Source: Promethearchaeota archaeon
GTDB lineage: Archaea; Asgardarchaeota; Hermodarchaeia; Hermodarchaeales; Hermodarchaeaceae
Direction of reading: 5' to 3'
DNA length: 64,000 nucleotides
Assembly (NCBI GenBank): GCA_048938385.1
Contig: JBHLMG010000001.1
Coordinates: 32,001 to 96,000 of the forward strand
The position numbers were made by a program, and so were the translations under genes. Below, piece by piece: positions 1 to 64,000 of the stretch. The notes below the pieces were generated by a model. The model did not search any database, was not told the DNA's origin, and was given only the letters and a program-made list of their open reading frames with translations. How positions within the stretch are numbered: the stretch's first letter is position 1; each line of letters begins with the position of its first letter.

Positions 1-775
1 CGGTTTGATTAGCTGCAAAAATGGCTTGATTCCAATTTTCAGCATAGAAGATGCGGTTAAGTGCTTCGTCAAGATCGATTATCCGATCTCGTCCTTTCAG
101 AAATTCAGATACTGACGCATCAGTTATGGATTTCTCTGTTTTGCTCACACTTTGTAAGTCGTTTATAGCGGCTCGAAGATCGCCACGGGATTGGGTAGCA
201 ATAGTCTGTAGGGCTGATTCATCGAAGGAAAGCTTCTCTTTTCTGCAAATTCGTTCTAGTAATTTTGTCGTTTCTGAGATTGTGGGTGGTTGGAACTCAA
301 AGTGTATACACAATTGTAACAATGAGCGTATTTTCGAGTCAGAGGTGTCGGTAGTTACTAAAATCATGGGAACGCGGGTTATTGGAATGTAATCTTTTAG
401 GGCTGAAGCTGCGCCTCGGTCAGAACGCCCGCTAAGTCCTGCCAATTCGTCAACTAAAACTAGTCTCCCCTTTGTTTGTGTGAGAGTTGTCATCATGGTC
501 GCGTTTTTTAATAATTCGTTCATCATTTTCTTGCTGCGTTTCACCGTAGCGTTAATCTCGCTTACTTCAAAACCGAGTTCTCGAGCGATAGTATAAACTG
601 CAATGGTTTTACCCACACCAGGAGGACCATAGAGAAGGAGTGCTCGTCGGGTTCGAGATGCGCTTTTCGGCCAATTAGATAGCCAATCTGTAATCTGTTG
701 AATAACGGAGTCGTTACCTATGAGATCCTGTATCTTTTGAGGTGCGTATTTTTCTACCCAAGGTTGGTCTTTCAT
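1..775 (-). CDS. rfcL: Replication factor C large subunit (partial, runs off the left edge)
   Basis: Manual translation from ATG at 775: MKDQPWVEKYAP...LLLYGPPGVGKT...EINAT...LVDE...GDLRAAINDLQ. ATGA overlap with the rfcS stop. Absent from the ORF track because it has no stop in the window. Confidence 0.93.
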   Translation of the reverse strand, partial: MKDQPWVEKYAPQKIQDLIGNDSVIQQITDWLSNWPKSASRTRRALLLYGPPGVGKTIAVYTIARELGFEVSEINATVKRSKKMMNELLKNATMMTTLTQTKGRLVLVDELAGLSGRSDRGAASALKDYIPITRVPMILVTTDTSDSKIRSLLQLCIHFEFQPPTISETTKLLERICRKEKLSFDESALQTIATQSRGDLRAAINDLQSVSKTEKSITDASVSEFLKGRDRIIDLDEALNRIFYAENWNQAIFAANQT

Positions 776-1746
776 TGTGATTTTTCACTCATTGTTCCTA
801 ATAAGGAAAAATTAGCTAAAATGTAACTTAGCTGAATTTCTGGGTCTGCCCCCTCGGTGAGCCGGAATTCAGCTTCTCCAACTAGACCAACCAATCGCAC
901 CTTTACCTCCTCAGCTATCCCCAGTCTTAGGACCTCGCGATGAATTTGTCGAATGATATCAGTTCCTGAAAGACCTTGCCAGACCAGGAGATTCCTGAGT
1001 TTATTTTGGGCTTCAAGGAAATTTCCATTCAAAGCTAAGTTGATTAGTTGACTAATATCTTCAGGTCGGGCTTTACCAGTTGTGTCGTATACTGAATCAG
1101 CATCAACTTCTCTTTTCTTTACTGCTGAAGCCTGTAAGACGTTAATTGCTCGGCGCAAGTCCCCCCCTGAAACATAGAGAATAGCTTCCATACCCTCATC
1201 GGTCACCTTGACTTTCTCTTTTTTAGCGATATTAGTTACCATTTCCTTGATGTCTTTTTCATCTAATCTAGGAAATCGAAAAATTGCACAACGTGATTGT
1301 ATGGGTTCAATAATCCGGCTTGAATAGTTACAAATCAAACAGAACCGACATGTGGTAACGAATCGCTCCATGGTTCGACGAAGGGCATGCTGTGCATCAC
1401 GAGTGAGACTATCGGCTTCATCTAACGAGATTATTTTGTAAGGAAATTCACCTAAGGGGCGTGTTCGTGCAAAGGTCTTCACACGATTCCGTATTACATC
1501 GATCCCCCGGTCATCACTGGCGTTGAGCTCTAAAAAGTTTCCAGAGAATTGTGGTCCAAATAGTTCATGGGCAAAAGCAAGAATGGCAGTCGTTTTTCCT
1601 GTTCCTGCGGGTCCTGAAAATAACAGGTGTGGAAGATCTCGTTCAATGAGGAATTGCTTTAGTCGTTCGGTTATCGGCTCTTGACCGATTATCTCCTCAA
1701 GTTTCTTTGGTCGATATTTCTCTGTCCACATCCAATGTTCTGACAA
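772..1746 (-). CDS. rfcS: Replication factor C small subunit
   Basis: WTEKYRP, GPAGTGKT, LELNASDDRG, DEAD, SRC motifs; no intein. Confidence 0.97.
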   Translation of the reverse strand: MSEHWMWTEKYRPKKLEEIIGQEPITERLKQFLIERDLPHLLFSGPAGTGKTTAILAFAHELFGPQFSGNFLELNASDDRGIDVIRNRVKTFARTRPLGEFPYKIISLDEADSLTRDAQHALRRTMERFVTTCRFCLICNYSSRIIEPIQSRCAIFRFPRLDEKDIKEMVTNIAKKEKVKVTDEGMEAILYVSGGDLRRAINVLQASAVKKREVDADSVYDTTGKARPEDISQLINLALNGNFLEAQNKLRNLLVWQGLSGTDIIRQIHREVLRLGIAEEVKVRLVGLVGEAEFRLTEGADPEIQLSYILANFSLLGTMSEKSQ

Positions 1747-1819
1747 TTAGAAGACCTCCTGCTGATTGGGGGTTGCTTTGCGATTAAGGTTTCGTCTCCA
1801 CTAAGAATGTGTGTAGTGC

Positions 1820-2938
1820 TCAGTGGGCTACGATTCGGTTTGTTGACCGTTTCATTCGCCAGCTAATAAGTGTAGTAGTGACTGTTATACAACTTAGCGT
1901 AATGATCCCAATTTGCTGGAGTAGTAGAGCTAGACCAAGTGGTGGAGTTAGGTCTATAGTGTGTGAAAATGGATTAATTAAGGAATTGGGGAGAATTCCA
2001 ATTATTTCTTCGGCACAAGAGTATCCAATACTACCATTGTAGCGTAAAATGATAAACTGGTTCTCATAAAGTTGGTCAAGCAAGTTTATCAAATTGATAA
2101 AAAAGGATCCATCTGGTTCGGTTCGTACCAATCCCATGGCTACCCTTGATTCTTGAAGAATTTCGATGGAGGCATTGGCAATTCCCTCACCCGAGGTATG
2201 ACACAATCGGCCTTGGATTTCAAAACCGCGGTCTCTTTGCCAGAACGCAGGAAGCCCAACGAAGTATGTAGATGAGTTATGAATTACAAAGGGTATCGTA
2301 TTTGCTGTACCATTGTAATACCCATAGCCTAGACTCTGAATTGTGAAAACTATCGGGGCGGTGTCATTAACATTTACTGTGTAATTGAATGTGAGAGATC
2401 CGTTCATAGGAGTTACTGCTTGATTGAGAAGCTGATTAGGTTCCTTTAGTAGCTGGACAGTGATGTTCGCCATTGGAAACATATGATCGTCTTGGATGAG
2501 AACATGAAAGAATAGCTGCTGTCCAATGTTCACCTTCGAACCTACAGGCTGGCCATTTGCGTCCTTGACACTAATGGTTGTGTGTATCTGGGCGTAGATC
2601 GTGATTGGAATTGGTACCATGCTTGGTAGCAGAAATCGTTCAGGGTCACCACGGAAGGTTGCATTGAGTTGAGCTATCCCAAGTGGATGTGTTAGCGGGA
2701 TTAACCAGATAAAAGTCGCATGTCCTGTTATATTCGTCAGGGCAGTTCCGAGTAGCGTGTTTTGTTGTTCATGGAAAAAGTGAACGGTAGCGTTATCAAT
2801 TGGGTTACCGCTCAGGTCGCGGAGTTGAACGGTTAGAGTTAGATCGGTGCCTCTGAAGGTGCTAATGGCAGGGGAAGGTAGAGGAACAGATGGGCTAATG
2901 ACCATCGAGAAGAGTAAAATCACTAAGAGTACACGCAT
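1820..2938 (-). CDS. Secreted, membrane-anchored surface protein with Ig-like beta repeats
   Basis: N-terminal signal peptide, repeated 'G.PI.NA.V.F' beta motifs, many N-x-S/T sequons, C-terminal TM followed by a basic tail. Confidence 0.6.
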   Translation of the reverse strand: MRVLLVILLFSMVISPSVPLPSPAISTFRGTDLTLTVQLRDLSGNPIDNATVHFFHEQQNTLLGTALTNITGHATFIWLIPLTHPLGIAQLNATFRGDPERFLLPSMVPIPITIYAQIHTTISVKDANGQPVGSKVNIGQQLFFHVLIQDDHMFPMANITVQLLKEPNQLLNQAVTPMNGSLTFNYTVNVNDTAPIVFTIQSLGYGYYNGTANTIPFVIHNSSTYFVGLPAFWQRDRGFEIQGRLCHTSGEGIANASIEILQESRVAMGLVRTEPDGSFFINLINLLDQLYENQFIILRYNGSIGYSCAEEIIGILPNSLINPFSHTIDLTPPLGLALLLQQIGIITLSCITVTTTLISWRMKRSTNRIVAH

Positions 2939-2940
2939 GT

Positions 2941-4452
2941 CTAAAACCCCTCGTTGCTGCGCTGCTCTTGCCAGGACTCCTTCGTCTTGACATCAAAGGC
3001 AGTGAACCCTTCTTCTTGGACAATCGTTGGTTCGTGCCATGTCCAACAGCTTCGCTCAAAATCAAAAGTGTCAAACGATAATGGCCAACCACCAATTTCA
3101 GGACCTGCAAGAGAGATGTCAGCTTGAGTGTGAAGGTATTTGGCAAGGTAGTACCGCATCAAGGCATACGAACCTGCCGGTAAGGTTGCATAAAGCAGTA
3201 TTTCCTTACGACCACTATGATAGTCAGTAAGCTGCCGGGTCCACGCTTGAGGTAGTTCGTCGATAATTCCTACGAGTCGTGCATCGTGTTCACTTATCCT
3301 AATGAAAACATCCTCAATGAGTCCTACTCGTCTGAGCATGGGGTGTAACTGAATGACGCCCAATTCAATTAACTTGCTTTTTCGGCGACTAGCCTGTGCA
3401 ACACTAATTCGAGCGCTTTTCGCTAGCTTCTCTAGCTTAACACGGGCGTCCGACATCAAAATAGGGATAATCTGTTTGTCTTTCTGATCTGGAATATAAA
3501 GGCGAGAAGGTTGCTTTGGTTCCTCTCTCTTCGCGAAGGAACCAGAACTTGTGCGTCCCGTGTGGAAAAGATGGGCACCTAGGAAGAGCTTTCTCCAATC
3601 GATGTTCCATCTTCCGGGTTTTACTTTATAATGGGTAAATCCTACAGTTTTACCCAGGTCTTTCGCTAGGTAAAGCGTGTGTGCAGTGCCCAAACGCGTC
3701 TTGAGCGTCTTTGAACACGATCCGAGATGATCTTCAGGAACCACCATGAAATATAAGGTACTTCTTGAATTGCCAGAGAGTTCAATACGGGAAAGGAGGT
3801 ATGGGCTTCTAATTGAGCTTTTCGTGTCATAAAATTCAACAAAGACTGGAACTAAACCCAAACTTGGGTAGTGTACCTTCGCTATGATTTTACAGATGTT
3901 TAATCTCTGTAACCGTTTCCAACGGCGGCGGATCTTCTTCTCACCGACACGAAGCAGTCGCGAAACTTCAGGAATGGTCATTGTTGGCATTTGGCTCAGA
4001 GTCTGAATTATGCCAATATCAAGTGCTGTTAACCTGAAACTGGAAAATTTACACAGTTCAGTTGCCAGGATCCAAAACTGCTCCACAGTAAGGGGCGTTG
4101 TAGTGCACTGTGCGACTGATTGAAGCAATGGAACTATGCGTTCAAGAAATCGTCCGTCCAGTTTTCCATCCCAATCAAGGAAATCAGGCAATCCCCTATA
4201 GCCACCGGGTCCAAACGCGAAAGGAACCTTAAACTCAGTGAAAGAGGTGTCAAGGCAGCTTCGGAGCCAATCCAGTCTTCCTGCTAATTTGTTCTGAAAG
4301 AATTCGAGAAAATCGGCTCTTATCACTTGGGGCAAGATGGGGGGTAACCAGTGGTCTAGAATCCTGTCGGGGGTGGAAATGGCCGAATCGGGGATGTCTT
4401 GCCATGGTTTGCACTTAAGATGTTTGAAAGCCAAGTCTAGGTTGAGTCGCAT
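2941..4452 (-). CDS. Large Lrp/AsnC-like protein with two winged-HTH modules
   Basis: Two HTH segments (LDIGIIQTL..MTIPEVSRLL..IRRRWKRL and DKQIIPILMSDARVKLEKLAKSARIS..SRRKSKL), each followed by an effector-like domain. Confidence 0.6.
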   Translation of the reverse strand: MRLNLDLAFKHLKCKPWQDIPDSAISTPDRILDHWLPPILPQVIRADFLEFFQNKLAGRLDWLRSCLDTSFTEFKVPFAFGPGGYRGLPDFLDWDGKLDGRFLERIVPLLQSVAQCTTTPLTVEQFWILATELCKFSSFRLTALDIGIIQTLSQMPTMTIPEVSRLLRVGEKKIRRRWKRLQRLNICKIIAKVHYPSLGLVPVFVEFYDTKSSIRSPYLLSRIELSGNSRSTLYFMVVPEDHLGSCSKTLKTRLGTAHTLYLAKDLGKTVGFTHYKVKPGRWNIDWRKLFLGAHLFHTGRTSSGSFAKREEPKQPSRLYIPDQKDKQIIPILMSDARVKLEKLAKSARISVAQASRRKSKLIELGVIQLHPMLRRVGLIEDVFIRISEHDARLVGIIDELPQAWTRQLTDYHSGRKEILLYATLPAGSYALMRYYLAKYLHTQADISLAGPEIGGWPLSFDTFDFERSCWTWHEPTIVQEEGFTAFDVKTKESWQEQRSNEGF

Positions 4453-4520
4453 AAGTCCACATCAAAGGATTGCAGGCTTTGGTTCAAAAACCCCACAATA
4501 CCAAGTCTTGAGAAGTAGAA

Positions 4521-5624
4521 TCAGCTTACAGACCGAAATTCCAAATCCAGCTTCTTTGCATGAGCGTATGCTTGATTCATTTCTTGAGAGGTAACTCGAC
4601 GAGAAATGTCTTGGTATTTTTTAGGATTTTTAAGGACTTGCCATAAGGGGCGGTATTGTTGCATGATGTTTACGAGTGCTAAAGGCGTATTTTCTGCTAT
4701 CCAGTCAAGAATTGGTAATACACAGCATTCGAGGTGGTTCGGTAGTACTAAAACGCGAATGATCATCTCCGTGGTGCTCTTGTCGTAGGCGGTTTTGATG
4801 TTTCGAGTTACCACGGATGTGTAGTTATTCACATTAGAAATTCTTGAAGCACATTCATCAGATAGGTACTTGAGATCGGGAAGCCAAAAATCGATGACAT
4901 CAATAAGTAGCTCCATTGCTTCGGGTGAGAGATACATGTTGGAATTCCAAAGCTGAGTTATATTGAACTGCTGCTTGCTCAATGACGAAAGGATGGTATG
5001 AAGGTGTGGAGTGGGATCTCCACCAACATAGTTAATGTTCTTGGCCCCTCGTGAAGCAAGTTCGTCTGCAATTTTTGCGAGTTGTTTTGGCGAAACAAGT
5101 TCTCCGTTTAATGGGTTACATGAAATATCGTAGTTTTGACAGTGTGCACAACGCAAATTACATCCACTGAAAAAGATAGTACCTGATGGGACAAGAGGGG
5201 GTTCTTCACCGGTGTGCAAAAACGCTGAAGAGACATAGCTTGAGTGGCTCACTTCACAGAAACCCAGATTCTTAGCCCGGTCTATATTGCATCGCCGGGC
5301 ACAAAAATGACATTCGTGAAGTATTCGATTTGCAAGAACTGCTTTCAGATCAAGAAATGATGTTGAGGCAAGCTTTTGAGAAGGATCCAGCGTTTTGTTT
5401 GTTAGCGCTTCTAATTGTTTCTTGAATTCTTCTCGAATACGCTGATGAGTGTTCCAGAGATTTGCAATTGTTTCTACCGGGTCAAAATCAACAGGCGTAT
5501 TGCGGGCGATAAGGTATTTGGCTGGAAGGCTGAGATCGATTATAGCCTTATATCTCTGGAAGCGTTGAGTTACCAAAGGGTTCGCCCAAACAGTTATCGC
5601 GTCGCTCCTAGCCAGTCGCCACAT
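4521..5624 (-). CDS. Radical SAM protein, PflX family
   Basis: CHFCARRC, GEEPPLVPSGTIFFSGCNLRCAHCQN, GGDPTP, NSNMY motifs. Confidence 0.88.
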   Translation of the reverse strand: MWRLARSDAITVWANPLVTQRFQRYKAIIDLSLPAKYLIARNTPVDFDPVETIANLWNTHQRIREEFKKQLEALTNKTLDPSQKLASTSFLDLKAVLANRILHECHFCARRCNIDRAKNLGFCEVSHSSYVSSAFLHTGEEPPLVPSGTIFFSGCNLRCAHCQNYDISCNPLNGELVSPKQLAKIADELASRGAKNINYVGGDPTPHLHTILSSLSKQQFNITQLWNSNMYLSPEAMELLIDVIDFWLPDLKYLSDECASRISNVNNYTSVVTRNIKTAYDKSTTEMIIRVLVLPNHLECCVLPILDWIAENTPLALVNIMQQYRPLWQVLKNPKKYQDISRRVTSQEMNQAYAHAKKLDLEFRSVS

Positions 5625-5706
5625 ACCAGTTCCACTAGTATGTAACAGCGCTAGTGAGCGTTATTAATTCCCCCGTTCTTTTCAAATTCCATAAGATGAG
5701 GAGTTT

Positions 5707-6003
5707 TTGTATCCCCTCAAAAAAAGCATTGTAGGGTGTATAAATCTGTTAATGCTTCAAGGATTGCAACTTCCTCTTCAAGGTCTTCTTGATCTGCTAA
5801 TCTACTATCTTAATACAGGCTGGGGAATAGTTATCCTAATTGGAACATTTGCTTCAGCGATTCTTATTGCTGTAGGATTCATTTATTGGTGTACTGGTCT
5901 TAATCCCAAAAAAGGGAGAAAAATGGTAATTGGTGGAGTCATATTGTTTGTTACTATGCAGTGGTTAGCTTTCAACACTCCTTGGCAGGTAATTCTTGGG
6001 TAA
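5707..6003 (+). CDS. Small two-TM membrane protein, possibly TrbC/VirB2 pilin-like (likely start ATG 5752)
   Basis: Two hydrophobic helices separated by a basic loop (NPKKGRK). Confidence 0.45.
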   Translation: MYPLKKSIVGCINLLMLQGLQLPLQGLLDLLIYYLNTGWGIVILIGTFASAILIAVGFIYWCTGLNPKKGRKMVIGGVILFVTMQWLAFNTPWQVILG

Positions 6004-6034
6004 ACTCACTTACAGGGCTTTTCGACTCTACACC

Positions 6035-6526
6035 TTACCTCGAAAAAGCTAAGCTTACCGCTTCTTTTGATGTTTGTGCGATATGAAGGTCTGAATGGGG
6101 AAATAATCCACGGTGTTGAATTATCATATCTGTGACACCCCCTGTGCCTTTAAGTAAAATCAACCGCTTTTGTACAGCGATAGCAAAACCAATTTCACTT
6201 AAAGTTCCACCAGATCCTGCAATACTGATGATCGCATCACTTGAGATGATATTAAGGTAATTTCGGGCATAGCCAATTCCCGTAGCAATAGCAAAGTCAA
6301 CATAGCGGTTGGCTACGCTGGCATCGCTTTCAGGGAGAATTCCAATAGTAATTCCTTTTTCGCTTTTTGCACCCTTAGACGCTGCTTCCATTACCCCGTC
6401 TTTACCACCAGTAATTAGAACGGCTTTCTTCTTTGCTATTTCCTGTCCAACGCTTTCTGCAATCTGGAAGATCTTAGGTGAGATATTTCCGCTGCTCCCA
6501 ATTACCGCAATCCGCTGCATCATCAT
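6035..6526 (-). CDS. LOG/SLOG family nucleotide-binding protein (TIGR00725-like)
   Basis: IAVIG, TGG..GVMEA, GIG.ARN, GGTLSEI motifs. Confidence 0.88.
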   Translation of the reverse strand: MMMQRIAVIGSSGNISPKIFQIAESVGQEIAKKKAVLITGGKDGVMEAASKGAKSEKGITIGILPESDASVANRYVDFAIATGIGYARNYLNIISSDAIISIAGSGGTLSEIGFAIAVQKRLILLKGTGGVTDMIIQHRGLFPHSDLHIAQTSKEAVSLAFSR

Positions 6527-6531
6527 CCCTT

Positions 6532-8635
6532 CTAAATTAATCCTCTTCGTTTTCGAATGTTAGAGCTAACACTTTGAAGACGGGATTCTGGTAAAATCTG
6601 CCATCGCGCAAACCTCGTTTGCCAATTCGCTCTTCCTGAGGTTTTCGATCGCAGAATATCCGCTAAATCAAACGACTCGCTCACAGGTAGCAAACCATTG
6701 ATCGTTACAAATACCCCCTTGTAATCAACATTCTCAACTTGTCCTCTTTTTGATATTACTACTTGGGTAACATCTTTCAGGTATTCGCTAGAAACAATGA
6801 CCTGTACTTCATAAATTGGTTCAAGAAGCGTCATACCCGCTTTTTCAAAGGCGTTAAAGATAGCATCCTTTACCATCGACATTAATTCGACTCGTCCTCT
6901 TTCTGCTACATTCTCACTTAACGCTAAATCAAGAATTCGAACGGTAGTTAATCCTACAGGTTCAGAACAAAAAGGCCCTCTTTCGAGTGCCCAAATTACT
7001 CCTTCAATAATTGAGTGTTTTGCTGACTCGGTTGCTTCTACATTTGTTGTAACTACCAGTCTGTTTCCTCGTTGATCCTTGTACCACTCGGTTTCTGTGG
7101 TCTGTTGTTGATTGCTCGGGTCTATGGATATGCGTATGTTGTTTTTACCATTCGGACTAGATGTTGGCTTTAGGGCTGATATTTTGTTCAAAGGGATTTC
7201 ACGGTACAAGACAATTGGATCGGAAGCTAAGACATCAACTCCCATTTTTTGAATATCTTTTAGTGTAATCTCCAAGTGTAAAAGACCCAGACCGGATAGA
7301 AGGTTTTCACCTGTTTGTTCGTTAATTGAAAAAGTTAGGTTCGGGTCACCCTTTGTTGTCAGTTCAAGAATGGATAGTAAGCGGGGCAGTTCTCTTGCAT
7401 GTTTCGGTTCGATGGCAATAGTGACGACAGGTTCGGTGATGTAGGTTATTTGTTCAAATGGTACCATACCCTCTGGAGGGTGTTGTCCTGTTATCGTATC
7501 TCCGGCTTGAACTTTTTCGATACCAATAAGACCGCAAATATTTCCTGCAGTTAATTGGGGAATAACCACTTGTCGTGAACCCATGAAAAGGGTAACGCGT
7601 TGAATTTGGTGCAATTCGCTTTCGGGTAGAATTTTAATTTGAGACCCTTTCTTAACGGAACCAGAGAATATGCGTCCGATTGCTATTAACCCATGTTTAG
7701 ATTCAGTGACAATTTTAGTTACTTCGATGATGAGTGGACCATCAGCACGGCATTCTCGGAGGACTGCACTGGCTGGGGATTCTGGGGGTCCTTTCCAAAT
7801 GTGTTGGGTTCGATATGGTTGCGCCTGCTTTGGTGAGGGAAGGCAGTCAATTATCATAGCAAGAATAGGGATGTGAATAGGAAGAAGTTCACTAAGAGAC
7901 TCAAACTGTTTATTTTGGTAATGTGTAATAATGTCTTGAAACCGAATATTGAGCTGTTTCATCTGTGAAACAGTGAAAGCCCATTTGTGGAGAGCTGAGC
8001 CAAAGGTCACCGAAGTGGACTCGGCGGATACAGTCCACTTTAATGGTGGTTCGCTTCCTAAGGCAGTTACAATTAGTTGGTTTACATCACGAATTATTTG
8101 TGTAAATTTTTCTTGAATTTGTGTCGCTGATAGTTTCAATTCGTTGATGAGTCGATCAATTTTGTTAATGAATAAAACTGGTTTTACACGCTCTTTAATA
8201 GCTAATCGAATCACGCTTTCTGTTTGAGCCATGACTCCTTCTACTGCGTCCACCACAACAATAGCTCCATCGATCGCGCGCATAGCTCGCGTAACTTTTC
8301 CACTAAAATCAACATGACCCGGAGTATCTACTAAGTTGACCACATACCGTTTCCCTTGGAATTCATGGAGGAGTGAAATGTTGGCAGATTTAATCGTAAT
8401 TGGGGCGGTCGTAAATCTCTACAGAACCGTTTCCCCTCCGCTGTTCCTCTTCAAGGTAATCTAATGCTCTTGCTTGTCCAACGAGGTTGGATGAAAGCAT
8501 TCCCGCATTAGCAAGGAGGGAGTCAGTGAGCGTCGTTTTGCCATGATCAATGTGTGCAATTATTCCAATGTTACGAATGAGGTCGGGAGTGGTCATTATT
8601 GCCTGTAATTCGTTAATTCGCTGATTCTGCGACAA
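6532..8635 (-). CDS. Elongation factor 2 paralog (aEF-2p-like), intron-containing: join(8635..8431, 8399..6532), 690 aa after splicing
   Basis: Exon 1 has NIGIIAHIDHGKTTLTD and EEEQRRG. Exon 2 has ITIKSANISL...DTPGHVDF...NKID and EF-2 domains through GRANWQTRF. The diphthamide loop reads SENVAERG instead of HEDAIHRG. 2104-31=2073 nt, i.e. 690 codons plus stop. Confidence 0.9.
8400..8430 (-). other. Putative 31-nt BHB pre-mRNA intron in the EF-2 paralog
   Basis: Minus strand reads CGGA-GGGG-AA^A-CGGT...ACCG-CCCC-AA^T-TACG: a 4-bp GGGG/CCCC helix between two 3-nt bulges. Cutting after bulge nt 2 gives CGG AGG GGA ATT ACG ATT (RRGITI). Confidence 0.88.
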
Positions 8636-8763
8636 GAGCGAATACTCTCCAACTAGGCTGCGTTTGTTAGGTTTATGGACGGGGTCTTAGTCTTGAACTA
8701 ATTATTGTTATTTCTGATGCTAAATAGTGTGTCGATGTGATTGGTTGTAATTCACAAGAAATG

Positions 8764-10446
8764 TTAGACTAGCTCCAACACCGTTTGGTCAAATACTATC
8801 ATGGTAATTAGAATCACTCCAAGAACCAAGGTTCCTTGTTGGGCGGTTAACGAAAATTCATGAAATCCAAGATCATACCATGCCTCAATGAACCAGATAA
8901 GAGAAGCATAACCTGATGTATTGGTGATTGCTGTACACCATGTCGTATTGGTACTAGACTCGACAAATTGAATATCCACATTGGTTAGTGGTTGGTAATC
9001 TAGCGTAGTAAGTTGTAAAAAATATTCTGTGGTTGTCTGGCGAAGGACTTGGATAGTAGAGTCTAGAATAAATCGTATTTCGTGGGTGTTAGTGATGAAA
9101 AGCTCTGTCTCACCATCTTTGAATTCTGGTCCGCCCTGAAAGACCATTTTAAACTGGAAGTCTTGGTCTCCCACATTCTGGGCTTGCCATAAGAAATGTG
9201 CGATTCCATTCGAATCTAAGGCTGTTTGTGCAAGAAGATTCCACATGGATTGATTGTAAAGGTAGATGGAACAGATTTTGCCCTGAATCGCGATAAGGGA
9301 TTCCTTATCCTTTGCTGATAATGTGAATTCAATGATATCTCCAATGGCTGCTTCCGAACAATTAGATTCAATACTTAAAAGGGCCTCTCGGGTGAATACC
9401 TGAATAGATATTGACATTGTTGTAAAGTTGTGATGGGGAACAGTGGCTTTGATGGTGAGAGTGTAGTTCCCTGGTGTGTTAGGAGCGAATATTTCAGCGG
9501 AAAAATGATTAGGGCTATCATAATTCATTGGTGTTGTTGCATTGTCTAAGGTGCATGACAAATTAGCTTCTTGGAGGGAATGGTTAGTTGTCTGGCAATA
9601 GATAAGTGCTGAAACTTGGATAGAACAATTATTGGTTAAGGGATAGTACGCTTGGACAATAGTCGTGTTGAGCGTAGAAGTTAAGGTCAGGCTTGAATTC
9701 AAGATATCGAAGGAGAAAAAGTGCATCGCAGAACTGTAATCTCCGGTTGAGAGGGCGGTGATGTTACAATCAAAGGTGCCGGTTCCACTTTGTGAGGTAT
9801 CGATTTCTTGCGCGAAAGTTGAAGTTTGAGAGGTATTAAGATCCCATGTTTGAATTATCTGAGTCTCTTGCGAGATAGCGATCCTGAGAGGATGCAATGG
9901 TACTAGAATTGACGCGTTATGGGAATTTTGCAATAAACCTTGGAGTTGAATGAGATCGTGGAAAGTAATCACTGCAGGTAAAGGTGATGTGCTTATGACC
10001 AAATCTCCTCGAAACACTGAAAATTGAAGTTCAGCAGTGTCAATCATCGTCCCGGAGGAGTCTTGAACCCATCCTTGAACTTGTACGACTCCAATTTGCC
10101 CTGTTGAATTGGGTTCCCAATCGGTGGGGGTTATCTCAAACGAAACGGTTTTGTTCACGCTGAGTCCGAGATCTGTAAATTGGTACATCTGTATAGGGAG
10201 GGGATTTCCTTGCACGATGAGGCTAACGCTTATTGACCCTGCACCCAGCGGATCTGAGGACTCGTAGTACATATCGTAAACAAGGGTCACGAATAGAGGT
10301 TCTCCGATTTGATAGGACGGCTGATCTATGTTTACTGCCACGATTTGAACGAAGCACTCTTGGGTTAGCACAGTATTTATGAATGGGCTAGTTAGCGGAA
10401 TAATGAGGATGGAAAGCAGGGAGATTATCAAGAAGTGACGATTCAT
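8764..10446 (-). CDS. Secreted/surface protein with Ig-like beta-sandwich repeats
   Basis: Signal peptide, S/T/N-rich beta strands, repeated 'T...G.A...W' motif shared with 1820..2938. Confidence 0.55.
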   Translation of the reverse strand: MNRHFLIISLLSILIIPLTSPFINTVLTQECFVQIVAVNIDQPSYQIGEPLFVTLVYDMYYESSDPLGAGSISVSLIVQGNPLPIQMYQFTDLGLSVNKTVSFEITPTDWEPNSTGQIGVVQVQGWVQDSSGTMIDTAELQFSVFRGDLVISTSPLPAVITFHDLIQLQGLLQNSHNASILVPLHPLRIAISQETQIIQTWDLNTSQTSTFAQEIDTSQSGTGTFDCNITALSTGDYSSAMHFFSFDILNSSLTLTSTLNTTIVQAYYPLTNNCSIQVSALIYCQTTNHSLQEANLSCTLDNATTPMNYDSPNHFSAEIFAPNTPGNYTLTIKATVPHHNFTTMSISIQVFTREALLSIESNCSEAAIGDIIEFTLSAKDKESLIAIQGKICSIYLYNQSMWNLLAQTALDSNGIAHFLWQAQNVGDQDFQFKMVFQGGPEFKDGETELFITNTHEIRFILDSTIQVLRQTTTEYFLQLTTLDYQPLTNVDIQFVESSTNTTWCTAITNTSGYASLIWFIEAWYDLGFHEFSLTAQQGTLVLGVILITMIVFDQTVLELV

Positions 10447-10513
10447 TCTGTTGATTTACCTTGAATGAGAAATTAAAACCCCTCAATTAATTGTCATCTT
10501 CTGAGGCATCCAA

Positions 10514-10903
10514 TTAGCCTTTTTGACGCATTGTTATTGTCATTCCCGAACTAACCTGCCCAAACACTTCTTCATAGTCACTAAGAGTGAAGTGTCCTAT
10601 AGGACTAACCTTGCTATACGGCGTCATTTTTTCAAAAAATAAACAAACCGCATCGCCTTGAGGCCAGTAGGCAATATCCCCTTCTTTGCACAACGAAACA
10701 GCCTTCTCTAATCCCATCCGAATTCCAATTTCAAAATAAAACTCCTTCTTCCAAAGGCGTATTCGACTTTGGATGGGCATAACTGAGAGCATTCGCTCAA
10801 CTAAGCGTGGAGAAAGTACGCTTCGAAGTTCTCCCTCAATCACTAGATTCTCAGAAATAACGAATTCTACAGGAGTACGAGTTGTGAATTCCGTTTTTTC
10901 CAC
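10514..10903 (-). CDS. Cyclophilin-like fold protein (likely GTG start at 10903)
   Basis: SP..VE..L..MP...W..E.YF...GDIAYWPQG.AVCLFF motif. Confidence 0.75.
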   Translation of the reverse strand: MEKTEFTTRTPVEFVISENLVIEGELRSVLSPRLVERMLSVMPIQSRIRLWKKEFYFEIGIRMGLEKAVSLCKEGDIAYWPQGDAVCLFFEKMTPYSKVSPIGHFTLSDYEEVFGQVSSGMTITMRQKG

Positions 10904-10916
10904 AGCAGCTCCCTGC

Positions 10917-11219
10917 CTAGCCTGTAGCCTTGGAGTACAATCGGAATTTCCCTTCAGAAGCAACTTGGCGAATTAATCCCTTTGATTCAAGTTCAGTTAA
11001 TACAGCCTTAGCAATGCTTACGCGCACACCATATTTCTGGGCAATAGCGCTCGGTGTTATAACACGCATCGTGGGTATTTCTTTTTCCATCTCTTGCTTT
11101 TGTTCTTCACTAATGATGAGTTCACGCCGAATTGCCTCATGACGACTGGTCTTCGCTTCATCTTGGGGGGACGAATCCCGCGTAGACTGTTTTGATATTG
11201 GCTTGCTTTTCTTAGGCAT
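10917..11219 (-). CDS. rps25e: 30S ribosomal protein S25e (start ATG 11219)
   Basis: Basic N-terminus, then KEIPTMRVITPSAIAQKYGVRVSIAKAVLTELESKGLI winged helix. Confidence 0.9.
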   Translation of the reverse strand: MPKKSKPISKQSTRDSSPQDEAKTSRHEAIRRELIISEEQKQEMEKEIPTMRVITPSAIAQKYGVRVSIAKAVLTELESKGLIRQVASEGKFRLYSKATG

Positions 11220-11265
11220 AATACCACAATCTCCTGAAAAAGTGGACTTGTATTTAAAGGATTTT

Positions 11266-12690
11266 CTAAGCAACTGGTGTCAAAAGTTGCTGATCTGTTA
11301 TCACTCGACTTCGGTATTCTGTTAGAACCTCTTCTAGTTCCTGCTTATTCGAAACTACATGAATCCTCATTTCAGAGGCAATCCGAGAGACCGTGTCTTC
11401 TAGAACGCGAATTTGTATAGGATTGGTGATTAAAAAGCCAATGTCACTATGTTCCTCGCTCTTAAGCCCTGTTACCATTCGCTCTACTAGCCAACTTATC
11501 TGTTGTTCCAAATTTTGCGAAATAATGAAAAACAGAAACTTACCAACTTGGGCATCAAACCTCATTGGAACTCCATCAATCAAGATTTGAGCGTCTTTTA
11601 CACAGGGCAATCCAAGAGTCGATGATAACTGAGCTAGAAGGGTTTTCCAAGTCACAGGGTTCGTTCCCTCTTCAAATTGGATGAATTCGGGTTGAGCTAT
11701 GATGGTTTCTTGACTCAATTGAACTGATTTAATTTGGTTGAAAATGAGTTTGGCTGTTGATGAAAAATCTAAGGCTTTCTGTGTGAAAATAACGGGATTA
11801 CGAGAAAGGATATCTCCAAAGAACTGGATCGCCTTACCCGCTGGAATTTTAACAATGTGTTTTGGTTTAATGGAAGAGAGAATGGAGTTAATTGGTTCAT
11901 TAGAAACCACAACCAACGAATCAAAAACTGTAAAATTACTTTCTTCCCGTCTTAATGAAAGAATAACTCTAAGTTGTTGAGAATTAGATTTATGAGCAAA
12001 AATCTTACCTACGCTAATCTCATTCGATGGGCCTATACCCGTGAATACCCTCCGCTCCTTTGTAACATCGCTTTGGATAAACACACCATTTTTTATGCCA
12101 ACACTTACTCGAGTTATGCTCCCTGTCATTCCCAGGGAAAAGTGGGTCATCAGCTCGTCGCCTTTCAAGATGTGGACCATTCGAGGGTTCAGGAGCGTTG
12201 TTAAGTTGGTTGAAACGCTCTCTACAAGCTCTTGTATACGAGTGAGAAAGGATTCCTTATCCAGTTTGATGAAAAAGTTCACAAAACATTCCTCCTGTGA
12301 CACCCATTCAAAACTACAAATTGTGGAGATTGGTATGATTTTGAGAAGAATGGTTAGGGTACGCATTGCAGTTTTGGTTTCGATGATACTTGGTGTTAAT
12401 CTAAAAGCAAAAAACACAGCATTGCGACTTTTCGGGGACTGGAATGCAAGAAGCCCCTCTTCAAAGACCGTTGGGTTGGTCAAATCAAAGAGTTCACTTT
12501 TAACCTCAATTAGTATTGCTCTTACAAGGAAAGCTGATGAGACTATCGAAACTCCTAGCAGGACTAGGTTGCCCCAAGCAGGGTACAATCCCAATATCAG
12601 GAGAAAGAGAAGGAGAACAAGACCGATGCTCAAGTAACTCAGGCCAAGTGAAATAATTTGTTGGTACCTTTTTACGACTGCTACCCTCAT
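11266..12690 (-). CDS. Hypothetical membrane protein (2 N-terminal TMs, large soluble region)
   Basis: 474-aa ORF filling the gap; hydrophobic hairpin at the N-terminus. Confidence 0.55.
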   Translation of the reverse strand: MRVAVVKRYQQIISLGLSYLSIGLVLLLFLLILGLYPAWGNLVLLGVSIVSSAFLVRAILIEVKSELFDLTNPTVFEEGLLAFQSPKSRNAVFFAFRLTPSIIETKTAMRTLTILLKIIPISTICSFEWVSQEECFVNFFIKLDKESFLTRIQELVESVSTNLTTLLNPRMVHILKGDELMTHFSLGMTGSITRVSVGIKNGVFIQSDVTKERRVFTGIGPSNEISVGKIFAHKSNSQQLRVILSLRREESNFTVFDSLVVVSNEPINSILSSIKPKHIVKIPAGKAIQFFGDILSRNPVIFTQKALDFSSTAKLIFNQIKSVQLSQETIIAQPEFIQFEEGTNPVTWKTLLAQLSSTLGLPCVKDAQILIDGVPMRFDAQVGKFLFFIISQNLEQQISWLVERMVTGLKSEEHSDIGFLITNPIQIRVLEDTVSRIASEMRIHVVSNKQELEEVLTEYRSRVITDQQLLTPVA

Positions 12691-12826
12691 CTTTCTCTAA
12701 CAAATTCTTGTTAAAACGGGCTAAAAACTCGTACAAAACACGAACCTGACACTACTTCCAAATTATCACGATATGAGTAAAATTTAAGACACCTTAGGGC
12801 TTTGCCGCTGCTGAAGATCGCTCAAG

Positions 12827-13282
12827 GTGCTTGAATCGATGCCGGTCTTTAGAACTGATTTGTATGTTACACTCAAGGTGTCTGATTTTGATTTAGCTCA
12901 ATCGAGTGATTTGCTCTTTCAAATCTTAAGTAATGTGTCCGATCTTCGAAATGTGAAGATGACAAAAGTACGACACGATAAAGAAGAACAAGGAAAAATT
13001 AAGATTGAAGAATGGTTTGAAATAACCGGTTCAATAAATGTTCCCGAAGGCGGCAAATCATTTTGGGCGATCTCAAAAGAGAGCTCAATAAAAGAACCTT
13101 ATAACTTCTTTATCCGCATCGATAGAAACATTGAGGCTGAAGACTATGAGACTGCCCAGAACCGAGCCCATGATTGGGTTTTAGCCGTATTTATCAAGCC
13201 CTTAGAAGCAAAACTCAATTTTGAGGAAAAGCACCTATCGGCTCCAGACAAACTGAGTAAAATCGCTCAAAAGTTGGGGTGA
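12827..13282 (+). CDS. Hypothetical protein, first gene of the tfr operon
   Basis: 151-aa ORF ending 3 nt before tfrA. Confidence 0.6.
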   Translation: MLESMPVFRTDLYVTLKVSDFDLAQSSDLLFQILSNVSDLRNVKMTKVRHDKEEQGKIKIEEWFEITGSINVPEGGKSFWAISKESSIKEPYNFFIRIDRNIEAEDYETAQNRAHDWVLAVFIKPLEAKLNFEEKHLSAPDKLSKIAQKLG

Positions 13283-13285
13283 AAC

Positions 13286-14992
13286 TTGTTGACTTTTGAA
13301 ATAATCGACACAGAGATTCTCATTGTAGGTGCCGGAGGGGCCGGTTGCCGTGCTGCGATTGCTGCTTCAGAATCGAATCTAGATATAACCATTATCACAA
13401 AGGACATTCTTGGTAAAGCTCATACTGTGATGGCAGAGGGAGGAATCAATGCAGCATTAGCTAACCTCGATCCAGATGACACTTGTGAGATACATGCAGG
13501 AGATACTTGTAGAGCTGGAGCCTTTCTTAATAACCAGAATCTAGTTCAAATTCTCGCCGATGAAGCTCTTCCACGCGTTTTAGATCTTGAAAACTTTGGG
13601 GCTTTGTTCTCACGCACGCCAGATGGATTGATAATGCAACGCCCATTTGGTCACCAGACCTATCGACGAACATGCTACGCTGGTGATCGGACCGGTCATG
13701 AAGTTATTGCCACTTTAACTGATGAACTTCGTCGACGAGATGTTCACATTATAGACGAGATCTTTGCGACTTCACTTCTTCGCAACTCCAATCGTGTATC
13801 AGGAGTTTCAGTAATTGACATTCGGACAGGAAAATTCAAAATTTTCCGCGCTCCTGCAGTCGTCATGGCAGCAGGCGGGGCAGGGCGTATTTATGATGTA
13901 ACGACTAACGCGCAAGCAGATGTCGGTAGTGGTTATGCAATGGCATACAAAGCAGGCGTTAAACTGATTGATATGGAACAGTTTCAATTCCATCCAACCG
14001 GTGCAGCAATCCCGCCTGCGGCTCGAGGACGCCTAGTAACAGAAGGAGTACGCGGTGAAGGTGGGATTCTTCTCAATAAGAACGGAGAACGGTTCATGAA
14101 ACAATATAATCCCCGTTCGATGGAGCTTGCGGGTCGTGACGAAGTTGCTCGATCAATAGCCACTGAAATTCGTGAAGGTCGAGGAACAGTTAACGACGCC
14201 GTGTATCTAGATATTTCATTTTTACCTGCCAAAATTATCGAAGAACGGCTACCAACCATGCTAGAAGATTTCTTGGATATTGGGGTAGATATTCGAAAGG
14301 AACCAATGGAGGTCACTCCAACAGCCCACCATGTGATGGGAGGAATCAAAATTGACACTTCCGCCGCTACTACCCTCCCCGGGTTCTTTGCTGCAGGTGA
14401 AGTAGCAGGGGGAGTTCATGGAGGGAACAGACTAGGAGGAAACGCACTGGCGGCAGGTCAAGTATTTGGAAAAATCGCTGGGGATTCTGCCGCGCTATAT
14501 GCTAAATCTACCTCGACACCTAAACTTAATCGAGACGAAATCAACAACGAATATTCTAGGATAACAGCTCCGCTAAAAAGAGAAGCCGGTCTTAGCCCTT
14601 CAGCTGAAATAAAACGACTACAAAGCGCTATGTGGGATAAAGCAGGGCTATTCAGAAATGAACAAGACCTAAATGACGTCTTGCTTTTCATCAAGCAACA
14701 GCAACAACAGGTCATTGACCAGTTGGTCGTTCAGAACAAAGCCATGCGGTATAACACAGAATGGATTAGTGCACTAGAATTGCAGGATATGGGGCTTGTT
14801 GCAGAGATGATTGTTCGTGCGGCTCTCTTACGCAAGGAATCGAGAGGCGCTCACTTTCGAACAGATTATCCCAATCTTGACAATGAGAACTGGTTCTCGA
14901 ACATCGTGATATTTCAGCAAAAGGGAACGATGGTGCTCAAAAACGAAGCCGTTGTTGTCACGAAATGGAATCCCCCATGGACTAGAAAATAG
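13286..14992 (+). CDS. tfrA: Fumarate reductase flavoprotein subunit (thiol:fumarate reductase A type)
   Basis: GAGGAG, AHTVMAEGG, QFHPT, TEGVRGEGG, HH.MGG, HGGNRLGGN, ESRGAH. Confidence 0.9.
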   Translation: MLTFEIIDTEILIVGAGGAGCRAAIAASESNLDITIITKDILGKAHTVMAEGGINAALANLDPDDTCEIHAGDTCRAGAFLNNQNLVQILADEALPRVLDLENFGALFSRTPDGLIMQRPFGHQTYRRTCYAGDRTGHEVIATLTDELRRRDVHIIDEIFATSLLRNSNRVSGVSVIDIRTGKFKIFRAPAVVMAAGGAGRIYDVTTNAQADVGSGYAMAYKAGVKLIDMEQFQFHPTGAAIPPAARGRLVTEGVRGEGGILLNKNGERFMKQYNPRSMELAGRDEVARSIATEIREGRGTVNDAVYLDISFLPAKIIEERLPTMLEDFLDIGVDIRKEPMEVTPTAHHVMGGIKIDTSAATTLPGFFAAGEVAGGVHGGNRLGGNALAAGQVFGKIAGDSAALYAKSTSTPKLNRDEINNEYSRITAPLKREAGLSPSAEIKRLQSAMWDKAGLFRNEQDLNDVLLFIKQQQQQVIDQLVVQNKAMRYNTEWISALELQDMGLVAEMIVRAALLRKESRGAHFRTDYPNLDNENWFSNIVIFQQKGTMVLKNEAVVVTKWNPPWTRK

Positions 14993-15009
14993 CGTTTGAG
15001 GCGTATTTC

Positions 15010-16578
15010 ATGGCGAAAGGAAAAACAGTGAGGTATAAAATTCTAAGACATAATCCCGACATCGATGATGAACCGATTTTCGTCACCTATGATGTTCCCT
15101 ATTCTGACCGCCAAGGCGTCCTTGATGCTTTACACCACATTTTTCGGGATTTAGATTCAACCTTAGCCTATAGGTGGAATTGTCGTACTGGGCAATGTGG
15201 GTCATGCGCTATTAGTATTAATGGGGTTCCAGGACTTGCGTGCCGAACTGTAGTAGATCCAACAAAGGAGTACATTCTAGAGCCTTTACCCAATTTTCCT
15301 GTTATTCGTGATTTGGTCGTCGATCTCGGACCTGGGTTTAAGCGTCTTGAAAAACTTCGTCCATATCTTGAGAGAACCTCTGCACCTGATCGTCCCGAAA
15401 AGCTAACACGGGAGGAGGTTTCAGCCGCCATGGAGTTACGCTCTTGCATAGAATGTTTCTCATGCTATGCTGCTTGTCCCGCGGTTGCCTCTGCCAAGCA
15501 AGAATATCCTGGGCCAATCGCCATGAGGGAGCTAGCTAGTTTTGAATTCGATCCGCGTGATCAAGGTGATCGTGTACAATTAGCAGTTAGCAGCGGGTTG
15601 TATGATTGTACTAGCTGTGGAATATGTAAAGAGGTCTGTGTTCCAAAACATATTGACACTCGGCGTACTGCTGTTGAAGGGTTGCGAGCTCTTGCTGTTG
15701 ACCGCAAAATGGGACCCTTGGAAGGGCATCTAGGCTTTATCAAACAGATTGAAGATACGGGGTATGCTGTCGATGTTAAAACTACCCCACTTACTGATCA
15801 ATTACCCGATGTTATAGATGTGGAAAACCCGATCGATGAAGTCTTATTCTTTCCGGGTTGTCTAATCAATCTCCGGATTCAACAAGTGGGAATGAATGTT
15901 ATCGAAGTATTGAAGAAAAATAAGGTTCGTGTGCATATACCCAAAGATTTCGTTTGCTGTACTAGTGTGGCTTTTAGAACAGGGGCCCGAACAGTTGCTT
16001 ATGATATGGTTTTACGGAACACAGATTATTTTCGAAAATTAGGCGTCAATAAGGTTGTTGGTTTATGCCCTGGTTGCATGTCGACCATCAAGCAAGATTG
16101 GCCAGTGGTCTTACATGAAAAAGATAGTCCTCCGTACGACTTTGAACCCTTTGATATCAATGAGTACTTAATTGGAGTGGTAGGGGTTGAACGAATTAAT
16201 CAAAAGGAGCTCAAGCCACTTCCAATCCGAGTTGTATACCATGATCCCTGCCATTTGAATCGCCATCAAGGAATTAGCGAAGAGCCTCGAAAGCTCATCC
16301 AAATGATACCAGGTCTCGAGTTCATAGATATCAAAGACAGCGATCGGTGTTGTGGCGCGGGTGGTGGTGTTCGAGCTGGTCGGCGAGAACTTTCAGAAGA
16401 TATTGCTGGAATAAAATTTGAACTACTTAGCGAGGTAAATCCTGATGTAATAGCAACATCGTGCTCTTTTTGTTACATTCAGCTCCTTGATGCAGTAAAG
16501 AAGGCTGGTTCACAAATCAAAGTAATGAATATCACAGATTTACTGGCAATGTCATATCGTGGTGAGGCTCTCAAATAA
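15010..16578 (+). CDS. tfrB: Fumarate reductase Fe-S subunit with C-terminal CCG domains (TfrB type)
   Basis: CRTGQCGSC [2Fe-2S] motif, two CxxCxxC [4Fe-4S] motifs, then FPGC/CC, HDPCH and CCGAGGG HdrD-like domains. Confidence 0.88.
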   Translation: MAKGKTVRYKILRHNPDIDDEPIFVTYDVPYSDRQGVLDALHHIFRDLDSTLAYRWNCRTGQCGSCAISINGVPGLACRTVVDPTKEYILEPLPNFPVIRDLVVDLGPGFKRLEKLRPYLERTSAPDRPEKLTREEVSAAMELRSCIECFSCYAACPAVASAKQEYPGPIAMRELASFEFDPRDQGDRVQLAVSSGLYDCTSCGICKEVCVPKHIDTRRTAVEGLRALAVDRKMGPLEGHLGFIKQIEDTGYAVDVKTTPLTDQLPDVIDVENPIDEVLFFPGCLINLRIQQVGMNVIEVLKKNKVRVHIPKDFVCCTSVAFRTGARTVAYDMVLRNTDYFRKLGVNKVVGLCPGCMSTIKQDWPVVLHEKDSPPYDFEPFDINEYLIGVVGVERINQKELKPLPIRVVYHDPCHLNRHQGISEEPRKLIQMIPGLEFIDIKDSDRCCGAGGGVRAGRRELSEDIAGIKFELLSEVNPDVIATSCSFCYIQLLDAVKKAGSQIKVMNITDLLAMSYRGEALK

Positions 16579-16587
16579 GTGATTTGA

Positions 16588-17187
16588 TTACACCCCGGCA
16601 GTTTTGTAAACAGTTTTTCTATTCTTTTCCACCTGTTCTCTAATTTGTTCGAAGAGATTTTCACCAGTCGCATCAATTGCGACGATCAAAGGTCCGAACC
16701 GTTCAACTTCCATAATCCAAAGAGCTTCTGGCATTCCGAGATCCAACCAAGCTACATCTCGGATACGCCGAACAGCCTTGGCTGCCAAGACAGCTGCACC
16801 TCCGGTGAAGGCACCATAAATCGCTCCGATCTTCCTCATTGCTGCAGCTGTTTTTGCCCCCATTCCTCCCTTACCAATAATAACTCGAACTTGAAATGCC
16901 TCAATAAACTTGTCTTCAAACATTTCCATGCGAGTACTTGTTGTCGGACCCGCTGCTACTAATTCCCATTCTCCATCATGTTTCCTTACAATTGGTCCAC
17001 AATGAAACAGGGCTAAACCATCGGGTTGAATTGGCAATGGTTTGTTTAATTCATACCATTCGAGGGCCCGTTCGTGTGCTTCATCACGAGCCGTAAAGAT
17101 GGTTCCAGAGATGTAAACGATATCATTAACACGAAGCTTTCGAATTGTCTTTTCTGAGATAGGAGTAGTCAACTCGTATGTTGCCAT
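16588..17187 (-). CDS. Fe-S fumarate/tartrate hydratase beta subunit
   Basis: TARDEAH, GPTTSTRM, IGKGG, DLGMPEA. Confidence 0.92.
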   Translation of the reverse strand: MATYELTTPISEKTIRKLRVNDIVYISGTIFTARDEAHERALEWYELNKPLPIQPDGLALFHCGPIVRKHDGEWELVAAGPTTSTRMEMFEDKFIEAFQVRVIIGKGGMGAKTAAAMRKIGAIYGAFTGGAAVLAAKAVRRIRDVAWLDLGMPEALWIMEVERFGPLIVAIDATGENLFEQIREQVEKNRKTVYKTAGV

Positions 17188-17188
17188 T

Positions 17189-18067
17189 TTACTTCACCTT
17201 ATGTGAGGTGTATTCCACCTTTCCTTCTTTGCTAATAGTTGCTGAAGCACGTCTGGCTGCCCAACACTGCACAGCTAAACCAACAGGGAACGAAGCAGGA
17301 TGCCGCATAGCTATATCAATGTGCACATCTAACACTGTAGTGTCTCCACCAAGTCCCATTGGACCGATTCCCGTTCTATTAAGACCCTGCCTGAGATCTT
17401 CTTCAATTTTAGCCACTTTAGGATCAGAGTGGCGTTGACCTACTGGTCTTAGTAATTGCTCTTTTGCTATCTTCAAGCTAATGTCTGCGCCTCCTCCAAT
17501 ACCAATCCCAATAATAGTCGGTGGACACGGCTTGGCTCCTGCTTCAATCATTGAATCAATTACGAATTGTTTCATACCATTCAATCCCTGACCCGGGGTA
17601 AGCATTCCTAATTTGCAGACATTCTCTGAACCACCCCCCTTTGGTAAAGCTGTGACATGTAGATCAGAACCATCAGTGATCTTCCAATTTATCCAGGGAA
17701 TATTGAGACCGGTGTTATCACCAGGATTCTTATGTAAAATTGGATTTACTGTATTTGGGCGAAGCGGAATCTTCTGAGTTGCTTTTCGAACGGCATTAGT
17801 AAGGATTTGTGGAATCTCGTTTAATAATGGAAATTTAGTACCTACGGTAACATAGAAAATTTGTATTCCTGTATCTTGGCACATGGGGATCGAACGCTGA
17901 CGCGCAAGTTCGATGTTTTCAAGAATGGCCTGTAATTGATTCTTTGCCGTAAGGTTTCGTTCATTTTTCAGCGCCTCTTCGAGTCCTTTAGATACATCTC
18001 GGGGTAAATCAGTAACAGCTAAACGCAAGAGGTTAACAATAACCTCTTCCAAGTCGTTAGCATTCAT
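17189..18067 (-). CDS. Fe-S fumarate/tartrate hydratase alpha subunit
   Basis: PMCQDTG, KGGGSEN, CPP, GPMGLGG, CWAAR. Confidence 0.92.
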   Translation of the reverse strand: MNANDLEEVIVNLLRLAVTDLPRDVSKGLEEALKNERNLTAKNQLQAILENIELARQRSIPMCQDTGIQIFYVTVGTKFPLLNEIPQILTNAVRKATQKIPLRPNTVNPILHKNPGDNTGLNIPWINWKITDGSDLHVTALPKGGGSENVCKLGMLTPGQGLNGMKQFVIDSMIEAGAKPCPPTIIGIGIGGGADISLKIAKEQLLRPVGQRHSDPKVAKIEEDLRQGLNRTGIGPMGLGGDTTVLDVHIDIAMRHPASFPVGLAVQCWAARRASATISKEGKVEYTSHKVK

Positions 18068-18106
18068 TCAGATCATCTCCTACCAGAGATAATCACATTG
18101 ACCCGC

Positions 18107-18697
18107 TCATCTACCTATCGTTTTGGGTTGTGCAAGTTGGGACCCCAAGAGGATTTTGCGTAAAAGCTCTTGTAAGAGATTAACTGTGCGTATGCCTTGC
18201 GTGGCAACCGTTTCAAATATTTCCGACGACCCATTCAGACCAAGGGCATTGATAAAGTCAACACGGCTAAGTAAAGGAAGAATATCGCGCTTATTTAATG
18301 CGAAAACAACAGGTATATCCGAACTAAGACGCGATCCAAAATAACCTTGAAGTTCTTTCCAACATCGTTGGTTCTCCCCAATTAACTTCGGGTTGGAATC
18401 GGCGACAAACACAATGCCATCTGTTCCAGTTAGAACCGTTGAACGCGTCTCAGCATAGTAGTCTTGACCTGTCGCTGACCAAATGTGAATTTGCAGAATC
18501 CACTCCCCCTGAGTGAGTTCTATTGGACCATAATCAAAAAAAAGTGTTCGACCTGTTGTTGTTTCTATCGACTCAAGCCGTGAGAGAATATTTAGGTGAC
18601 GAAAAAGAGAGCGAATACTTTCAGTTTTTCCACTCATTGCAGGGCCATAATAGACAATTTTGGTCTGAATAATCCGTTGACTCCAATCAATTAACAA
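18107..18697 (-). CDS. MglA-like small GTPase
   Basis: KIVYYGPAMSGKT, RTLFFD, GQ, DGIVFVADS, NKRD. Confidence 0.9.
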   Translation of the reverse strand: MLIDWSQRIIQTKIVYYGPAMSGKTESIRSLFRHLNILSRLESIETTTGRTLFFDYGPIELTQGEWILQIHIWSATGQDYYAETRSTVLTGTDGIVFVADSNPKLIGENQRCWKELQGYFGSRLSSDIPVVFALNKRDILPLLSRVDFINALGLNGSSEIFETVATQGIRTVNLLQELLRKILLGSQLAQPKTIGR

Positions 18698-18719
18698 GAT
18701 CTCAGTCCTCCGACTGTTT

Positions 18720-19610
18720 TCAAATTGACCAAAATCCTTCTAGTCGATCACCAACTGATTGACCGGTTCCATCTTGCACTGAGTTTTCAAAATCTTCGCC
18801 CCATTCAGATTTAATGAACTCCATGAGCCGCTCAATTGAGGCTCCTTTGTAATCAATGGCTTGTTGAAGCATCTTATTCGAGATTGTAGATTTTACTCCG
18901 ACTCCTTGAAGCAAACGAAGCCGCATTAAAATTATTAAAACCCGCCAAGCGGCCTCCACAAAACCCTGAATGTGCTCTCGGTAAAGGCTTTGACGAACTC
19001 GTTCTTCTTCATTATTGAGATCAATCAAACTACTTTCTAATCTTTTACTTACCTTACCTTGTGCTGCTCTGCGTAGTATTCGAGTGATTCGTTCCATTTT
19101 CATTCTGGTTTCTGATGTCACCTTTTCTAGTAATTTTTCTTCAAAGCCAACCTTGGATACAGACTTATATCCACCATTTGATTCGAGTTTGAGCCCCCCT
19201 TCCCTGTGTCGTAAAATTATTGGTGAGAATGAGTTATTACTAATATTACTGTGAACCTGATCAAAATAACTCGAATCTGTTACTATGATCCATCCTTGAA
19301 AATTGGATATCTCATTACTTACAAGATTCATGGAGGATGACGGAGATCGATAAATCATACGCTCTCCGTTATAATCACTTTTCTCGTGCTCTACCATTCT
19401 CGTGTGTTCAGAATTAGAAATGAAATCAGATCCAAACACTACTTCTCGTCTGTGTGGCACTAATTTGACTAAGGCTTCTGCTATCATATCGGCTGATTCG
19501 GGAGAATCACTAGAAATAATCACGGGATAACGATCTAAAATAGAACGTAGCACGATTGCAAGATTTTTGCGATTTAATGTATTCAATTCGCCATCAAGGA
19601 AGATATTCAT
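18720..19610 (-). CDS. Hypothetical protein, possible DENN-like domain
   Basis: LRSILDRYPVIISSDSPESADMIAEALVKLVP resembles the cDENN core; C-terminal helical region. Confidence 0.45.
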   Translation of the reverse strand: MNIFLDGELNTLNRKNLAIVLRSILDRYPVIISSDSPESADMIAEALVKLVPHRREVVFGSDFISNSEHTRMVEHEKSDYNGERMIYRSPSSSMNLVSNEISNFQGWIIVTDSSYFDQVHSNISNNSFSPIILRHREGGLKLESNGGYKSVSKVGFEEKLLEKVTSETRMKMERITRILRRAAQGKVSKRLESSLIDLNNEEERVRQSLYREHIQGFVEAAWRVLIILMRLRLLQGVGVKSTISNKMLQQAIDYKGASIERLMEFIKSEWGEDFENSVQDGTGQSVGDRLEGFWSI

Positions 19611-20521
19611 CGTGCTATCGCCTCTAAAAATCCGTTTACATCCAATGTCGGGCGTTGAGCCGTAGGTGCCTTTTGTAACACGGATTCAATTTCAGATATG
19701 AAGTTTGGAATCACAAGTCGAAGTAATCCCAGGCGCATTGAATCCTTTTTTATCAATGTGCTAAAGAGCCCACCGGCAAGTCGGTAAATGAAATGTTGTT
19801 GGTTACCACAATCACAAAGTACCTGAAGAATTCTCGTTCGCTTAACAAGTTGGGCGACCTTCCGAGAAGTATCAAAAAGAGTATAGGTTAATGTTGAGTT
19901 TCTAATTCGGACGCCTTCGTTGTATCGCTGCGTTGGAATCAAATAACCACCTTCAAGGCATACTTCACCAGTTTCTGCTGATGGTAATGCCTGAAGAAAA
20001 TCCATAACTATCTCAGTAATTTGCTGAGCTGTACTTTCGGTGATTGAAAGGTTCACAGTGCTTGGTGTCCAAGTTCGCTGTGGCCCTTCGCGCACATTAA
20101 ACGCGTTATATATCTGTGCCTTTTCTCTGTTCTCAAATGCTCGTAAAGGTGGAATAAAGTGTTCGTTCCATAGCGACTCATCGAGATGCCTTATAGTGCG
20201 TTCAAGCTGTAGAAGTAGTGCTCCAAGATTACTTTGACTTTGTGTAGTTACAGTAATGAAATAGTTACTTGCCCGTGGAAGCGTTGCAAGTAAGAACTTG
20301 CTTCTTTCTCCCTCAATAAGAACATAGGATAAATCATCATGCAGCCGTTGGGCAACAGATAGAATCGCAGCCGCTGACGATGATAACCCAAATATCTCGT
20401 TTTCTGAAAGCCAGACGCCGCTACTTGTGATGGGATATCCATCTCGTTGTGCTAAAACAGAGTTTTCTACTCCAGGAACAGCTTTGATGCTTTGGAGATG
20501 TAAATTACACTGGTCTAGCAT
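19607..20521 (-). CDS. Tandem roadblock/LC7 (MglB-like) domain protein (true start ATG 20521)
   Basis: VPGVENSVLAQRDGYPI...SAAAILSVA...VLIEGE...NLGALL, and a second degenerate roadblock (EGGYLI...RLGLLRL). The longer ORF-track start lies inside tRNA-Leu. Confidence 0.82.
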   Translation of the reverse strand: MLDQCNLHLQSIKAVPGVENSVLAQRDGYPITSSGVWLSENEIFGLSSSAAAILSVAQRLHDDLSYVLIEGERSKFLLATLPRASNYFITVTTQSQSNLGALLLQLERTIRHLDESLWNEHFIPPLRAFENREKAQIYNAFNVREGPQRTWTPSTVNLSITESTAQQITEIVMDFLQALPSAETGEVCLEGGYLIPTQRYNEGVRIRNSTLTYTLFDTSRKVAQLVKRTRILQVLCDCGNQQHFIYRLAGGLFSTLIKKDSMRLGLLRLVIPNFISEIESVLQKAPTAQRPTLDVNGFLEAIAR

Positions 20522-20607
20522 TTTATGTGACACTATTAGCAAGCTCCATAATTTGGAGAAGCTTTGCGTATAAAAACCAGCAAAAGTGATCAGATTCGTG
20601 AAAGAGG

Positions 20608-20719
20608 TGCGGGGGGTGGGATTCGAACCCACGAAGGTCTACACCACAGGAGCCTCAGTCCTGCCCCTTTAGTCAGATTTCATAACTGAAATCCTTAGAC
20701 CATGCTCGGGTACCCCCGC
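20608..20719 (-). tRNA. tRNA-Leu(GAG) with a 27-nt intron at 21/22 (20669..20695); CCA not encoded
   Basis: Acceptor GCGGGGG/CCCCCGC, anticodon loop CT-GAG-GC, long variable arm, TTCGAAT. BHB: GGTC-TA^A-GGATTTCA..TGAAATCT-GACT-AA^A. Confidence 0.93.
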
Positions 20720-20750
20720 AGCATCAGTAAGCATCCCGTTTTCTCCTCAC

Positions 20751-20757
20751 TTTTTAA
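20751..20757 (-). promoter_or_regulatory. TATA box for tRNA-Leu
   Basis: TTAAAAA about 32 nt upstream of the mature 5' end. Confidence 0.5.
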
Positions 20758-20970
20758 CTTTGTCGGCGAGATGCCTCATTTCCTTGAGAAGGGGAATCAA
20801 TCATCGTGTTTGTCAGTGTACTTGTATAAACCCAATCCTTCATGTTATGAAGGCTCAATAGATCATTTGGCGCCAATAAACCCCGAATTCCATTCGATGG
20901 AATGTGCAGCTTTTTTACTTGGCTCTAGCAGCTCAAAAAACGCGATTCTCAGTTGAAATGGTTTTTTTGG

Positions 20971-21113
20971 TGGGTAATACTCGTTTTTTTTCAAAGGTTT
21001 TGAGTTTCGAGCTTTAATAAAGCTTGGTTTCCTCCGTGGTGGATTCACTTTGACTGAATATATTCTATGGGTAATACGCAGATAATACCAGCATCTTTTC
21101 AGAGCATTACCCA
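20971..21113. promoter_or_regulatory. Repeated TGGGTAATRC boxes and palindromic TATA upstream of cdrS-ftsZ
   Basis: TGGGTAATAC at 20971 and 21068, inverted GCATTACCCA at 21104; palindrome AGCTTTAATAAAGCT at 21010..21024. Confidence 0.55.
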
Positions 21114-21116
21114 GGT

Positions 21117-21299
21117 ATGTATCTGATTGAAATGAAGCTGATCACAGTTAATCTACCCGAAGCTTATGTTAACGGCATTGAAAAACTGATCGTCGAAAAA
21201 CTCTACCCCAATCGAAGTGAGGCCATTCGAATTGCAGTGAGAGATCTTCTGAAGAAAGAACTTTGGGAGAGCAATTCTCCACAAATGAAAGCTAGGTGA
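21117..21299 (+). CDS. cdrS: Ribbon-helix-helix cell division regulator CdrS
   Basis: MKLITVNLP...YPNRSEAIR.AVRDLL; lies directly upstream of ftsZ. Confidence 0.85.
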   Translation: MYLIEMKLITVNLPEAYVNGIEKLIVEKLYPNRSEAIRIAVRDLLKKELWESNSPQMKAR

Positions 21300-21305
21300 A
21301 ACGCA

Positions 21306-22643
21306 ATGGGAGCGGGTTTATCAAAAATTGTACAGGATGCCGCTAGACGCCCTACACCTACTCCAACTCGGTTTTCGAAAACTGGAGCTAGAATAATGGT
21401 TGCTGGTGTCGGGGGTGGTGGAAATAACACCATAAACCGACTCGTTCAGATTGGTATCCAAGGGGCTGAATGTATCGCAGTTAACACTGACCAACAGCAT
21501 CTTGATCATGTTGACGCTCACCAGAAACTGCTAATAGGAAAAACAATAACTAGAGGTTTAGGAACGGGTGGGTTTCCTGAATTAGGTGCAGCAGCAGCTG
21601 AAGAATCTCGGCAAGATCTAATTAATCTCCTTCGTGGAGTTGATTTGCTATTTATTGCAGCAGGATTAGGGGGTGGAACAGGAACCGGTGCCGCACCTGT
21701 AATTGCTGAAATTGCTAAACAAAATGGCGCTATTGTTGTCTGCACAGTCACTACGCCTTTCACCATTGAAGGCGCCCGTATCGATAAAGCTCATAGAGGG
21801 CTCCAAAGGTTGCGTCGATATGCGGACACCGTTATAGTAATTGATAACAACAAACTTCTTGAAATTGCACGAGACCTTCCAATAGATGAGGCGTTTAGTG
21901 TTGCTGATGAAATTCTTGCAAGTATGGTAAAAGGGGTTACTGAGACCATTAGCCTACCGAGCCTCATTAACCTTGATTTTGCGGATGTAAGAAGCGTCTT
22001 AGCGGGTGGTGGTGTAGCTCTAGTCGGTCTTGGAGAAGCTGCCCCTTCGGAAAACAAAAATTACGACCGTATTTCCGAAGCTGTGAAGAACGCCCTTCAT
22101 TCACCATTACTTGGAGATCTAAGCGTTAAAGGAGCAACAGGAGCGTTGATACATGTCATTGGTGGACCTGATCTTAGTCTTGAAGAGGCAACTCGAGTTG
22201 CAGATGTTGTCACACGCCAAATGCGCCATGACGCTAGAATAATTTGGGGTGCCCGTATCCTTCCTGATTTTGCTGGGTATGTGCGTGTTTTGTTAATCGT
22301 AACCGGACTAGAGGGTAATTCAGCCGTACTACCTGGGTTCAGGGGCAACATCGAGATATTCGACGATGTCGATTGGGGCGCTCTTCAATTGTATCGGATT
22401 GATGCCCCAGAAGATAGTATAGGATCAACAAGCGAAATCCTTTCAGGAATAGCGCATACCTTCGAAGGAACAACATCTACTCCTCTGGTTCCTGATCAAC
22501 CCGGGGAAATCCGCGAACACACACCCGCTTCACAATCACATGTTCCCACAGCATTTCCAATGGCTTCGAGCTTCATAGAAAATGAACCCTTGCAAGGGCT
22601 AGGGTTGAAAAAAATCGAATCCACCTCGAGCGCTAGTTCATAG
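21306..22643 (+). CDS. ftsZ: Cell division protein FtsZ with a long low-complexity C-terminal tail
   Basis: GVGGGGNN, NTD, GGGTGTG signature, T7 loop LINLDFAD. Confidence 0.96.
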   Translation: MGAGLSKIVQDAARRPTPTPTRFSKTGARIMVAGVGGGGNNTINRLVQIGIQGAECIAVNTDQQHLDHVDAHQKLLIGKTITRGLGTGGFPELGAAAAEESRQDLINLLRGVDLLFIAAGLGGGTGTGAAPVIAEIAKQNGAIVVCTVTTPFTIEGARIDKAHRGLQRLRRYADTVIVIDNNKLLEIARDLPIDEAFSVADEILASMVKGVTETISLPSLINLDFADVRSVLAGGGVALVGLGEAAPSENKNYDRISEAVKNALHSPLLGDLSVKGATGALIHVIGGPDLSLEEATRVADVVTRQMRHDARIIWGARILPDFAGYVRVLLIVTGLEGNSAVLPGFRGNIEIFDDVDWGALQLYRIDAPEDSIGSTSEILSGIAHTFEGTTSTPLVPDQPGEIREHTPASQSHVPTAFPMASSFIENEPLQGLGLKKIESTSSASS

Positions 22644-22663
22644 TAACCACAAACGGTGAACTA

Positions 22664-22876
22664 TCAACCCATCCAACCAAAAAACGCCTGTCGCAACTGG
22701 TCCAATTGAATAAGGATTGACTGAAAAAGTCCCTGTGACCAACCTATCACATCGAGAATAATTGTAATGAGTATTGCGATGGTCAGAATTGCTAGACCAA
22801 GTAAAAGTCCTTCCTCAACTAGGGGTGATCCTCGTCTATTTCGAATGAAATCAATAAGTATCTGAAATAGCCGCAT
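22664..22876 (-). CDS. Small type IV/Flp-like pilin (likely start ATG 22876)
   Basis: Class III signal peptide RRG/SPLVE with Glu+5, then a hydrophobic helix; downstream of tad genes. Confidence 0.7.
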   Translation of the reverse strand: MRLFQILIDFIRNRRGSPLVEEGLLLGLAILTIAILITIILDVIGWSQGLFQSILIQLDQLRQAFFGWMG

Positions 22877-22924
22877 TCTCAAGTCCTGTAAACTACTTTT
22901 CGCTTCACTATTTAAGCTCCACAA

Positions 22925-23614
22925 TTAAATGAATGCAAAGAGAAGTTGGCTAGTAAGAATGTAAGTGCAGCCAAAGGCCATAACATACAAGAACACTGTC
23001 CGCATAGATCCTTCAACGGTTTGGTTAAGTCGATATCCAGTAACAATGACGGTTAGGAATAACGCAGTGAGAACTGAAAACGAAAAGGGCGTTTGGATCC
23101 CAGGGTCAGGATAGTTGAACCCTCCAGCAATGAACGCTAATGATAACATTGGAGCTAAAGCGGTAATCATACCCAAAACTATCGATGAAACAAGAGCGAG
23201 AGCCAATACTTTCACTTTCTGACTCGAAATAAGGCTCTTCCGCACTTTAGTCATTGCATTGTTTTTGCGAACTTGTTTAATTACTTGTAACATTCTTTCG
23301 CCTCCAACCTTCGATCCTTTTTCAAGAAAACGACCCAACAGCTCAACTAATCGAGAATATTTCGTATAGGAATATGTAGAACACAAATCTCCCCAGGCTT
23401 TTCGAAACGATTTCGTACCTTCTAGAATTCCTCTAATAGCTCGTCTAATGAAATCTGGCGTTTGGTCGCCAAAATACTCTGCAGTGCGAACTAAGGCAAA
23501 CTCAGGACTAGCCCCAGAAGTTAATTCGTAGGAAAAATGAGCGATGAAATCCACAAATTGATCAAATCCATTATTTTGTCCCAATCCTTCATTCCCCCAA
23601 TAGAATGAGCTCAT
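22925..23614 (-). CDS. TadC/T2SS-F-like pilus assembly membrane protein
   Basis: EL.SG.SPE.AL pattern, 3 C-terminal TMs, operon context. Confidence 0.7.
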   Translation of the reverse strand: MSSFYWGNEGLGQNNGFDQFVDFIAHFSYELTSGASPEFALVRTAEYFGDQTPDFIRRAIRGILEGTKSFRKAWGDLCSTYSYTKYSRLVELLGRFLEKGSKVGGERMLQVIKQVRKNNAMTKVRKSLISSQKVKVLALALVSSIVLGMITALAPMLSLAFIAGGFNYPDPGIQTPFSFSVLTALFLTVIVTGYRLNQTVEGSMRTVFLYVMAFGCTYILTSQLLFAFI

Positions 23615-24422
23615 TCGAAAATAGCATCTTTTGCATTATCTTTGAGAGTCCAAACTGAAAAACAGGTAAGATTAAGATAAGAGGGTGTTCTGCTAAACCG
23701 CGAATAGCGACACCTAAGAGAATAATTACTGGTAAGAACACCAGCAGTCCCGAATATACCATCATGCGGCTTTCCCATTGCATCGTAAGCCCTTCGTAAT
23801 GTCTTTGAAGATTCTCATGGGCATCTAGAATCACAGTGTCCAAGCTATCATTAGAGGCTTCAACCAATTGTACAAAAGCTAATAATCCCCTTCGAAGAGT
23901 AATTGAAGGCTGACTGTAGGCGAAGTTCATGAGAAGCTGTTCGGGCGCAACTCCTTGATTTAAGGACGAAATCATTTTTAAAAACGCAGTTGAAATTTGA
24001 TCATATTCGCCTCTTGATACATATTGAATTGATTCAAACACTGATCCTGTCGCAAGAAAAATCGTAGCTAGCTCTTCTAAAACATATGGCGTGTGTTTTG
24101 CAATCTGAGTTAATATTCGATTGTATTCTGATGATATAGAATTAGTAAGAAGTAAACCGCTCATTGAGGCGATTGTGACCCCCAAAATCATAGCACTAAT
24201 TGAGTTGACAAGGAAATTCAACAAAAGGGTTGTTAAGCCAAAAATTGTGACGCTAAAGAATAGAACCCCTCCTAAGATGTGCTCGGGTTGAACAGTGTCA
24301 TGGTACAGGAAGTTTACTGCTTTCTTAAATTCTAAGGAGACGAAATGTTTACCTACAAGCCGTGAACCTGGAACGCCTTTTCCAATTTTAGCTAGTAATG
24401 GTATGTAACCCAACAGTCTCAC
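23589..24422 (-). CDS. TadB/T2SS-F-like pilus assembly membrane protein
   Basis: P..LEELA......G....SI......Y..IS..F pattern, TMs, adjacent to the secretion ATPase. Confidence 0.75.
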   Translation of the reverse strand: MRLLGYIPLLAKIGKGVPGSRLVGKHFVSLEFKKAVNFLYHDTVQPEHILGGVLFFSVTIFGLTTLLLNFLVNSISAMILGVTIASMSGLLLTNSISSEYNRILTQIAKHTPYVLEELATIFLATGSVFESIQYVSRGEYDQISTAFLKMISSLNQGVAPEQLLMNFAYSQPSITLRRGLLAFVQLVEASNDSLDTVILDAHENLQRHYEGLTMQWESRMMVYSGLLVFLPVIILLGVAIRGLAEHPLILILPVFQFGLSKIMQKMLFSNELILLGE

Positions 24423-26454
24423 TCCTACTTACAGGTTTTTTTCGTTGAGATTGAGAAGATAACTCGTTTTGGGGGAACAGGCTTGCATGGGCGGTATCAA
24501 ATGTAGATACAATCACGCTGGGGTTCAATTGTTTACTTGAGACAAGACGATGGAGAGTCTTCTCATAAGTCTGATAGAGTCTAAGAATTACCATTTCTGA
24601 TATCGATTGGAACTGACAGGATCGGGTAATCAGGGGGGTTATGACATCGCGTTCTTTATGTTCTAGTTGTTTGGAAGCTTTGTTCCATTCAAACAGCGTT
24701 CTCAGCGTTGTCTCTCCTTCTGCAAAAGACACTTCACTTATCTGAGCGACTCGACGAATAATTTGCCCTCGAAAATTCTCCTTGACCATATGAATCAGTA
24801 ATCCAAGACCTTGAAAGCAAACCTCAGGGATGTTGTGATGAATGCGCCATCGTAATAAAAGCTCAGCATTCGAATTAGCATGACATGTTTGGATACCTTT
24901 TATTCCCGCACTTAGAGCATGGAACATTGCTGAACTGTGTTCAGCGGTTTGGAGTTCACCCAGGAAAACCCAATCAGGTGATCGATGTAATAATCGAATA
25001 ATTTCATTTGATTTTGTTAATCGACTATTCTCAGTAGAGTCGAAAGGATCAACCTTGAAGATTACTTTATGTCTTCCTTCTTCATTCACAGTTACGCTTT
25101 CTAATGCATCCTCAATGGCAATTCTTCGCCAACTAGGTGGGGCTACCAAATTAATTGCATTCGCCATGGTTGTTTTTCCAGTGGCAGGTTCACCACAAAT
25201 TGTGATGTTGATACGAAGCGACATGCAGAGGATTAGAAAGGCTGCAGCTTGTAAAGAAATGGTCCCATTAATTATGAGTTCAGGCAAAGTTAGTGTTCGC
25301 ATTCGAATCTTCCGAATATTCAAATGAGAACCACCATGAGCTAAAGGAGGAATATCGATTGCAGCCCTTACATGAAATAGGCTCGTTTTCAATTCAGTTT
25401 TTAAAGAAGGGGTTTTTTCATCCAGAGGCTTCCGGCTTTCAAGGCGTAGTCGAGTTATAATGTGGGATAACTCCGAATGCGAAGGGGCTAGATTACTTTT
25501 ACAGCGCCCCCATCGAGCATGATCAAGATAATAAGCACTCTCAGGGCTATCCAGATACACTTCTTGAACTTCATCGTCAAGTAAAAGTGGCATTGTTTTT
25601 GTGAAATTAAGGCTTTGAGCCGTAGCATAAATTGCAAACTTGGCTCGGTCTTCTTCGTTTAATTCCGCAAAATGAGTAGCAATATAATGCTGAAAATCAG
25701 CGATCTTCGAATGGATGACTTCATCTAAGGTTTGAAGTCTAAAATCAGAAGAATCAACCAAGTTTTGTTTAGAATGAAGCTGCTGGAGTATTCGCGGGGA
25801 TAAAACATCGTTAAGCGATAATACAACGCGATAATATTTCTCAAGGGGGGCATGAGCAAAATCTATTATCTCAACCTTAAATGGACCCACTTCATAGGAG
25901 CTTAGAGTGTGATGAGGCGTCTCTACACTATGAAGGGCTAGCTCTGCCTTTGAAGCTCGTCGTATTTTCAATAGGTTCTCAAAAAGACGAATATTCTGTG
26001 TTGGGGTACCGCTCTGGGCGTTTTTTAACTTGGATATTAATGTGGTCTTTTCGAGTGCTGCTAAGAACTCATGAATAAGGTGTTTATTGCTTGATCGAGA
26101 TGCGTTTTTCACCGTATTATATGCTGCTAAGGGCGTTGAGTATAACTGTTGTTTAATGGCAGGAAATTGCTTGCTAACTTCGTGTATCCGGTTCTCGAAT
26201 TGGGATAAAAACGAAGAGTAGTCTTTGAGCATCTCCATAGAGCTGGCTGGGATTGTTACTACCTGATGCCTTGTCATAAAGCGGCAAGGAAGAGACTCAG
26301 TAGTAAAAGGCATTATTTGGAGGAATTGATGAAGGCAATGAGAGTCTACTGACAAGTCCCCTTTGGTTGTCTTATCATAAGGACAAAGATCACAGCTAAA
26401 AGTCAAGCTTCTCGAATTGAGACTATCCTCTTCAAGTTGGAATGGACAAACCAT
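24388..26454 (-). CDS. Type II/IV secretion (VirB11/TadA family) ATPase
   Basis: Walker A GEPATGKTT, IED..E, LHRSPD..FLGE, TCHA; N-terminal Cys cluster. Confidence 0.88.
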   Translation of the reverse strand: MVCPFQLEEDSLNSRSLTFSCDLCPYDKTTKGDLSVDSHCLHQFLQIMPFTTESLPCRFMTRHQVVTIPASSMEMLKDYSSFLSQFENRIHEVSKQFPAIKQQLYSTPLAAYNTVKNASRSSNKHLIHEFLAALEKTTLISKLKNAQSGTPTQNIRLFENLLKIRRASKAELALHSVETPHHTLSSYEVGPFKVEIIDFAHAPLEKYYRVVLSLNDVLSPRILQQLHSKQNLVDSSDFRLQTLDEVIHSKIADFQHYIATHFAELNEEDRAKFAIYATAQSLNFTKTMPLLLDDEVQEVYLDSPESAYYLDHARWGRCKSNLAPSHSELSHIITRLRLESRKPLDEKTPSLKTELKTSLFHVRAAIDIPPLAHGGSHLNIRKIRMRTLTLPELIINGTISLQAAAFLILCMSLRINITICGEPATGKTTMANAINLVAPPSWRRIAIEDALESVTVNEEGRHKVIFKVDPFDSTENSRLTKSNEIIRLLHRSPDWVFLGELQTAEHSSAMFHALSAGIKGIQTCHANSNAELLLRWRIHHNIPEVCFQGLGLLIHMVKENFRGQIIRRVAQISEVSFAEGETTLRTLFEWNKASKQLEHKERDVITPLITRSCQFQSISEMVILRLYQTYEKTLHRLVSSKQLNPSVIVSTFDTAHASLFPQNELSSQSQRKKPVSRSETVGLHTITS

Positions 26455-26556
26455 ACTCGCCGTTCAGCTAGTTCAGAAATTGGTATTTAAAGGAAGAAAA
26501 ATCTCGAAAAATAGGACTTTATATTCTGCATAGTTAGAGTTGAATATGGGACCAAG

Positions 26557-26952
26557 TTGAATCAGAGCCTCGAGAAAATTATCATTATCGGATTGAACCT
26601 CACACTTCTCGTTACAATTGGAGTTCCACTACTGTTTGCAACTACTCAGGTAATTTCTGAAACAGAACACACAGTAGCCTTCCAAAACTTCGTCCAAGAG
26701 GTTGATGAAACCATTCTGCTTGCAGACCAGGGACAATCAGTTATAGTGAAACAAGTTTTCGTTCCTGTGAATGTATCGATCTTAACTGAAAACACTCAAC
26801 TCATTTTCAAAATATATCTTGGTTCCTGGCAAATGGCAGCACGAACCTATCGATGTCCCCTTCAGTTGTCAAGCCCCACCCAGAGCGGTCTTCACTGGTT
26901 GACAGTTAACGCAACTAGTTCATCGATTTCTATTTCCTTTCAACCAATATAG
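26557..26952 (+). CDS. Pilin-like/secreted protein divergent from the tad operon
   Basis: N-terminal QSLE plus hydrophobic helix, then a beta-rich domain. Confidence 0.5.
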   Translation: MNQSLEKIIIIGLNLTLLVTIGVPLLFATTQVISETEHTVAFQNFVQEVDETILLADQGQSVIVKQVFVPVNVSILTENTQLIFKIYLGSWQMAARTYRCPLQLSSPTQSGLHWLTVNATSSSISISFQPI

Positions 26953-26961
26953 GGTGGACCA

Positions 26962-27204
26962 ATGATCGTATTCCCACTTCTCAAAATCTTACTCTGTTCT
27001 TGGATAATTCTGCTAATTATTCAATCAATTAGTCACAATATTCTTACACTCACTTTGATCTCAGGAGTGATTGTTACCTCCATACCAATAGCACTAGGGT
27101 TTGCCTGGATTAGCGGACCTATTGTGTTTCAAACGGTGTTTCTTTTCACGCTATTTGTAATTGCTGTGATACTAATTCATTTAATACAGCTAGGGCTGGG
27201 GTAG
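26962..27204 (+). CDS. Small hydrophobic membrane protein
   Basis: 80 aa, about 3 TMs, SD-like GGGTGG upstream. Confidence 0.5.
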   Translation: MIVFPLLKILLCSWIILLIIQSISHNILTLTLISGVIVTSIPIALGFAWISGPIVFQTVFLFTLFVIAVILIHLIQLGLG

Positions 27205-28194
27205 CATTTGAAAAAGGTGTTTTTTTAGTAATTTCGCGTAATGATCGCGAACACTGTACTCTGCTGCGTTCGTAGCTTTTGAAATCAGGCGTTGAGTGAG
27301 AATTGGCCGGCGCTTAGCTATTTTTGCCATGAGAAGGTCAGAGCTGTACACGACTGCGACGGCAAAGATGAATGGGTTCCTGCCGCCGCGTGTTTGGGCA
27401 TCGATTTTACTAAACAACTGGTTAGCATACTTCAACAAGCGTGATTGATACTCTTCAATGGACAACCCTGCTCGACGAAGCCGTTGCCGTATCGTGGGGT
27501 GAAGAACAGTCTGTGACACTATCCGTTGCAGATAATCTTCGCTCTTCCGCTTGACAGGGGCTAGTGGGAGCTTCTTCTTTACTGAAAGCGCTTGACGAAT
27601 TATTGAACGGCTAGTGACTCGGTGACCGAGCTTTTGAAACGCATCTGCAATTTCTTGGAGCGTAATAGGGGCGTTCCCTTTTGACTCACGGACTGCTAGC
27701 ATTAATCCGTATGCCATCAGGGTCAGATGGCTCGTGATATCGTGATTTTCAAGGTTCCTATCCATTTTCTGATAATAGTAGGCTGCTCTATCCTTAATAC
27801 TATCAGGTAAGGAAAGTAGTTCCGCCACTCGACTTAAGGAGCGCAAGGCTCGATAGGTCGTCTCGCGCTTTGCGATCCGTAGACGAAGATTATAGTCGAA
27901 TTTTAGCCTTCGAAACAACCGTTGGCCTCGTGGGGTTAATGGCCTCCCCGTCTTATCGTGGAAAAAACGGCTGGCTTGGTAATCAATGAAACTCCCCAAA
28001 CCACCAACCATCACAGCTCTTTGTCCTAGCGCAACATAGGATTTAGCCTGTGAGGATGAACTTTCCTCCTTATACATCTGGTATGGTGAACTCACTACTT
28101 GGCGTTCAAGGACTAAACCACAAGTAGCACACACATACTCACCATTTGTGAGAATTGCCTTTCCGGGGCATTCGGTGCAGCATAGATTCTCCAT
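27190..28194 (-). CDS. Divergent transcription initiation factor IIB (TFB) paralog
   Basis: Zn ribbon CTEC..GEYVCATCGLV, cyclin-like repeats (LSLPDSIKDRA; GGRNP..A.A.VY; TQ..IS......YSVR). No EWRAF B-reader motif. Confidence 0.8.
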   Translation of the reverse strand: MENLCCTECPGKAILTNGEYVCATCGLVLERQVVSSPYQMYKEESSSSQAKSYVALGQRAVMVGGLGSFIDYQASRFFHDKTGRPLTPRGQRLFRRLKFDYNLRLRIAKRETTYRALRSLSRVAELLSLPDSIKDRAAYYYQKMDRNLENHDITSHLTLMAYGLMLAVRESKGNAPITLQEIADAFQKLGHRVTSRSIIRQALSVKKKLPLAPVKRKSEDYLQRIVSQTVLHPTIRQRLRRAGLSIEEYQSRLLKYANQLFSKIDAQTRGGRNPFIFAVAVVYSSDLLMAKIAKRRPILTQRLISKATNAAEYSVRDHYAKLLKKHLFQMLPQP

Positions 28195-28421
28195 CTTCCT
28201 ATCACTTCAGGCGGCTCTACTTCCTGAAGCGAAACCGCTCTTAACCTGACTTTTGGCACAACAGCGTCTGCCCTAGCATACGCTCTGTACGCAACAGCGG
28301 ACCTCTACCTATCCTGTAACTGACAACAAGTCCATTGAGAGACACGATGCTGAAACTATTAACAAAGTATAAAAACGGATGAACAATCACTACACCAAGC
28401 AGAAATTAGGAGGAAAATCGT

Positions 28422-28871
28422 ATGGCACAAAGCACCGGGGCTCGGTACTTCTTCAAAGAACTAGCCTCTTTAATCGGCGCTACCGTCCTTGTAAGTACTA
28501 ATACCGGAAAGACTCTCACAGGTAAGATGAGAGGCTACGATCCCACTACATTAAGTGTTGTCTTGTCTGATGCACAGGATAACAAGGGAACCATATATCA
28601 TCGAATTGTTGTTACTGGACATACAATTTTAGAATTGGTTAAAACGGAAGATCCGTTTGACTTGAAAGGGTTAGCCGAGCAATTAGAAACCCTTTTTCCG
28701 CCTGGTGAAGTTCGATTTCTTGAGGATGCACGCGTTATCGTGGTCTTAAATAAAGTTCGAGTTACTGAACAAGGAGTAGAAGGAACAGGACCCCTCGCAG
28801 ATCGAATACGGAAAGTGTACGCCCGTTTTGTCGAAGAACAAAAGGAGAAGAGCGAGGAAACGTCCTCTTGA
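28422..28871 (+). CDS. Sm-like protein with C-terminal extension (SmAP3 type)
   Basis: Sm1 motif GKTLTGKMRGYD...VVLSDA plus a C-terminal domain; GGAGG SD. Confidence 0.82.
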   Translation: MAQSTGARYFFKELASLIGATVLVSTNTGKTLTGKMRGYDPTTLSVVLSDAQDNKGTIYHRIVVTGHTILELVKTEDPFDLKGLAEQLETLFPPGEVRFLEDARVIVVLNKVRVTEQGVEGTGPLADRIRKVYARFVEEQKEKSEETSS

Positions 28872-28887
28872 ACACCTTATCTTTGCT

Positions 28888-30483
28888 ATGATCGAGATTC
28901 TGCATAAAGACTTGCTTGCGCGTATAGCTAGATTTCAAACCAAGACAAGCACAATTGAAACGCCTGCGTTCGTTCCGGTAGTTCATCCTATTAAGGAATT
29001 AATTTCACCCCGAAGGATGCATGATGAATTTAACTGCAAAATTATCATCACGAATGCATATCTACTTTCAAAAGCTGGAAAAGAAGAACCGATTCATGCA
29101 TTGCTAGATTATCCAGGCACTATCATGACTGACTCCGGTGCTTATCAGCTTCTTATTTACGGGGGGGTTGATACAACACCAACTCAGATTATCGAATACC
29201 AAGAGAAAATTGAATCTGATATAGCTGTTATCTTAGATGTTCCTACAGGAGGTTATGCTTCATACTCTAAGGCTCAAGATACGGTCAATGAAACCTTACG
29301 AAGGGCCAAAGAATCAGTTTCACACCGGACAAAATCTGATATCTTATGGGTAGGACCAATACAGGGTGGAATTTACCCCGATTTAGTTGAGAATGCAGCC
29401 CAAGAAATTACCAAACTAGATTTTCCTCTTGTCGCCATAGGAAGCCCAACGCAGCTAATGGAACAGTACCATTTTGATAAACTCATTGATCTCATAATGG
29501 CTGCAAAAAGTAACATACCTACGAACAAACCAGTACATCTTTTTGGAGCAGGTCATCCACTCATCTTCCCATTGATTGTCGCTTTAGGATGTGATCTATT
29601 CGATTCTGCTGCTTACGCGTTATTCGCTCAACATGATCGAATACTTTCTCCAGAAGGCACCTATCGGTTGCAGGATCTTCGTGAACAATTCTGTTTCTGC
29701 CCCGTTTGTAGAAAATACACAATTCGTGAAGTTAAACAACTTCCCAAGCAGGAACGCATTCAAGCCCTTGCTGAACATAATTTGTGGGTCTGCCAACACG
29801 AAATCAATCGAGTCAAACAAGCCATTCGTGAAGGCCGACTTTGGCGGCTTATTGAAATTCGTCTAAATAGTCATCCAGCGTTAATTGATGCCATGCACAC
29901 GATGGTAAAATATCATCAAAACATTGAGCGCTCTTCTCCGATAACTAAAAAACGCGCAATTTTCATAACTAGTCGTTGGTCCCTCTTTCAACCTGAAATA
30001 GTGCGACATACGCTTCGTATGCGTTCTTATACGCCACCTCCATCAAAACACGACGCGTTATTACTATTTTCGGCTCCACAGACACGTCCTCATCACACGG
30101 CCAAAGAATTTGAACGGTTTGTTAAACTATTTCATGAAAGCTCTCAAAGAAAACAACGCCATTTTGACATAATCTTCATCTCGCCCTTTTTCGGGTTAGT
30201 TCCATATGAACTAAGTACTATCTATCCGCTCGCTCAAAACGAACTCCCCCAGGAAGCGATAACAGAAAATCAAATTCTAGTAATTAGAGAGCTGGAGCAA
30301 TATATTAAACGAAATCAACAATACAATCGACTTTTTGGGATTTTTGAATCAACGGACTACTGGCAGAAGTTTACCCGCCTCTGTGAGCAATTACTAAAAA
30401 AATCAAAGAAACCTATTTCGTTGTTCCATACAGACTTCTCAACTCAAAGCCTGAAACAACTAATTACCAAACTGAGTGAATAA
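28888..30483 (+). CDS. tgtA: Archaeosine tRNA-guanine(15) transglycosylase
   Basis: ETPAFVPV, TNAY, DSGAYQ, QGG, HLFGAGHP, DLFDSAAY, CxCxxC...H zinc site. Confidence 0.93.
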   Translation: MIEILHKDLLARIARFQTKTSTIETPAFVPVVHPIKELISPRRMHDEFNCKIIITNAYLLSKAGKEEPIHALLDYPGTIMTDSGAYQLLIYGGVDTTPTQIIEYQEKIESDIAVILDVPTGGYASYSKAQDTVNETLRRAKESVSHRTKSDILWVGPIQGGIYPDLVENAAQEITKLDFPLVAIGSPTQLMEQYHFDKLIDLIMAAKSNIPTNKPVHLFGAGHPLIFPLIVALGCDLFDSAAYALFAQHDRILSPEGTYRLQDLREQFCFCPVCRKYTIREVKQLPKQERIQALAEHNLWVCQHEINRVKQAIREGRLWRLIEIRLNSHPALIDAMHTMVKYHQNIERSSPITKKRAIFITSRWSLFQPEIVRHTLRMRSYTPPPSKHDALLLFSAPQTRPHHTAKEFERFVKLFHESSQRKQRHFDIIFISPFFGLVPYELSTIYPLAQNELPQEAITENQILVIRELEQYIKRNQQYNRLFGIFESTDYWQKFTRLCEQLLKKSKKPISLFHTDFSTQSLKQLITKLSE

Positions 30484-30521
30484 GCTAGCAATATGCACTT
30501 CACCAGCGACACTATCAGAAA

Positions 30522-30629
30522 TGGTGCCGCGTCGGGGATTTTCATCTGCAGGGTAAACCCCCAAAGAATTTGAACCCCGGTCCTAAGGTCGAGAGCCTCA
30601 GATGATTGACCTGGCTACACTAACGCGGC
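30522..30629 (-). tRNA. tRNA-Glu(CTC) with a 30-nt T-loop intron at 59/60 (30539..30568); CCA encoded
   Basis: GCCGCGT/ACGCGGC acceptor, loop CT-CTC-GA. BHB: TTCA-AA^T-TCT..AGA-TGAA-AA^T. Confidence 0.93.
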
Positions 30630-30780
30630 TTTGAGGAATGTGTCCAAGCATCGGTTTTTTAAACTTTCTACCATGCCTCTTTATAAGCACCTATTCGGTT
30701 TCAAACCTACAAAAGCCTAATAGGCTACAAAAAGAATCACGACCGAATTCAAAATTTACTATACACTGGAGGATAATACG

Positions 30781-30990
30781 GTGGGTAAAGTCAGAACCGT
30801 CCTTGTAAAACGGCTAGCACGAGAGTTAGTAGAGAGATACGCAGATAGTTTTTCAAAGGAATTTGATCATAACAAGGAGCTTGTTGACGAGCTCCTTACA
30901 AATACCACGAAACGACTTCGGAACCGAATCGCTGGTTACATCACGCGTCTAATGGTTCTTCGTGAGCATGAAGATGTAATTATTACATAG
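30781..30990 (+). CDS. rps17e: 30S ribosomal protein S17e
   Basis: MGKVRT..VKR.A...F..NK...KRLRNRIAGYIT. Confidence 0.96.
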   Translation: MGKVRTVLVKRLARELVERYADSFSKEFDHNKELVDELLTNTTKRLRNRIAGYITRLMVLREHEDVIIT

Positions 30991-31007
30991 TCATTTTTGA
31001 CCAAGAC

Positions 31008-31919
31008 ATGAATCGTGGGTGCGATCAGATTCGAAACGAACCTCTGGAGCCTACCTTGATGGGTATCACTATCAAAACTCCAAAGCTAGAAATGGAAATA
31101 AGACTCGTTTCGATTGATTCTCTATACATACACGAAGAAACAATCCCTGATGCGCTCGAACAGCTTAAGCAAGAATTAGGCGCTGAACAAGTTCTTCGGC
31201 ATCCAATGATTGTGGATTCAAAAACCCTTGTTGTTCTTGATGGGATGCATCGGGTTGCTGCATTAAGAGACCTGGGGTGTAGGTTGGCTCCGGTTTGCCT
31301 TGTTGATTATCAAAACGCATCCATTCAACTATTCGCTTGGTACCGTGAATTTGAAGGCAAGTGTCCGCTCCCTGTGTTCGCCAATTCTTTATCAGAGCAA
31401 CTCTCTTTGGAGTTGCGTAAAACTTCTACAGATGATGCAATTGCACTTGTGAATTCTAGAAGTGCTATCGCGGCTCTAGCCTTGGGTAATCAAGCGTTTT
31501 TACTCACAATGTCAAAATACAAACCAATTAAAGAAGTCTATGACCAAATATCTAGGATCGAATCATTCGCTAAACAATCAGGTTATCAGATTCATTATAG
31601 CACTAAATTGGATGCACTCAAGAACATTCGTAACAAAATCCGAACTGGTCTAATAGTCCCTGCCCTCTCCAAGGAAGAAGTGATTGAGTGCGCATTAAAT
31701 CAAGAGCTATTCACACAAAAAGCTACACGCCATGTTGTACCAGCACGACCCCTGTTCGTAAATGTCCCGCTTCCGTGGCTAAAATCCATTGACATTAACA
31801 AAGCAAATCAGAAGCTGGTAGATTATCTGAATAAAAAGCAGATAGTAGAACAAGATCCAGGAATTATCATCAACGGAAGGCGATACGAAGAGCGCGCCTA
31901 CATATTCACAGACCCTTAA
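31008..31919 (+). CDS. ParB/sulfiredoxin-domain protein (SerK/SbnI-like)
   Basis: L..HEE, P.IVD, VLDGMHR..A, and C-terminal K.TRH motif. Confidence 0.7.
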   Translation: MNRGCDQIRNEPLEPTLMGITIKTPKLEMEIRLVSIDSLYIHEETIPDALEQLKQELGAEQVLRHPMIVDSKTLVVLDGMHRVAALRDLGCRLAPVCLVDYQNASIQLFAWYREFEGKCPLPVFANSLSEQLSLELRKTSTDDAIALVNSRSAIAALALGNQAFLLTMSKYKPIKEVYDQISRIESFAKQSGYQIHYSTKLDALKNIRNKIRTGLIVPALSKEEVIECALNQELFTQKATRHVVPARPLFVNVPLPWLKSIDINKANQKLVDYLNKKQIVEQDPGIIINGRRYEERAYIFTDP

Positions 31920-32055
31920 ACGAAATCAGTTCGCCCCGTTGGTCGTACCTCGGTTTTAGTAAAAAAGGACCACAACCCAAAGCTCTGAATTGTCACCCCA
32001 AACTTGAAAATTAACAAGCTTATGTACCATTTCATAACGAAATTTTTGATTGCTG

Positions 32056-33048
32056 ATGTCCTCATCCACAATGCAAGAGCATATCTCAATTCTAATACAT
32101 GGATTGAATAATCGCGGTATCGATTTCGTCGTATCTGATGCGGCACTAGGCTGCTCATTAACTGAGGTATACATTACCCAAGCTCAAGAGCTAATCCTGT
32201 TTCCGCAAAACAGAATCGATACCCCAACTCTTCAATTGATATTAGAGGTTCGGACGCCTCTCAAGGTTCGGTTGACATTCTTTTCTCATGATGTGCCAAG
32301 CTTCAAGGCTAATCTAACGCGCGCAATTTCTGCAGTCCAAGACAATGGCTTAGAAATTCCCAATATTGAAAATACAATTTTTGTCCACGAATTAACTGAG
32401 CACAACATCTATCGGCTACTTGATTCGTTGGAAAATTACGCCACGCTCAGGACCAATGACACCTCGCGTCCTCCTCTTCAGTCAGCATTACCCTCCCAAA
32501 GGGAAAGTGTTGCCCACTCTCCGGCGGCATTAGAAAATTTCCATCTGCACCTCCGAAGGGCAATCAAAACCTATTGGACGGAACGCTACTTCGCAAGATA
32601 CCTCAATACGCCAATAGAAAATATGAAAAAAATCGCTTCAAGATTAGGTATTCAACAAGAAACTTGTGGTCAGGAAACGCTATATTTTTTTGAGAGGGCT
32701 AAAGCCTTGAGAACCTATTTTTCTCACATCATCAAGGGCATCTTGGCTGAACTCAATCTTCAATATCGCGAAACATTAACTCAGGGATTCTATGTCCTTG
32801 ATCTCAAATTAGGGATCTACTTTTTCGATGGAGAAATAGACCAATTGCGAATTTTGGCAGGGGAGTACAAAAACAACCACGAATTAATTATCGTCGTCCC
32901 CGAAGCACTACGAAGAAAGATTGGCCAAATCCAAGAACGCTTCTTCCAAGTTTTACCGCTAAATCAGGATAAAATAAAGACTCTGCTCATTCGGACTATT
33001 CAACAACGAATTCAATACCTTCCTGCCCATTCCTCAGGTATTAAATAA
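32056..33048 (+). CDS. Hypothetical protein
   Basis: About 330-aa ORF with no recognised motif. Confidence 0.55.
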   Translation: MSSSTMQEHISILIHGLNNRGIDFVVSDAALGCSLTEVYITQAQELILFPQNRIDTPTLQLILEVRTPLKVRLTFFSHDVPSFKANLTRAISAVQDNGLEIPNIENTIFVHELTEHNIYRLLDSLENYATLRTNDTSRPPLQSALPSQRESVAHSPAALENFHLHLRRAIKTYWTERYFARYLNTPIENMKKIASRLGIQQETCGQETLYFFERAKALRTYFSHIIKGILAELNLQYRETLTQGFYVLDLKLGIYFFDGEIDQLRILAGEYKNNHELIIVVPEALRRKIGQIQERFFQVLPLNQDKIKTLLIRTIQQRIQYLPAHSSGIK

Positions 33049-33139
33049 CTTGAATGAAGTGTTCTATCAAGAAAGCAAACACTGACATAAAGTTTAAATC
33101 CAATCTTCCGGAAGCCTTAACGCCCTGTAGGGACTTGCC

Positions 33140-33913
33140 ATGATTGAAGTAATTTGGCTCCAAGAAATCAGCGACCTTCGTGCTCCAATAGCACTCGTTG
33201 GTATGCCAGGGATTGCCAGTGTAGGAAAACTTGCTATCGAAGTGTTAATTCGAAGCCTAAATGCTAAACCTTTGGTGCAAGTGCTCTCTGACGACTTTCC
33301 CCCGCATGTAATGATCGATGAACAAGGAATGATGAAAATACCTGAATGCCAAATTTTCCTACATCGATCAAAAAACTTGAAACATGACATTCTCATGGTT
33401 TCAGGAGATTTCCAGCCCTCAACCTCTCAGGGAATATATGAATTTTCAAATCGTATAGCCGAGACTTTCCAGAAATTAAAAGTATCCAAAGTTGTAGCAA
33501 CAGGGGCTTATGTTCCAGGAGAGTATCCTGAAACACCTAAGGTTTTTGTTTCTTCAACGGGCCCTGAATTCCAAGATTTCTTCACTGAGTTAGATTATGT
33601 TGTTCCAATGTCAGATGGAGTAATTAACGGCGCAAACGGGGTGATACCTGCTTGGGCTTATCTAAAATATGGAATTGAGGGAGTCTGTCTACTAGCCGAG
33701 ACTATTCCATTATTAAGATTAGATCCACGCGCATCAAAGTTAATCGTTGAGGTTCTAAATAACCGGTTCAAGATACAGGCAGATGTTTCAGAGCTAGAAC
33801 AAAAAATTGATGAAATGAAGGGAATTTTCGAACAGGTTAGAGATCATCTACTTCAACAGAGAGTACAACAAGAACCTCGGGATGAATCGGAAAGCGCCAG
33901 TTACATAGGATAG
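33140..33913 (+). CDS. PAC2-family proteasome assembly chaperone
   Basis: GMPGIASVGKLA, GDFQP, G.I.GANG, DPRAS, C-terminal YIG. Confidence 0.88.
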   Translation: MIEVIWLQEISDLRAPIALVGMPGIASVGKLAIEVLIRSLNAKPLVQVLSDDFPPHVMIDEQGMMKIPECQIFLHRSKNLKHDILMVSGDFQPSTSQGIYEFSNRIAETFQKLKVSKVVATGAYVPGEYPETPKVFVSSTGPEFQDFFTELDYVVPMSDGVINGANGVIPAWAYLKYGIEGVCLLAETIPLLRLDPRASKLIVEVLNNRFKIQADVSELEQKIDEMKGIFEQVRDHLLQQRVQQEPRDESESASYIG

Positions 33914-33944
33914 CTCCAACCACCTTGTGTTTTGAGGGTAGTTT

Positions 33945-34550
33945 ATGGTCTTGCAATCTAAGCCCGCAAAAATACTACTCGCAGTAGTAGGAATTACAAT
34001 TATACTGATTATTATTGATCTCTTACTCTTTCAATGGGAAAACACAACGGCACTCCTTCAGGGAATTCTAACCGCGTTTTCAGTCAACCCAATGTTGAGT
34101 TATGGTGTAGTCATTTTTGTGGGTGGGCTCGGATTTGTTATCGCTAGTTCTCTTTTCTATCGTCGAAGACGCTTTAAGAGTAGTCTACGACATGAATTAG
34201 CTGAAGCCGAACGAATTACACTTCTTGATTTAGCTCAACAATTAGAAGTAACGCCAGCGAGAATTGAAGTTGAACTGAATCGCATGGCAAGTTCAAAAGT
34301 GACGAAGTTTCCTGGGTTATTTATGATTTCACAAGGAAAACATGTCTACCTCGGTCAAAAACTACTAGATCGAATTGTTGATTCTTACAACGATGGTGAA
34401 TCACGAGGTGATATCGCAAGCGCAAACCAGATCAGTCGCGTTGAATTAGACAAAGCGATTGCTCAACTCGTTGATTCTGGGCTAATAGAAGAGCGGGAAG
34501 AAAAAATCACAAGGAAAGTTCGTCCAAGTTATCGTCGCGGAAGTAGGTGA
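33945..34550 (+). CDS. Membrane-anchored tandem winged-helix (PCI/DDRGK-like) protein
   Basis: Two TMs, RRRR stop-transfer, ITLLDLAQQL...GKHVYL, second wH ending LVDSGLIE. Confidence 0.55.
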   Translation: MVLQSKPAKILLAVVGITIILIIIDLLLFQWENTTALLQGILTAFSVNPMLSYGVVIFVGGLGFVIASSLFYRRRRFKSSLRHELAEAERITLLDLAQQLEVTPARIEVELNRMASSKVTKFPGLFMISQGKHVYLGQKLLDRIVDSYNDGESRGDIASANQISRVELDKAIAQLVDSGLIEEREEKITRKVRPSYRRGSR

Positions 34551-34575
34551 ATAAGCCGTCCCAGAAGGTGGCAGT

Positions 34576-35409
34576 ATGGGTAAATGGGATTCTGCTAGTC
34601 GGCCCCAAACCAAGGAGAAGATACAGTACCATATCGGATTACAACCTGGTGACATCGCGTCTACAGTTTTGTTACCTGGTGATCCAGCTCGTGCGAAGCT
34701 GATTTCTGAGTTATGGCATTCAGCTACGCATATGGCGAGTAAGCGGGGGTATATTACCTACACGGGACTATACGAAAAAATACCCATTTCAACCACTTCC
34801 ACCGGAATCGGATGCCCCGCTGCTGCAATAGCAATTGAAGAACTCGCTTCAATTGGGGCGAAAACCTTCATTCGCGTTGGTAGTTCTGGTGCACTCCTAA
34901 AAGAAATTAGGTGTGGAGACCTAGTAATTTCTACAGGTGCTGTTCGTTACGATGGAACAAGCCATCAATATGTTACCCAACGATATCCTGCTATTGCGCA
35001 CTACCAAGTGGTGCTAGCTCTGATTGAAGCCGCTGAAAATTTGGGATATCGCTATCATGTCGGTGTAACATGTAGCACTGATAGTTTTTACACTGGGCAA
35101 GGCCGTCCTGGTTATAACGGTTTTAAGCAATCCTTCATGGACACCATTATCCCTGATTTACAAGCTGCTCAGGTTTTGAACTTTGAAATGGAATGTGCTA
35201 CCATTTTCACTCTCTCATCCTTGTTCGGGTTACGAAGCGGAGCGGTATGTGCAGTATTCGCTAATCGTGTAACAAACGAATTTTCTACCCTAGGTGAAAA
35301 AGAAGCCAGCAAAACGGCCTGCGAAGCCGCAAAGATTCTTGCTGAATGGGACGAACAGAAAAAAACAGCTAAAAAGCACTACTGGTCTCCAGGTCTAGCT
35401 TTAAAATAA
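34576..35409 (+). CDS. udp: Uridine/nucleoside phosphorylase
   Basis: QYHI, PGDPAR, STGIG.P, RVGS.G, D.FY.GQ.R, FEME. Confidence 0.9.
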   Translation: MGKWDSASRPQTKEKIQYHIGLQPGDIASTVLLPGDPARAKLISELWHSATHMASKRGYITYTGLYEKIPISTTSTGIGCPAAAIAIEELASIGAKTFIRVGSSGALLKEIRCGDLVISTGAVRYDGTSHQYVTQRYPAIAHYQVVLALIEAAENLGYRYHVGVTCSTDSFYTGQGRPGYNGFKQSFMDTIIPDLQAAQVLNFEMECATIFTLSSLFGLRSGAVCAVFANRVTNEFSTLGEKEASKTACEAAKILAEWDEQKKTAKKHYWSPGLALK

Positions 35410-35411
35410 AA

Positions 35412-35570
35412 TGGTAGCCCGGCGCGGATTCGAACCGCGGTCCCGGGGTGACTTCGCTGTTTAACAGTGAACAGCACCAAAGCCCCGGATGAATAGTCAC
35501 GAGTTCCTATGTGGGTAACCCGTTTGACCACTTCATTACCTCAGTAGCGAGGCAACTACACTACCGGGCT
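35412..35570 (-). tRNA. tRNA-Gln(TTG) with three introns: 15/16 (35531..35555, 25 nt), 21/22 (35493..35523, 31 nt), 37/38 (35450..35476, 27 nt); CCA encoded
   Basis: Removing the three inserts gives AGCCCGGTAGTGTAGTGGTCAATCATCCGGGGCTTTGGACCCCGGGACCGCGGTTCGAATCCGCGCCGGGCTACCA, with the A1-U72 pair typical of archaeal tRNA-Gln. Confidence 0.9.
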
Positions 35571-35626
35571 ACGCGATATCTGACTCGAACTTTTTTCGTT
35601 AGTACTTCTTGAGTCTTTCGGCGTGT

Positions 35627-37360
35627 TTATTTTGATAAATCTTCACGTAAGCTAAGAAGGATGCGATCCATTCTAGATACAGCCCTGTCTCGCCGTTTTT
35701 CGATGTCTTTACTTAGCTTCTGATATGCCGCAGCGGTGATCCGTTTTTGGCGATATCTTTGTTCGAGGGCGTGGAGGGCTTCAATTGCACTAACACGCTC
35801 CGCCTCGAGAATTTCGAGTTGTCGACAATTAGATTCGTACTTTCCTCCCGCATCAATTAGGGCTTGTGTTCGTGTAGATAGCTCAGTGTTAAGCGTACGA
35901 AGCTTGCGTTCGAAATTCTTCTTCTCCTTACGATAACGAGGCTTCGAGATTTTTCCTTGAAGCATAGACTGTTCGAGGCGTTCAGTTTGTAAGAGTATAG
36001 CAATTTTTTCGCCGTATAATGAACAAAATTCTCCCAATACTGCCGTATCAATTTCAGCAAGAGGGCTAATAATGTCCTCTTCTTCTCGGAAAATTGGAGT
36101 CCGTCGAAAAGCAGCATAAGCTAGACACATTATTCCAATGACGAGAAAGAGGAGGGTTGGCCTCGCAAGAACTGGCTGGATTGGGTATACATAATAGAAG
36201 GCGATTTCAGCTTGGTGTAAAGATGTAACATTCGAATTATGAAAACGAACTAGATACTGTCCAGTTGGTGAGATAGTTACTTGGGAATCGGTGGGAATTC
36301 CTTGAAGCCAACTGCCAATTGGAAGATGGAATTCGGTAACCTGATTTTGAATAAACCACGGATCTCCAGAAAATAGATTGAAATGGAAAAATAAACCAGT
36401 CTGTAAAACTTGTTGGTGATAATCCAGCGGAATTCGGTACTCGACAAAAAACTGGTACACATCGCCTTCTTGAAGATGGTATTGCAGTCCGACTCTAAGC
36501 GTTCCTGGATGGGTTGCATTAGTGGGGGTTGCAATCTGGCTGGTGAGATTAGACACGCTATCAAAGACCCTTAGAAATTCACTCCCTGGGGGAAGGGTTA
36601 CTGAGATATCTGTCCACCGGCGATTGGGAGTTGAGGAGAAAAGAGGATTAGGACTATCAACCCGAAATGTATGGACTTCATGAGCGAAGATATAGCCCCA
36701 CCCATCTAGAGATAAAACGCGCTTCAATTCTAAATAAGTGATTACGGGTAAAAAGGAACTACTGGCATGATTAAGAATTACGGTCCGTTCCTCAAAGTAA
36801 TAGGGGTGAATGTTGGTCCCTGTCCATAAATCCTGTGTAGGCGAAGTAACAGCACGATGGTGAGTAAAGGTAGTCGAGAAGCTTTTGATGAAATATGGAC
36901 TAGTTGGGAAGGGAGAGAAGGTCACACTGGCAGTGAGTGTATCTTGGACTGTTAATCCTGCCAAAGCCATCGATGCAACGAAAGAAACATTATGGTCGGG
37001 CATTAAAGGTTCTGGTAGAAAGATTCGCCAACCAGTACAATTTGGACCAATTAACGGTACTCTCTGAAAGAATAGGCTATTCTCATCTACGGTTTCAACA
37101 TGGAATTCTTTGACGCTCTCTATCGCAGAAAGGGGATAAGCTACCAACAGATGGAAAGCTGGGCTTGTAGTAGGATTGAACACTGTAATTGTATCTGTGA
37201 TAATGAGCATTCCATACTGCTGAAGATCTGCATTGCGTTGAAAATCTGTGATTACCAGTTGTGATTGATCCGCAGATGCCGTTGGAACAACTGCATAAAT
37301 CACTGGTAAACAGATCAACATGAGTAAGAGTAGGACCCGAGCCTTCACGAAGACACACAC
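35627..37360 (-). CDS. Ribophorin I (OST1/RPN1)-like oligosaccharyltransferase subunit
   Basis: Signal peptide, LKRVLSLDGWG (cf. R.IEVSHWG), LPPG...D...L, single TM, cytosolic coiled-coil C-terminus. Confidence 0.75.
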   Translation of the reverse strand: MCVFVKARVLLLLMLICLPVIYAVVPTASADQSQLVITDFQRNADLQQYGMLIITDTITVFNPTTSPAFHLLVAYPLSAIESVKEFHVETVDENSLFFQRVPLIGPNCTGWRIFLPEPLMPDHNVSFVASMALAGLTVQDTLTASVTFSPFPTSPYFIKSFSTTFTHHRAVTSPTQDLWTGTNIHPYYFEERTVILNHASSSFLPVITYLELKRVLSLDGWGYIFAHEVHTFRVDSPNPLFSSTPNRRWTDISVTLPPGSEFLRVFDSVSNLTSQIATPTNATHPGTLRVGLQYHLQEGDVYQFFVEYRIPLDYHQQVLQTGLFFHFNLFSGDPWFIQNQVTEFHLPIGSWLQGIPTDSQVTISPTGQYLVRFHNSNVTSLHQAEIAFYYVYPIQPVLARPTLLFLVIGIMCLAYAAFRRTPIFREEEDIISPLAEIDTAVLGEFCSLYGEKIAILLQTERLEQSMLQGKISKPRYRKEKKNFERKLRTLNTELSTRTQALIDAGGKYESNCRQLEILEAERVSAIEALHALEQRYRQKRITAAAYQKLSKDIEKRRDRAVSRMDRILLSLREDLSK

Positions 37361-37500
37361 CGTTTCCGGGTTTCGTGATGTCGATTCTTTTCGCGTATTT
37401 AAGCGTTCTCTTAATTACAATACACGAAGCAATAATCTTCAACCCCAGCTCTCTCATGCTTAAAGAGTAAATAAATAATCTAAGGCATGCACTGTTATTG

Positions 37501-38274
37501 CTACTCTAATGGGATTTTCCAAGAATCCGGCACCGTTGCGTATACCTGAGCGGGCACACCATAGACAATAGTTTTTGGAGGTACATCCTTTGTAACGACG
37601 GCTCCTGCCCCCACAACGGATTCAGCTCCAATTTCTACAGATGGTAGGATCACTGCACCTGCACCAATGCTGGCTCCCTTTCGAATAATGGGACCATGTA
37701 ATTCATATGGCGCCCTCATGGCGTATTTGTCATTGGTTAAAATGCAATGAGGCCCTAGGAAGACATTATCCTCAATGTGCGTACGCCAAGGGATGTATAC
37801 GTTTGTTTGGATTGATACCTTTGATCCAATCACCGAGTTTCCATCAATAGTAGCACTTGTTCCTATCATCGAGTCATTTCCGATTTTAACCTGCTCGCGT
37901 ATCAATACATTATGACCAATACGAACATTATCTCCCAGTACTATACCGGCGTATAATACCGATCCTGGTCGGACAATGCACTGGTTACCGATTTCAGTCT
38001 TTTCCGTATTCTGCCAAGGAACATCAATCTCCCCGCTTTGAAACTGAAAAATCTGCTGTTGATTAGGAAAACCCACAATCACTCTTTCACCAATAAAGAC
38101 CTGATTCCCTATCTTCGCTGGTCCCTGAATTTTACAACTAGCACCAAAAAAACAACGAGTCCCCGTTTGCACCCTACCGCGCAACACGGCAAAGGCTTCA
38201 ACAACACATCCTTCACCGAGACGAACTTCATCTTCAATTACAGAATTCTGTTGACTCTCTGATTCCCCCACCAA
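37501..38274 (-). CDS. Hexapeptide-repeat N-acetyltransferase (WbpD-like)
   Basis: Left-handed beta-helix repeats, FLGP....TND, IGAGA, GAGAVVTKDVP...GVPA. Confidence 0.88.
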   Translation of the reverse strand: MVGESESQQNSVIEDEVRLGEGCVVEAFAVLRGRVQTGTRCFFGASCKIQGPAKIGNQVFIGERVIVGFPNQQQIFQFQSGEIDVPWQNTEKTEIGNQCIVRPGSVLYAGIVLGDNVRIGHNVLIREQVKIGNDSMIGTSATIDGNSVIGSKVSIQTNVYIPWRTHIEDNVFLGPHCILTNDKYAMRAPYELHGPIIRKGASIGAGAVILPSVEIGAESVVGAGAVVTKDVPPKTIVYGVPAQVYATVPDSWKIPLE

Positions 38275-39282
38275 CTAGAACTCCTCCTCTAAGTAAATTA
38301 TTTTTTTACTTTGCGCGCTGACTAACGCTGCTTCTGCGATTTTTAATGCCTCTAACCCATCACGACCTGAAGTGAGGGGTTCTTGTTGCTGGGCAACGCT
38401 CTGAATGAAATGAGTAAGCTCATGTTTAAGGGGTTCATCCCATGAAGCCGTGGACTTTTGTATCCATTGATTTGTGCCCAGGGAAACCTCTTGGGATATA
38501 TAATCCAAGGACAAAACCCCTCGGGATCCTGTGATGTTCAAGCCTCTGAGTTTGTGCGGGGTCAACCAATTGCACTCTATGAAAAATGTAGGCTTGTCAT
38601 CAAAACGGATGACCAGGTTTGCATGGTCTTCATACTTATGATAAAGGCTCCCTGCTATGGCATATACTGAAGTCGCTTCCTGTTTTACCATGTATCTTGC
38701 AATATCAATATCATGGATTGCTAAATCCTTGATGATGCCAATGTCTGCTACCCGCTCTGGTACGAAGGGTCCCAGTCTGCGTGCAGAACCCAACACCAGT
38801 TCTCCAATATTTCCCTCATCAATGACCTCTACAGCCGTTTGCACAGATGGATTGAAGCGTTCCACAAAACCCACCATAAGAATGCTCTTAGCGGATTTCG
38901 CAGCGTCAATGATACGATGGGCTTGTTGAACCGTATCCGTCATCGGTTTTTCAACGAGTATGTGTTTACCGGCTTCGATGGCTTGTAACGCAATATCTGC
39001 ATGAGTGACAGTAGGTGTACAAATTGTAATGGCATCGACATCTTCGAGACGCAACAAATCGTCGACATCTGAAAAGTGCTGTGTGTTAAACCTTTTTGCA
39101 AGGGTCCTTGCTCGGTCGTTGTCACGATCAACTATAGCAATCAGGTTTGCTTTGTCTAATTCAGAGAAAACTCTAGCATGGTTTTTACCCCATGCTCCAA
39201 CTCCGACAACACCTACCCCAACGGGCTTCAATGGATTCACCACGCCTACAGAACCTGTTAGACCTTTAAAACTTACCGTCAT
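38275..39282 (-). CDS. Gfo/Idh/MocA oxidoreductase (UDP-sugar 3-dehydrogenase, WbpB-like)
   Basis: GVGAWGKNH, EKP, ERFNP, DLAIHDID. Confidence 0.88.
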   Translation of the reverse strand: MTVSFKGLTGSVGVVNPLKPVGVGVVGVGAWGKNHARVFSELDKANLIAIVDRDNDRARTLAKRFNTQHFSDVDDLLRLEDVDAITICTPTVTHADIALQAIEAGKHILVEKPMTDTVQQAHRIIDAAKSAKSILMVGFVERFNPSVQTAVEVIDEGNIGELVLGSARRLGPFVPERVADIGIIKDLAIHDIDIARYMVKQEATSVYAIAGSLYHKYEDHANLVIRFDDKPTFFIECNWLTPHKLRGLNITGSRGVLSLDYISQEVSLGTNQWIQKSTASWDEPLKHELTHFIQSVAQQQEPLTSGRDGLEALKIAEAALVSAQSKKIIYLEEEF

Positions 39283-39337
39283 TTCGTTTAAACCAGTTTA
39301 TTCGAAACGATAATTTAGGAGAATGCTCAAACACTGA

Positions 39338-40159
39338 GTGATCACCATGAATCTAAACGAACCCGCAGAAAAGCTCAGACAACTTGGTCTCACTGAGTAC
39401 GAGAGTCAGGCGTACTTAGTACTTGTCGAAGGGTCGCAAATGAGTGCTGAGAAAATCGCGCGAAAAGCTAACATTCCAATACCGCGGGTATATGGTGTTC
39501 TTGATAATCTAAGGGATCTAGGGTTAATAGTGATAATTGAGGGTAGACCAAAGAAATTTGAAATCATCAGTCCTGAGGAAGGGTTGCAGAATCTCCTCAA
39601 AATTCGTAAGAAATCTGCTGAAGAAGCGTTAAATCAGCTAGAAGCTACAAGCGTGGAAGTAAAAGAGGTTCTTTCACCCATTTTCTGGCGTGAGCGGTTA
39701 CGAATACGACCAGAAGACCTCCTTGAGCCTTTGGAGAATTTAGCGTTGACTGAGAAACAAACGAAACTTTTGATTAACGAAGCGAAAACCTCTATTGATA
39801 TCTTTACGGACATTTTCAATTGGTTCGATGCTGTCGAAGCTAATCTCGTCAAGGCAAAAAAACGCGGCGTCAAAATTCGCATCCTCATGAACATGGAACA
39901 TGCTGAAACCAGATCTACGGTCGAAAAACTTCAACCGATGGGTATCAGTGTCCGACAGCCTACAGATCTACGATTTCCTGTCCGTGGAACCCTCATCGAT
40001 GGATCTAAAGTAATTTTTCTGATTTGGGCCTCACCGAATACAAAAAGAGATCATCCACGCTATGTCTACCGACCAAGCTATTCAGCCAACGAAGGCATTG
40101 TAGCGATATTCAAACAAAGCTTTGAATATAGGTGGCAAAAGGCACGAACTAAGTCCTAG
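39338..40159 (+). CDS. TrmB family transcriptional regulator
   Basis: LGLTEYE..AY..L, IP.PRVY.VL..L, GRPKKF; PLD-like C-terminal domain. Confidence 0.9.
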   Translation: MITMNLNEPAEKLRQLGLTEYESQAYLVLVEGSQMSAEKIARKANIPIPRVYGVLDNLRDLGLIVIIEGRPKKFEIISPEEGLQNLLKIRKKSAEEALNQLEATSVEVKEVLSPIFWRERLRIRPEDLLEPLENLALTEKQTKLLINEAKTSIDIFTDIFNWFDAVEANLVKAKKRGVKIRILMNMEHAETRSTVEKLQPMGISVRQPTDLRFPVRGTLIDGSKVIFLIWASPNTKRDHPRYVYRPSYSANEGIVAIFKQSFEYRWQKARTKS

Positions 40160-40167
40160 CTATTTGT

Positions 40168-41544
40168 CTAACTGGCATTAGCCATTTGGTATCGGAAATA
40201 CAACCTTGTCGAATAATGCCAGAGTGTTAACCATCCAAAGACGAATAGAATACCAGCGATCGGCCAAAGATCGCTCTGCACGATTACAATCAGGAAGTCC
40301 AATAACCAGAATCCTAGCATGCCAATACCCCAAACAACGATCATAATTGAAATTAAACCAGCGAGTCGTATTCCAAGATGATCTACATTTCGAAGGGCTA
40401 CAAATACTCCCAAGATGAGACAGATAGGTACAATGAGAATCCACACATTAGCTGGCCAGTTGAGTAAAAATCCAGTATCGAATGGAATCAGAAATAAGGT
40501 TAGGATGGCGAGTATGCTGCTTGCTAGAGTAAGGAGGGCTAACGAAAGAATTATTCGTGGCTCGGACATCGGTCCACGTCCTAGTACCAAGCGAGTCAAA
40601 GTAAGGGGGGCATCCGCATCCCGAGAAGCCGCTAATTTTCCGTCGTCCTGAAAAATAGTTGGTCGACTTCGCATTTGTCGTCGTTCTAACAATCCACCAA
40701 TACTTACCAAACTATAAAACGCATTCATAATTGCAGGAAGAAGTGCGACAATCGCTAAAATTTCAACTCGCCCTAATATAGCGATAGCCCCAACTGCTGC
40801 CCCAATTGTCAATGATCCTGAATCTCCGGCAAAGGTTCGAGCAGGATACCGATTATAATACAAGTACGCGAGAAGAGCACCAAGCATTACACCGGACAGT
40901 AATACCCCCAGCTCTGCTCCAGGAATTCCGACAAAGAGCATTAACAAAGACACTACAAATATCGCTACGAACATGAAAATAGCAGTGAAAGGCATTACAC
41001 CATTAAAAACATCAATCATGTTTATCGCGTTTGCAGGAACCGCAATTGCCAGCGGAATTAACAAGGGATAAATAATCGTTAATCGCGTTCTACCAAGAAA
41101 AGGTAAAAACGGACCAGAATTATATGCGGGGATGAGGGGGGGAACCAACCCAAACGCCATAACCGTCCAGCTATAGATGAGAATTGGCAAACAAGCAATC
41201 GCGGTTAAAAGCGGTTTCACTTTGGGTCCAAGGGTCTTTAGGTCATCAACAATCCCGATCAAACCTGCTAAGAGGATTACAGACAAAAACACTAAAATTC
41301 GGAGGTCGAAAAAACCGCCCCCGATGATTCCAAGGCTGATAAAGAGAATAATACACCCAATAGTCAGCCCAAAGATTATCCCTACTCCGCCCATTTCAGC
41401 AACTTCGGGTTTATCCAGCTTGTGCACATCGATGCCTACAATATTACGGCTTCGCATTTTCTTGATCACAAATGGAAGAACAACGAAAGTGACAACGAGG
41501 GTTGAGAAAAATCCGATGATCGTTGAAAGAATGATGTGAATCAC
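40168..41544 (-). CDS. UDP-GlcNAc:polyprenol-phosphate GlcNAc-1-P transferase (AglH/ALG7, MraY superfamily)
   Basis: G.D.HK, EMGG, GIVDD, NAINM.D..NG, N.YPA..F.GD.G; multi-TM. Confidence 0.88.
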   Translation of the reverse strand: MIHIILSTIIGFFSTLVVTFVVLPFVIKKMRSRNIVGIDVHKLDKPEVAEMGGVGIIFGLTIGCIILFISLGIIGGGFFDLRILVFLSVILLAGLIGIVDDLKTLGPKVKPLLTAIACLPILIYSWTVMAFGLVPPLIPAYNSGPFLPFLGRTRLTIIYPLLIPLAIAVPANAINMIDVFNGVMPFTAIFMFVAIFVVSLLMLFVGIPGAELGVLLSGVMLGALLAYLYYNRYPARTFAGDSGSLTIGAAVGAIAILGRVEILAIVALLPAIMNAFYSLVSIGGLLERRQMRSRPTIFQDDGKLAASRDADAPLTLTRLVLGRGPMSEPRIILSLALLTLASSILAILTLFLIPFDTGFLLNWPANVWILIVPICLILGVFVALRNVDHLGIRLAGLISIMIVVWGIGMLGFWLLDFLIVIVQSDLWPIAGILFVFGWLTLWHYSTRLYFRYQMANAS

Positions 41545-41675
41545 AATACTGCAGCCTCATAAACTGCTGAAGGATTTAAAGCCAGTCAAAATCCATTGTA
41601 CCTTATAAAGGCATTCCTCCAGTTGTATGTAGGGGGGAGAAGGTTAAATATTGAATATGAACTTGCTGTGTATCA

Positions 41676-43883
41676 TTGGGAGGATACTGCGTGCCGGAGC
41701 TTGAACGACTCGACCAGATTCCAGGAATAGGTCCTCGTCTTGCGCAAAAACTAGTGGAGCTTTTCGGCTCAGAAGACGAGGCTCTTGATATTATTAAAAA
41801 CGCTCAAGTGGCAACATTAGCGAGTATCCCTGGGGTGGGCAAGAAAAAAGCTCTAGACTTAGTTCAAGAAGCTTATACGATCCGTGAGGGGATCAGCGCC
41901 TTTGAAGTGCTTAAAACTGCTGATATCCAAGAAATCTATCACCGTATTTTGGCCATAATTCAATCCTATGCACACAGTGTTTTTGCCAAAGACAAACTCA
42001 CCCTTTACTACCCTCTCCCTTCTTCTAAAGTTGACGCTATTCAAAAACGGCTAAACTGGTTTCAACAAGCAGCTGAATTGGTGGAAAAAAGTTCAGCGGA
42101 GCAATTGCAGAATCTGGGTCACCTTTTAGCAAAAGCGCGACCCCTTAGGAGTGGAATAGCACTCTCGCTAGCAACCTGGAGGGTAATCCTAACAGATAAT
42201 GATGAGGCACATCATCGCCTAAAAGATTTCAAAGCTGACAAAACATCGAGACTCATTCGTCTAAAACCTGGTGAACGACTCGACGAGTACATCAAATCAT
42301 ACGACTATATCATTGCAGCTCTTGAAATGGGCGGAATTGGTGGAGCAGCAGAGCATGCAGGAAACTTGGAATTAGTAAAGAACGATTTCACTTTAGCTGA
42401 TGTTTCTCCCGAATCCATTATTTCATTTTATGCAACTAATTACGAAACAATTGTAGCAATCTGTGACGCGGCAGACGCCTTGACACAACTTCCTGAAACT
42501 CCTGCTATAAAGCGTTTTACTGAAAGGCTCGACCTCGCAGCCATCAAAGAATTAACCTCCATCGTGGAAAAAATTACAAGTTCGGGGGATATATCACTAG
42601 GCGCTGATACTGAGTACGATCGACTTCGATTAGCCACACAAAAATTCGAGACCATTATTAGTGAAACTGAAATTTGGGCCAATGATAACATTCGTGAACA
42701 AATCTCAACAAGCCAAGTGGTTCTTGAAGGCGATCAGATAATCAATATTCTAGAGGCTTCAGCACAAGAAGCTATTGGGGCCGAACAACTTCGTCAATAT
42801 TTACCCCCCCAAGTCTTTGACATTCTAGTTTCAGCGTTACAAAGTTCAGAGGATCACCTTGCAGGATTATTGAAATTAAAACGGGATGAACTTGAATGGG
42901 TTGACGGTCTGTTTTCCCAGACTGTAGCATTACCTATCCAAGCTAATCGTCAATATGCAAGTAAATTACAAAATAACTTGCGACGATCTATGCATGCACG
43001 AGAGCATCAACTCAAAGTTGAGTATGCCTCAAAACTCATTAACTTTGAAAAAGCTATCAAAGATGCCGTCCAAACACTGCTAGATTTTGATGTTTTTCAA
43101 GCGATTGGGCAGTTTGCAAAACACTATCATCTATCTGTTCCTATTATCAAAGTGGATGGTGTTGGGCTATCCTTTCGTGAAGGTCGAAATATCTTCTTAT
43201 CGCAAATGGAGCGTTCTGGAAAATTAGAAGTCGTTCCCGTCTCGTACTCAATCGGAGGCAACAGCACTGCTTCTGAGCTTACAAAAGGAGAGCGAGTTGT
43301 ACTGCTCTCAGGAGCCAATAGTGGTGGTAAAAGTTGTTTACTCCAAAACATCGCTCAAATAGCCATTCTCGCACAAATGGGAATGCTGGTTCCAGCAAAA
43401 CAAGCAGAAGTGGGTATCTTCGATGAGCTTTATTATTACGCCAAAGCAACGGGCATGTTATCTGCAGGCGCATTTGAATCTTCATTGACTAATCTAGCGA
43501 ATATTGTGCTTAGTGATGCTTCGAAGTTGGCATGCTTTGATGAATGGGAAGCAAGTACAGAACCAGGTGCTGCTGCCAAAGTGGTCGCGGCGGTTCTTGA
43601 GCTTTTTTCCGAGAACCCTAACTCCTGCGTTATCTTTGTATCACACCTCGCTGAGGATATCACCAAACTCACTCGTACCCCCATTCGAGTCGACGGTATC
43701 GAGGCAACGGGATTAGATTCGCAACTCAATCTAATCGTTACTCGTTCACCCCAATTTGGAAAAATTGCGAAATCAACCCCTGAACTTATCGTAGAAAGGC
43801 TTTATCGTTCTTCTCGGGATCGAAAACAAGAAGTCTTTAAGCGTATCTTAGAACTTGTCCGAGGTCAAGAGGTTAGTAATTAA
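41676..43883 (+). CDS. Archaeal MutS-family ATPase with N-terminal HhH motifs (MutS5-like; likely GTG start 41691)
   Basis: IPGIGP and IPGVGKK HhH motifs; SGANSGGKS, AGAFE, DEWE, SH. Confidence 0.85.
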   Translation: MGGYCVPELERLDQIPGIGPRLAQKLVELFGSEDEALDIIKNAQVATLASIPGVGKKKALDLVQEAYTIREGISAFEVLKTADIQEIYHRILAIIQSYAHSVFAKDKLTLYYPLPSSKVDAIQKRLNWFQQAAELVEKSSAEQLQNLGHLLAKARPLRSGIALSLATWRVILTDNDEAHHRLKDFKADKTSRLIRLKPGERLDEYIKSYDYIIAALEMGGIGGAAEHAGNLELVKNDFTLADVSPESIISFYATNYETIVAICDAADALTQLPETPAIKRFTERLDLAAIKELTSIVEKITSSGDISLGADTEYDRLRLATQKFETIISETEIWANDNIREQISTSQVVLEGDQIINILEASAQEAIGAEQLRQYLPPQVFDILVSALQSSEDHLAGLLKLKRDELEWVDGLFSQTVALPIQANRQYASKLQNNLRRSMHAREHQLKVEYASKLINFEKAIKDAVQTLLDFDVFQAIGQFAKHYHLSVPIIKVDGVGLSFREGRNIFLSQMERSGKLEVVPVSYSIGGNSTASELTKGERVVLLSGANSGGKSCLLQNIAQIAILAQMGMLVPAKQAEVGIFDELYYYAKATGMLSAGAFESSLTNLANIVLSDASKLACFDEWEASTEPGAAAKVVAAVLELFSENPNSCVIFVSHLAEDITKLTRTPIRVDGIEATGLDSQLNLIVTRSPQFGKIAKSTPELIVERLYRSSRDRKQEVFKRILELVRGQEVSN

Positions 43884-44385
43884 GAGCTTTTACTCGGTTG
43901 ACTCCATCAAATTTGTTTACCAACGCTACGATTGTTTCTGGCACTAGGGTTTTCCAATCCTCACCAGTAATCATCCTACGGCGAACTTCATTTCCTTGGT
44001 ACTTGTCTTTTTTATACAAAGAGATGCGTTTTACAGAAATTCCGTGCTTTGAGAATAATTGCTCACTAGTATCTGAACCCGTATAGACCGTTCCAAAGGG
44101 TGGAACATAGGATCTAACATGGTCCACCCATTTTGGATAGTTATCGATATCAGGCACTGGGATAATCAGGAATCGAGAACATGGTATCTGCAATTCATCA
44201 AGAACGCTTTGCATCATCAGAAGGCGTTCACTAGTGGTGAATGGATTTTTTGGCGTGAAACCCGCTTGCGCGCTTCCGATTACAATGAAGACTTTTTCTT
44301 CTTTTCCAAAGACCTCATTCAATGCATGGACATGACCTTTATGAAGTGGTTGGAATCTTCCTAGGAAGAGGCCTGGGTTTTTCAT
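43873..44385 (-). CDS. nadM: Nicotinamide-nucleotide adenylyltransferase
   Basis: GRFQPLHKGH, GSAQ, NPFT..ER. Confidence 0.93.
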   Translation of the reverse strand: MKNPGLFLGRFQPLHKGHVHALNEVFGKEEKVFIVIGSAQAGFTPKNPFTTSERLLMMQSVLDELQIPCSRFLIIPVPDIDNYPKWVDHVRSYVPPFGTVYTGSDTSEQLFSKHGISVKRISLYKKDKYQGNEVRRRMITGEDWKTLVPETIVALVNKFDGVNRVKALNY

Positions 44386-44400
44386 AGTTCACCAGCGTTC

Positions 44401-44979
44401 TTAAAGGAGAATAGCTGTTTCATTAACTCTTCCATCTGCGTTAATCGGAACTCCCTCAGCCCGTAGAATTCTTGCCTTTTCTATTGTGCCTTCGTCAGTT
44501 CCTCCCAGTTTACCTAGCCGTCCATCAGAATGAATTACTCTATGACACGGTACTGCCCAAGGAACAGGGTTGCTTCGCATAACTGAACCAACACCGCGAG
44601 GCGATGAGTTGGTTCTTTTTGCCAGGCCTCCATACGAAATAACACTCCCTTTTGGTACTTGCATCAAATGATGGGAAATTTCAATACGGGTCGTGGACCA
44701 ATGTCGTTGTGAAATCTCTTCAGGAACAAATGGACGACCCTTTCCTTGAATTAACTGAGCAAGCCTTTGAGTTACTATAGCAAGATGAGGAGAGTGCGAT
44801 GACTCATTTAACTCGGTTTCTCGGTTCAACCGATTTAAAACGGTTTTGAGATTTATGGTGGCTGCTTGGCGTGTTGTGTTTGATGTGCAAGCAACTAATT
44901 TATTCTCTTTATCTTCCAAGGCTACTGCTAGCCACCGGTTTGGCTCTACTTTAACTGTGTCCGTGTAAATTATTGTCAT
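44401..44979 (-). CDS. ogt: Methylated-DNA-protein cysteine methyltransferase
   Basis: SYG.LA, R.VG..M..NP, PCHRV active site. Confidence 0.9.
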   Translation of the reverse strand: MTIIYTDTVKVEPNRWLAVALEDKENKLVACTSNTTRQAATINLKTVLNRLNRETELNESSHSPHLAIVTQRLAQLIQGKGRPFVPEEISQRHWSTTRIEISHHLMQVPKGSVISYGGLAKRTNSSPRGVGSVMRSNPVPWAVPCHRVIHSDGRLGKLGGTDEGTIEKARILRAEGVPINADGRVNETAILL

Positions 44980-45029
44980 CGTGTAAGCACTTTAATTACA
45001 CTTGTATAAAGCAATTTCAGTGAAGGCAA

Positions 45030-46115
45030 ATGGTAGTCACTATTGATGGTTCCGTACTTGAAGGTGGAGGACAGATCCTTCGATCCGCAATTGCCTTTGC
45101 TGGAGTCTTAGGTACAGGAGTGATAGTAACAAAAATCCGGGCAAAACGAACGACTTCTGGACTTCGTCCTCAGCACCTTCATGGTATTTTAGCTATGAAG
45201 CAGTTAACTGAAGCTGTCGTAAAAGGTGCACATGTAGGATCAGAACGAGTTGAGTTTATACCTCAAAACCGTCGAGGTGGAAATATTACAGTAGATGTTG
45301 GCACAGCTGGAGCGATTACCTTGATTTTACAAGTTGTAATGGTTATCGCACCCTATTGTGACCAACCAGTAGTCGCTAAACTTGTGGGTGGTACAAATGT
45401 TGCCTGGAGCCCACCGATTGATTATATGCAGCATGTCTTATTACCGCGTTTACATCAAATGGGTTATTCAGGTACTTTAGAACTTGTGAAGCGTGGTTAT
45501 TATCCACGCGGGGGTGGTCAGGTGAACGCGGTGTTAAATCCAGTACACCAGCTAACAGGACTCCAGCTTTCCGAAGCTCAAGATAAGCCTACGATTTCTG
45601 GAATCTCATACTGCGGGTCACTACCTCGGCATGTAGCTGAAAGACAAGCTCACGCTGCAATTAGCAAGTTATCTCAAACTGGGGTTCTCGTGGAGAATAT
45701 TGCCATAGAAGAAGTCAAAGACACTCTTTCACCTGGAAGTGGCGTCTCATTATGGACTGAAAATAATAAAAATCGCCTTATAGGTTCTGATGGGTTAGGT
45801 CGTCGAGGGCTCAAGGCAGAAAAGGTAGGAGAACAAGTGGCATCGCGCTTTCTTCAGGAACTTACGACAAAGGCTCCTGTCGATTTACATCAAGCAGATA
45901 TGTTGGTTCCTTACTTGGCTCTCGCGAAAGGGACTTCCTTCATACCTGTTTCTGAACTTACTCTACACACCGTCACTAACATACATGTAGTGGAACAATT
46001 CGTTGATGCTAAATTTGAAGTGAAAGGGAAGGTTGGTTCTCCTGCATTAATTACCGTCAGGGGGATTGGTTTAACCGGAGCCGCAGCTTCTCTTGGATCT
46101 TCACCGAATCAGTAA
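45030..46115 (+). CDS. rtcA: RNA 3'-terminal phosphate cyclase
   Basis: EGGGQILR, GLRPQH, GGTNV.WSP, RGYYPRGGG, H..TN. Confidence 0.95.
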   Translation: MVVTIDGSVLEGGGQILRSAIAFAGVLGTGVIVTKIRAKRTTSGLRPQHLHGILAMKQLTEAVVKGAHVGSERVEFIPQNRRGGNITVDVGTAGAITLILQVVMVIAPYCDQPVVAKLVGGTNVAWSPPIDYMQHVLLPRLHQMGYSGTLELVKRGYYPRGGGQVNAVLNPVHQLTGLQLSEAQDKPTISGISYCGSLPRHVAERQAHAAISKLSQTGVLVENIAIEEVKDTLSPGSGVSLWTENNKNRLIGSDGLGRRGLKAEKVGEQVASRFLQELTTKAPVDLHQADMLVPYLALAKGTSFIPVSELTLHTVTNIHVVEQFVDAKFEVKGKVGSPALITVRGIGLTGAAASLGSSPNQ

Positions 46116-47115
46116 TAATCTCATGAAAAACAGTTTCAAGGTTCTCACCGGTCAGAGTACTAATAATAGGGATTTTTGCTCTGCTAGTTAACGAGCGTGC
46201 TTTTTGTATCTCCTCTTCTGACGCAATATCACTCTTGTTTATCACCGGGATGATTTCAATTCCTTCAAAAGTTTGGACAATTTCTTCAAATAGCGTGACC
46301 TGGTTTGAAACCTCAAATCCGCAAGTAAGTGTTGGGTCAATGAGGAACACAATGACATCCGCCAAGTACTGAATTGCGGCTATTGCTCTTCGCTCAATGA
46401 TATTCCTCTCCTTCATGGGGCGGTCTAAAAGTCCTGGGAGATCCAAAATTTGTCCTTCACCAGAATTCACGGTCAGATGACCCACGCTGATGGTTTTGGT
46501 TGTGAATGGGTACTCTGCAATTTCAAGGGTAGCAGATGAAAGTAAGGAAACAAGCGAACTTTTTCCGACATTGGGAAATCCTGCGACGACAATAACAGGC
46601 AATTCAAGGTTAACTGAAGGAAATCGTCGATATTCTTTGGCTGCTTGTTGAATAACGATCAAGCGTGATTCGATTCGGTTAATAACAGAAGAAATCCGTC
46701 CATACGCAGCGCTTCGGATTCGGCGTGCTTCATCAGGGGTTTGTACGCGCTTTAGCTTTTGGATATTTTCGCGAACTATCTTCCTGATAATACGAACTGC
46801 AGATGTTACTGAAGCGAGAGCCTGACGAAGGTTATCAATTGGTACAGTGGTGTCCGCCAAGGTTCGGTAAAATGGGTGAATCTCATCGAAATTCGGGAAG
46901 CGCTTTACGACTTCTTGAAGACGATCTGTGAGTATATCTTCAACTTTACTTAATTTTGCTATCTCCTTTGTTCGGACGCGGATATGGGCTGGTTTTTTCG
47001 ATTTTGGCAAGGTGAGTTTCGATGCACGCGCAAAAGCGATGTCCAATAACTCGCTACTATGAGGGATATACTTCAAATCAGTAAATGGATTCACGGAACG
47101 ACACAGCTCAAACAA
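46057..47115 (-). CDS. NOG1-family GTP-binding protein
   Basis: GFPNVGKSS, YPFTT, D.PGLLDRP...RN.IE, NKSD. Confidence 0.92.
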   Translation of the reverse strand: MFELCRSVNPFTDLKYIPHSSELLDIAFARASKLTLPKSKKPAHIRVRTKEIAKLSKVEDILTDRLQEVVKRFPNFDEIHPFYRTLADTTVPIDNLRQALASVTSAVRIIRKIVRENIQKLKRVQTPDEARRIRSAAYGRISSVINRIESRLIVIQQAAKEYRRFPSVNLELPVIVVAGFPNVGKSSLVSLLSSATLEIAEYPFTTKTISVGHLTVNSGEGQILDLPGLLDRPMKERNIIERRAIAAIQYLADVIVFLIDPTLTCGFEVSNQVTLFEEIVQTFEGIEIIPVINKSDIASEEEIQKARSLTSRAKIPIISTLTGENLETVFHEIITDSVKIQEKLRLRLNQSP

Positions 47116-47175
47116 GAAGCAAGTTGAAAAGGTTTAATAACGCTTCCCTACGATAGCTCAGGCAGGTTATCAATA

Positions 47176-47793
47176 ATGAGTGGTCAACAAGATCTAACAC
47201 CCTTCTTTGGAGCCGCCACGGTCGGTATTACCTTTAGCAACGGTGTTGTTATTGGCGCTGAAAAACGGATTCTTTGGGGGTACACCGTCGTTAGTAAGAC
47301 AGGGAAAAAAATCTTCTCGGTTACTGATAACATCATCATCGGTAGTGCAGGTGTCAGCGGAGACTACCAAATGCTATCCTCGTTTCTGACTGCTGAATCC
47401 AATCTTTTCAAGCTAGAAAATCGTCGACCTATTACTGTAAACGGTGCTGCCCAGTTGTTATCAAACATCCTTTTCAGCAGAAAATACATGCCCTATCTAA
47501 CTCAAACGCTGATTGGAGGAGTTGATCAAGAGGGGTCTCATCTGTACAGCCTTGACCTCGCGGGTTCTCTAATAAAAGAAGAATACGCAGCCGTTGGAAC
47601 AGCTACTTCACTTGTCTTGGGAGTACTTGAAGCAAATTACCGTAAGGATCTTTCTAAAAAAGAGGCTATCGAACTGGCTGTAAAAGCTATAAGATCCGCC
47701 ACTCGTCGAGACGCAATGTCTGGAGACGGTATCGATCTTCTCATAGTAACCCCTGAGGGGATTGAGGCAAAAGAATTTGAACTCAACGAATAA
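47176..47793 (+). CDS. psmB: Proteasome beta subunit lacking the catalytic Thr1
   Basis: G-AATVGI..GVV..AEKR, KKIF, GGVD..G..LYSLD..GS, RD..SGDG. Confidence 0.9.
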   Translation: MSGQQDLTPFFGAATVGITFSNGVVIGAEKRILWGYTVVSKTGKKIFSVTDNIIIGSAGVSGDYQMLSSFLTAESNLFKLENRRPITVNGAAQLLSNILFSRKYMPYLTQTLIGGVDQEGSHLYSLDLAGSLIKEEYAAVGTATSLVLGVLEANYRKDLSKKEAIELAVKAIRSATRRDAMSGDGIDLLIVTPEGIEAKEFELNE

Positions 47794-47804
47794 ATGCCTC
47801 TCAT

Positions 47805-48788
47805 TCATTGGGTTTGGGATAGTAGGACAACTCGACTAACAACATCTTCTTGGGAAATCGTATAACCTGTTTTTTCAGCTAGACTCTGGGCAAAATCCCG
47901 AATTGCCTTCATACTGGGCATATTCTCACGGGAAAGGCGATGCATACTACCACCTACATGCATGTAAGCCTTACACTCGATAAAATCTGGATTGGCTTGC
48001 TCTAACCACTTTGCATATCCTGGAATTCCTTGCATGTTATGTGGAGAAACAAGCGTCATACGAATAACGGTCGGACAGGAAAAAGTGGAAAGTAAGCTTA
48101 AGGATTCTTGTAATCGTTCCCAAGCCTTAGGAATTTTAGGACGACAAAGTTTTTGGTGTATTGATTGTTCCGGTGCTACAAAAGAAATGTAGAGTTGTGT
48201 AGGTTCTTCTATTTCCTGTAAGATGTGTGGGTTTGTGCCATTACTTACTAAATAACTCGTCCAGTCTCTTCGATGGCATTCTCGGATAAGTTCTGAAAGG
48301 TGTTCATATAAGGTAGGTTCGCCTACTAGACTGATTGCGACATTGCGAGGGTTTCGTGCCTCTTGGTACATCTGAGGATTAACTTTCGGATGACACACAG
48401 GATTGTAGCCATCAAGTATTTTACGCTGCTCAATAACTGCGTTGTCTAGAATGGTAGAGGGTTCGTCTGGTATTTCCGGGTCAAGAGCCTTAGGAAACTG
48501 ATCATCTCCGGGCATTGTCCGCCAACAAAAGAGGCACTCTTGAGTGCATTGTAATGTTGGCGATAGTTGCATGCACTGGTGTGTTTTAATGGTCTTATAG
48601 AATGACTGTTTGTAACAGGGCCGTTGCTGAGTCAAGACCTTATGAAGGTGGTAGCATTTTTTTAATACACTATTTCTACCGATGAACCGGTATCGCTGCT
48701 TGCGATAAATTTTAGCTAACTCATTAGAGACCACAGCATCATCCATGAATTCAGCCAAAAGCCAATGATTTAAGTATTGTTTATTCAC
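47805..48788 (-). CDS. taw1: 4-demethylwyosine synthase (radical SAM, Taw1/TYW1)
   Basis: CYK..FY, CMQ.SP, CxxxCxxCWR, AISL.GEP, E.KAYM.VG. Confidence 0.92.
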   Translation of the reverse strand: MNKQYLNHWLLAEFMDDAVVSNELAKIYRKQRYRFIGRNSVLKKCYHLHKVLTQQRPCYKQSFYKTIKTHQCMQLSPTLQCTQECLFCWRTMPGDDQFPKALDPEIPDEPSTILDNAVIEQRKILDGYNPVCHPKVNPQMYQEARNPRNVAISLVGEPTLYEHLSELIRECHRRDWTSYLVSNGTNPHILQEIEEPTQLYISFVAPEQSIHQKLCRPKIPKAWERLQESLSLLSTFSCPTVIRMTLVSPHNMQGIPGYAKWLEQANPDFIECKAYMHVGGSMHRLSRENMPSMKAIRDFAQSLAEKTGYTISQEDVVSRVVLLSQTQ

Positions 48789-48816
48789 TGCTCCAACACC
48801 GAATCAAGTCATTCTA

Positions 48817-49461
48817 ATGGAGCTGAATGGAATGGCCCTCGAAGAAATTACCCAAGCAATTTATTCAAAACTCGCTATCCAAAACGAAGCGAGGGATTTT
48901 CTCATTAACGAAATGCATCAAATCCTGAAAGTAACACGAGAAGCAATTTCTGCTATTCATCGGAATGAACTGACCAAGGCCGGCGAGTCTATTAGGAATG
49001 TCCAATCCATGCTAAAGGGTGCTCAAACGCATTTGAAGAAACTCGGTCAAATCCCTGTCATTAATTTAATTCATGATGCTGAAGGTGAGGTTGCAGAGGC
49101 AGTGTTTTTGCTAGCCTTTCGTCAAAAAAAGCCTCTTCCATCTCCAGAAAAAATCGGTGTAAAAGAAATAGGATATCTCCAAGGGCTTGGAGATTTTGTT
49201 GGTGAATTGCGAAGGCATTCACTTGATTCTCTAACTAATGATAACTTGGAAGAAGCGAAGAGGGCTTTTACCCAGATGGAAGAGGTGTATGCTACTTTGA
49301 AAACCTTTGATTTTCCTCGCGGACTTACACAGGGAGTGAGAAAGAAAACAGATATTGCACGGGGAATAATCGAAAAAACTCGTGCGGATCTAAGTTCCGC
49401 TATTGAAAATCGACGGTTGCTAGCTGGGATAGCTTCCTTACGAAAAGCACTTGGAGAATAG
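48817..49461 (+). CDS. Translin/Trax family protein
   Basis: E..EA, YL.GL.D..GELRR, R.K.D..R..IE.T. Confidence 0.88.
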   Translation: MELNGMALEEITQAIYSKLAIQNEARDFLINEMHQILKVTREAISAIHRNELTKAGESIRNVQSMLKGAQTHLKKLGQIPVINLIHDAEGEVAEAVFLLAFRQKKPLPSPEKIGVKEIGYLQGLGDFVGELRRHSLDSLTNDNLEEAKRAFTQMEEVYATLKTFDFPRGLTQGVRKKTDIARGIIEKTRADLSSAIENRRLLAGIASLRKALGE

Positions 49462-50140
49462 GGGGCCAATTGGTCTGACGAGAAAATTCTCTACAAAGAA
49501 AGCTCGTCAAGTTCAACTGCGTTTAGCTCAATGTGTGAACGATACCGATCATTTTCTCAATCCTCCTCGAACCATTTGCGGATTGGATGTGGCTTACCTT
49601 CCCTCTGAAGCAATTGGAGCTGCAGTCGTGTTGACTTTCCCGGATCTGCAAGTAATTGAAAAAAGGCTCGTTCGCTGCCAGGTTCCAGTACCCTATATTC
49701 CAACCTTTCTCTCCTTTCGTGAATACGCTCCTCTCTCAATGGTTTTCAACACCATTCAACATCAACCTGATCTGTGTTTCGTTGATGCACATGGACAAGC
49801 GCATCCTTACAAGCTAGGCGCTGCAAGCCATTTTGGGGTGTTAAAGAATGTTCCAACCATCGGAGTAGCAAAAAAACTCTTATGCGGTGAAGTTCAGAAA
49901 AAAACTGCCTTCTTCGACGATATTTATCTTAACAATGAAGTGATTGGAGCAAGGGTAAATACCAAGAAGGGGTGCAACCCAATTTTTGTAAGTGTAGGTC
50001 ACCGAATCTCTCTTCCTTCTGCTGTCCAAATAACTCTATCCTGTACGACGAAATATCGGCTTCCTGAACCCACGCGGCTGGCACATAACTTAGCTAAAGA
50101 AACCCAACAAAAAATAAAAGACGGTGATATTGTTGAATGA
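49451..50140 (+). CDS. nfi: Endonuclease V
   Basis: GLDVAY, PYIP.FLSFRE, D.HG..HP, TIGVAK, SVGH, PEP.R.A. Confidence 0.93.
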   Translation: MENRGPIGLTRKFSTKKARQVQLRLAQCVNDTDHFLNPPRTICGLDVAYLPSEAIGAAVVLTFPDLQVIEKRLVRCQVPVPYIPTFLSFREYAPLSMVFNTIQHQPDLCFVDAHGQAHPYKLGAASHFGVLKNVPTIGVAKKLLCGEVQKKTAFFDDIYLNNEVIGARVNTKKGCNPIFVSVGHRISLPSAVQITLSCTTKYRLPEPTRLAHNLAKETQQKIKDGDIVE

Positions 50141-50822
50141 ACAGCTCTGGTTTACTCTTCTCGCATTAGCTCAACTAGGAGCTGTTGGCAACAGTATCAG
50201 AACATCGACCTCTCGACTCGCACGGCTTCTCAAGACCAGTCAACAGACAGCATCCCGAAGGTTATCAACACTCGAAAAACAGGGTTGGATTCACCGAACT
50301 TTGAATAATCGGGGACAGCTAATTCGAATCAAACCAAAAGGTGTTGATAAGTTAATTCAGGTTAAGTCTGTTTTAGAGATGGCTATGACGAAGAAACGAT
50401 CCATAATGCTTCGCGGTCGAATATTTACGGGATTAGGTGAAGGTGCATACTATGTATGTCTGGAAGGGTATCGAAAACAGTTTCGAAAAAAACTAGGATT
50501 CGATCCCTATCCTGGGACACTCAATATTCAACTTTTAACAGATTCGGATGTAAATGAGTTTCAATTACTCAAAGCAACAATTGGTATAGAAATTCATGGA
50601 TTTGAAAGTGGTGGTCGAAGCTTTGGACCGGTTACTTGCTATCCTGCTACTGTTAATGAACAAAAGACAGCGGCTATTCTATTAATCGAACGGACTCACC
50701 ACCACCCTAATGTGATTGAAATAATAGCACCAAAAAATCTACGGCAGCAACTCGGGGTCTCAGACAATGATATTATTGAGGTGAATGCGGATCTTGCCGA
50801 TTCGCATATGCCTTCTCGATAA
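50124..50822 (+). CDS. ribK: CTP-dependent riboflavin kinase with N-terminal HTH
   Basis: SQQTASR HTH; GLGEGAYY, PYPGTLN, EIIAP..LR. Confidence 0.92.
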   Translation: MILLNEQLWFTLLALAQLGAVGNSIRTSTSRLARLLKTSQQTASRRLSTLEKQGWIHRTLNNRGQLIRIKPKGVDKLIQVKSVLEMAMTKKRSIMLRGRIFTGLGEGAYYVCLEGYRKQFRKKLGFDPYPGTLNIQLLTDSDVNEFQLLKATIGIEIHGFESGGRSFGPVTCYPATVNEQKTAAILLIERTHHHPNVIEIIAPKNLRQQLGVSDNDIIEVNADLADSHMPSR

Positions 50823-51225
50823 TCTTCGTCGTACTATTCAATGGATATTCATTAAATAATCGCTCTAACCGCATTACTCTCGTCTTTAATCCACGACGCT
50901 TTACTTCCTCTTGTACCTGTTCTGTCGACATTTGTTGGTTTGGACCTAACAGTAGAATGTCTGGCTTCAACTCTTCAATGATTGATAAAAAGTCAAGTCC
51001 TTGTTTCCCAAGAACCGCGTTTTTAACGCCCTTTATGGCTTGAACCATAAAGAGGCGCTGTTGTTCGGGAACAATAACCGCGCGACCCTTTGCATGAACC
51101 ACATTTTCATCCCGTGCAACAACAACAATAACTTCACCTAACTTTGCAGCTTCCGTAATTAGAAAAACATGTCCTGGGTGGAGAATATCAAAGGTTCCTG
51201 CAACCACAATACGCTTCGTCGTCAT
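50773..51225 (-). CDS. ribL: Archaeal FAD synthase
   Basis: GTFDILHPGH, VARD, PDI..LG..Q. Confidence 0.88.
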   Translation of the reverse strand: MTTKRIVVAGTFDILHPGHVFLITEAAKLGEVIVVVARDENVVHAKGRAVIVPEQQRLFMVQAIKGVKNAVLGKQGLDFLSIIEELKPDILLLGPNQQMSTEQVQEEVKRRGLKTRVMRLERLFNEYPLNSTTKIIEKAYANRQDPHSPQ

Positions 51226-51288
51226 CCTATATCGCCATGTAACACTTGCCGGTATTAAATACTAGGGCTTGAAACATCTTTAGAAAGG

Positions 51289-51294
51289 TTTAAA
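51289..51294 (+). promoter_or_regulatory. TATA box (with upstream BRE-like GAAAGG) for tRNA-Lys
   Basis: GAAAGG-TTTAAA about 30 nt upstream of the tRNA 5' end. Confidence 0.55.
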
Positions 51295-51322
51295 GTCTGT
51301 GTTAGAAAAACTGGTCAAACGC

Positions 51323-51442
51323 GGGCTCGTAGCTTAGCCAGGCAGAGCGTCGGGCTCTTAAGCATTCATTATGGAGACACCCGATTGTCGGGGGTTCGAA
51401 AGAACGCAGTTAGCGTCGCCGAAACTCCCCCCGAGCCCGCCA
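51323..51442 (+). tRNA. tRNA-Lys(CTT) with two introns: 37/38 (51361..51378, 18 nt) and 59/60 (51401..51425, 25 nt); CCA encoded
   Basis: GGGCTCG/CGAGCCC acceptor. Motifs CTCT-TA^A...GGAG-AC^A and TTCG-AA^A...CGAA-AC^T. Confidence 0.93.
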
Positions 51443-51451
51443 TCTCTCCTT

Positions 51452-52453
51452 CTAGGTGAAGTGCTCATAACCTTTAGGCTCAATTACTCGTTCTTCTCCA
51501 CTGATTATTAGTCTCTTTTCCTGCTCTTCGACCACTTTCCCTATCGGAATCAACTGACCACCAACGCTTTCAACGCTGTGATGAGCGTTCTTCCATTTCG
51601 CTGAGGGAATAGTGACAACCAGTTCAAATTCCTCGCCCCCATAAAGTGCTAAATCAGCTGTGTCCAGATCATTTGCTGCGGCGAATTGGGTACAAATTAA
51701 AGGGACAGGAAGCGACTCGATGTAAAAGCCTACTTGACTAGCTGCTGCGAGTTCGTGCAGAGACCATGCCAGTCCATCGCTGCTGTCAATAGCAGCAGAG
51801 ACCACCCCTTTTTGGGCGAGAATTCGCCCTTCTCGTAATCGAGCATGAGGTCGTAACGCCTTTTCACGAATTTGTGCTAGAAGCTGGCGTGGCTCTTGGA
51901 GATCGTGATAAATGGCTTTCAACAATGTTCCTGTGTATCCAAACTCACCAGTAACTGCGATTACATCTCCAAGTGCAGCTCCTTTTCTTCTAACGAGCTG
52001 AGTTTTGGGAGCTGTACCAAATGCCGTACAATTGATGACCAACTCTATGCACTGGTTTGTATCCCCACCTAAATAGTAGGTGTCATGTTCTCGACTTACA
52101 CGGTTGAGTCCACTAACAACAGCTGCAGCAAAATTCGCTTCTGTACTTTCGGGAAACCCTAAGGATGCGACAATGCCTAATGGTAGAACCCCCTTGGCTG
52201 CTAGATCACTTAATCCCATAACCCCTGCTTTCCAGGCAATCTCACCTGCTGACATTCCTGGTAATACATCAGTTGAGGCAACGAGCATATCGGTATTTAC
52301 AACAAGGGCCTGTTTATCTAGAGGAACAGCGACGGCATCCTCCATTCCACTAAGTAATGCTTCATTAAATGGCGTTATTAGTTCTTGAAACCAACGAATT
52401 AAACCCCGTTCCCCAAGACCACGAACTGTTTGATCCTTCTTTATCAAATCCAA
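51452..52453 (-). CDS. thiL: Thiamine-monophosphate kinase
   Basis: GE..LI, EDA, D.LV, SDLAAKG, GGDT, D.SDGL, GGEEFEL. Confidence 0.93.
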   Translation of the reverse strand: MDLIKKDQTVRGLGERGLIRWFQELITPFNEALLSGMEDAVAVPLDKQALVVNTDMLVASTDVLPGMSAGEIAWKAGVMGLSDLAAKGVLPLGIVASLGFPESTEANFAAAVVSGLNRVSREHDTYYLGGDTNQCIELVINCTAFGTAPKTQLVRRKGAALGDVIAVTGEFGYTGTLLKAIYHDLQEPRQLLAQIREKALRPHARLREGRILAQKGVVSAAIDSSDGLAWSLHELAAASQVGFYIESLPVPLICTQFAAANDLDTADLALYGGEEFELVVTIPSAKWKNAHHSVESVGGQLIPIGKVVEEQEKRLIISGEERVIEPKGYEHFT

Positions 52454-52523
52454 CCCCTTCGATTTCTACTACTGCCTGACTGGTCGAAATATTTTTTGGC
52501 TCTCTCATTTATTCTTTTACCAC

Positions 52524-52622
52524 GCCTCGATAGCTCAGTGGTAGAGCGACAGCCTCGTAAACTCTTAGATAAATAGTCGAGTAAGCTGCTGGTCGCGGGT
52601 TCAATCCCCGCTCGAGGCTCCA
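52524..52622 (+). tRNA. tRNA-Thr(CGT) with a 24-nt intron at 37/38 (52560..52583); CCA encoded
   Basis: GCCTCGA/TCGAGGC acceptor. BHB: CTCG-TA^A-ACT..AGT-CGAG-TA^A. Confidence 0.94.
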
Positions 52623-52633
52623 TTTCTTTTTGG

Positions 52634-54220
52634 TCAACTAGGTTGAACTCTTGAATCGACGATTTCTTGGAATTTCAGGCCCCCTGCCTGTTCGAGGAAG
52701 GTATCTAAATCCATGATGTGAATTACTGGAGTGATTTCCGTCGCAGTTTTTGTTAACTTGTGAATTGCCCTTTGATTTTGTGTATTATCTGCACCAGGTT
52801 TTAGTACTACATTCAATGTGAGAACATCCATTGAATATGGATCCTTAGGATTCGATTTGCTTACAATGATTTGTGTTTCGTGAACATCATTCATAGCTAA
52901 CAGGGATTCTCGTAACGCTGTCAGGTTTACAGTTGCACCTTTGATTTTTTCTTCGGCGATTCCCATTACTCGCAGTTGAGCACCGATTTCTGACTCGCGT
53001 GAAATATTGAAGAAACACGGCATCTCAAGACCACAATGAGGGCACTTGCCTATAGTGACTTTGTCAACATGGTCGCCCATCAGGTAACCTTCGTACATTG
53101 TGGCTCGTCCATCTACATGAAAGATTGTGATATAACCTCCCTCTTCAGGGCTTGTAAACTCGTAGCTTCCTGCGTCATCTGTGAATTTCACAAACCTTAC
53201 TGCAAAGGCAAGAGGTGATAAGTTATGGTATCCACCTTTTTCGGTACATTGACAGGCCACACCAATCTTGGTTTCACTGGCTGCCCAACCACCAATGACG
53301 CGTGTCTCTGTCATTCCTACTTCTGCAAAATGCTCTTTGATGTCATCGATTACAGCATCGTAGATTCGTTCGCCTGCTAAGAGGATGATTCCACGCTTTT
53401 CTAATTGTGGCTTTTGGATTAGTAATTCGCGACAAAAGATGTTCCGTAAATACCCTGGCATTGCCGCAAATCCTGTTACCTTGAACAACTCTGCTAGCTG
53501 AACTAATTTATCAGTAGAAATAGCTCCCCCGGCTGTTGAGCGCACGACGAAATCTGCCATCTGTAATAATCCGCCATCAACGCCAAAAAATCCGAGGTGT
53601 GGCGCGCTTGGGAACAGGTTCATGGCACGAAGTTCAAAGCCGTCTTTGACGAACGGATCAATTGCCATCTTGCCAGATTTAGCCATGTTATTTAGCATAA
53701 GTTCGTTGTCGTAGTGAGTTAAAAACACGGGGGATGGAAGCCCTGACGCTCGTCCTGATGAAAACCAGAAAAAGCGAGGTGTATATTGATATTTAATATG
53801 GTCAAGGAGTTCTTGGGTTGCTCGTTTTTTCCCAATGCGAAGTTTAACTTTTAGTCCTCGATTGAAAACATAGCTTCTTTCTTCATTGTAACCTGCTTCC
53901 TTATAGTATCGCAAAATGCTTCCAATAATTGCAGCGGGTTCTCGTTCTCCTCCATCGACTTGTTGTGGATTGAGGACGAACTCCCGAAGATTATCTTTAT
54001 AATCAGCTTTCTTAACGAGCGGAAGCCCATATTTCGACCAATCTGTGGGTCGTTCGAGTTTGAAGGGATCCACATTGTAGTCTTTGAACAGTCGACGGTA
54101 GAAGGGATGATTAGGGTAAACTTGGTATCGAATGAATGCACGAAACTTGCGTTCCTGCATGGCCTCTATGTCTTCGTATTTAGTTGATTTGAGCTCATCA
54201 AAGGTTAGAAATCTTTTCAT
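52634..54220 (-). CDS. Phenylacetate-CoA ligase-like (PaaK/ANL family) protein
   Basis: PFYR.L, LP...K.D, SSG..G.P, AGE, ASE, GD, CPHCG. Confidence 0.7.
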   Translation of the reverse strand: MKRFLTFDELKSTKYEDIEAMQERKFRAFIRYQVYPNHPFYRRLFKDYNVDPFKLERPTDWSKYGLPLVKKADYKDNLREFVLNPQQVDGGEREPAAIIGSILRYYKEAGYNEERSYVFNRGLKVKLRIGKKRATQELLDHIKYQYTPRFFWFSSGRASGLPSPVFLTHYDNELMLNNMAKSGKMAIDPFVKDGFELRAMNLFPSAPHLGFFGVDGGLLQMADFVVRSTAGGAISTDKLVQLAELFKVTGFAAMPGYLRNIFCRELLIQKPQLEKRGIILLAGERIYDAVIDDIKEHFAEVGMTETRVIGGWAASETKIGVACQCTEKGGYHNLSPLAFAVRFVKFTDDAGSYEFTSPEEGGYITIFHVDGRATMYEGYLMGDHVDKVTIGKCPHCGLEMPCFFNISRESEIGAQLRVMGIAEEKIKGATVNLTALRESLLAMNDVHETQIIVSKSNPKDPYSMDVLTLNVVLKPGADNTQNQRAIHKLTKTATEITPVIHIMDLDTFLEQAGGLKFQEIVDSRVQPS

Positions 54221-54378
54221 CAGGTAACACCCTGCAACCCTTTCATCGGTTCGTAAACCATTGCAGGGCTAAATTATCCAAAAAGCGTTTCGATAGTTTG
54301 AGACTAGCATTCCTTTTACTGTCTTGTTGTGTGGTAAAGCAAATATTACCGAGAGTAAGAAGAAAAGAGCGGAGAATG

Positions 54379-54627
54379 TCAGTTGACAAGATCGATCAAA
54401 GCGACATCTTCGAATGCCCCGGAAGGTAACTTGCGTCGTATTGTCAGGGGCAAAACTCGTTTCTGCAGTTCTAATTCCGCAATCCGGATAGGGTCGTGAA
54501 GTTCGGGGTCGATGCGAACAAGAATTGGAGCGCCCATAGAAATCTGAAGGGCACGGGCTCCTACGACTCGGGATTTTTCGTATCGAGTCATTCGTTTAGG
54601 ACCAATTTCAGGTCCTTTCTTTGGCAC
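54379..54627 (-). CDS. rpoK: RNA polymerase subunit K (Rpo6)
   Basis: TRYE..R.VGARALQISMGAP, P..IA..EL, LP.TIRR.LP. Confidence 0.96.
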   Translation of the reverse strand: MPKKGPEIGPKRMTRYEKSRVVGARALQISMGAPILVRIDPELHDPIRIAELELQKRVLPLTIRRKLPSGAFEDVALIDLVN

Positions 54628-54656
54628 ATTCTCCGCCTCTTAGAGTTGTTGATTTT

Positions 54657-56282
54657 TTAGTCTTCGAAGTCTTCGCCGCCAGGTGGGCCACCAGGGCCTC
54701 CTGGACCTTCCATGCCCTTCGATGCGATGACATCATCGATCCGAAGTAGCATTTGTGCGACTTCACTTGCTGATTTGATAGCTTGGCGTTTGACGATAAG
54801 GGGCTCCCAAACATTTGCCTTTGCTAAATCGGTAACCTTCCCTTTAAGTCCATCAACACCAGCTGTAACCCGACCTTTTTCGTGTTGAGTCTTAAGGTCG
54901 GCTAAAATGTCGATGGGATCAAGTCCAGCGTTCTCAGCGAGGGTTTTGGGAATAATCTCCATTGCCTCTGCGAAAGCGAGGACCGCTAGTTGTTCGCGTC
55001 CAGGAAGGGTTTCAGCATAGTCTTGTAGTTGTCGCGCTACCTGGATTTCAGGAGCACCTCCACCTGCTACAACTCGTCCATCCTCAACGACATTACGGAT
55101 AACACAGAGGGCATCGTGTAAGGCTCTTTCTGCCTCGTCAACTGCCAAGTCTGTGCTTCCTCGGAGAAGGATACTAACGGCTTTCGGATTCTTGCAACCT
55201 TCGACAAATACCATTTTGTCATCAGCAATTTTCCGTTCTTCGAGGTTCTCAGCCATTCCTAAATCCTTCTTAGTTAAATCATCAAGATTGGATACGAGCT
55301 TTCCACCAGTAGCACGGGCGAGTTTTTCCATATCACTTTCTTTTATTCGGCGTACAGCTACAATGCCCTCTTGAGCCATAAAGTGCTGGGCTACATCATC
55401 AATGCCTTTCTGGCAAAGAACTACATTTGCTCCGCTCTTTTTGATTTTGTCAACCATATCACGAAGCATCCGTTCCTCTTCGTCAAGGAATGCTTGCATC
55501 TGAGATACTTCACGAATGTCGATTTTAGCCGTAAATTCAGTCTTTTCCACCTCAAATGCAGATTGAACAAGCGCGATTTTTGGTTGTTTTACGGCCTTGG
55601 ACATACCAGGGTGAACAATTTCCTTATCAAGAACGATTCCTTCGATAAACATCGTATCGCGAATCGTTCCGCCTTGCTTCTTTTCGATTTTTACATTATC
55701 GATGTCAGATCGATTTTTACCATCGACTGAATCGGTGATGCGTTTGATAGCCTTCACGCCTAGATCAGCTAAGAACTGGCGATATTCTGAGACGACCTTG
55801 GATTGCATTGCAGTCATAGCGACTTTTTTCAACATCATGTCACTAGAGTCGGCTACGGCAATTGAGTCCAACGCGCTCAGTGCTTTTTCATTTGCCTTAC
55901 GATACCCTTCAACAATGACTGTAGGATGAATTTTCTGATCAATAAGCAATTCAGCCTGTTTTAAGAGTTCACCTGCTAGCACAACTGCTGATGTAGTTCC
56001 ATCGCCCACTTCATCATCTTGGGTTTTTGCTACTTCAACAATCATTTTTGCTGCAGGGTGTTCAACATCGATTTCCTTCAGAATGGTTGCTCCATCATTG
56101 GTAATTGTAACATCACCGAAGCTGTCGACGAGCATCTTATCTTGACCCTTGGGACCAAGCGCTGTTCGAATAGCTTCAGCGATTGCGACCGCTGCTGTTA
56201 TATTATTATGTTGTGCATCGCGGCCACGTTCGCGTTTTGTACCTTCTTTTAACAATAGAATTGGTGTACCTCCAAGTGACAC
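54657..56282 (-). CDS. ths: Thermosome (group II chaperonin) subunit (likely GTG start 56282)
   Basis: [35 protein letters not shown]; SD GGAGGT upstream of GTG. Confidence 0.97.
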
Positions 56283-56359
56283 CTGCAGTACCTCCAAGTG
56301 GAGTGATAGGGCAGTTGCACCTTACTCTTCCATATAAAAATTTCGCTATATCTTATATT

Positions 56360-57481
56360 CTAGAGTCGTAATTTCCCTGCAAGTAATCCAAGATTACCCA
56401 CATGTGGACGTTTACCGAGTTCACTTTTTGCTGCATCATAACAGCGTTGGGCTTGGTGAAGGGGAGTTACAGGGAGGTCTTTCATTAAATGTTGAGGATG
56501 AAAAATTAGGAGACTATATTCAATTGACGGTTGATTAAGTTCTTTGATGAATCGGGCAATTTGCCTAACCTCTACTTCATCAATGTAATGTGGAACAAGC
56601 AGCGTGGTCGCCATCAACGGAGGATACTCCCGCTGTTCAAACTCAAGCTGATCTGCTAACATTTGAAAATTTGCAAAACTGGGTCGTTTCGATCTTCCAC
56701 AAAGGGCTTGATAAATGGATTCTGAATATGCCTTGAGATCAAATTTGATAATTCCTCCTGTTTGTTCTGTGAGTCTTCCCATCTTTTTAATAAGCGAAGG
56801 ATTCCCTTGACCATTCATTTCAAAGCATTGACGAAGTAATCGATCTTTGAACAAAGTTTGACATGCTTCTAATACCTTTATTGTGAATGGAAGTTGTGGT
56901 TCTGGAGACCCCCCGAAATAACAAACGCAAGTAATTTTTTCGTTCTGTGAAATTACATTCAAAAAGGAGTCAATTTCGACGGTTGTACCCTGTGATATTT
57001 TTTTATGGGACACATTCTGACAGAACAAGCAATCTAATCCACAACCATAAAAGAAAACAGCCAGATTGGTAAAGCCATATTCGGGTCTGGGGGTTTTCGC
57101 CCATTCGGGGTAACCGACTCCCGTCCCGCCAGGGCAAAAATACGATCCACAGCAATTAGTGATGTGTGGATCGAAATAATAATGCATTAAAGCCTTCGAG
57201 GCAGTAACCTTTCCTTCTAAGCGTCCATTAACATTGGCTCGTAAGCCACAGTAACCAAGTTCGCTAGGAGGAATGACACATTCGTTTGCACAAATTTTAC
57301 ATCCTACACCATTCCTTGTCTGGGGAACAGTATCGGGTAACTCGAATAAGAACTGCCGCCATTGATGGGCAGTTTGGGTAACTTGTTTTACCATATCTGA
57401 ATCCTGGCGAAGGCAATTAATACAAATCGGGAGCACTTTTGCGAGGTTCAATTCTTGGTTGCAGACAACACATCGCGGCAT
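56360..57481 (-). CDS. Radical SAM protein (PFL-activase/AmmeMemoRadiSAM-like) with N-terminal Zn finger
   Basis: CxxC...CxxC, C..C...C...G.CG.R, GCGLDCLFCQN, GG.PEP. Confidence 0.8.
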   Translation of the reverse strand: MPRCVVCNQELNLAKVLPICINCLRQDSDMVKQVTQTAHQWRQFLFELPDTVPQTRNGVGCKICANECVIPPSELGYCGLRANVNGRLEGKVTASKALMHYYFDPHITNCCGSYFCPGGTGVGYPEWAKTPRPEYGFTNLAVFFYGCGLDCLFCQNVSHKKISQGTTVEIDSFLNVISQNEKITCVCYFGGSPEPQLPFTIKVLEACQTLFKDRLLRQCFEMNGQGNPSLIKKMGRLTEQTGGIIKFDLKAYSESIYQALCGRSKRPSFANFQMLADQLEFEQREYPPLMATTLLVPHYIDEVEVRQIARFIKELNQPSIEYSLLIFHPQHLMKDLPVTPLHQAQRCYDAAKSELGKRPHVGNLGLLAGKLRL

Positions 57482-57600
57482 TCTGACAAACGACTCTTTT
57501 TGAACTTGATACTTATTTGAGCATTAAGACTTCCGATTCCTCCTACTCAACAAGAATATCTTTTTGTTCTTGAAAGCCGTTTCACTATTGGCGAAGTTAA

Positions 57601-59376
57601 TTGCAGTACAGAGAAGTGTCACAATTCTATAATCGCTTAGAAAACACTGCTAAACGGTTAGAAATGATAGCCATCCTAGCCGAGCTCTTTGCGCAACTTC
57701 GTAAAACCGAAAACGCTGATACCATCAGTAAAGTTGCCTATCTCACTGAGGGGAAGCTCTATCCAAGTTGGATGGACAAACCAGAAATCGGTATTGCAGA
57801 GAAAATGGCGATTAACGCAATTGCTATCGCTTTAGGTATCAATTCTTCACAAGTAGTAAAATTTGTCAACCGAACCGGAGACATAGGTACGGCGTGTGAA
57901 GAACTACTGAAAGAGAAAAGGCAAACAACTCTTTTTGACACTCCTCTTACGATCCAACATGTCTATGATTCATTGGTAAAAATCGCATCAGCCCAAGGAT
58001 CAGGTAGCGCTGAGCTCAAAGTTCGTACACTTGCAGGTCTCATCAATGTAGCAACTCCCCTTGAAGCTCGCTATCTACTCCGAACAGTGACAGGTGCGTT
58101 ACGGCTTGGTATAGCTGAAATGACAGTCCTTGATGCGTTGGCAGTTGCCTTTGCAGATGGAAAAGAAAATCGCGACCAACTTGAACGAGCCTATAACATC
58201 ACAAGCGATTTGGGGCAAATTGCAGGGTTGGTCGCATTCAAAGGATTACGAGGTATTGAGAATGTAACCGTAACCCTCGGAAAACCAATTCGAATGATGG
58301 CCGCTCAAAAATTATCAACACCCGAGGAAATTGTAGAAAAACTAGAAGGGCAGTTGGCTGGCGAATGGAAATTAGATGGAGAGCGAATGCAGATCCATAA
58401 GAACCAGGAAATTATCACCATATTTTCACGAAGGCTAGAACCAATTGCCTCAATGTATCCAGATGTTGTTCGAATTGCGAAAACCCAGCTGAAAACGAAA
58501 AGGTGCATAGTCGAAGGCGAAGCCGTCGCAATAGATAAGCAGAATCCTCAAAAACTACTCCCTTTCCAAGTTCTAATGCGCCGACGGCGTAAATATAAGA
58601 TTGATGAAATGGTAAAAGAGATACCTGTTGCGATCTTCCTTTTTGATTGTCTTTATGTGGATGGTACAGATTTTACTCGTAAACCCTACACAAAACGACG
58701 AGCCAAACTTGAAAATATTGTTAAACCGAGTGATTATGCGCGTTTGGTCCCATCAAAAGAACTCGCTTCTGCATCTGAAGTTAATGCCATGTTTCGTGAA
58801 GCCCTCGATCATGGCAGTGAAGGTCTCATTGTTAAATCTACCACATCGGATTCGATTTACCGAGCTGGTGCCCGAAGCTGGTTATGGGTAAAACTCAAGG
58901 AATCGTACCAAGCTCAAGCTGTGGGTCCTGTAGATCTCGTTGTTGTCGGTGCCTTTTGGGGTCGCGGAAGACGAGCAAAAACTTACGGTGCGCTATTAGC
59001 TGCAGTCCGTGACGAAGAAAGTGGCGAATTTAAGACGGTGTGTAAAGTGGGAACAGGGTTCAGTGATGAGGAACTCGAAAAACTTCCTAGTCGCCTCAAA
59101 CCCCATCTAATTTCTAAAAAAGATCCATTAGTTGATTCAAAAATGAAAGCCGATGTTTGGTTCCAACCTGCAATTGTCTTCCAGGTATTTGGCGACGAAA
59201 TAACACGCAGTCCTATTCATACCTGCGCCTTTGATCAAGTTGGACCGAATGAAGGTCTTGCCATTAGATTTCCACGGTTTGATGGAACCTGGCGATACGA
59301 CAAATCTCCTGAGGAAGCTACAACCGTGAATGATATAATCATCGCCTACGAAACTCAAACAAAAACCGGAAAGTAA
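57601..59376 (+). CDS. lig: ATP-dependent DNA ligase
   Basis: EWKLDGER.Q.H, FSR, EGE, EGL.VK, W.KLK, DLVVVG, IRFPRF. Confidence 0.97.
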   Translation: MQYREVSQFYNRLENTAKRLEMIAILAELFAQLRKTENADTISKVAYLTEGKLYPSWMDKPEIGIAEKMAINAIAIALGINSSQVVKFVNRTGDIGTACEELLKEKRQTTLFDTPLTIQHVYDSLVKIASAQGSGSAELKVRTLAGLINVATPLEARYLLRTVTGALRLGIAEMTVLDALAVAFADGKENRDQLERAYNITSDLGQIAGLVAFKGLRGIENVTVTLGKPIRMMAAQKLSTPEEIVEKLEGQLAGEWKLDGERMQIHKNQEIITIFSRRLEPIASMYPDVVRIAKTQLKTKRCIVEGEAVAIDKQNPQKLLPFQVLMRRRRKYKIDEMVKEIPVAIFLFDCLYVDGTDFTRKPYTKRRAKLENIVKPSDYARLVPSKELASASEVNAMFREALDHGSEGLIVKSTTSDSIYRAGARSWLWVKLKESYQAQAVGPVDLVVVGAFWGRGRRAKTYGALLAAVRDEESGEFKTVCKVGTGFSDEELEKLPSRLKPHLISKKDPLVDSKMKADVWFQPAIVFQVFGDEITRSPIHTCAFDQVGPNEGLAIRFPRFDGTWRYDKSPEEATTVNDIIIAYETQTKTGK

Positions 59377-59379
59377 TCA

Positions 59380-59658
59380 TCAGTTCTGTAAAGACTCCAA
59401 AACTAGTTCGGGCTTCATTCCTTCAATTAACAAGATCTTATTCTTTGACTTCGCACCCGCCATAATATGTACGCGTTGAGAGGAGACCCTAAGCTTCTTA
59501 GCTACAAGCCGAATTACTTCTTGGTTCGCCTGTCCCCTTGTGGGTGGAGCCTTTACAAATACTTGGCAGGAACCCTCTCGTACATGGATAGTAGCCGTCT
59601 TAGAACGCGCATGGATTTGAACATGCAATAAGGTTCCCTTATCATGAGATTCAATCAT
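59380..59658 (-). CDS. DUF167/YggU family protein (start ATG 59658)
   Basis: V.APP..G.AN.E...L.AK.L.V....V.I..G.KS..K. Confidence 0.85.
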   Translation of the reverse strand: MIESHDKGTLLHVQIHARSKTATIHVREGSCQVFVKAPPTRGQANQEVIRLVAKKLRVSSQRVHIMAGAKSKNKILLIEGMKPELVLESLQN

Positions 59659-59745
59659 AATGGGTCTGCCAGAACCTTTTAGTAAGGATATCAAAAAGGT
59701 GTTATTATACTCATTTGCACATCGAGGAAGAGGTGTAGGCACATA

Positions 59746-60117
59746 ATGTCCGAAAATATCCAAGCCTGGGTAAACTACATGCAACAGGTGGACAGCACTA
59801 TCATGGCCGTTTCTGTCATACGAAATGATGGAACAGTAGTGTTTACCACGCCAAACTGGACGGTCGCAGGTGCAGAGATTCTCTCAGCAGTTCAAAATAA
59901 ACCACCGAGCATCACAATTCAAGGAGTGAAATATAGTACAATACAAGCCACAGATCATCATCTCGTCGCTACGAATGTTCGTGGTCAGGGTTCTATCGTC
60001 ATCACTGCGGCACGCGATAGGGGATATGTTATTGCCTATGTGTCTCCTCAAGGTGATGTGCAAGGCGCCTATGTCGAAATTGCCAAGGCATCAGCCAATA
60101 TTGGAGGATTCATGTAA
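59746..60117 (+). CDS. Profilin
   Basis: 123 aa; N-terminal W.NY helix, A..I..DG.V, ITIQGVKY...Q, G.G.IV, VIAY, C-terminal helix; SD GAGGTG. Confidence 0.82.
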   Translation: MSENIQAWVNYMQQVDSTIMAVSVIRNDGTVVFTTPNWTVAGAEILSAVQNKPPSITIQGVKYSTIQATDHHLVATNVRGQGSIVITAARDRGYVIAYVSPQGDVQGAYVEIAKASANIGGFM

Positions 60118-60186
60118 CAAAGGTTGCCAAATTGATCATTCAAAGGCTTTTCCCTGTTTAGTCGTCTACAAAGAACTCTTCCAGGA

Positions 60187-60612
60187 GTGTGTACTTCTAT
60201 CACTTCCCCTAGAGGCTCTACAAAACGGTCAAAAGAGTCTGATAATTCGCGAATTGAACAATGGATGCGTGAACTACGACTGAGACGGGATCTTCAAGTC
60301 ACGGGTAAACCCAAACCAACTCAGAGTCGCAACCTTGAACGCCTCAAGCAACTACTGGCTTCCGAGGGCTTCAAGATTAGGGCGAATCGGCTTCAAATTA
60401 AACGACAAGAAGCGACTTTTGAAATCGATCTCAAGATGGGAAATGTAACAGCGTTGCAAGAGGGGAAGGATCCAATAGCGCTATGTGTTACACTTGAAAC
60501 CACTCCTTGGGCTAGTTTAGAGGATTTATCTGATTTTGACCTCTTCCTCCTCTCAATCGTGTATGTCTTAGCACGAGAAGCGCTACCTGCTAGCATCAAA
60601 GAACAACTTTGA
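60187..60612 (+). CDS. Hypothetical protein (C-terminus recalls the domain at the end of DUF4132 proteins)
   Basis: F.IDL..GNV...LCV...LLS....LA......I..QL pattern; start uncertain (possibly ATG 60263). Confidence 0.45.
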   Translation: MCTSITSPRGSTKRSKESDNSRIEQWMRELRLRRDLQVTGKPKPTQSRNLERLKQLLASEGFKIRANRLQIKRQEATFEIDLKMGNVTALQEGKDPIALCVTLETTPWASLEDLSDFDLFLLSIVYVLAREALPASIKEQL

Positions 60613-60728
60613 TGTTTGCTCGTGAAATTCACTATGGGTTCTTGTTTTGAGTGGTGTGACCTAAAATGAGCGGAAACACTTAAAGCCAGAATACATCGAT
60701 TCGTCCCCTGTCCCGTGGAGGGTATTTT

Positions 60729-61733
60729 ATGGCGGTAAAAGTTGCTATAAACGGACTTGGCCGAATTGGACGAAACTTTCTACGTGGAGCGCTGAACGCA
60801 AAGAATTTCGAAATCGTTGCAGCCAACGATTTAGGTGATCCCTCGATTGTAGCATACCTTCTTCGCTACGATTCAATATATGGGGAATTTCCAGGAACAA
60901 TAAAGCCTTCTGAGGGCGCACTAGTTATCGATAATCATACCGTAAGAATGTTCCAGGAACGAGACCCTGCGAAGCTTCCATGGAAGAAATTAGAGATTGA
61001 CATTGTTATTGAAGCCACAGGAATATTTCGGGACCGTGAACAAGCAGCCTTACATCAACAAGCGGGCGCACAAAAGGTAATCATATCCGCACCTGGGCGT
61101 GGTGAAGACGCCATGTTTGTACTGGGTGTGAATGGCGACACCTACGATCCGGACAAACACCACATCATCTCCAATGCCTCATGTACCACCAACTGCTTTG
61201 CACCAGTCATCAAGGTATTAATGGAGAACTTTGGAATCGAATATGGCTACATGTCAACGATCCATGGTTATACTCTTGATCAACGGCTACTTGATGCTAT
61301 TCACAAAGACTACCGGCGTGCTCGAGGCGCTGCTATCAACATCATACCAACTACTACGGGCGCCGCAAAGGCGATTTTCCGCCTTTTCCCTGAGCTTGAA
61401 GGTAAACTTGCTGCCATGTCTTACCGTGTACCTGTTCCTGACGGCTCGGTCATCGATTTCAGTGTCAAGCTCGCAAAATCAACGACAGGGAGCGCGCTCA
61501 ACCAGGCTTTCCAAAAAGCGGCGCAATCCTCTCTTAAAGGAATCCTCCAATACAATGAAGAACCAATCGTATCAACAGATATCATCGGAAACCCCCACTC
61601 ATCCATCTTTGATAGTCAACTTACAGAAGTATTGGGCGATAGATTCGCTCATATAGTTTCATGGTATGACAACGAAGCAGGATTTAGCACTCGGTTAATC
61701 GAGCTCACTCAACTCGTTGCTTCGAGATTATAG
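60729..61733 (+). CDS. gap: Glyceraldehyde-3-phosphate dehydrogenase, class I (bacterial/eukaryotic type)
   Basis: INGLGRIGR, SNASCTTNC, TTTGAAKA, RVP..D.S, WYDNE.G. Confidence 0.95.
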   Translation: MAVKVAINGLGRIGRNFLRGALNAKNFEIVAANDLGDPSIVAYLLRYDSIYGEFPGTIKPSEGALVIDNHTVRMFQERDPAKLPWKKLEIDIVIEATGIFRDREQAALHQQAGAQKVIISAPGRGEDAMFVLGVNGDTYDPDKHHIISNASCTTNCFAPVIKVLMENFGIEYGYMSTIHGYTLDQRLLDAIHKDYRRARGAAINIIPTTTGAAKAIFRLFPELEGKLAAMSYRVPVPDGSVIDFSVKLAKSTTGSALNQAFQKAAQSSLKGILQYNEEPIVSTDIIGNPHSSIFDSQLTEVLGDRFAHIVSWYDNEAGFSTRLIELTQLVASRL

Positions 61734-61749
61734 AATGAAAAAGAGGAAC

Positions 61750-61776
61750 GAGGACTATTAAAAGCAAATAGTCCTC
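61750..61776. terminator. Perfect 10-bp hairpin between convergent genes
   Basis: GAGGACTATT-N7-AATAGTCCTC. Confidence 0.55.
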
Positions 61777-61799
61777 AAAGCTCGTTAATTTACTTACAC

Positions 61800-62186
61800 T
61801 TATTTCATATCAGAATTGGACAGCAGTTGTGTGAGAAGTTGGCCACCGTAAGAAAGTTTTGCTGTAGTCCGTAGTTTACTTGTTTGTTTGGTTTCCAAGA
61901 GGCCTGCATTTTTTAGAACTTGTAGGTTAAATTTTGTTGTACTAAGTGGCATACCCAATTTGCGAGCTAGGCAGTCAGCTAAAGCCGTTGGCGAGAGATG
62001 CGGGTGATGGCGGAGTGTCTGGCGGGCGGTAAAAAGTAAACAAAGTTGTTTCTGGGTTAATCGTGTTTTCGCTAATTTGGCAAAAGCCAAGGCAAGATTG
62101 AGAAGAAGCTCGCTAAAGGATAGCGTCAAACTCGGCTCATCAAAGAAGTAACCTTCGGTGGAGGATTTCGCAGCCAACCCCATCAT
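61800..62186 (-). CDS. Winged-helix (ArsR/MarR-like) DNA-binding protein
   Basis: LTQKQ..LL...SPTALA..LA.KL.MPLSTTKFNLQVLKNAGLL...L...G. Confidence 0.7.
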   Translation of the reverse strand: MMGLAAKSSTEGYFFDEPSLTLSFSELLLNLALAFAKLAKTRLTQKQLCLLFTARQTLRHHPHLSPTALADCLARKLGMPLSTTKFNLQVLKNAGLLETKQTSKLRTTAKLSYGGQLLTQLLSNSDMK

Positions 62187-62617
62187 GATTAGTTGCCATG
62201 CATGTCACCTCCATAGTTATAGCCTAAGGAGCACCTTGACAGTATCACCCCCTCGTATTAACAGTTTTGGTCAATAATAGTTGACTATGCGTTCCATAAT
62301 GGGTGAACAGTGAATCCTTTTATTCAGATTTTATCTGAGTAATCTTAGGTGAACATTCTTTGAAAGAAGTTGAATTCGAATATATTTGCGTCCAAGTAAA
62401 CCATCACAAAGACATCGCCAATGTTATTGCAAAGTATAACAAAGAGGGCTGGAGTCTACATACCTATACAACTGCGGGAGATCCAAACTGGATTAATCAT
62501 TATCTTCTCTTTCAACGGGAAATAATTTGGTAGCTATGTTCACTCACAAACTGTCCTACTCTTCACTATCTGTTTTGTCACAAAACGTTCTTATAACGGT
62601 TAATAGGGTTATGAAGT

Positions 62618-63829
62618 TTGTCAATAGCATTGGGGACAATGAAAATGGTCTACTTAGTAGGAGAAGCCCTCGTGGGTAAGGGTGTCGAATTAGCCCACAT
62701 TGATCTTATTATTGGTGAGAAGTCAGGTCCTGTCGGTACAGCCTTTGCTCAGGGTATGACAAATGTGTCCCATGGTCATTCTCCACTCTTGGCTGTGATA
62801 CGACCCAATTTACCACCTAAACCCCATACGCTCATTATACCCAAGGTAACAGTCAAAGACATGGGTGATGCTGAGAAAATCTTTGGACCCGCTCAAGCTG
62901 CAGTAGCCAAAGCGGTGGCTGATTCTTTAGAGGAGGGGGTTATTCCGAAGGATAAGGTTGACGATTGGGTTATCATTTGCAGTGTTTTCATCCATCCGGA
63001 AGCAAAAGACTATCGCCGTATTTACCACTACAACTATGCAGCAACAAAACTCTCGATTCAACGCGCGCTCTCTAGCTATCCTCCTGTGGATAAGATCATG
63101 TACGACAAAGACCGAGCTACGCATCCTGTCATGGGCTTTCGCGTTCCAAGACTTTGGCGTCCCCCATACCTTCAAATTGCGTTGGATATTCCAAGTCTTG
63201 AAAAAACGAAGAAAATCATCGCGGCGCTCCCACAGAGTGATAACATCGTCTTAGAAGCGGGTACGCCTCTAATCAAGCGCTATGGAACGACCGTCATAGG
63301 TGACCTTCGCGAAGTTGCCCAAGACAAATTCATTGTTGCAGATCTGAAAACTTTGGATGTTGGTAAAGTTGAAGTAGATTTAGCCTTTGACGAATCCGCC
63401 GACGCTGTTGTCGTATCAGGTCTCGCATCTATAGAAACAATTGATCAATTCATCTACGAGACGAATCGACTTGGTATCTATTCGTTTGTTGATATGATGA
63501 ATGTCCCCGATCCGATCGCAAAACTTCAGACTCTAAAAATGCCTCCCAACGTGATAATCATGCATCGGGGTATTGATACAGAAGGTCGCGCAGACCACAA
63601 ATGGGAAATCGTGAAAGAAGTCAAAGCGGCGTTTAAGGGCAAAAGACTGCTCGTATCGGTAGCAGGAGGAATTCGACCAGATAATATCCAAGCTGCTTTG
63701 AAAGCAAAAGCAGACATCATAACAGTTGGTCGATACATCACCCAATCTCATGATGTAGAACGGTCTACAAGAGAATTCCTCACCCAAATGCAAGGCGATA
63801 TCGACCTCTTCCGTGTACACACCGAGTAA
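62618..63829 (+). CDS. fae-hps: Bifunctional formaldehyde-activating enzyme / 3-hexulose-6-phosphate synthase
   Basis: GEALVG.G.E.AHIDL, GH.PLLAV, GPAQAAVA (Fae); LQIALD, EAGTPLIK, ADLKTLD.G, HRGID, VAGGI, VGR (Hps). Confidence 0.95.
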   Translation: MSIALGTMKMVYLVGEALVGKGVELAHIDLIIGEKSGPVGTAFAQGMTNVSHGHSPLLAVIRPNLPPKPHTLIIPKVTVKDMGDAEKIFGPAQAAVAKAVADSLEEGVIPKDKVDDWVIICSVFIHPEAKDYRRIYHYNYAATKLSIQRALSSYPPVDKIMYDKDRATHPVMGFRVPRLWRPPYLQIALDIPSLEKTKKIIAALPQSDNIVLEAGTPLIKRYGTTVIGDLREVAQDKFIVADLKTLDVGKVEVDLAFDESADAVVVSGLASIETIDQFIYETNRLGIYSFVDMMNVPDPIAKLQTLKMPPNVIIMHRGIDTEGRADHKWEIVKEVKAAFKGKRLLVSVAGGIRPDNIQAALKAKADIITVGRYITQSHDVERSTREFLTQMQGDIDLFRVHTE

Positions 63830-63961
63830 GTCAATGTTTTCATACCAGAAAAGTCGCTGATATGGGCAATCCTTCCCCTAATAGAAAAGTTCAAGAGCTT
63901 TTATGAACCAAACAAAAGAGGTTACAACGAATACGCATTCTGTTGGAAGTGAATTCCGAAG

Positions 63962-64000
63962 ATGCCTTCGGGTATCAAACGCTTAGTTCTCGATGTTCTC
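63962..64000 (+). CDS. DUF211 family protein (partial, runs off the right edge)
   Basis: ATG at 63962 gives MPSGIKRLVLDVL, matching the family N-terminus (IRRLVLDVLKP). Confidence 0.6.
   Translation, partial: MPSGIKRLVLDVL

What the first reader, a model, noticed from the sequence alone, without database searches (positions are those of the whole stretch)
8400..8430. BHB-type pre-mRNA intron inside the GTPase switch I of an Asgard-like EF-2 paralog
Seen in sequence: the EF-2 gene is broken between ...EEEQRRG and ITIKSANISL... by exactly 31 nt (minus strand ACGGTTCTGTAGAGATTTACGACCGCCCCAA). The junctions fold as an outer helix CGGA/UACG (one mismatch), a central 4-bp helix GGGG/CCCC, two 3-nt bulges (AAA, AAU) and an inner stem CGGUU/GACCG plus GUAG/UUAC. 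Established: the archaeal splicing endonuclease EndA cuts after the second nt of each bulge. Those cuts give CGG AGG GGA ATT ACG ATT AAA (RRGITIK), the invariant G2 motif, with no residue gained or lost, and a 690-aa ORF. Unspliced RNA stops at 8390..8392 (81 aa). Archaeal protein-coding introns are rare; cbf5 in crenarchaeotes is the classic case, and I know of none in EF-2 genes. Inference: this translation factor needs tRNA-type splicing to be expressed, which could couple its level to EndA/RtcB activity. Annotation pipelines would call it a pseudogene or an N-terminally truncated protein.
Basis: partly seen in the sequence, partly recalled or inferred. Interest (0 to 1): 0.95.

Follow-up and report, generated by a model that had tools for sequence, protein, structure and literature searches.

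The report
tRNA-type intron in Asgard EF-2 paralog
A 31-base insert shaped like an archaeal tRNA intron splits the GTP-binding motif of a second EF-2-like gene in a Hermodarchaeum-type Asgard archaeon; relatives keep it in a way that makes sense only if the mRNA is cut and rejoined, which published work reports inside an archaeal coding sequence only for cbf5.

Summary
On the minus strand, exon 1 (8635/8596..8431) and exon 2 (8399..6532) of an EF-2 paralog are separated by 31 nt (8430..8400). [quoted passage not shown]

- About 24 distinct orthologous junctions carry a 30-33 nt insert at the same codon (RRG|I|TIK). They come from the same genus, its sister genus, a second GTDB family and metagenomes.
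- The central 4-bp helix is 97% paired, with compensatory changes. All 9 inner-stem pairs covary.
- All 51 closest database proteins are called N-terminally truncated.
- One nested lineage lacks the insert and reads a continuous EEEQRRGITIK, which matches the predicted splice product.
- Exon 1 has the lowest non-synonymous divergence in the gene.
- The genome encodes a two-subunit EndA and RtcB. Its cbf5 and dnaG are split in the same way.

Corrections: the outer exon-exon helix is not conserved, so the motif is relaxed (HBh'-like). The proposed regulatory coupling to EndA/RtcB is untested, and the intron is dispensable in one lineage. No RNA data were available.

Searchable literature reports coding-sequence BHB introns only for crenarchaeal cbf5. 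This scan has already noted many such Asgard mRNA introns on other DNA, including this gene family.

Verdict: a new member of a known kind, of high interest.

The parts
8431..8635 (-). Exon 1 of the EF-2 paralog. It runs from TTG 8635 (the conserved ATG is at 8596) to the first base of the split Ile codon (A 8431). It encodes the P-loop AHIDHGKTT and ends ...LDYLEEEQRRG.
   Evidence: It matches Pfam GTP_EFTU positions 3-54 and TIGR00490 positions 13-67. Mean pN is 0.089 against pS 0.775 among 15 orthologs, the lowest pN in the gene.
8400..8430 (-). 31-nt BHB intron. It comprises the third base of bulge 1, the inner hairpin (CGGUU/GACCG and GUAG/UUAC, loop AGAU), the 3' strand of the central helix (CCCC) and the first two bases of bulge 2.
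   Evidence: An insert of 30-33 nt sits at the same codon in all orthologs with DNA. Covariation is shown. The sequence is unique in the genome.
8433..8436 (-). 5' strand (GGGG, in exon 1) of the central 4-bp helix. It pairs with CCCC at 8402-8405.
   Evidence: 97% of cells are paired in 18 orthologs. Pair 21-55 occurs as GC 8, AU 7, CG 2 and GU 1.
8430..8432 (-). Bulge 1 (AAA). The predicted 5' cut lies between 8431 and 8430.
   Evidence: AAA is invariant in 18 orthologs. Cutting here gives the junction seen in the intron-less orthologs.
8399..8401 (-). Bulge 2 (AAU). The predicted 3' cut lies between 8400 and 8399.
   Evidence: It reads AAU or AGU in the orthologs. The register restores ATT/ATA (Ile) in every ortholog.
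6532..8399 (-). Exon 2. It begins with the last two bases of the Ile codon, then TIKSANISLL...DTPGH...NKID and domains II-V, and ends with the stop at 6532-6534.
   Evidence: There is no start codon in its first 19 codons (the first is GTG at 8343), yet those codons are conserved (pN 0.155, pS 0.739).
6035..6526 (-). Conserved downstream neighbour. Its orthologs in related loci carry the Pfam domain LDcluster4 (163 aa here).
   Evidence: The same gene order (a ~560-aa protein, split EF-2, LDcluster4, a radical SAM protein) is seen in all related loci.

Best explanation
The 31 nt at 8430..8400 (minus strand) are most likely an archaeal bulge-helix-bulge intron in the pre-mRNA of a diphthamide-less EF-2 paralog.

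Proposed mechanism:
1. The transcript folds so that GGGG (the end of exon 1) pairs with CCCC (the end of the intron).
2. This central helix is flanked by two 3-nt bulges, and an intron-internal hairpin stacks on it.
3. The two-subunit splicing endonuclease EndA cuts after the second base of each bulge.
4. RtcB joins the exons, re-creating the Ile codon of RG-I-TIK (G2/switch I). The product is a 677-690 aa five-domain GTPase.
5. Unspliced RNA can yield only an 81-aa P-loop fragment.

Shown here:
- the sequence and the fold
- a conserved position and register
- compensatory base changes
- purifying selection on both exons
- precise absence of the insert in one nested lineage
- presence of the enzymes in the genome

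Inferred:
- that cleavage and ligation happen on this RNA
- that the intron originated in or before the common ancestor of the family containing this genome, with one later loss
For: 1. Exact anatomy.

2. The same codon is interrupted by 30-33 nt in:
- 11 same-genus genomes
- the sister genus (L139)
- three genomes of GTDB family f26
- 6 metagenome/MAG loci reached through proteins
- 11 metagenome contigs reached by a DNA pattern

3. Covariation on 18 sequences:
- central helix 97% paired
- 9 of 9 inner-stem pairs changed on both sides
- covariation score 0.367, against 0.195 +/- 0.021 in shuffles (0 of 500 reach it) and 0.07-0.135 with slid partners

4. A natural control: 8 chance matches of the same primary-sequence pattern show no BHB pairing.

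5. All 51 nearest protein clusters lack the P-loop. Separate 67-100 aa GTP_EFTU ORFs are called just upstream of them.

6. The intron-less orthologs P0018/L121 and L120 read EEEQRRGITIKAANISLL continuously. P0018 nests deep inside the split clade, next to P0020, whose DNA has a 30-nt insert.

7. All 15 conceptually spliced CDSs are intact (675-685 aa). At saturated synonymous sites (pS about 0.75), pN is 0.089 in exon 1, 0.155 in the start-less first 19 codons of exon 2, and 0.23-0.27 in the rest of the gene.

8. Enzymes and context in the genome:
- two EndA-domain proteins, matching the catalytic and the structural half of fused EndA
- one RtcB
- about 21 of 36 ARAGORN tRNA calls carry an intron, some of them false calls
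- cbf5 and dnaG are split with abutting profile coordinates, and dnaG has a 28-nt BHB

9. Asgard EndA is reported as (alpha-beta)2 with the L1 loop, the type that cuts relaxed motifs (PMC5829648).
Against: No RNA evidence exists. No RNA run holding this locus could be listed, so cleavage, ligation and the circular intron are unobserved.

The outer exon-exon helix is weak in most orthologs (36% of cells paired). The 3' bulge is therefore poorly bounded, and cleavage depends on a broad-specificity enzyme that has not been assayed for this lineage.

The overall folding energy of the region is not exceptional (z = -0.5).

In family f26 the central helix has one mismatch.
Confidence: 0.9

Rival explanations
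1. This is a split gene without splicing. The 81-aa P-loop fragment and a 603-aa protein started at the internal GTG 8343 are made separately and work as two polypeptides, or only the large one works.
For: Gene callers produce exactly these two ORFs here and in the relatives. No RNA data contradict it.
Against: The 19 codons between the 3' junction and the first start codon are conserved at the protein level (TIKSANISLLH..., pN 0.155 against pS 0.739), although no start codon precedes them.

The first start codon available in exon 2 differs between orthologs.

A split would cut switch I in two.

This model gives no reason for a conserved, covarying BHB in a constant register. It also gives no reason for an ortholog with a seamless junction.
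Confidence: 0.04
2. Translational recoding: the ribosome bypasses the 31 nt, as in the phage T4 gene 60 hop, or shifts frame.
For: There is a hairpin directly after the last exon-1 codon, and the gap is of a size that ribosomes can hop. This is sequence only.
Against: There are no matched take-off and landing codons: GGA precedes the gap, and CCA/CAA precede the resumption. No stop codon follows the take-off codon directly.

The insert length varies (30, 31, 33 nt) while the BHB register is constant.

The covariation includes pairs between exon 1 and the 3' end of the insert (GGGG/CCCC). A take-off hairpin would not need those pairs.
Confidence: 0.02
3. The gene is a pseudogene, or the insert is an assembly artefact.
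For: There is a frameshifting insert with a premature stop. MAG assemblies do contain errors.
Against: The insert is identical in contigs of four runs. It is present in dozens of independently assembled genomes and metagenomes.

Both exons are intact in 15 of 15 orthologs, with strong purifying selection. Synteny is conserved.
Confidence: 0.01
4. This is an add-on to the best explanation, not an alternative to it. The intron is regulatory: the level of the EF-2 paralog is set by EndA/RtcB activity or by folding of the BHB, in analogy to RtcB-dependent HAC1/XBP1 splicing.
For: The intron has been retained over deep divergence, with exon-2 protein identity down to 53%. It sits in a motif essential for GTPase function. 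A second, independent BHB intron lies at the G3 motif of the f17 paralogs.
Against: One lineage lost the intron without losing the gene. The same genome has similar inserts in unrelated genes (cbf5, dnaG), which fits neutral spread of tRNA-type introns. No expression data exist.
Confidence: 0.15

Closest known systems
cbf5 pre-mRNA intron of Crenarchaeota (Desulfurococcales and Sulfolobales; Watanabe 2002, Yoshinari 2006, Yokobori 2009 = PMC2738675)
   Same: Both are short BHB introns inside a coding sequence, removed by the tRNA splicing endonuclease of the hetero-oligomeric type. Both were inherited in a clade and show lineage-specific precise loss. Both cause mis-annotation of the gene.
   Different: The host gene differs (a translational GTPase paralog, not a pseudouridine synthase), and so does the phylum (Asgard/Hermodarchaeia). 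The position here is inside the G2/switch I motif. Splicing is not yet shown on RNA here, whereas it is for cbf5. This genome's own cbf5 is also split.
BHB intron in the 5' UTR of Haloferax volcanii HVO_1309 mRNA (PMC7714728)
   Same: Both are EndA substrates in an mRNA.
   Different: The Haloferax intron lies in the untranslated leader and is not needed to restore a reading frame. It is cut by a homodimeric-type EndA.
Archaeal tRNA introns at non-canonical positions with relaxed HBh' motifs (Marck & Grosjean 2003; PMC5829648; Asgard tRNA introns in PMC11291895 and bioRxiv 10.64898/2026.10.13.758758)
   Same: The geometry is the same: a 4-bp helix, 3-nt bulges and an inner hairpin, with cuts after the second bulge base. 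The size range is the same, and the enzymes are presumably the same. The host genome is rich in tRNA introns.
   Different: The host RNA is an mRNA. The exon-side helix must be built from codons, so the outer helix is weak.
Asgard aEF-2 paralog (Narrowe et al. 2018, PMC6143161)
   Same: It is a second EF-2 family gene lacking the diphthamide His and scoring below the aEF-2 equivalog cut-off. It co-occurs with another EF-2 gene.
   Different: That paper mentions no intron. The Hermodarchaeia clade studied here is systematically split.
IRE1/RtcB unconventional splicing of HAC1/XBP1 mRNA in eukaryotes
   Same: Both are non-spliceosomal, protein-enzyme splicing of an mRNA that changes the reading frame, with ligation by a tRNA ligase (RtcB in metazoans).
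   Different: The endonuclease differs (IRE1, not EndA/TSEN), as does the recognition motif (two stem-loops). The eukaryotic case is proven to be regulated. The resemblance is functional only.

Membership tests
Archaeal BHB (EndA-dependent) intron | A central 4-bp helix between the 5' exon end and the 3' intron end | tested here: met
   GGGG/CCCC in the window. 97% of cells are paired in 18 orthologs, and pair 21-55 occurs as GC/AU/CG/GU.
Archaeal BHB (EndA-dependent) intron | Two 3-nt bulges on opposite strands, each 3' of its central-helix strand, with the splice sites after the second bulge base | tested here: met
   AAA is invariant, and the second bulge reads AAU or AGU. Cuts in this register restore the Ile codon in every ortholog and match the intron-less orthologs.
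Archaeal BHB (EndA-dependent) intron | An inner helix h' stacked on the 5' bulge | tested here: met
   CGGUU/GACCG plus GUAG/UUAC in the window. 83% of cells are paired, and 9 of 9 pairs changed on both sides.
Archaeal BHB (EndA-dependent) intron | An outer exon-exon helix h, required for the strict hBHBh' form | tested here: inconclusive
   In the window 3 of 4 pairs form (CGGA/UACG). Across orthologs only 36% of cells pair, and only G17-C62 is common. This makes it a relaxed HBh'-like form, which per PMC5829648 needs an (alpha-beta)2 or epsilon2 EndA.
Archaeal BHB (EndA-dependent) intron | The host encodes the splicing endonuclease and the RtcB ligase | tested here: met
   There are two EndA-domain ORFs (186 and 204 aa), matching the catalytic and the structural half of fused EndA. 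RtcB scores 579 bits.
Archaeal BHB (EndA-dependent) intron | The intron is absent from mature RNA, and a circular or linear excised intron is detectable | not testable with these tools
   No RNA run could be listed. No junction-spanning family member short enough to be a transcript fragment was found in the protein database.
Asgard aEF-2 paralog (Narrowe 2018) | EF-2 five-domain architecture, but below the aEF-2 equivalog cut-off | tested here: met
   The domains GTP_EFTU, D2, EFG_III, EFG_IV and EFG_C are all found. TIGR00490 scores 567 + 74 bits against a cut-off of 738.
Asgard aEF-2 paralog (Narrowe 2018) | Loss of the diphthamide His / HxDxxHRG loop of domain IV | tested here: met
   LSENVAERGRVEL here against LHEDPIHRGPAQ in canonical EF-2.
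Asgard aEF-2 paralog (Narrowe 2018) | Co-occurrence with another EF-2 gene in the same genome | tested here: met
   C16:9300-11504 holds an 802-aa frame (552 bits) that keeps both His residues of the loop. It is very divergent, so which copy is the main translocase is not settled.
Programmed translational bypass (T4 gene 60 type) | Matched take-off and landing codons, with a stop directly after the take-off codon | tested here: not met
   GGA is followed by AAC. No GGN landing codon precedes ATT ACG.
Group I / group II self-splicing intron | A ribozyme core recognisable by Rfam models, hundreds of nucleotides long | tested here: not met
   No Rfam match lies in or near 8400-8430. The insert is only 31 nt.

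The most novel reading that the evidence does not exclude
Asgard archaea may run a general mRNA-splicing layer on their tRNA-splicing enzymes, still evolving by gain and loss, and the EF-2 paralog would be a model case. It carries independent BHB introns at two GTPase motifs: G2 in Hermodarchaeia and family f26, and G3 in family f17. It also shows one precise loss, which lies next to an intein insertion. If splicing efficiency at such motif-splitting introns is regulated, this would be an archaeal counterpart, and possibly a forerunner, of RtcB-dependent unconventional mRNA splicing (HAC1/XBP1). It would also bear on how the ancestors of eukaryotes tolerated interrupted protein genes.
Probability: 0.2. 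Interest if true: 0.9.

Novelty: new member of a known kind. Interest (0 to 1): 0.78.

Why it matters
Published work documents endonuclease-type splicing inside an archaeal coding sequence for only one gene, cbf5, in Crenarchaeota. Here a translation-factor paralog of an Asgard lineage, the closest prokaryotic relatives of eukaryotes, appears to depend on it.

The comparative evidence is about as strong as it can be without RNA: covariation, precise loss, and selection on both exons.

Three consequences follow:
1. The gene is mis-annotated everywhere. All 51 nearest database entries are truncated, which affects EF-2 phylogenies, marker-gene sets and inferences about diphthamide loss.
2. Together with the split cbf5 and dnaG in this genome, and with other notes from this scan, it suggests that tRNA-type introns have spread into Asgard mRNAs on a scale not yet described.
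3. It offers a compact test substrate of about 80 nt, with natural compensatory variants and an intron-less control allele, for studying Asgard EndA specificity and intron gain and loss.

Tried and rejected
- RNA evidence: no RNA holder could be listed for this locus. None was listed, which is not the same as none existing.
- Spliced transcript fragments: I searched the protein database with a junction-spanning natural peptide (P0018:249-430). Only canonical EF-2 fragments at 68% identity or less came back, and no family member spanning the junction.
- Genome-contig scan with the protein alignment: it was swamped by canonical EF-2 and gave only one ortholog, L007.
- Genome-wide BHB plus ORF-fusion scan: it gave 28,728 raw and 665 filtered candidates, dominated by adjacent same-strand genes. 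It recovered this intron and the dnaG intron but cannot count true mRNA introns without homology checks. Other candidates (C37 82470, C36 58913, C23 314284) were not verified.
- Overall fold stability is not informative (z = -0.5).
- Repeat or mobile element: rejected, because the 31 nt are unique in the genome.
- Self-splicing intron or known RNA family: no Rfam hit.
- PMC3064391 (Tocchini-Valentini 2011) could not be read because it is not held.
- The tree cannot say whether the f26 intron at the same codon is homologous or a parallel gain. f26 groups with the intron-less f12 on long branches at 84% support, and the join was flagged as possibly false.
Full report
**Observation**

On the minus strand the sequence reads ...GAA GAG GAA CAG CGG AGG GGA A, then 31 nt (8430..8400), then TT ACG ATT AAA TCT GCC AAC...

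ORF listing gives an 81-aa ORF (8390..8635) ending at TAA 8392..8390, and a 603-aa ORF starting at GTG 8343 in another frame.

- Exon 1 (P0002) hits Pfam GTP_EFTU positions 3-54 and NCBIfam aEF-2 (TIGR00490) positions 13-67.
- The frame from Thr 8397 (P0001) hits GTP_EFTU 56-187 and TIGR00490 from position 69, followed by D2, EFG_III, EFG_IV and EFG_C.

Exactly one profile position, the split Ile codon A|TT, lies between the two pieces. RNAfold's MFE reproduces the central GGGG/CCCC helix, the AAA bulge and both inner stems, although the total energy is ordinary (z = -0.5).

In this genome a strict BHB occurs by chance at about 4.7e-4 per position and length. One in the single frame-restoring register is therefore already unlikely.

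The 31 nt are unchanged in contigs from four sequencing runs, though three of those may be the source data. They are unique in the genome.

**Organism and gene**

The window is contig C23 of a 2.48-Mb, 90%-complete genome. Its closest named relative is Candidatus Hermodarchaeum yapensis (L007). The junction of L007 is identical to that of a same-genus genome (L090; taxonomy), so this is a Hermodarchaeia Asgard archaeon.

The protein scores below the aEF-2 equivalog cut-off. Its domain IV loop reads LSENVAERGRVEL where canonical EF-2 has LHEDPIHRGPAQ. This fits the diphthamide-less Asgard EF-2 paralog of Narrowe et al. 2018 (PMC6143161), a paper that mentions no intron.

A second, very divergent EF-2 gene lies on C16 (an 802-aa frame with loop HEDPAHTKGGQ).

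**Comparative evidence**

A database search with exon 2 returned about 50 clusters at 53-75% identity, labelled Hermod-, Prometh- or Thorarchaeota MAGs. Nearly all are 583-641 aa long. None of the 51 contains the P-loop. Where neighbours are recorded, a separate 67-100 aa GTP_EFTU ORF sits just upstream, in conserved synteny.

At the DNA level, exon 1 and exon 2 are separated by an insert at the very same codon in every lineage sampled:
- 11 same-genus genomes: 31 nt, or 30 nt in one
- the sister genus (L139)
- three genomes of another GTDB family, f26 (L114, L116, L136)
- six further metagenome/MAG loci: 31 or 33 nt
- 11 contigs found by a DNA pattern in JGI metagenomes

The other 8 pattern hits are unrelated DNA. 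They show at most 2 of 4 central pairs and no inner stem, which makes them a useful natural control.

**Covariation**

- The central helix is paired in 97% of cells. Its second pair occurs as G-C (8), A-U (7), C-G (2) and G-U (1).
- All 9 inner-stem pairs show changes on both sides.
- The covariation score is 0.367, against 0.195 +/- 0.021 in shuffles (0 of 500 reach it) and 0.07-0.135 when partners are slid by 1-3 columns.
- Bulge 1 (AAA) is invariant.
- The outer exon-exon helix is not conserved (36% paired).

In most relatives the motif is therefore the relaxed HBh' form. That form is cut only by (alpha-beta)2 or epsilon2 EndA, and Asgard EndA is reported to be (alpha-beta)2 with the L1 loop (PMC5829648).

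This genome encodes two EndA-domain proteins. One matches the catalytic half and the other the structural half of fused EndA. It also encodes RtcB. About 21 of 36 ARAGORN tRNA calls carry an intron, some of them false calls.

**The splice product exists in nature**

P0018 (L121) and G061:C131 (L120) are orthologs at 63-67% identity at the syntenic locus. Both read ...LDFLEEEQRRGITIKAANISLLH... without interruption. They carry instead a ~540-aa LAGLIDADG intein after the P-loop GK, 36 codons upstream.

In a maximum-likelihood tree (quick search, LG+G4), the split clade has 100% SH-aLRT support. P0018 nests deep inside it, sister to P0022/P0023 and then to P0020. The DNA of P0020 (L133) has a 30-nt insert.

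The simplest reading is a precise intron loss. It parallels the cbf5 history (PMC2738675) and confirms the predicted junction to the base.

**Selection**

All 15 conceptually spliced CDSs are intact, at 675-685 aa. With synonymous sites saturated (pS about 0.75), non-synonymous divergence (pN) by segment is:
- exon 1: 0.089
- the 19 codons of exon 2 that precede any start codon: 0.155
- the rest of the gene: 0.23-0.27

This rejects a pseudogene. It also rejects a model in which only an internally initiated exon-2 protein is made.

**Rivals**

- Translational bypass lacks matched take-off and landing codons, and it does not explain exon-intron pairing that covaries.
- Self-splicing introns are excluded by size and by the absence of Rfam hits.
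- Assembly artefact is excluded by recurrence in independent assemblies.
The intron is dispensable in one lineage, and this genome's cbf5 and dnaG are split in the same manner, which fits neutral spread.

**What is missing**

There is no RNA evidence. No RNA run could be listed, and no transcript-like junction fragment was found. Splicing is therefore inferred, at a confidence I put at about 0.9.

**Comparison with the known**

In the literature I could search, BHB introns inside coding sequences are reported only for cbf5 of Crenarchaeota, plus one 5'-UTR case in Haloferax (PMC7714728). Asgard papers report only tRNA introns (PMC11291895; bioRxiv 10.64898/2026.10.13.758758). By mechanism this is the same kind of element, in a new gene and a new phylum: a new member of a known kind.

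This scan's own notes already list many BHB-type mRNA introns in Asgard genomes. One has an RNA-derived contig lacking the insert. Another is this same EF-2 paralog intron in another genome. I used those notes as leads only.

**Extra finding**

EF-2 paralogs of family f17 (L100, L137) have no insert at the G2 site. They carry a canonical BHB insert at DTPGH|VD (the G3 motif), 31 and 33 nt long in two genera, in the same register (GGUC-AUN...GACY-AAG). Family f12 paralogs are uninterrupted. The EF-2 paralog has therefore acquired tRNA-type introns at least twice.

Noticed in passing
L100 (G127:C6, about 3294-3323 of the locus, minus strand) and L137 (G128:C23, just after the DTPGH codons): EF-2 paralogs of another Asgard family (f17, two genera) lack the G2-site insert. 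They carry a canonical BHB insert at the G3 motif DTPGH|VD instead. It is 31 nt in L100 (GGUC AUA, a 10-bp AU stem, GACU AAG). It is 33 nt with an in-frame TAG in L137 (GGUC AUU ... GACC AAG). This is an independent second intron position in the same gene family.
   Followed up: partly
L120 (G061:C131) and L121 (JGI Ga0452204_161422): The only intron-less orthologs carry a ~540-aa LAGLIDADG intein inserted after the P-loop GK, 36 codons upstream of the lost intron site. Co-conversion during intein homing could have erased the intron (speculation). G061 is binned in a different family (f10), and the 2.9-kb contig may be mis-binned.
   Followed up: partly
G000:C4:12543-12650 and 12689-13540 (+): This genome's cbf5 is split.
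   Followed up: partly
G000:C23:180501-180528 (-), i.e. about 84.5 kb beyond the window end: dnaG is split by 28 nt between ...FGQTEGL and LGEDLDL. The insert has a BHB with a 9-bp inner stem (GCCU ACA ... GGGC AAU). Positions 1-30 and 26-419 of the profile NF003108 (PRK04031; I took this to be the archaeal DnaG family) lie on the two sides.
   Followed up: partly
G000:C16:9300-11504 (-): The genome's other EF-2 gene is very divergent: an 802-aa open frame, 552 bits (below the aEF-2 cut-off), loop HEDPAHTKGGQ, and a branch length of 1.6 in the tree. Which copy is the working translocase is unclear. A canonical copy may be missing from the 90%-complete assembly.
   Followed up: no
window 52524-52619 (+) and 30552-30631 (-): Rfam finds a 96-nt tRNA at 52524-52619 that ARAGORN misses, so it probably carries one or more introns. 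The tRNA-Glu(CUC) at 30552-30631 is 80 nt long.
   Followed up: no
window 4521-10446 (-): A gene order is conserved around the split gene in all relatives. It runs: a ~560-aa protein with no Pfam hit (hydrophobic N- and C-termini by eye), the EF-2 paralog, an LDcluster4 (LOG-like) protein, a small ORF on the opposite strand, then a radical SAM protein.
   Followed up: no
G000:C37:82470 (+), C36:58913 (-), C23:314284 (-): These are unverified candidates from my BHB plus ORF-fusion scan. Inserts of 20, 29 and 25 nt lie directly before an SGGVDS PP-loop motif, an FPHHENSIA motif (CysRS-like) and a PHIGHA motif. Some are probably false positives.
   Followed up: no
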